In this document: piece by piece, positions 1 through 20,000 of the stretch
Position numbering within the stretch: position 1 is the first letter of the stretch
Layout: each line of letters begins with the position of its first letter
Notes under the pieces: model-generated
The model's database searches: none
What the model saw: only the letters and a program-made list of their open reading frames with translations
Told to the model about the DNA's origin: nothing
Position numbers and translations under genes: made by a program
Source: Vermamoeba vermiformis
Taxonomy: Eukaryota
NCBI GenBank assembly: GCA_045837725.1
Contig: JBEWZL010000282.1
Coordinates: 483,230 to 503,229 of the forward strand
Length of the DNA stretch: 20,000 nt
Direction of reading: 5' to 3'

Positions 1-1232
1 TTGTTATGGTATACTCACCCAAGTCAACGAGATCGAGGTGTCAATCGCCACACAAACATTAGCAGGAACGTCAAAAGAATCGAGATTGGTCAAGCTCCTC
101 GTCATTACACCACTAAGAGAAGTGAACGCCATTCCAAATTTGAAAAAAAGAACCTTTCAGGAGTTGAAACAATCCACGCGGATCTACGCATTCGATGAAC
201 AACCTATTCAACAAGTATTAACCAAGTTAAAGGATTACAAAAATAAGGAATACGTATATATAGTATAATTAGAAGGAAAGAATCCGAAACATTGTTTGTT
301 GATCGGATTTAGTTGATTTAAAAAATAAATTTTATTAGAAACAATTATTTACAACGAAATATACAATAAAAGTGGTAATATATGCGTAAATATATTATAT
401 TTACCATTTAATTAATTGTTGATATCGTCAGTTGTTTGCACGCGAAAACGAATAACTTGAATCTGCTATAACAGTCGAAATAAATACACAGCCACGTTTG
501 AGTGCTTTAAAATTAACAAAAATATATATTATGTGATATCGCGTGGTTGTTTGTGTTCGTTGGTATTGAAAAATAGGTCGGTCCAAAAAACACTTGCAAA
601 CTCGAACTACACAACACTACAACAAGTCAATAGTACGTAGTGTTTGTTTTTATGTCATTATATGTTGTATCTCATCCGATTTTATTCTTAATTCAATGAT
701 CGAAGGGAGGATGTGCGATCGACAAACACGATCTCTTACCAGTATTTCTCGAATTTCGAAAAAACAGCATGATCACGTAAGAATAACTATATTTAATGCA
801 CTTACTGGCCGTAAAATTCAATTAACCGCGACCTTGATCGAGATTGGGCCACGAAACAAAATTTCATCAGCAATAATTTATTTTATTAATATAACATTGT
901 CGTCATCATTTATATAATGCAAATAGCATATATTTATAAAAATATTTATTTTTAAAATCGTTCGACGGGAGATCGCGCGATGAGCCGCATGTGACATCCT
1001 CTCTCGAAATCAATCGAATCTAAACCATACCCATTCGCTTCTTGAATACATAAATATACTTTTCCCTCAATACGACCCCTATAATCCCCCGCGTCTCCGA
1101 TCTGAAATCCGGTGTTTTCGTGCCCCAACGCCGTTTTTTCCTTTTTTTGCGTTACAATAATCAAAACAACGCCAAAAATCGACCTACAACGCCGGTTTAT
1201 TGGTCAAAACGCCCTTTTTTTTTCCTGTAGTG
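1..1232. mobile_element. Probable right-hand portion of a CACTA (EnSpm) DNA transposon; left end not in window
   Basis: 1220-1232 TTTTCCTGTAGTG reads CACTACAGGAAAA on the minus strand, 12/13 identical to the maize En/Spm TIR CACTACAAGAAAA. It is preceded by spaced subterminal AACGCC hexamers. No partner TIR with a matching 3-bp TSD was found in the window. Confidence 0.4.
2..268 (+). CDS. Partial 3' end of a gene, possibly the C-terminus of a CACTA/EnSpm (TNP2-like) transposase
   Basis: Frame 2 is open from the window start to TAA at 266-268 (CYGILTQVNEIEVSIATQ...KEYVYIV), followed by AATAAA near 325. 'YGILTQVNEIEV' resembles the YG-x-I-x-x-I-x-E/L strand in the C-terminal region of CACTA transposases (recalled motif, not searched). 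It lies inside the putative CACTA end at 1232. Confidence 0.35.
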   Translation, partial: CYGILTQVNEIEVSIATQTLAGTSKESRLVKLLVITPLREVNAIPNLKKRTFQELKQSTRIYAFDEQPIQQVLTKLKDYKNKEYVYIV

Positions 1233-1240
1233 TTAACGCC
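1127..1240. repeat. Cluster of periodic AACGCC hexamers (subterminal-repeat-like)
   Basis: AACGCC starts at 1127, 1168, 1188, 1208 and 1235, with an inverted near-copy TGCGTT at 1148, giving ~20-bp spacing from 1127 to 1208. Confidence 0.7.
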
Positions 1241-1534
1241 GAACGAATTGTATTATTTCTTTGATTACGCGTGTATCGACTGGAACCATCCGTTCTGTAA
1301 CCGTGCTTCTGCTATGCCCATAGCCATCAAAAATTGGCTGTTAGAAAAACGAGACAGATCTGTGCAGAACGGCGGTTGGTAACAATAAAGATCTTATTTA
1401 AGACAGATCAAATGACTACGAATAAAGAGGAGTGCTTCAAATTGTATTTGTATTGACGATTTAAATTACTCCGCATCGCCACGCAGATTTCTGAAACACT
1501 CCTTCCGGTGGTTCATTCTATTTCCACGAAAGAG

Positions 1535-4396
1535 ATGAGCACGAGAAAGAGAGCCTTAGAGGATGGTGACAACGAGCAGCAAGCCAAACGGCAAAAACTA
1601 GAGCATAATGAAGTGACTACTGTGCATCCATTCGAATTGGCAGAGCTTGTGGAGGCGATCGTAGCACATCTGCTTTCAATTTCGCCTTTGTCAATTTTAA
1701 ATTTAATGTGCTCCTCAAAAAGGTGAGTAATACGATTATATATAACAATTAAACGCACTGCGATAATATTTAAAAATAAACTATATAAAATCTTATTTCT
1801 TGTAACTTTCAGACTGCGAGATGTGGTGCTTGCCAAGTCTTTGTGGCTTCGTCAAGGCTTCAAACAACTCTACGACATGGCTTCAAATGATTTTCTTCCC
1901 GCAGAATATCTTCGTGCAGTTTTGGGTCAACTGGAGCTCGATCGACTGAAACAACAAGAATTGCGGTGGGGCCAAGCGTCCCTATTTCTAAAGGTCGATA
2001 AATATGTGACAAATGAAGAAACGTAAGATTATAGTCGTAATGTCCTTAAACTAACCATTGTTGTTTAGTACTGGCCTTCTTGAGTGCAAATTCGATCTGG
2101 TCCACGAAGAAAGACGCAGATATGATACACGGCGGTTAAATTCAGCAGAATATTTAGCAGATCGATGTCTTACAGATGAGGCACACAGAGTGTTGTTGAA
2201 CATCATGGCAAGATTAGTTAACAAATTTATCACGATCCAACAGTTGATCGAGTTTATCGAGATCTCAGAGGAAGATATTCTAAAAAAACGTAAGTATTAT
2301 AGACTCTTATATATATACATATATATCTGATTGTTGTATTCTAGAAAAACAAGATTTGCACGAGATTTTATATGTACCTGCAGCGGAATACGAAGAAGTT
2401 GAGGCCACTTCATTCAACGAATACTTGCAAGCAGAAGCACTGTATTATCCAGAAATGGAAATGTAAGCAATAAGAATATTCATACGACTACGACAAAGTT
2501 TTTAATAATAATTTTTATAATTCAGTGGTCCAGCCAAGTTTTACCCAGTGATGATGATCGATGGTGTGTACAGCACGGTGCTCTATCGTGAGGAAGATTT
2601 TCCGTCGACAGAACTCAATTTCCGAATTTGGAAACGGTTCATGGACGAGCATCGATCGATTTTGATCTTTGATGGCATGTTCGAAGTAGCAAATGTAGCC
2701 GCCGAAGCACACAACCCCTATATCAAAGTAGCTTATTAATCCATAATAATAATAATAATATAATATTAATTATTTTTCACAGTTTAATTCGCAAAAGAAT
2801 TTGATCGAAGAATGCGGCTTTTTGAACGTAGATCCAAACGAAAGCGGAGTTAGAAATACCACAAGATGCGGAATTTTTGAAATTCATCGAATTTCCTTTT
2901 AAGAAAGAGGAATGTTTTGAGCTGGCTGGGGATATCACGTCACTACTATTTGGCGACTACGTAGAGCATTTCTTGGTTGAGCGAATGAAACCACCGCACA
3001 AGTACTTCAAAAACGTCAAATTTAGAAGAACTCAAAGCGACATTGATTTTGAAACGAATTTATGCAAAGTTCACTCGGATCCAGCGAACATCTTCTTCGA
3101 GTCGGTATTGCCTTATTTGGTAAACGATCCGAAATCCTTCCTGACATTCTTCCGCACTTGCAAAAGGTAAATTGGTGCTCGAGCTGTAGACAGCACAACT
3201 TAAACTAACTTCAATGTTCTATTTTTAGCTTCCGAAAGCTACGGAATGAGAAAGATGTTTGGAAAAGACTTGGCTTTGTGCACTTTGCGGAGTGGCACTA
3301 CGACTACGAAGGTGTTAAAATTCTTCAAACTAGTCACATCAGACGCATCTTGCGCGCGATAAGAAGAGATTTTGTTCATGAAAAAGTATTGCAGCTAAAC
3401 TCTGACATGCAGTGTGTCAATCACATTTCAAATTTATCGCAGGAAACTGTCTTGTAAGTGTTACTTTGAAGCACTAAGAATGACATACTAACTACTACAG
3501 GCAAATGGAGAACAAATTATTTGACCCGACAAAAGACGAGGCGTTTGTAGCAATTCATGGCGTGAGATTTCAAGAGTATTTAGCCAACAGAAAACTCACT
3601 GAAGAGGCCGCACAGATGTTGATGTGGCTGAAAAGAAAAATTGCTGTCGAACTTGTTAGTGTCGAAGATTTGATTGGCTTCATTGAACTAGAGAAAGATC
3701 AACCTTGTAAGTAATTTCCCCCTTTCTTATCTTCTTATATGTGCCTTATCTTATTCTATTATTGTTAGTGGGCATTACAGAAATGGTTACTAAAGTGGAT
3801 GTGACAGTGCCACAAGCAGAAGAGCAGCACGAGTACTTGGTCAGCCTTTTGCGTGGTTTGTGGTGCGAGTAAGTTTTTCTGAATATTAATAACGTACTTT
3901 CAACTCACGGAATTAATCAGGGAGGATTGGGACTTTGACGTGTTGTTGCAGACCCAACACACCTTCACGTCCAATTCTCACGTGGAAATAGACTCGGATG
4001 CAGTGCAAATCAGCATTACTGTGAACAAAGTGTTTGTTGGCGAGGATCGATCGATAGTGTTCATTCAGTCCTATTGCGGATTAATGAGCATTGTCAGCGA
4101 AGAAGATTTTTACATCAAAGTACGCGAAATATTATGTTATTTGATCGTCATATTAACTTTTTATATTCTAGTATGACAAAAGCAAGAATTTGATTGAAGA
4201 GTGTGGCACGCTGTCAACTTTCAGAGCGATGAATTGTCCGAATGAAATTGATCAGCACACTGTTATTTGCATGATGTTAGAGAAGCCTGGACAGCCTGTG
4301 GGCTTCACCGAAGACATGTTAATGCGGCGTGAAATAATATGGCAAGCACCATTGCCCGAGTACCACTTCAAGAACATCAAGTTCAAGAAGGATTGA
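1535..4396 (+). CDS. Two-unit tandem F-box-like nuclear protein (11 exons, ~758 aa if repaired); one frameshift near 2832-2876 (pseudogene or assembly error)
   Basis: Exons 1535-1722, 1813-2022, 2069-2289, 2345-2462, 2526-2727, 2783-3166, 3229-3453, 3501-3706, 3769-3868, 3921-4119, 4172-4396, all introns GT-AG. N-terminal bipartite NLS-like RKR...KRQK. F-box-like segments ELVEAIVAHLLSISPLSILNLMCSSKRLRDVVLAKSLW and NIFFESVLPYLVNDPKSFLTFFRTCKSFRKLRNEKDVW. The exon sum of 2278 nt is 3n+1; without correction the frame stops at TAA 2900-2902. Confidence 0.75.
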
Positions 4397-4479
4397 ACGA
4401 GATCTGGTGCACATAAAGCACTCGATGGAGAACGATAAATACACAGTTTCGCGACTATTTACAATACATAGACACAGTA

Positions 4480-6280
4480 TTATACATGGTTATCATTGGA
4501 AGAGTCAGCAGGCAACGTACTGCTTGGCCGAGAGACCTCGTTGGACACGGATCCTTTGGGCGATGTTTTGTTGGACAGGCGACTGTTTGGTAACTCAAAT
4601 GCTAATATATTGGCCATGGACGCGGCGTTGATCGCAGTGAATAGAGAGTACCATACAGCCATATAATCTAAGTGGAAAAAGTTAGTCGGATCTGGCGGGC
4701 TAACAATGGATCTACTTACTGATTGGTGCGTAAGCAAAGCCTGTCGCAAATAGTGCTGCGAACAAAACGAACAATATTAAGAACCCTGCGCATACTAACA
4801 TTCTTATAGTAGTCTAAACAATAGACCGTTAGTTTTGATGGCAGATCGGATAAATTTGTACCTTTTTCAACGCAACTGTTTTGCCGATATTTTTACTCTC
4901 GTTCATGCGCCGAAGTAACTTAACGCCAGTAATTAAATGGAACACAACAATAGCCACTGATACCGCAATGTACAGTACCGCTAAAAAAAGACAATTAGAT
5001 CCGTACATTCAATTTTCATGAAAAATAGTACCAGTCACAAATTGCAAGTGATCGACTGTCGTCCAACTTCTTAGAAATAATTGCAGTAATTGCACGGCAA
5101 TTAATGTGGCTGAAAGTACGAAGAACGGAATTTTCATCCGGATGATGAACGGATGTACAATGATTGAAGACGTCGTCATCATTTCGTGCCAGTATAATAT
5201 GATCAATATGAAGGACGATAATGCGAATGGCATCGATAGGCGCGTAAAGGCTACTGAGACTTGTTCTGAGTAAATAAAATTCGCGCAAAGCGGATCGATG
5301 ATGTGCAACAGCCGAACTGCGGGTAGAACGATTAATATTGGATTATTATATGCTATGGTACTATTCTCATGTACTTACGAGTATTAGAGAATAATTCGAT
5401 CGACAGAACAAAAATGGCGATGGATGCGGTGCAGCCTCCATAAAACATAGAGAAATCTCGCAACTTCCAAATCGCTAAGCCGATGTGCAGCCTGCTGGAT
5501 ATAGTCCCAAGAACACTATAACAAAATATTAAGCATAATTGGCAATTTTAAAGCGAAATTTCTGATTCTGAAATTTACCTGTCCAGATGTAGTAACCAGC
5601 CCCATAGTAGGTATCATCCCAAGGGTTAGGCGCGTCTATAATATGATTTAATATGATTTTAATTGTTATGAAGCTGATATTTACGTCATCTTACCGCTTG
5701 GCAAAAATGTTACGGATGCAATCTGGTTGGTGTAAAAGAGCGGCAAGAAGATCTTTGCTTCTGGTATAGCCATCTCGAATACTGATATATTAATCTTTTT
5801 AAGGTTCTCTTTATCGTTCCATCGCCATTTCAAGTAGCCTCCCACATCTGGCGTTAAGTTTTAAGTTATTGCAAGAATTTCGAATAGGCCAAACAGAATC
5901 TGATTCGACTTACAGTATGTCGGAGATACATATAATGCTCCTATGGCACCCTTATTTTGCGCGTCAAGAATAAGTTCGTCAACGGCAAGTGGATTTCGGA
6001 TGATAAAAATTTTGTTTTGAACATCATCCGTCTTATTTGTTATTTCCGCAGTAATGGCATAATTTATGCGTGTTCCAATGCCGCCTATAATTAGAATTTA
6101 GCCGCAGTTTCAACAAAAATTGCAAAAAATAATGTACTTACCAACGTACAAAATTTCAATGCTTTCAAGCGGGATTATGGTGCCATTTTTCATTCGAATA
6201 ATAAGTTGTGCTTGTGTTGTATTGATTGTCAATAACAAAACTATAATTGTGAGCCAAAAAGGCCAACTCCTCAAGATCAT
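4480..6280 (-). CDS. Signal peptide + PA (protease-associated)-like ectodomain + seven-transmembrane receptor-like protein (9 exons, ~447 aa); apparent frameshift in exon 5
   Basis: Exons (minus strand) 6280-6142, 6084-5914, 5847-5695, 5635-5579, 5515-5379, 5316-5032, 4980-4862, 4813-4720, 4667-4480. Signal peptide MILRSWPFWLTIIVLLLTINTTQA; PA-like DVQNKIFIIRN...DAQNKGAIGALYV; seven hydrophobic helices; Ser-rich tail. The exon sum of 1343 nt is 3n+2, with an in-frame TAG at 5477-5475 unless the frame shifts near 5482-5489. Confidence 0.75.
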
Positions 6281-6526
6281 TTCTTGGCTTGTGGATGTGC
6301 TGCGCTTGTTGTGTTGTAAGCTGCTTGCCGAAATGTCTAAAAAGATTGGCACAGGGATAATTGACTGGTCAAATCAATCTCCGGTTTGGACAAAAAAGGA
6401 AATCAGATTTTTTAAAGTGGATTTGATCCCGCGACAGGGGTATTTTTACCTTTCGTTCCAGAATCGCACACTGTAGTAAGCTCGATAATATGATTAACTC
6501 GGATAATATGAGCCTATTTAAGCATT

Positions 6527-7170
6527 TTATTGCTCTTGGATCTCGACAATTTTTGTTTTGCTTCTTGCGTGCTTGGCGTTTTGAAATTTACTCCACGCTA
6601 ATTATAGTATAAGAAGATTATATTTAGATATTGATTAATTGCATATAAATCCTTTTTTGTACACTTACTGTAGCCAACAGATCGGATTATTTGAGCAGTA
6701 CCGAATAAAATTGCGCCAAGAAGAGCCGCGTAAGAAAAATAAAGCATATATCGCTTAGCTTGCGCGCCAAATATAACAATAGAGTCACCTAGTCTATAAT
6801 CAAAGGTATTAGCTGTAAGTTTTCGATCGCGTAAGTTTGGATGTGAGCTCAGAAATAATTATTTTAAATTAATAATACTAACCTATTAATGCTAGTTGCT
6901 AGGATCTTCGCGGCATCAACAACTGACTCGTTAATTTTTTTAAGGGATGCACCAGGCGTGTCAATTTGATTTAATCCTTCTACAGCTGCATCCAAAAATC
7001 TTTTGGCAATATTTTACGTGAATATATTTTATATTAATTATAGGAGTGCTAGACTTACGATTTGCTGCCGTCTATAATATATCGTAATAATTAAAATACG
7101 ACCGCAGATCTGGATCTTTTTTTCCTTACGTACCTGCTGCAGCGCTTGTCTTGGCTTTTAAAGAATTCAT
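6527..7170 (-). CDS. Small hypothetical single-pass membrane protein (~120 aa, 5 exons including a 13-nt exon)
   Basis: Exons 7170-7134, 7071-7059, 6999-6883 (weak AAG acceptor), 6793-6669, 6597-6527 sum to 363 nt and are open: MNSLKAKTSAAADGSKSFLDAAVEGLNQID...RYMLYFSYAALLGAILFGTAQIIRSVGYTWSKF...EIQEQ*. Donors are GTACGT, GTAAGT, GTTAGT and GTAAGT. The ORF track misses it. Confidence 0.6.
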
Positions 7171-7341
7171 ATTATTCTATACAATAATAATTTTAAAATT
7201 AAGCTGATGTTGGTAGCACACAGCTTCAGTGTCAAACAAAATCATTTTTAGCACTTTTCTGGAAATTTGTACTTTTAAAACTACAACTAATCTACACAAC
7301 TAGCACTAGCTCACTGACGGATCACAAGCCCTTGGACTCTA

Positions 7342-10300
7342 TCACGTGATAATGTTCATACTCGGAGGCAGAGTACTGGATGACACGGGACAGAAGTTAA
7401 GTGCCACGCTGTCCGTGCACGTGGCCTTGATGTAGACAGGCGAGTTGGAGCCGTCAATGCCCCACACTGTCACACCGTCGCGCGTGTATGGCGGCACGCC
7501 AGACCGCGTCTCGTAGTTCTTGACATTGACGTACAAGTACTGACCACTGAAGTAGAACGAGAACGGCGTGTTGATCAGCGCAGTCATGTTCAGCACTTGG
7601 ACGTACGATCCCTTGTGACCGAAATAGCGGTCTTGATAGGTAATGTTGAACGTCGTGCCCGCAGGATAACTCAGCACAAAATAGGCCTGAGCATTGGGAG
7701 GCACACGAGTAGGCATAAAGCTCCAGCTCTTGGGTGCTCCGTTATTCGGGAACTGAACGAACCAACCTTCGCCGCTAATGCCCGTGGCGGCACTTTGACC
7801 GTACGTGAAGTTTGTGGTCGTTGTTGGACGGCCACACAGAGTGAACGAGCCCATTACATCACCACTCGCACCGGTGTAGTTTGCCACGGAGATACCTACA
7901 TTGATAATTTCACGGCCCTAAACGATGATAAGTCAGTTTAATATTGCCAATAAGACTCATGTGTTGTTCTTACGGGTTTTCTGGGACAGATCCAGGTGCG
8001 CCAGTTCCAGTCGTAGTGACAATCATCACCTCCGTTCCAAATGCCAGCCCAGCTGCCAATAATACCACCGCCACTAACGCCAGTAACTGAACCGTCCCAG
8101 TCTTCAATGTTCGAAGACATGCGTGCAAAGCCCGTGTCACTTTGAACTCTGACGGCGTCATCACAGTCTATGAGGGTACATTTGAACATTAGTCCTTAGT
8201 ACTAGTGAGACTTACCATCAAAGTGAAGGCCACTGACAGCTGAAATTCCTTGATTGAGCGACTGATCGACGTTGTTCAAGACACTCAAACAGTTCGTGTT
8301 CTGATTGATGCTGACACTGTTCACGAATCTCGTGTCATTCTTGTACCCGACGAAGGTCACATTGGACAGAATGGCCACACTCCATTGATCGTACTATCTC
8401 AACGTTAGTAAGTTAAACAACAAATTAAGTGTGACTTACGAATTGGAAGCCTTGTGAGCCTTGAGGTTGACCATAGATGTTCGTCTTGGGATAGCCCAAC
8501 GGATTCTTCGTGATACCAAAGACTGAGTCCTTGCCGAGAGCTGGACCGAAGAGTGTTGCACCACGACCGACATCCCATGACTAGAAGCATCGTTAGTGAC
8601 ACGTGTCAAACATGTCAAAAGTGTTATCGTTACCTCGGAGTTTCGGAACTCGACGGAGTTACCCCAATGATTTGTACCTTGACCACACAACCACGCCTTG
8701 AAGTTGGTGATGTTCAGCGCTGTATCGACGATCTTGCCATCGACCCACTTGCGGGCATTTCTGTTGTCAGCACCTTGGGTGCGGCCTCCGTTGTAAGTCA
8801 GCACGTCATTGCTATCGTACCACAATACTACAAAGAGGTTAACTACATTGTATATAACCTTATTGGCTTAGTCACGTACGTCCTCCCGAATAGAGACAGC
8901 CACCAAAGATCGAGAAGTAGTATCCGGAGGAATGTGCTGTGTTGCCGTCGAACTGAAGTGCTGCTTTGTCCTTTGGTGCAATGGGCATGTACATGCCTTT
9001 GAACTCGCCTGTGGGGACCTTGAAGTGCGGCAGAATGATGCCAGACCATCCTCCTGACGCGGCATTGCCTCGCACGAAGTTCCACATGTTCGAGATGTAG
9101 AAACCTGCTGCTGCCGAGTCAGCGGGCAAGATTCCTGTAAAACCGATTAGCTATTGATTACAATATCGATGTTCGGCGTACTGTCAGGTGTGGCCGGTAA
9201 GTTGGCCATGAACTGACTTCCGCTAGTCGCGAAGTCACCAATGTACGCCACACGAGAGGCAAGATTGAACGAGATTGTGTTGTTCTCTTCGACGCCCTGT
9301 GTTTGTGTTAGTTAAGAGCTAATGACACTAAATGTTGAGCATCTTACGTCTTCGAGGTAGTAGCAGTGACCATGTGTTCTGAACGCGACATTGCGCGACA
9401 CCAACATCTCATGTGTGCCGTGAACTGTAATGCAGCGGAAGTAGCTGTCGTGCACACTGTTGTCTGTAGCATACGAAGTCGAGGAGATGTTCATCAAGTG
9501 GAAATGAATCTAAAAGATACAGTGTCAAAAATGATGACACGTGTCAAAGTGTCATTATATTCAAACTTACAGGATATCGTCCAAGCATGTTGAACTGACC
9601 CATTCTGTTCGTTTCAATGCCCGAAACTCGGCCTTCACCCATCATCATCAGGTGACCGCCGAACATTTCCGTGTCAGAGGCTTCATCGCCACTCAGCTGA
9701 ATGCGACGAGACAGCAAGCCAACTTCGGTCTGATACTCCGCTCCTGCATGATGATAGAAGCGAATGCGACTCGTGAACTGAACAACATTATCTTGGACTG
9801 CTCGCACCGTGAGGACTTCATTCATGTCGTAGAAGTCGTCGTACATGAACGATGTGACCAATAACACTTGTTGACCTGCCTCCCAGTTGACATTTTGTTG
9901 CAAGAACAAGCGATCAGAGCCAGGCATTGCTGGTGCTGCGAGACGACTCCACGAAGGATTGAATTGTTTGCCTGTGATAGAGCGTCAGTCGCATCACAGC
10001 CTTAAAATAGCTGCGTAGGACGTACCGTGAAGTTCAACTACACTGCCTTTGTACGCAACAATGCCTTTGCCTTCAGTTGGAGTTGAGGCCTTGTCACCGA
10101 AGAATGTCAACTTGATGTTCGAGTACAAACGACACGTTGATGAGCCCATTCTGATTTCAATGTTAGCCACTCGTACTATGATTCTGTCTTACAACTGGTT
10201 GTTACCTTATAGCACCATAGACCCAGATAGTTCCGATGTTCAGTTCAATCGGTGCATCTGCAAAGATAAGCTCGCTGCCAGCTGGAACTGTGATCTCTTT

Positions 10301-12711
10301 GTAGGGAAGGACGTTGCTGAAGGAACACGGGGTCACTAGAACTCGGGTGTTTGGAGGAAGCGTCACTGATGAGCCTGGAGCTGGTATTTGATTGTTTGCT
10401 GCAAAAAAGACAAACATTAGTAAGTTGCATCAACGACAAATGGCTAGAAGCTCTTACACCAAGTTGAGGGGTCTTCCCACTTCTTGAGTCCATCTTGAAG
10501 ATGAGGACAGTCTGTGCGAGGATTGGGATCGACACCATTCGGCATCAAAGGAATGTACGCGGCTCTGAACACTTCATTCGAGTACATCGTTGGCTTGGTG
10601 AAGGGCTGCTCGACCAGCTCGAAAGTGATGTCTTTGTAGAAGAACATTCCTGCCCCACCGAAGCTCCCTTGAATGGCAAAGAAAGCACGTGACGCGAGAT
10701 TAGGAGGAGAGAACGTGTAAGTGTAACTGGCCCATTCCGTGGTGATGCCATTGGGTGCAAGGTTGTCTGACGCAACGACGAAGGACGAACCAGAAGGAGC
10801 TGTAGTTTGTGTGTAGTTGCCTGGAGGATACTTGCGGCTCTCAGTGTCGGTCTGTGTGGCGTCAAAGATCTTAAACACACGAACGGTAACATCGGCAGTG
10901 GTGTTGACATTTTCATTCTTTGGATCTTGTTTGATTGAGAAGCTAATCTTGTACGTGCGATCTGGATGAAGAGAGAACGGCAGCAAATACCCAGAATTCA
11001 ATAGAAGCGCGAATGGGTTCGCTGAGTACTTGGGCTTGTACAATGTGATGCCGTTGTCCGTGCGATTGACTTTTAAAGTGACCGCACCCATTGTAATGCC
11101 AATGAATGCTGTCTCGTCGTCGTACTTCTGCACGTAGTTTGGATACGATGATTGAGGATCGAATGATGCCATTGGTGGGGTGAAATCAACAGTTGCAAAG
11201 TCAGTGCAAGTGGCCGTCGGAACATCAAAACGAACAGTCACTGTAGTCTTGGCCTTGAGTGTCATTGAGCCTGAAGTGCCATCGCCGCACACTCCGCTCT
11301 TCGTTTGAGCTGCGTCTGATGTGACTGAGCAGTTGGATGGAAGTTCGACTGAATCTCCGAATGAGATGTCAAACGTTCCTGAAAGCCCATAGCCCTATCA
11401 TATAGTTGTTAATAAAGACTTACATTCTATTAGCGCTCATGTGCTTGAAGACTTACGTCAACAAAAGACAAGAACACGCTGCTTTGAGAGCTTGTGACAC
11501 TTGTCTGAATCTCACTGCCGACACTTATCTTCTCCAACACAACAGAGGACGATGTGGACACAGACAACGATGAGCCTACACTCAACAAGCTCATGCCCAC
11601 AACACCACCGTTGTCTGACTTGATGTTGAGTGACAGATCCCCAGCTGAAAGAAGACCAGAGGTCGATGTGATGCTTCCTTCGTCCAGTTCGACTAGCACC
11701 ACGTTGAAGTGATAGCCAGCAGGATAGCTTAAGATGACCTGAGGGCATTGTTAGTACGGCCACAATGTCATATGCAAGCGAGACATACCTCCAGTTCAAG
11801 ATTATCGGATTGTGCAAAGATAACGGAGATAAGTCCTAATAAACAGTTATTATTATACTAGGTCTTAGTATGCCTTCAAAGTTACTTACCGAAGATCGCA
11901 GCAACCAATAGACCAGTTTTGCGTCGAGAACCGAAAGTTGACAGAAGCAAGGCTGTAGGGACAAGGCTCGCGAGAATAAAAGAGATTTGGTTCGAATGAC
12001 CTCTGCTGATACCGCTAGAGGATACCTGAATATCAATTGTATGTTAGAAACAATTAGGGTGTGATTTAAATAGCCTATTTACAACGTAGCGAGTGTGAAC
12101 CAAACGAAGAAAAAAATTGATCAAATCCGAATCTGGTTCGGAAAGAAAAAACAAGCTCTGAGCGACATTAATGCTTATATATATGTTATAAATGCATCTT
12201 TGGCTTGTAATCATAGCGCAAAAGTTTACGGAGAAGCGAGTGTGAGCACCACACAGATTTTCTGTCACAAATTCGAACTCGAAATTACAAAATCGAAATC
12301 AAACACCTCGTAAATATATTTGTAATACTCTCCAATTACGCATTCTATTAATTAAAGGAAAACAAACCGGCTGGGTTCTTACCTTCAAGTAGATCTCGCC
12401 GTTGGAGCCGTACGACACTATTTCATCCAACGATACGCGTGTATTTGAGTTAATAGTTAATTTAGGTGAACTAACGTCTGCCTGTTGCGTCTTGAAATTA
12501 GCCTGTAGAAAAAACAAAATTAATTACCGCATCCACGTTACTCAATCAACGAGAATAAATCAATCTGCATCGTTATAATACTAACCTTGATGGAAGAAAA
12601 TAAACGGAGGTTATTATCCACGTTGATGTCGCCGACGAAGTCTGCCGCGACAACAAGCGAACAGCACAGAGCAACGAGCACTCCGAATAGTACTCTGTTT
12701 AGCTGCGCCAT
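7342..12711 (-). CDS. Secreted G8-domain / parallel beta-helix protein (TMEM2/CEMIP/fibrocystin-like, Dictyostelium G8-protein type), ~1332 aa
   Basis: Exons 12711-12586, 12502-12383, 11738-11457, (11426-11424?), 11394-10458, 10398-10206, 10150-10026, 9971-9571, 9509-9348, 9296-9182, 9134-8880, 8827-8634, 8580-8440, 8393-8216, 8167-7974, 7917-7342 sum to 3999 nt without the micro-exon and are fully open. Signal peptide MAQLNRVLFGVLVALCCSLVVA; G8 start CPHLQDGLKKWEDPSTW...ELHG; family motifs MGQFNMLGRYPIHFH, HDSYFRCITVHGTH, GHCYYLEDGVEENN, AAGFYISNMWNFVRGNAASGG. The link between the first two exons and the rest, across a 644-nt intron, is less certain. Confidence 0.85.
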
Positions 12712-13276
12712 GTCGATGAATAATCTGCTTGTTGACCGTAGCAGCAAATTGTTGAAATTGAAGTGGCCCAATTGTTTGGCCACTTTTACGTCACAAAAGC
12801 ACGTGGCAATTCACAACTCCTTTTGCTGCAACCAACCGCGAGATCAAAATATTTCCTGCAGAGAGTAACTGTTACAAAATTATATTAAGTGCTTCTCGCT
12901 TTTACTAGCAATTAAAATTCGCTAATTAATTTTCAAAGTAGATTTACCGCATAATAAAAAAAAAAATTGTTGCCACAAGAGATGCTGTTATCTTTTTTTT
13001 TTGCATTAATGCCTCTTTCATATTCCAAAGTACTTTTGTATAATGTCTATAGCTACGCACAGCGTCCTTCAGCTTCAAATATAAAATTATTTAATTACAC
13101 ACTGGACGATTCGAGGTATCATTCAATCATGTCTTATAGCCGTATGAAATGATAAGTAGGGCGACGGAGAAGTGATCGAAAGAAAGAACGAACTAAAACC
13201 GCCAAAAAACTTGGTTCCCGCCCAAAATTAATTTCACTTTTTTAATTTTCAGCAACGCGTCAACACAAACAATCAA

Positions 13277-13390
13277 ATGTCATCGGCTCCAAAAAGAAAA
13301 TATAGTACTAGCCTCGATGATAGTGTTCCCAAGGCCAAAAAAGCAAAGATAGACGAGGACAATAGGCAAATCTGCGCTTCCCGCATTCAA
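13277..13390 (+). pseudogene. 5' fragment (38 codons) of a host gene interrupted by the LTR retrotransposon
   Basis: ATG in an AATCAAATG context gives MSSAPKRKYSTSLDDSVPKAKKAKIDEDNRQICASRIQ, with a bipartite NLS. The frame runs into the LTR at 13391 and stops 7 codons later. Confidence 0.65.
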
Positions 13391-13553
13391 TGTAATGATG
13401 TACTCATACAATAAACGTGAGAACGTCAGCGTGTCAGGTGCGTGGTTAAGCCACGGTAAATCCCGACTTAACGGAAACCTGGCGGGTATAAAAACCCTGC
13501 CAATCTCTTTCCGTCCTGACCTTCTTCACACCCACTACGAGCACTACATTACA
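13391..13553 (+). repeat. 5' LTR (163 bp)
   Basis: TGTAATG...CATTACA, a 7-bp terminal inverted repeat; identical by eye to 19838-20000. Confidence 0.97.
13487..13493 (+). promoter_or_regulatory. Putative LTR TATA box
   Basis: TATAAAA inside the LTR, flanked by the inverted repeat TGGCGGGT/ACCCTGCCA. Confidence 0.5.
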
Positions 13554-13554
13554 T

Positions 13555-13570
13555 TGGTGCGCCTCGCCGG
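13555..13570 (+). other. Primer-binding site (tRNA 3'-end complement; tRNA-Gly-like)
   Basis: TGGTGCGCCTCGCCGG begins 1 nt after the LTR. Its complement ends in ...GCGC-A-CCA, like eukaryotic tRNA-Gly acceptor ends. The tRNA identity is inferred. Confidence 0.75.
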
Positions 13571-13632
13571 TGTTAGAAGTTTTATTTATTTACATAACGT
13601 TTTAAATACATCGCCTGATCTTCGCATCTACA

Positions 13633-15144
13633 ATGAGCGAACTGACCTCCCCAGCGAGAAACACTCGCTCACGCTCCGCTCAAGGTGGTAACACTCAACA
13701 AGAACCGCCCACACGTCAACAGGGCAAGAGTAAACGCAAGACACCAGTTTCCGAGCCAGATCCCCATGCTACTGACAGCGGATCAACTGCAAACGGATCG
13801 TCCTCAGTGGCAACACCACCGTCAACGCCAACACGACAAGGAGACCCAAGCAACACTGCCCAAGGGAACCAAACGCGTGTCGAGGAAACGGCCACAATTC
13901 AGAATATTCCTAATTTGGAAAATTCCGCTGGTTCGCAGACCGCTGCGGGAGTGAGTTCACCTCCTCCCCAAGGGTCTCAAACTTCGTCTGGCACGTCTGT
14001 GGGGTCTTCTACTGATTCTGTTAACGTTACTAGTGTTCGTAATACTGGTGGCAGTAGCGTTAACCGATCAGCGGAACAATCAACCTCGGATCGGCAAGCT
14101 GGAACGACCCAAGGTGTTGTGATTCCCCAGTACCCCACGCCACCTAGTCATAACAATAGTCAAAACGACGATATGAACAAGGCTTACGACCGCGCGCGTA
14201 GATCCGTTACCGAGAGATTTTCACGAGAGACAGCAGATCCTGAAGCGTGGCTCAATTTTATGAGATGGACTGCGTCTACTAACAAACTCGATCATGAGGC
14301 GCGGAAAAAGCTCATCTGGGAGTGTCTCTCCGAGAGCATCCAAAAGATCTACTCCGTCGCTCATGAGGTCCGTAAAAGCTCTTACGATAACATAGTCGAA
14401 TGGTTCGAAGAGTCTTTCGTTGTTAAACGTAGTACTGTCGAAATCATGCGCAATATCGAAGAGTTGACTTGGGATCACGAGCACGTGCCCTTTTCGAGAT
14501 TTTTGATTGACTTCGTTTCTGCCATGGGCCCGTTAGCGAATAATGACTTTCGTCAACGTATGTGGTTACTGCAAGGCAAACTGCCCGGTTACTTGGGTCA
14601 GATGTGCCAAGCGGAATTCTCACGATTTACGTGTTTTGCTGACATGACGTCTTGGGTAAATTCGCATGAAAACTTCAAGTTATATGCAGCCCTGACGCCA
14701 TTGAAGCCCGCTAACAACAATAATCAACCTGTTAATGCTGTGAGCGACACGTTGCAAAACGTGCAGACTGGTGCTTTGAACCCCAATCTTGAAGTCCTCC
14801 AGAAGGTCGACCAGCTCGCTGACAGTATTCAACTAGTTGTCAATGCCCTTAACTCTTATCAGAGAGGTGGACTTCCGCGTAACCGCTACTACGGATCGAG
14901 AGGCGGTCGTGGAAAGAGGGGTGGTCGAGGTGGTTGGTCTAATGACCGTGACCGCTCTCCCAAGTCTCATTACGACTCAAAACGTGGAGACAACCCTGCG
15001 AAGCACCGTTCTGATAATCGCTATGACGGGAAAGGCGATAACCGTCGCGACAGAATGGACGAATCTGACGACTCTGAAACCCAAGAGTCTAAGCGCTCAG
15101 GCTCAAAGCCTAATGCAAATCGCAAGCGCAAAAGAGACGATTGA
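13633..15144 (+). CDS. gag: Retrotransposon Gag (503 aa)
   Basis: ~180-aa S/T/P/Q-rich N-terminus, capsid-like region (ERFSRETADPEAWLNFMRW...SYDNIVEWFEESF), RGG-rich basic C-terminus, no CCHC knuckle; ends at TGA 15142-15144. Confidence 0.9.
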   Translation: MSELTSPARNTRSRSAQGGNTQQEPPTRQQGKSKRKTPVSEPDPHATDSGSTANGSSSVATPPSTPTRQGDPSNTAQGNQTRVEETATIQNIPNLENSAGSQTAAGVSSPPPQGSQTSSGTSVGSSTDSVNVTSVRNTGGSSVNRSAEQSTSDRQAGTTQGVVIPQYPTPPSHNNSQNDDMNKAYDRARRSVTERFSRETADPEAWLNFMRWTASTNKLDHEARKKLIWECLSESIQKIYSVAHEVRKSSYDNIVEWFEESFVVKRSTVEIMRNIEELTWDHEHVPFSRFLIDFVSAMGPLANNDFRQRMWLLQGKLPGYLGQMCQAEFSRFTCFADMTSWVNSHENFKLYAALTPLKPANNNNQPVNAVSDTLQNVQTGALNPNLEVLQKVDQLADSIQLVVNALNSYQRGGLPRNRYYGSRGGRGKRGGRGGWSNDRDRSPKSHYDSKRGDNPAKHRSDNRYDGKGDNRRDRMDESDDSETQESKRSGSKPNANRKRKRDD

Positions 15145-18100
15145 CGAGAGGACGAGACCTCTAGCGTCTCTCAACCTGAACCTAACGTGGTGGCTACCGT
15201 TCATTTGCCCAAAGGCAGCGCCGAACCCCCTGTCTTCGCGTCTGTCTGTGTGAATGGTCATCAAGTGCCCAAAGCTCTGTTGGACACTGGTGCCGCTGTA
15301 ACCATCGTTAATAAAGGTTTTGTTGACTCTTTAGGCTTGTCAATTACTCCTTGTGAGCGTAGCGAGATCGTCGTAGCGAACGACGAACGAATGGCGGTGG
15401 ATGGTTACGCGCACATCGCTATTCAAATAGCTAAGACCCCTGTTCGAGTTCATGCCTTATATGTTCCTAACATCGCATATGGACTTATTATTGGCACGAA
15501 TGTGTTAAAAGCTAGTGGTGTCAAAGTCATGTGCGGAGGCAAGCAGTTGTGGCCACCGTTATCACCCAACGGTGAAAGCCAAAGCAACGCCAATTGCGCG
15601 TTTGTACACAAGGACACAAGGTGTCTTATTAACGCTAACGAGTCGGTTTCAATTCCTCCACTATGCGGCATGAGCGTACGTGGAAGGATGCGTGGCAAAC
15701 AGCTCGATGGAGACGTCCTTATCGAGCCAACCAAGCGCACAATAACAGACGGCAACGTTGCTAGGCAACTACGCAACGCCAAAGACGGTCTTGTCGATGT
15801 TTTCATTACAAACAGCTCTTATAACCAGAGACTGTATATCGCCAAGGACTCGCCGATTGCATTTGCATACGACGATGTTTCCTTTTGGTGCGATGAACAA
15901 GGGATAGTCTTAACGATAAATATCCTTAATAATAGAGTCCTAGATGATAATAGTCTGCTCGCGCAAGTAAGCGATGACTCCGCTGAGCATGCCTCGGTCG
16001 AAAATTCTGCTGACGAAAAGGAGAAACGTGTAAACCGCAGAGCAAGACGCGCGTTAGAGAAGCTCGATGGCAAGGCTGAGAGAGTGTATTCCGGCAGAAA
16101 ACCTCGAAAGAAACGTCGTGGCGACGGATTCGTTGAGGTCAATGTCGTGAACTCTTCGAAGTCAGAGCTCTCTAATGAAAAAACAGACGGATGTGACATT
16201 GATCCTAATTTGCCATCCAATTATAAACAATCGTTGCTTAAGCTACTCGACAAGTACTCAGATCTCTGGACCGTTAGTGTGCACACCACAACTCCGCTCG
16301 TTAAGCACCCTATTACAACCTTCGGCGAACCGAAGAAACAATACCCTTATCGCTTAGCTTATTCAGAGAAACCTTTTGTTGAAAAATACATTACGGACTC
16401 TTTAGCAAGCGGAATAATTAGACCATCGAATTCTCCGTGGTCAAGTCCAATTCTTCTCGTTAAGAAAAAGGACGGTACGAAACGTTTTTGCGTTGATTAT
16501 CGACAATTGAACGCAGTCACCAAAAAGGATGTTCATCCTATTCCCAGAGTCGAAGATGTGCTGGAACGACTTGACGGGATGCGTTACTTCACGACTCTAG
16601 ATCTCGTTCAGTCTTACTATCAGATCGAAGTCGAAGAGCGTGATAAGGAAAAGACTGCATTCATTACTGATCAAGGCTCATTTGAATATAATGTTATGCC
16701 TTTCGGTTTGACGAACGCTCCGTCGACATTTCAGAGACTCATGAACTTAGTACTCGCCGGTTTGAACTGGCAGATGTGCCTCGTTTATATCGATGATATT
16801 TTGATATTTTCGAAGACATTTGAAGAGCACTTAGATCATTTAGAATTAGTCTTCGATCGTCTTCGTACAGCGAATCTAAAACTCAAACTGTCGAAATGCA
16901 AATTCGCGTATCCAACAACGATATACTTAGGACATTGTATTGGTGCGAATGGTGTCTCACCTGATCCGGCCAAACTTGAGGCTATTAAGCGAATTGACCC
17001 GTCAACTTGGAAAAGTGTCACGGATGTCAAGTCCTTTTTAGGAATGACCGGATATTATCGGAGATTTGTTAAAGATTACGCTACAATAGCGAAAGACTTG
17101 ACAGAAATGCTCCGCAAAGACGTAGATTTCAAAATGTCGCGTAGACGCGTTCGATCTGCTAAGCGTCTACGAGATGCGTTGTGCACTGCACCCATTCTCG
17201 CTTATCCAAAGTGGGAATTGCCATTCATCGTTCAGGTGGATGCAAGCAACATCGGGATGGGAGGAGTGTTAACGCAGATCCACCCAAAGACTGGTGAACA
17301 CCCGGTCGCGTATTTCTCGCGTAAATTTACGCCTTCTGAACAAAAGTACGCAGTGATGGAACGAGAGTGTTTAGCGATGGTGGAATCTATCAAATACTTT
17401 AGACCGTATATTTATGGTCAGAAGTTTACGGTAGTGACAGATCATAAACCTCTCGAACACATCCACTCTTTTAAGTCGCATAACGGAAGAGTAGCGCGTT
17501 GGGATATGGCACTAGCTGATTATAACTTTCAAGTTATAGCTAGACCTGGCAAAGATAACGCGAACGCGGATGCATTATCCCGTTTGTTTGTCAGTACGGT
17601 GTCAATGTATACCAAATCAAAGTCAATCGACGACATTTCACCCGAATATCTCAACACTCGCAATCCTGAAGTAATGCGCGCTAAACAGCTCGAAGACCCA
17701 AAGCTAAGTACTATTATGCAATATTTAGAGAATGATATCGCACCCGATGACCCGAGAGAAAGAGCAATCTTAATTAAGGAATCGGATCAATATTATATTA
17801 AAAAGGGCGTTTTATATCATTTATTTTGGCCTAGTCGCAAGCGTAAATTTACTTCGCGACTTCGCCTGGCAATTCCAGAATCAATGCACAATGATATTTT
17901 GACAGCTTATCACAATGATCCGCTCGGAGCCCATCAAGGTATTCAACGCACCTTTGAGCTCATCTCATCGAAGTACTATTGGCCTGGTCTCTACCGAAGT
18001 GTCAACGACCATGTCAGAAATTGCATCAAGTGCATCGCCAAGAAAACTCCGCGTCTCAAGAAAGCTGGATTAATGCAACCGATCCGTGTCTCAGAACGAA

Positions 18101-19689
18101 TGGAGACTATGGGAGTTGATATTCTCGGTCCTTTACCAATGTCAAAAGGGAAGTACCGATACATCCTTGTTTTCAGCGATTATTTTACAAAATACCCTGT
18201 CTGCGTGCCCACGCGTGACATAGAAGCACCTACTATTGCTAGAGCTATGATTGATCACGTATTTCTCGAATTAGGATTTCCTCGTAAACTGGTCTCAGAT
18301 CGCGGTTCACAATTCCTCAGTGACATCGTCCAAGAAATCTGTCATCAACTCAAGATCGACAAAGTTCAGTCTACAGCGTATCACCCTCAGACCGACGGTC
18401 TCGTCGAACGGTTTAATCACACGTTGTGTGTTATGCTGTCGATGTACTGTCACGACAACAACGCTGATTGGGCTAAATACCTCAAATACGTCGTGCACGC
18501 GTACCGGTGCACTCCTCATCCTTCTACTGGTGTTACACCGTATGAAGCGCTGAATTTCAGGATTCCGAATTCGCTGATGGATGTGCAATTACCCGTCGCG
18601 TCACATGTCAAGGCTCGAAAGGCGCAAGATTTGTTAAAAGAACTCGCTTTTGGTCACGACTTGATGACTAAGCAAATTAGACAGCGTATTCTCGACGCTC
18701 AAGAATACCAAGCCGACTTCTACAACAGAAATCGCCGCAACGTACACTACAAGGTTGGCCAACGAGTTTGGTTCTTCTGGCCTATGCGTAATGCATACAA
18801 CCAAGTCACTAAGCTCAGTCTCCCGTGGTCTGGCCCCTACTTCATCGCCAAACAGAAATCAGCGGTGACGTATCGCCTGATGAAGCCTGATGGATCCCTA
18901 TTTAAGCAAGTAGTTCACGTTGATCGTTTAAAACCGTGCACGTCTACGAATGATATTCCTACAGAATTCGTCTCTCTGCACGCCAACGACAGTTTCGACC
19001 CCGAGATCGAGACATCCGATCGCGAACCCACCTACACACCCGTCATTATCGACAAAATTCCAACTACTCAAATAGTTGTACCTGAATATAATGACGATAC
19101 CATCCAACATGATCATGAAGAGGAGCCTGAAAGCGAATCTCCCGAGATCAGATCTGTTTTGGATTTATTACACGAAGAGTACTACACTCTTCGCCGTAAG
19201 TTCGAATTTAGCCGTGAAATTAAAGGCAAACAAAGACGTAATTTTAAGAGCAAAATTAAAACACTTTGGCGGAAAATTGCAAAACTCGAATCCGATCCAA
19301 AATTAGATCGTACTAAATTTAACGACGATAATAAGGACAATTTACAGTCTAACGAATTTAAGACAATTCCTTTTAAAGAGAGAACCGAAGATTTTATACA
19401 ACCTTTCGTTCTTAAAGAATTGTTTAAAGCGCTAGTTGATCTATATTTAGCGTATCGAGACAAACAATTATCGGAAAAATTCAAATTCTCGAGTGTACGC
19501 ACAGAATTACGTGATTTATTTAGGATGCCACACATCCCAGACACGAAGCGACAACAATTTTTCCGTAGCCAGATCAAACTGATCAACTCCAAGGACGCCT
19601 TGCTGGATTTCCTGCACGACTGCCTTTCGCGCTTTGTCCAAGTCTTCGCTCACGAGATCGTCGCCATTCAACAGAAGAGCTCTCAGTAG
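15145..19689 (+). CDS. pol: Retrotransposon Pol polyprotein (PR-RT-RNase H-IN plus C-terminal extension), in frame with gag
   Basis: Open from the codon after the gag stop; the ORF track starts it at GTG 15187. PR LLDTGA (D at 15283); RT YIDD 16786-16797; RNase H VDAS at 17239; IN HHCC 17911-18033, D 18118, D 18298, E 18406; GPY motif at 18832. Confidence 0.96.
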   Translation, partial: REDETSSVSQPEPNVVATVHLPKGSAEPPVFASVCVNGHQVPKALLDTGAAVTIVNKGFVDSLGLSITPCERSEIVVANDERMAVDGYAHIAIQIAKTPVRVHALYVPNIAYGLIIGTNVLKASGVKVMCGGKQLWPPLSPNGESQSNANCAFVHKDTRCLINANESVSIPPLCGMSVRGRMRGKQLDGDVLIEPTKRTITDGNVARQLRNAKDGLVDVFITNSSYNQRLYIAKDSPIAFAYDDVSFWCDEQGIVLTINILNNRVLDDNSLLAQVSDDSAEHASVENSADEKEKRVNRRARRALEKLDGKAERVYSGRKPRKKRRGDGFVEVNVVNSSKSELSNEKTDGCDIDPNLPSNYKQSLLKLLDKYSDLWTVSVHTTTPLVKHPITTFGEPKKQYPYRLAYSEKPFVEKYITDSLASGIIRPSNSPWSSPILLVKKKDGTKRFCVDYRQLNAVTKKDVHPIPRVEDVLERLDGMRYFTTLDLVQSYYQIEVEERDKEKTAFITDQGSFEYNVMPFGLTNAPSTFQRLMNLVLAGLNWQMCLVYIDDILIFSKTFEEHLDHLELVFDRLRTANLKLKLSKCKFAYPTTIYLGHCIGANGVSPDPAKLEAIKRIDPSTWKSVTDVKSFLGMTGYYRRFVKDYATIAKDLTEMLRKDVDFKMSRRRVRSAKRLRDALCTAPILAYPKWELPFIVQVDASNIGMGGVLTQIHPKTGEHPVAYFSRKFTPSEQKYAVMERECLAMVESIKYFRPYIYGQKFTVVTDHKPLEHIHSFKSHNGRVARWDMALADYNFQVIARPGKDNANADALSRLFVSTVSMYTKSKSIDDISPEYLNTRNPEVMRAKQLEDPKLSTIMQYLENDIAPDDPRERAILIKESDQYYIKKGVLYHLFWPSRKRKFTSRLRLAIPESMHNDILTAYHNDPLGAHQGIQRTFELISSKYYWPGLYRSVNDHVRNCIKCIAKKTPRLKKAGLMQPIRVSERMETMGVDILGPLPMSKGKYRYILVFSDYFTKYPVCVPTRDIEAPTIARAMIDHVFLELGFPRKLVSDRGSQFLSDIVQEICHQLKIDKVQSTAYHPQTDGLVERFNHTLCVMLSMYCHDNNADWAKYLKYVVHAYRCTPHPSTGVTPYEALNFRIPNSLMDVQLPVASHVKARKAQDLLKELAFGHDLMTKQIRQRILDAQEYQADFYNRNRRNVHYKVGQRVWFFWPMRNAYNQVTKLSLPWSGPYFIAKQKSAVTYRLMKPDGSLFKQVVHVDRLKPCTSTNDIPTEFVSLHANDSFDPEIETSDREPTYTPVIIDKIPTTQIVVPEYNDDTIQHDHEEEPESESPEIRSVLDLLHEEYYTLRRKFEFSREIKGKQRRNFKSKIKTLWRKIAKLESDPKLDRTKFNDDNKDNLQSNEFKTIPFKERTEDFIQPFVLKELFKALVDLYLAYRDKQLSEKFKFSSVRTELRDLFRMPHIPDTKRQQFFRSQIKLINSKDALLDFLHDCLSRFVQVFAHEIVAIQQKSSQ

Positions 19690-19825
19690 CCTGTGCCGAG
19701 TCTGCATTGCCGCCACATCAACGTCAAATCAATCAATCAACACGATATATTTAAAACGTATTAGTTTATTTACTAGTACAAACTACATCTTACATACACT
19801 TCGGGAGAAGTGCTCTCTTTTCTTT

Positions 19826-19837
19826 AGGAGGGAGGAA
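19826..19837 (+). other. Polypurine tract
   Basis: AGGAGGGAGGAA directly abutting the 3' LTR. Confidence 0.9.
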
Positions 19838-20000
19838 TGTAATGATGTACTCATACAATAAACGTGAGAACGTCAGCGTGTCAGGTGCGTGGTTAAGCCA
19901 CGGTAAATCCCGACTTAACGGAAACCTGGCGGGTATAAAAACCCTGCCAATCTCTTTCCGTCCTGACCTTCTTCACACCCACTACGAGCACTACATTACA
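19838..20000 (+). repeat. 3' LTR (163 bp)
   Basis: Identical copy of 13391-13553; ends in CATTACA at the last base of the window. Confidence 0.97.

Follow-up and report, generated by a model that had tools for sequence, protein, structure and literature searches.

Readthrough of a stop codon is already known as a strategy of retrotransposons, and the closest described users are the fission-yeast elements Tj1, Tcry1 and Tosmo1-3. According to the accessible text on them, these share Ty3/gypsy domain order, an in-frame TGA followed by C between gag and pol, and the lack of a pol AUG with the element analysed here. TGA readthrough was already proposed for Tj1/Tosmo at a GAA-TGA-CT junction (bioRxiv 10.1101/2022.12.06.519325), and Tj1 transposition requires its gag stop (PMC4600332), as stated in the available parts of these sources. 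No downstream structure was found described in the available text on Tj1, Tcry1 and Tosmo, which pointed to sequence context only. An earlier sequence-only reading of our locus had named Tca2 and Skipper; these fission-yeast Ty3/gypsy elements are a closer precedent.

Type II readthrough signals, described in alphaviruses, tobra-/furoviruses, a coltivirus and Drosophila kelch (Firth et al. 2011, PMC3159437, accessible part), belong to RNA viruses or a cellular gene, not to retroelements. The accessible descriptions give them UGA followed by a CUA/CGG-like triplet and a stem of 10-14 bp or more starting about 7-12 nt past the stop. The loop, 100-270 nt long, falls within a coding region, synonymous sites are conserved and base changes are compensatory, a layout resembling that predicted for the junction below. 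The long stem of VEEV/SINV raises readthrough 3- to 14-fold (PMC3159437, same part). Moloney murine leukaemia virus (MuLV) likewise has an in-frame stop between gag and protease, with an Asp-Asp-UAG junction (Table 1 of PMC13517186, of which part was available); Asp-Asp also precedes the stop in the element's own family (family A) and in family B of the same genome. However, the MuLV signal consists of UAG-G and, 8 nt further on, a compact pseudoknot, whereas the clade studied here has UGA-C and no conserved pseudoknot. Candida albicans Tca2 is similar in its in-frame gag-UGA-pol and differs in its copia-type order (PR-IN-RT); in yeast, no readthrough was obtained from its predicted local pseudoknot or from the junction by itself, and suspicion fell on remote elements (PMC2194720). 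Dictyostelium Skipper-1 and DGLT-A are, like ours, Ty3/gypsy elements of small eukaryote genomes. The accessible part of the S. osmophilus preprint lists Leng et al. 1998, reportedly the Skipper paper, as an instance of readthrough. As far as the available text goes, Skipper carries a chromodomain and, where a primer site would be, a polypyrimidine tract, unlike our element with its TGG primer site and no chromodomain match, and DGLT-A is a single ORF (PMC5006619, PMC5633606).

The window (the whole 20,000-nt stretch of Vermamoeba vermiformis DNA that was analysed) contains an intact, tRNA-Arg-primed, non-chromodomain Ty3/gypsy retrotransposon, with direct LTRs ending in TG...CA, a primer site, a polypurine tract and, by Pfam profiles, the pol order PR-RT-RH-IN.

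13391..13553, + strand: 5' LTR, 163 nt, TGTA...TACA, direct repeat
13555..13563, + strand: primer-binding site, complementary to the 3' end of host tRNA-Arg(ACG)
13633..15144, + strand: gag ORF, 503 aa, RGG-rich end without zinc knuckle, C-terminus KRKRDD-stop
15142..15147, + strand: in-frame TGA then CGA, a type II-like readthrough context (TGA-CTC, TGA-CTA or TGA-CGG in relatives)
15241..15510, + strand: aspartic protease domain, PF13975 (E 4e-9), catalytic Asp codon 15283-15285
16459..16935, + strand: reverse transcriptase, PF00078 (E 1.2e-35)
17215..17523, + strand: RNase H, PF17917 (E 2.8e-37)
17872..18936, + strand: integrase with zinc finger, core and C-terminal module (PF17921, PF00665, PF22938)
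19826..19837, + strand: polypurine tract, read off the sequence
19838..20000, + strand: 3' LTR, direct repeat running to the contig end

The two LTRs were 100% identical, as the sequence-only reading had stated. The primer site matched tRNA-Arg(ACG), whose genes were located in the host genome, over 9 nt in the window element and 13 nt in family B, and a polypurine tract similar to that of the window was present in families B and C. The window gag gave no Pfam match and was alignable with family B gag, which has zf-CCHC; the Pfam search also returned no chromodomain in the window element. Both family A copies stop at contig ends; a 4-bp target-site duplication was present in B1 and none was seen in C1. 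The Tj1 group differs in belonging to Tf1/sushi and Tj1 in being self-primed, whereas the window element has a tRNA-Arg primer site and a GAT-TGA-CG junction.

The gag ATG at 13633, the TGA at 15142-15144 and pol, open over 15145-19689 and ending with TAG at 19689, all share one frame. Two earlier statements on this frame were confirmed: the TGA is its sole internal stop (1 in 2019 codons with the final TAG counted; 23 codons are TGG), and the stretch from the stop to the catalytic Asp holds no in-frame ATG, the first in-frame Met being pol codon 83 and the Asp codon 47. A second family A copy with different flanks keeps the TGA despite 46 synonymous and 17 non-synonymous codon differences. 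In-frame TGA-C was also found in family B (3 copies, 72% RT identity), in the frame-broken third family C of the same genome, for which no second copy was found, and in three of the four metagenome relatives spanning the junction (L069, L070 and L071), the exception being L075, in which AGA replaces TGA. The +1 base is C in 6/6 lineages; the triplet after UGA is CUA in L070 and L071 and CGG in L069, and the window's CGA and the CUC of families B and C are each one base off CUA/CGG. These TGA-C carriers form one clade (SH-aLRT 93) in a quick tree without bootstrap and without Tf1/Tj1 reference sequences. Furthermore, a terminal or near-terminal KR-K/R-R-D/E or KRRFD motif occurs in six additional gag clusters, and all 21 gag matches at E<=1e-10 are at most 585 aa long. 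The 11 other tabulated overlapping families in this genome all have a -1 offset and a slippery heptamer, and the nearest non-stop relative of the window element uses -1 slippage. These comparisons show that the stop is inherited in the element lineage, and programmed readthrough, as proposed earlier, is well supported by the stop and following C kept across families.

Four predicted structural features of the junction are referred to below.

15146..15172, + strand: local hairpin or pseudoknot of the sequence-only reading, pairing possible, not conserved
15151..15160, + strand: 5' arm of the basal long-range helix, pairing with 15333-15341 (6 nt from the stop, 9 bp interrupted by a single bulge; fold-window dependent in the window family)
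15171..15194, + strand: 5' arm of the upper long-range helices, pairing with 15295-15326 (predicted in 5/6 fold windows, register varying)
15295..15341, + strand: 3' arm of the long-range stem, within the protease coding sequence

Across the relatives, the conserved predicted structure at the junction is a long-range stem and not a local fold, with the layout of alphavirus/tobravirus type II signals. Its 5' arm begins 6-8 nt past the stop (6 nt in the window family, 7-8 in the others), and the partner 3' arm follows at a distance of 150-200 nt, within the protease gene, extending to about 15341 in the window. A UCAAC/GUUGA pairing of the upper helices is common to the window family, family B and L070. 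Among 1296 windows in pol, synonymous conservation is highest at the 3' arm (31/38 identical codons versus 38.5% overall), the peak falling at 15307-15333. In a comparison limited to six lineages, three of them close, compensatory changes occupied 12 cells over 7 pairs (0/500 shuffles), with 1-3 cells in slid registers. Against synonymous recoding, and with a restricted 3'-arm window picked after a free search, the long-range duplex was matched in 1/1000 for each of family B, L070 and L071, in 19/1000 for the window family and in 44/1000 for family C; in the degenerate L069 it was not significant (132/1000). RNAalifold recovered the basal helix unaided; a protein-guided alignment put the 5' arms out of register, and on it the program missed the stem for that reason.

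The predicted stem varies in strength: three relatives have a strong one, family B the strongest, and a fourth has an intermediate one. In the window family it is weaker, depends on the fold, and is the least convincing among the intact families. There, an unrestricted partner search was not significant (p 0.09 and 0.13), the basal helix was the predicted fold in only 2/6 windows, and its P was 0.01 when 15000-15500 was folded or the first 9 nt were masked. The cross-family control gave the window family a z of -1.7, equal to two frameshift families (L046, L050). For the clade, a predicted long-range stem comes with covariation and synonymous conservation; the clade departs from type II signals in its spacer and in triplets that include CUC and CGA; the window family, with its 6-nt spacer, is marginal.

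We favour, at a probability of roughly 0.8, UGA readthrough as the source of Gag-Pol, the stop being made leaky by its context and an extended stem-loop. Most ribosomes on the genomic RNA would halt at the UGA and release Gag, and a few percent, a rate taken by analogy, would decode it by means of a near-cognate tRNA and translate on through PR-RT-RH-IN to make the Gag-Pol fusion. One source of leakiness would be the UGA-C(UA/UC/GG/GA) context. The other would be the stem-loop, with its base positioned at the ribosome's mRNA entrance and its far arm in the protease gene. That readthrough happens at the window TGA is, judged from the conserved stop, very probable; given readthrough, stimulation by the stem is likely.

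It is improbable that Pol arises from an intron removing the stop or from a spliced or internally started pol mRNA, as in copia or foamy viruses. Near-cognate GTG/TTG/CTG codons do lie in frame ahead of the protease Asp, and Tca2 proved to have a cryptic promoter at its junction (PMC2194720), but simple pattern searches revealed no donor-like site within 150 nt upstream of the stop in A, B, L070 and L071 and YAG sites only at non-matching positions, pol has no in-frame ATG before the Asp, and splicing would leave the invariant UGA-C and stem unexplained. Very little credence attaches to UGA being sense (Trp/Cys) or selenocysteine. The host uses the standard code and reads TGA as stop: 30 kinase domains, chosen because host histone genes mostly end in TAA and are uninformative on TGA, contained 109 TGG and 0 TGA in 7408 codons, with TGA as the next stop in 8/30, and these counts refute reassignment. 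The host genome has a tRNA-Sec gene, but no SECIS-family match was obtained in 13300-20000 at E<=5, and the position falls in an unconserved linker; an Rfam search gave nothing credible. Practically negligible is the reading of the TGA as an assembly error or as a nonsense mutation, such as one arising by deamination of CGA. Many premature TGA codons in the degenerate L069 and L071 and the sense codon of L075 are what it would expect, yet the stop occupies the same position in the intact members of A, B and L070, each otherwise open, at about 50% pol identity, and in P0125 and P0141, relatives of L075, gag ends at the matching position. The recurrence of TGA there across families and metagenome relatives refutes this reading, against which the sequence-only reading had argued on other grounds.

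Readthrough by UGA-C context alone is possible though unlikely, with the stem serving another role (shielding the long 3' region of the Gag mRNA from decay, packaging, dimerisation) or partly decayed in the window family. The weak, fold-dependent basal helix of that family agrees with this, as does L075, which scores for the stem despite lacking the stop; a downstream structure in PSIV had no stimulatory effect, according to the available part of PMC13517186. Against it, A, B, L070 and L071 all keep the base of the stem at 6-8 nt past the stop although the stop-to-Asp distance ranges from 133 to 154 nt, and in the other 14 rows (frameshift, single-ORF or unclassified) the stem is missing or borderline (z -1.7 to +1.9). 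An MuLV-like stimulator at 15146-15172, the hairpin or H-type pseudoknot proposed earlier, is hardly to be expected. All its pairs can be drawn (hairpin 8/8 at -8.5 kcal/mol, pseudoknot stems 5/5 and 4/4), stem 1 is one alternative fold in the window family (P 0.76-0.88 in 2/6 fold windows), a GAGAC/GUCUC hairpin from +10 reached P of about 1 with the first 8 nt masked, and the stop plus 36 nt folds mildly stably in several families (B p 0.018 versus synonymous recoding; others 0.06-0.35). However, its stability is at chance level: in folding that was not pseudoknot-aware, 15145-15175 had z = -0.58 with 49/200 shuffles equally good, and five junction windows ranged from -0.6 to +0.9. Nor are the proposed base pairs conserved: ungapped transfer to five other families retained 3-5/8 hairpin pairs, 1-4/5 of stem 1 and 0-2/4 of stem 2, leaving the proposed stimulator unsupported. 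Both structures begin 2-3 nt past the stop (the pseudoknot stems at +3), inside the ribosome's mRNA channel, whereas experimentally tested stimulators lie at least 8 nt past it in the accessible parts of PMC13517186 and PMC3159437. The bases of the proposed local structures are also those of the 5' arm of the covarying long-range helix.

A retrotransposon with an alphavirus-type long-range stem was found described in none of the sources compared, the survey of gag-pol recoding signals by Gao et al. 2003 lying outside this comparison. We lean slightly towards a Ty3/gypsy lineage having replaced -1 frameshifting with UGA readthrough, separately from Tj1/Tosmo and gammaretroviruses, and having evolved an alphavirus-type stem-loop stimulator whose far arm lies in the protease gene just behind the catalytic motif. 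If so, a retrotransposon would carry an extended stem-loop signal of type II, a convergence with alphavirus-like viruses, and one host genome would hold frameshift, single-ORF and readthrough families side by side. On the unsettled question of how retrotransposons pass an in-frame gag stop, the comparative evidence here singles out one defined remote element, whose base pairs lend themselves to disruption and repair in reporter constructs. Short junction constructs are predicted to give false negatives; a reporter on 15140-15220, the stretch singled out earlier for folding, would omit the 3' arm. Long-range stems past the gag stop may be worth seeking in other retroelements.

A hairpin containing the stop codon, which recurs in several families (z -0.6 to -1.9), was considered and rejected, since only that of family B was significant against synonymous recoding; its bases also take part in the long-range stem. 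From three RNA runs labelled as this species (X15-X17), of which roughly half was examined in each case, only 21-23 reads per run matched, nearly all partial, with zero in the junction bin and almost none on the adjoining host gene; the runs therefore appear to come from another strain and are uninformative on expression. The junction lay outside the coverage of DNA run X4. Searches for relatives returned none and later 3 distant loci in viral contigs, and 13 distant loci in prokaryote genome contigs.

An intact LTR retrotransposon occupies positions 13391-20000 of the window (contig C282 of the 43-Mb eukaryote assembly G000). Its 163-nt LTRs show no differences, in agreement with the sequence-only reading, and since the 3' LTR stops at the contig end, assembly could account partly for this identity. 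Downstream of the 5' LTR is a primer site with complementarity to host tRNA-Arg(ACG), a polypurine tract immediately precedes the 3' LTR, and no chromodomain was matched in pol. As that reading had also noticed, gag and pol are joined by a single TGA (15142-15144), which is the sole internal stop across 2019 codons, and no in-frame ATG lies between it and the catalytic Asp codon of the protease (15283).

Features of the element, in window coordinates
13633-15141: gag, 503 aa, in the same frame as pol
15145-19686: pol, 1514 aa, PR-RT-RH-IN, in the same frame as gag
15151-15160 with 15333-15341: conserved long-range basal helix, predicted in two of six fold windows

The gag C-terminus (15124-15141) is a basic-acidic tail, KRKRDD, and similar motifs occur at or near the gag end in family B, two metagenome relatives (L070 and L071) and six more protein clusters; the tail may serve in nuclear localisation or influence termination. 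The gag of the window's family (family A) has an RGG-rich stretch (14860-14950) in the place taken by a CCHC zinc knuckle in family B and L070. Upstream of the element, a large multi-exon host gene (about 7340-12810, minus strand) shows CEMIP/TMEM2-like beta-helix matches as well as a weak match to a carbohydrate-binding module.

UGA is a stop codon in the host: 30 host kinase domains (7408 codons) contained 109 TGG and no TGA, and the next in-frame stop was TGA for eight of them, some of these stops being possibly intronic. The host has a tRNA-Sec gene (L175:1500-1587, contig C184), and an Rfam search found no SECIS in the element.

A second family A copy, located on contig C281 with another flank, retains TGA-CGA and is 98.8% identical to the window element; of the codon differences, 46 are synonymous and 17 non-synonymous. 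Searching with RT yielded 43 matches, after which 31 stretches were retrieved. Family B (three copies, two with a common flank; 72% RT identity) reads KRKRDD-TGA-CTC with both ORFs open, and family C (L043, contig C151; 71% RT identity) carries TGA-CTC at the equivalent site, its gag frame being broken ~30 codons upstream. Family C is a single copy with the stem at the expected place and no clear target-site duplication. A metagenome scan retained 78 loci, of which four close ones spanned the junction. The junction is TGA-CTAG in L070 (intact) and L071 (degenerate), and TGA-CGG in L069 (degenerate, nearest to the window, from the same metagenome as L070). The fourth, L075 (1580-1714), carries AGA at this position and a later frame break inside the protease start, and represents either a defective copy or a lineage in transition between strategies; its related gag proteins P0125 and P0141 terminate at the matching position. 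It also retains the long-range pairing described below.

C directly follows the stop in all six TGA lineages, which are related to one another, compared with 20% C at first codon positions. A quick tree built from RT-RNase H sequences (60 rows without bootstrap; P0096 omitted as too short) placed the TGA elements in one group (SH-aLRT 93), with the L075 group as sister (joint support 100) and then the -1 family L044 (support 100). A gag profile search returned 21 matches at E<=1e-10, all of 585 aa or less; six of them bear KR-K/R-R-D/E or KRRFD at or near the end, as in the window's gag. The ten pol matches with at least 52% identity each measured at most 1455 aa, some being on short contigs, in a search that took in fusion proteins up to 2650 aa. 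The site is real and conserved, and probably one of recoding.

MuLV uses UAG with a compact pseudoknot. A local hairpin or H-type pseudoknot at 15146-15172 had likewise been proposed here; every pairing can be drawn, but stability was no better than that of shuffled sequences (15145-15175, z -0.58; five folded windows, z -0.6 to +0.9) and the pairs were not conserved. Transferred to five other families, the hairpin kept 3-5 of 8 pairs and the two pseudoknot stems 1-4 of 5 and 0-2 of 4. These stems begin 2-3 nt 3' of the stop, while according to PMC13517186 the mRNA channel covers ~8 or more nt and tested stimulators have spacers of at least 8 nt. The sequence-only reading was correct on the readthrough strategy and probably wrong on the structure.

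Because long-range stems downstream of UGA-CUA/CGG are described by Firth et al. (PMC3159437), distant partners of +7 to +30 were searched. Duplexes of -27 to -33 kcal/mol were found in family B, L070 and L071, matched by none of 300 synonymous recodings; family C reached p 0.02, and significance was lacking for the window's family (p 0.09) and for L069 (p 0.52). The 3' partners share one location, 35-60 nt past the codon for the catalytic Asp. Once the 3' window had been fixed at this location, a choice made after the free search, synonymous recodings did as well in 1/1000 for each of B, L070 and L071; the figure was 19/1000 in the window element, 44/1000 in C and 132/1000 in L069. For B, L070 and L071, none of the 117-118 windows obtained by sliding the same geometry along pol gave an equally strong duplex; C had one such window and the window element three. 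In a looser cross-family test of 15 non-TGA rows, L075 alone scored, at z -2.9; values for the remaining 14 ran from -1.7 to +1.9, and z was -1.7 for the window's family.

Covariation was assessed in a MAFFT alignment of seven sequences, including two near-duplicates and with C misaligned in the 5' arm. The 22-pair register showed both-sided changes in 12 cells at seven pairs, one position varying A-U/C-G/U-A; none of 500 shuffles matched this, and slid registers gave 1-3 cells, a control flattered by derivation of the structure from the same sequences. RNAalifold recovered the basal eight pairs unaided, four with compensatory changes, and did not find the stem on a protein-guided alignment. 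Independently of the folding searches, synonymous-site conservation in pol across four intact families (1296 nine-codon windows) peaked at codons 55-63 (15307-15333), the 3' arm, with 31/38 identical codons against 38.5% overall.

The predicted stem is less firm in the window's own family. Regardless of the stretch folded, B, L070 and L071 hold 18-20 long-range pairs and C 12-16, whereas the window sequence keeps 0.4-16 depending on the stretch. Upper helices (15171-15194/15295-15326) were predicted in five of six fold windows; at the base, the conserved helix, stem 1 of the sequence-only reading and a GAGAC/GUCUC hairpin at +10 each occurred in two. Folding from the stop to 15381 gave the long-range base P 0.91 and the local hairpin P 0; folding within 15000-15500 gave the base P 0.01.

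Most likely, termination at UGA would yield Gag and low-level readthrough Gag-Pol, with the C at +1 and an extended stem-loop at the mRNA entrance promoting the readthrough. Anatomy, conservation and covariation are demonstrated directly; we infer the occurrence and rate of readthrough, and the role of the stem. The main rival is readthrough from stop context alone, with the stem serving a different role. Splicing or internal initiation might instead produce pol; simple pattern searches revealed no splice sites shared among relatives. RNA runs X15-X17, apparently from another strain, gave no read at the junction. A handful of their reads, all partial, stem from a diverged relative of the element's 3' end (18985-19309), which suggests that this strain may transcribe a related family.

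The Ty3/gypsy elements Tj1, Tcry1 and Tosmo1-3 carry in-frame TGA-CT at the gag/pol border (10.1101/2022.12.06.519325), Tj1 transposition requires the gag stop (PMC4600332), and Tca2 is gag-UGA-pol with a local pseudoknot that failed in yeast reporters (PMC2194720). Skipper and DGLT-A are set apart from the window element by chromodomain, mode of priming or number of ORFs (PMC5006619, PMC5633606). At its stop the window element resembles Tj1/Tosmo, and its predicted structure is like that of alphavirus/tobravirus type II signals; by primer and context it falls outside the Tj1/Tosmo and Skipper families. Searches of open-access literature, including passages of PMC5009743 and PMC13517186, revealed no retrotransposon whose readthrough signal is an extended stem-loop. 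Readthrough as a strategy is unsurprising; what the element adds is a named, testable long-range candidate stimulator for gag-stop-pol elements, whose stop bypass is unexplained.

Three Ty3/gypsy strategies coexist in the host assembly (L044-L065), namely -1 slippage, a single ORF and the TGA stop. In each of the 11 other tabulated families with overlapping ORFs, the offset is -1 and a slippery heptamer is present (G GAA AAC in five), and L059/L060 encode gag-pol as a single ORF; L045, L053 and fragments stay outside this classification. In a distant metagenome Ty3/gypsy element (L091:1300-1312), gag and pol are in frame across one TAG, and with CAA-ACA after it the site looks similar to the leaky type I context (UAG-CAR), although in this single copy the stop could be a nonsense mutation. 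Adjoining a Ty3/gypsy copy on contig C56 (L051:1-2900), a second retroelement has an RT/RNase H ORF and an overlapping ORF that is tyrosine recombinase-like by eye, with no Pfam match, and thus looks DIRS-like.
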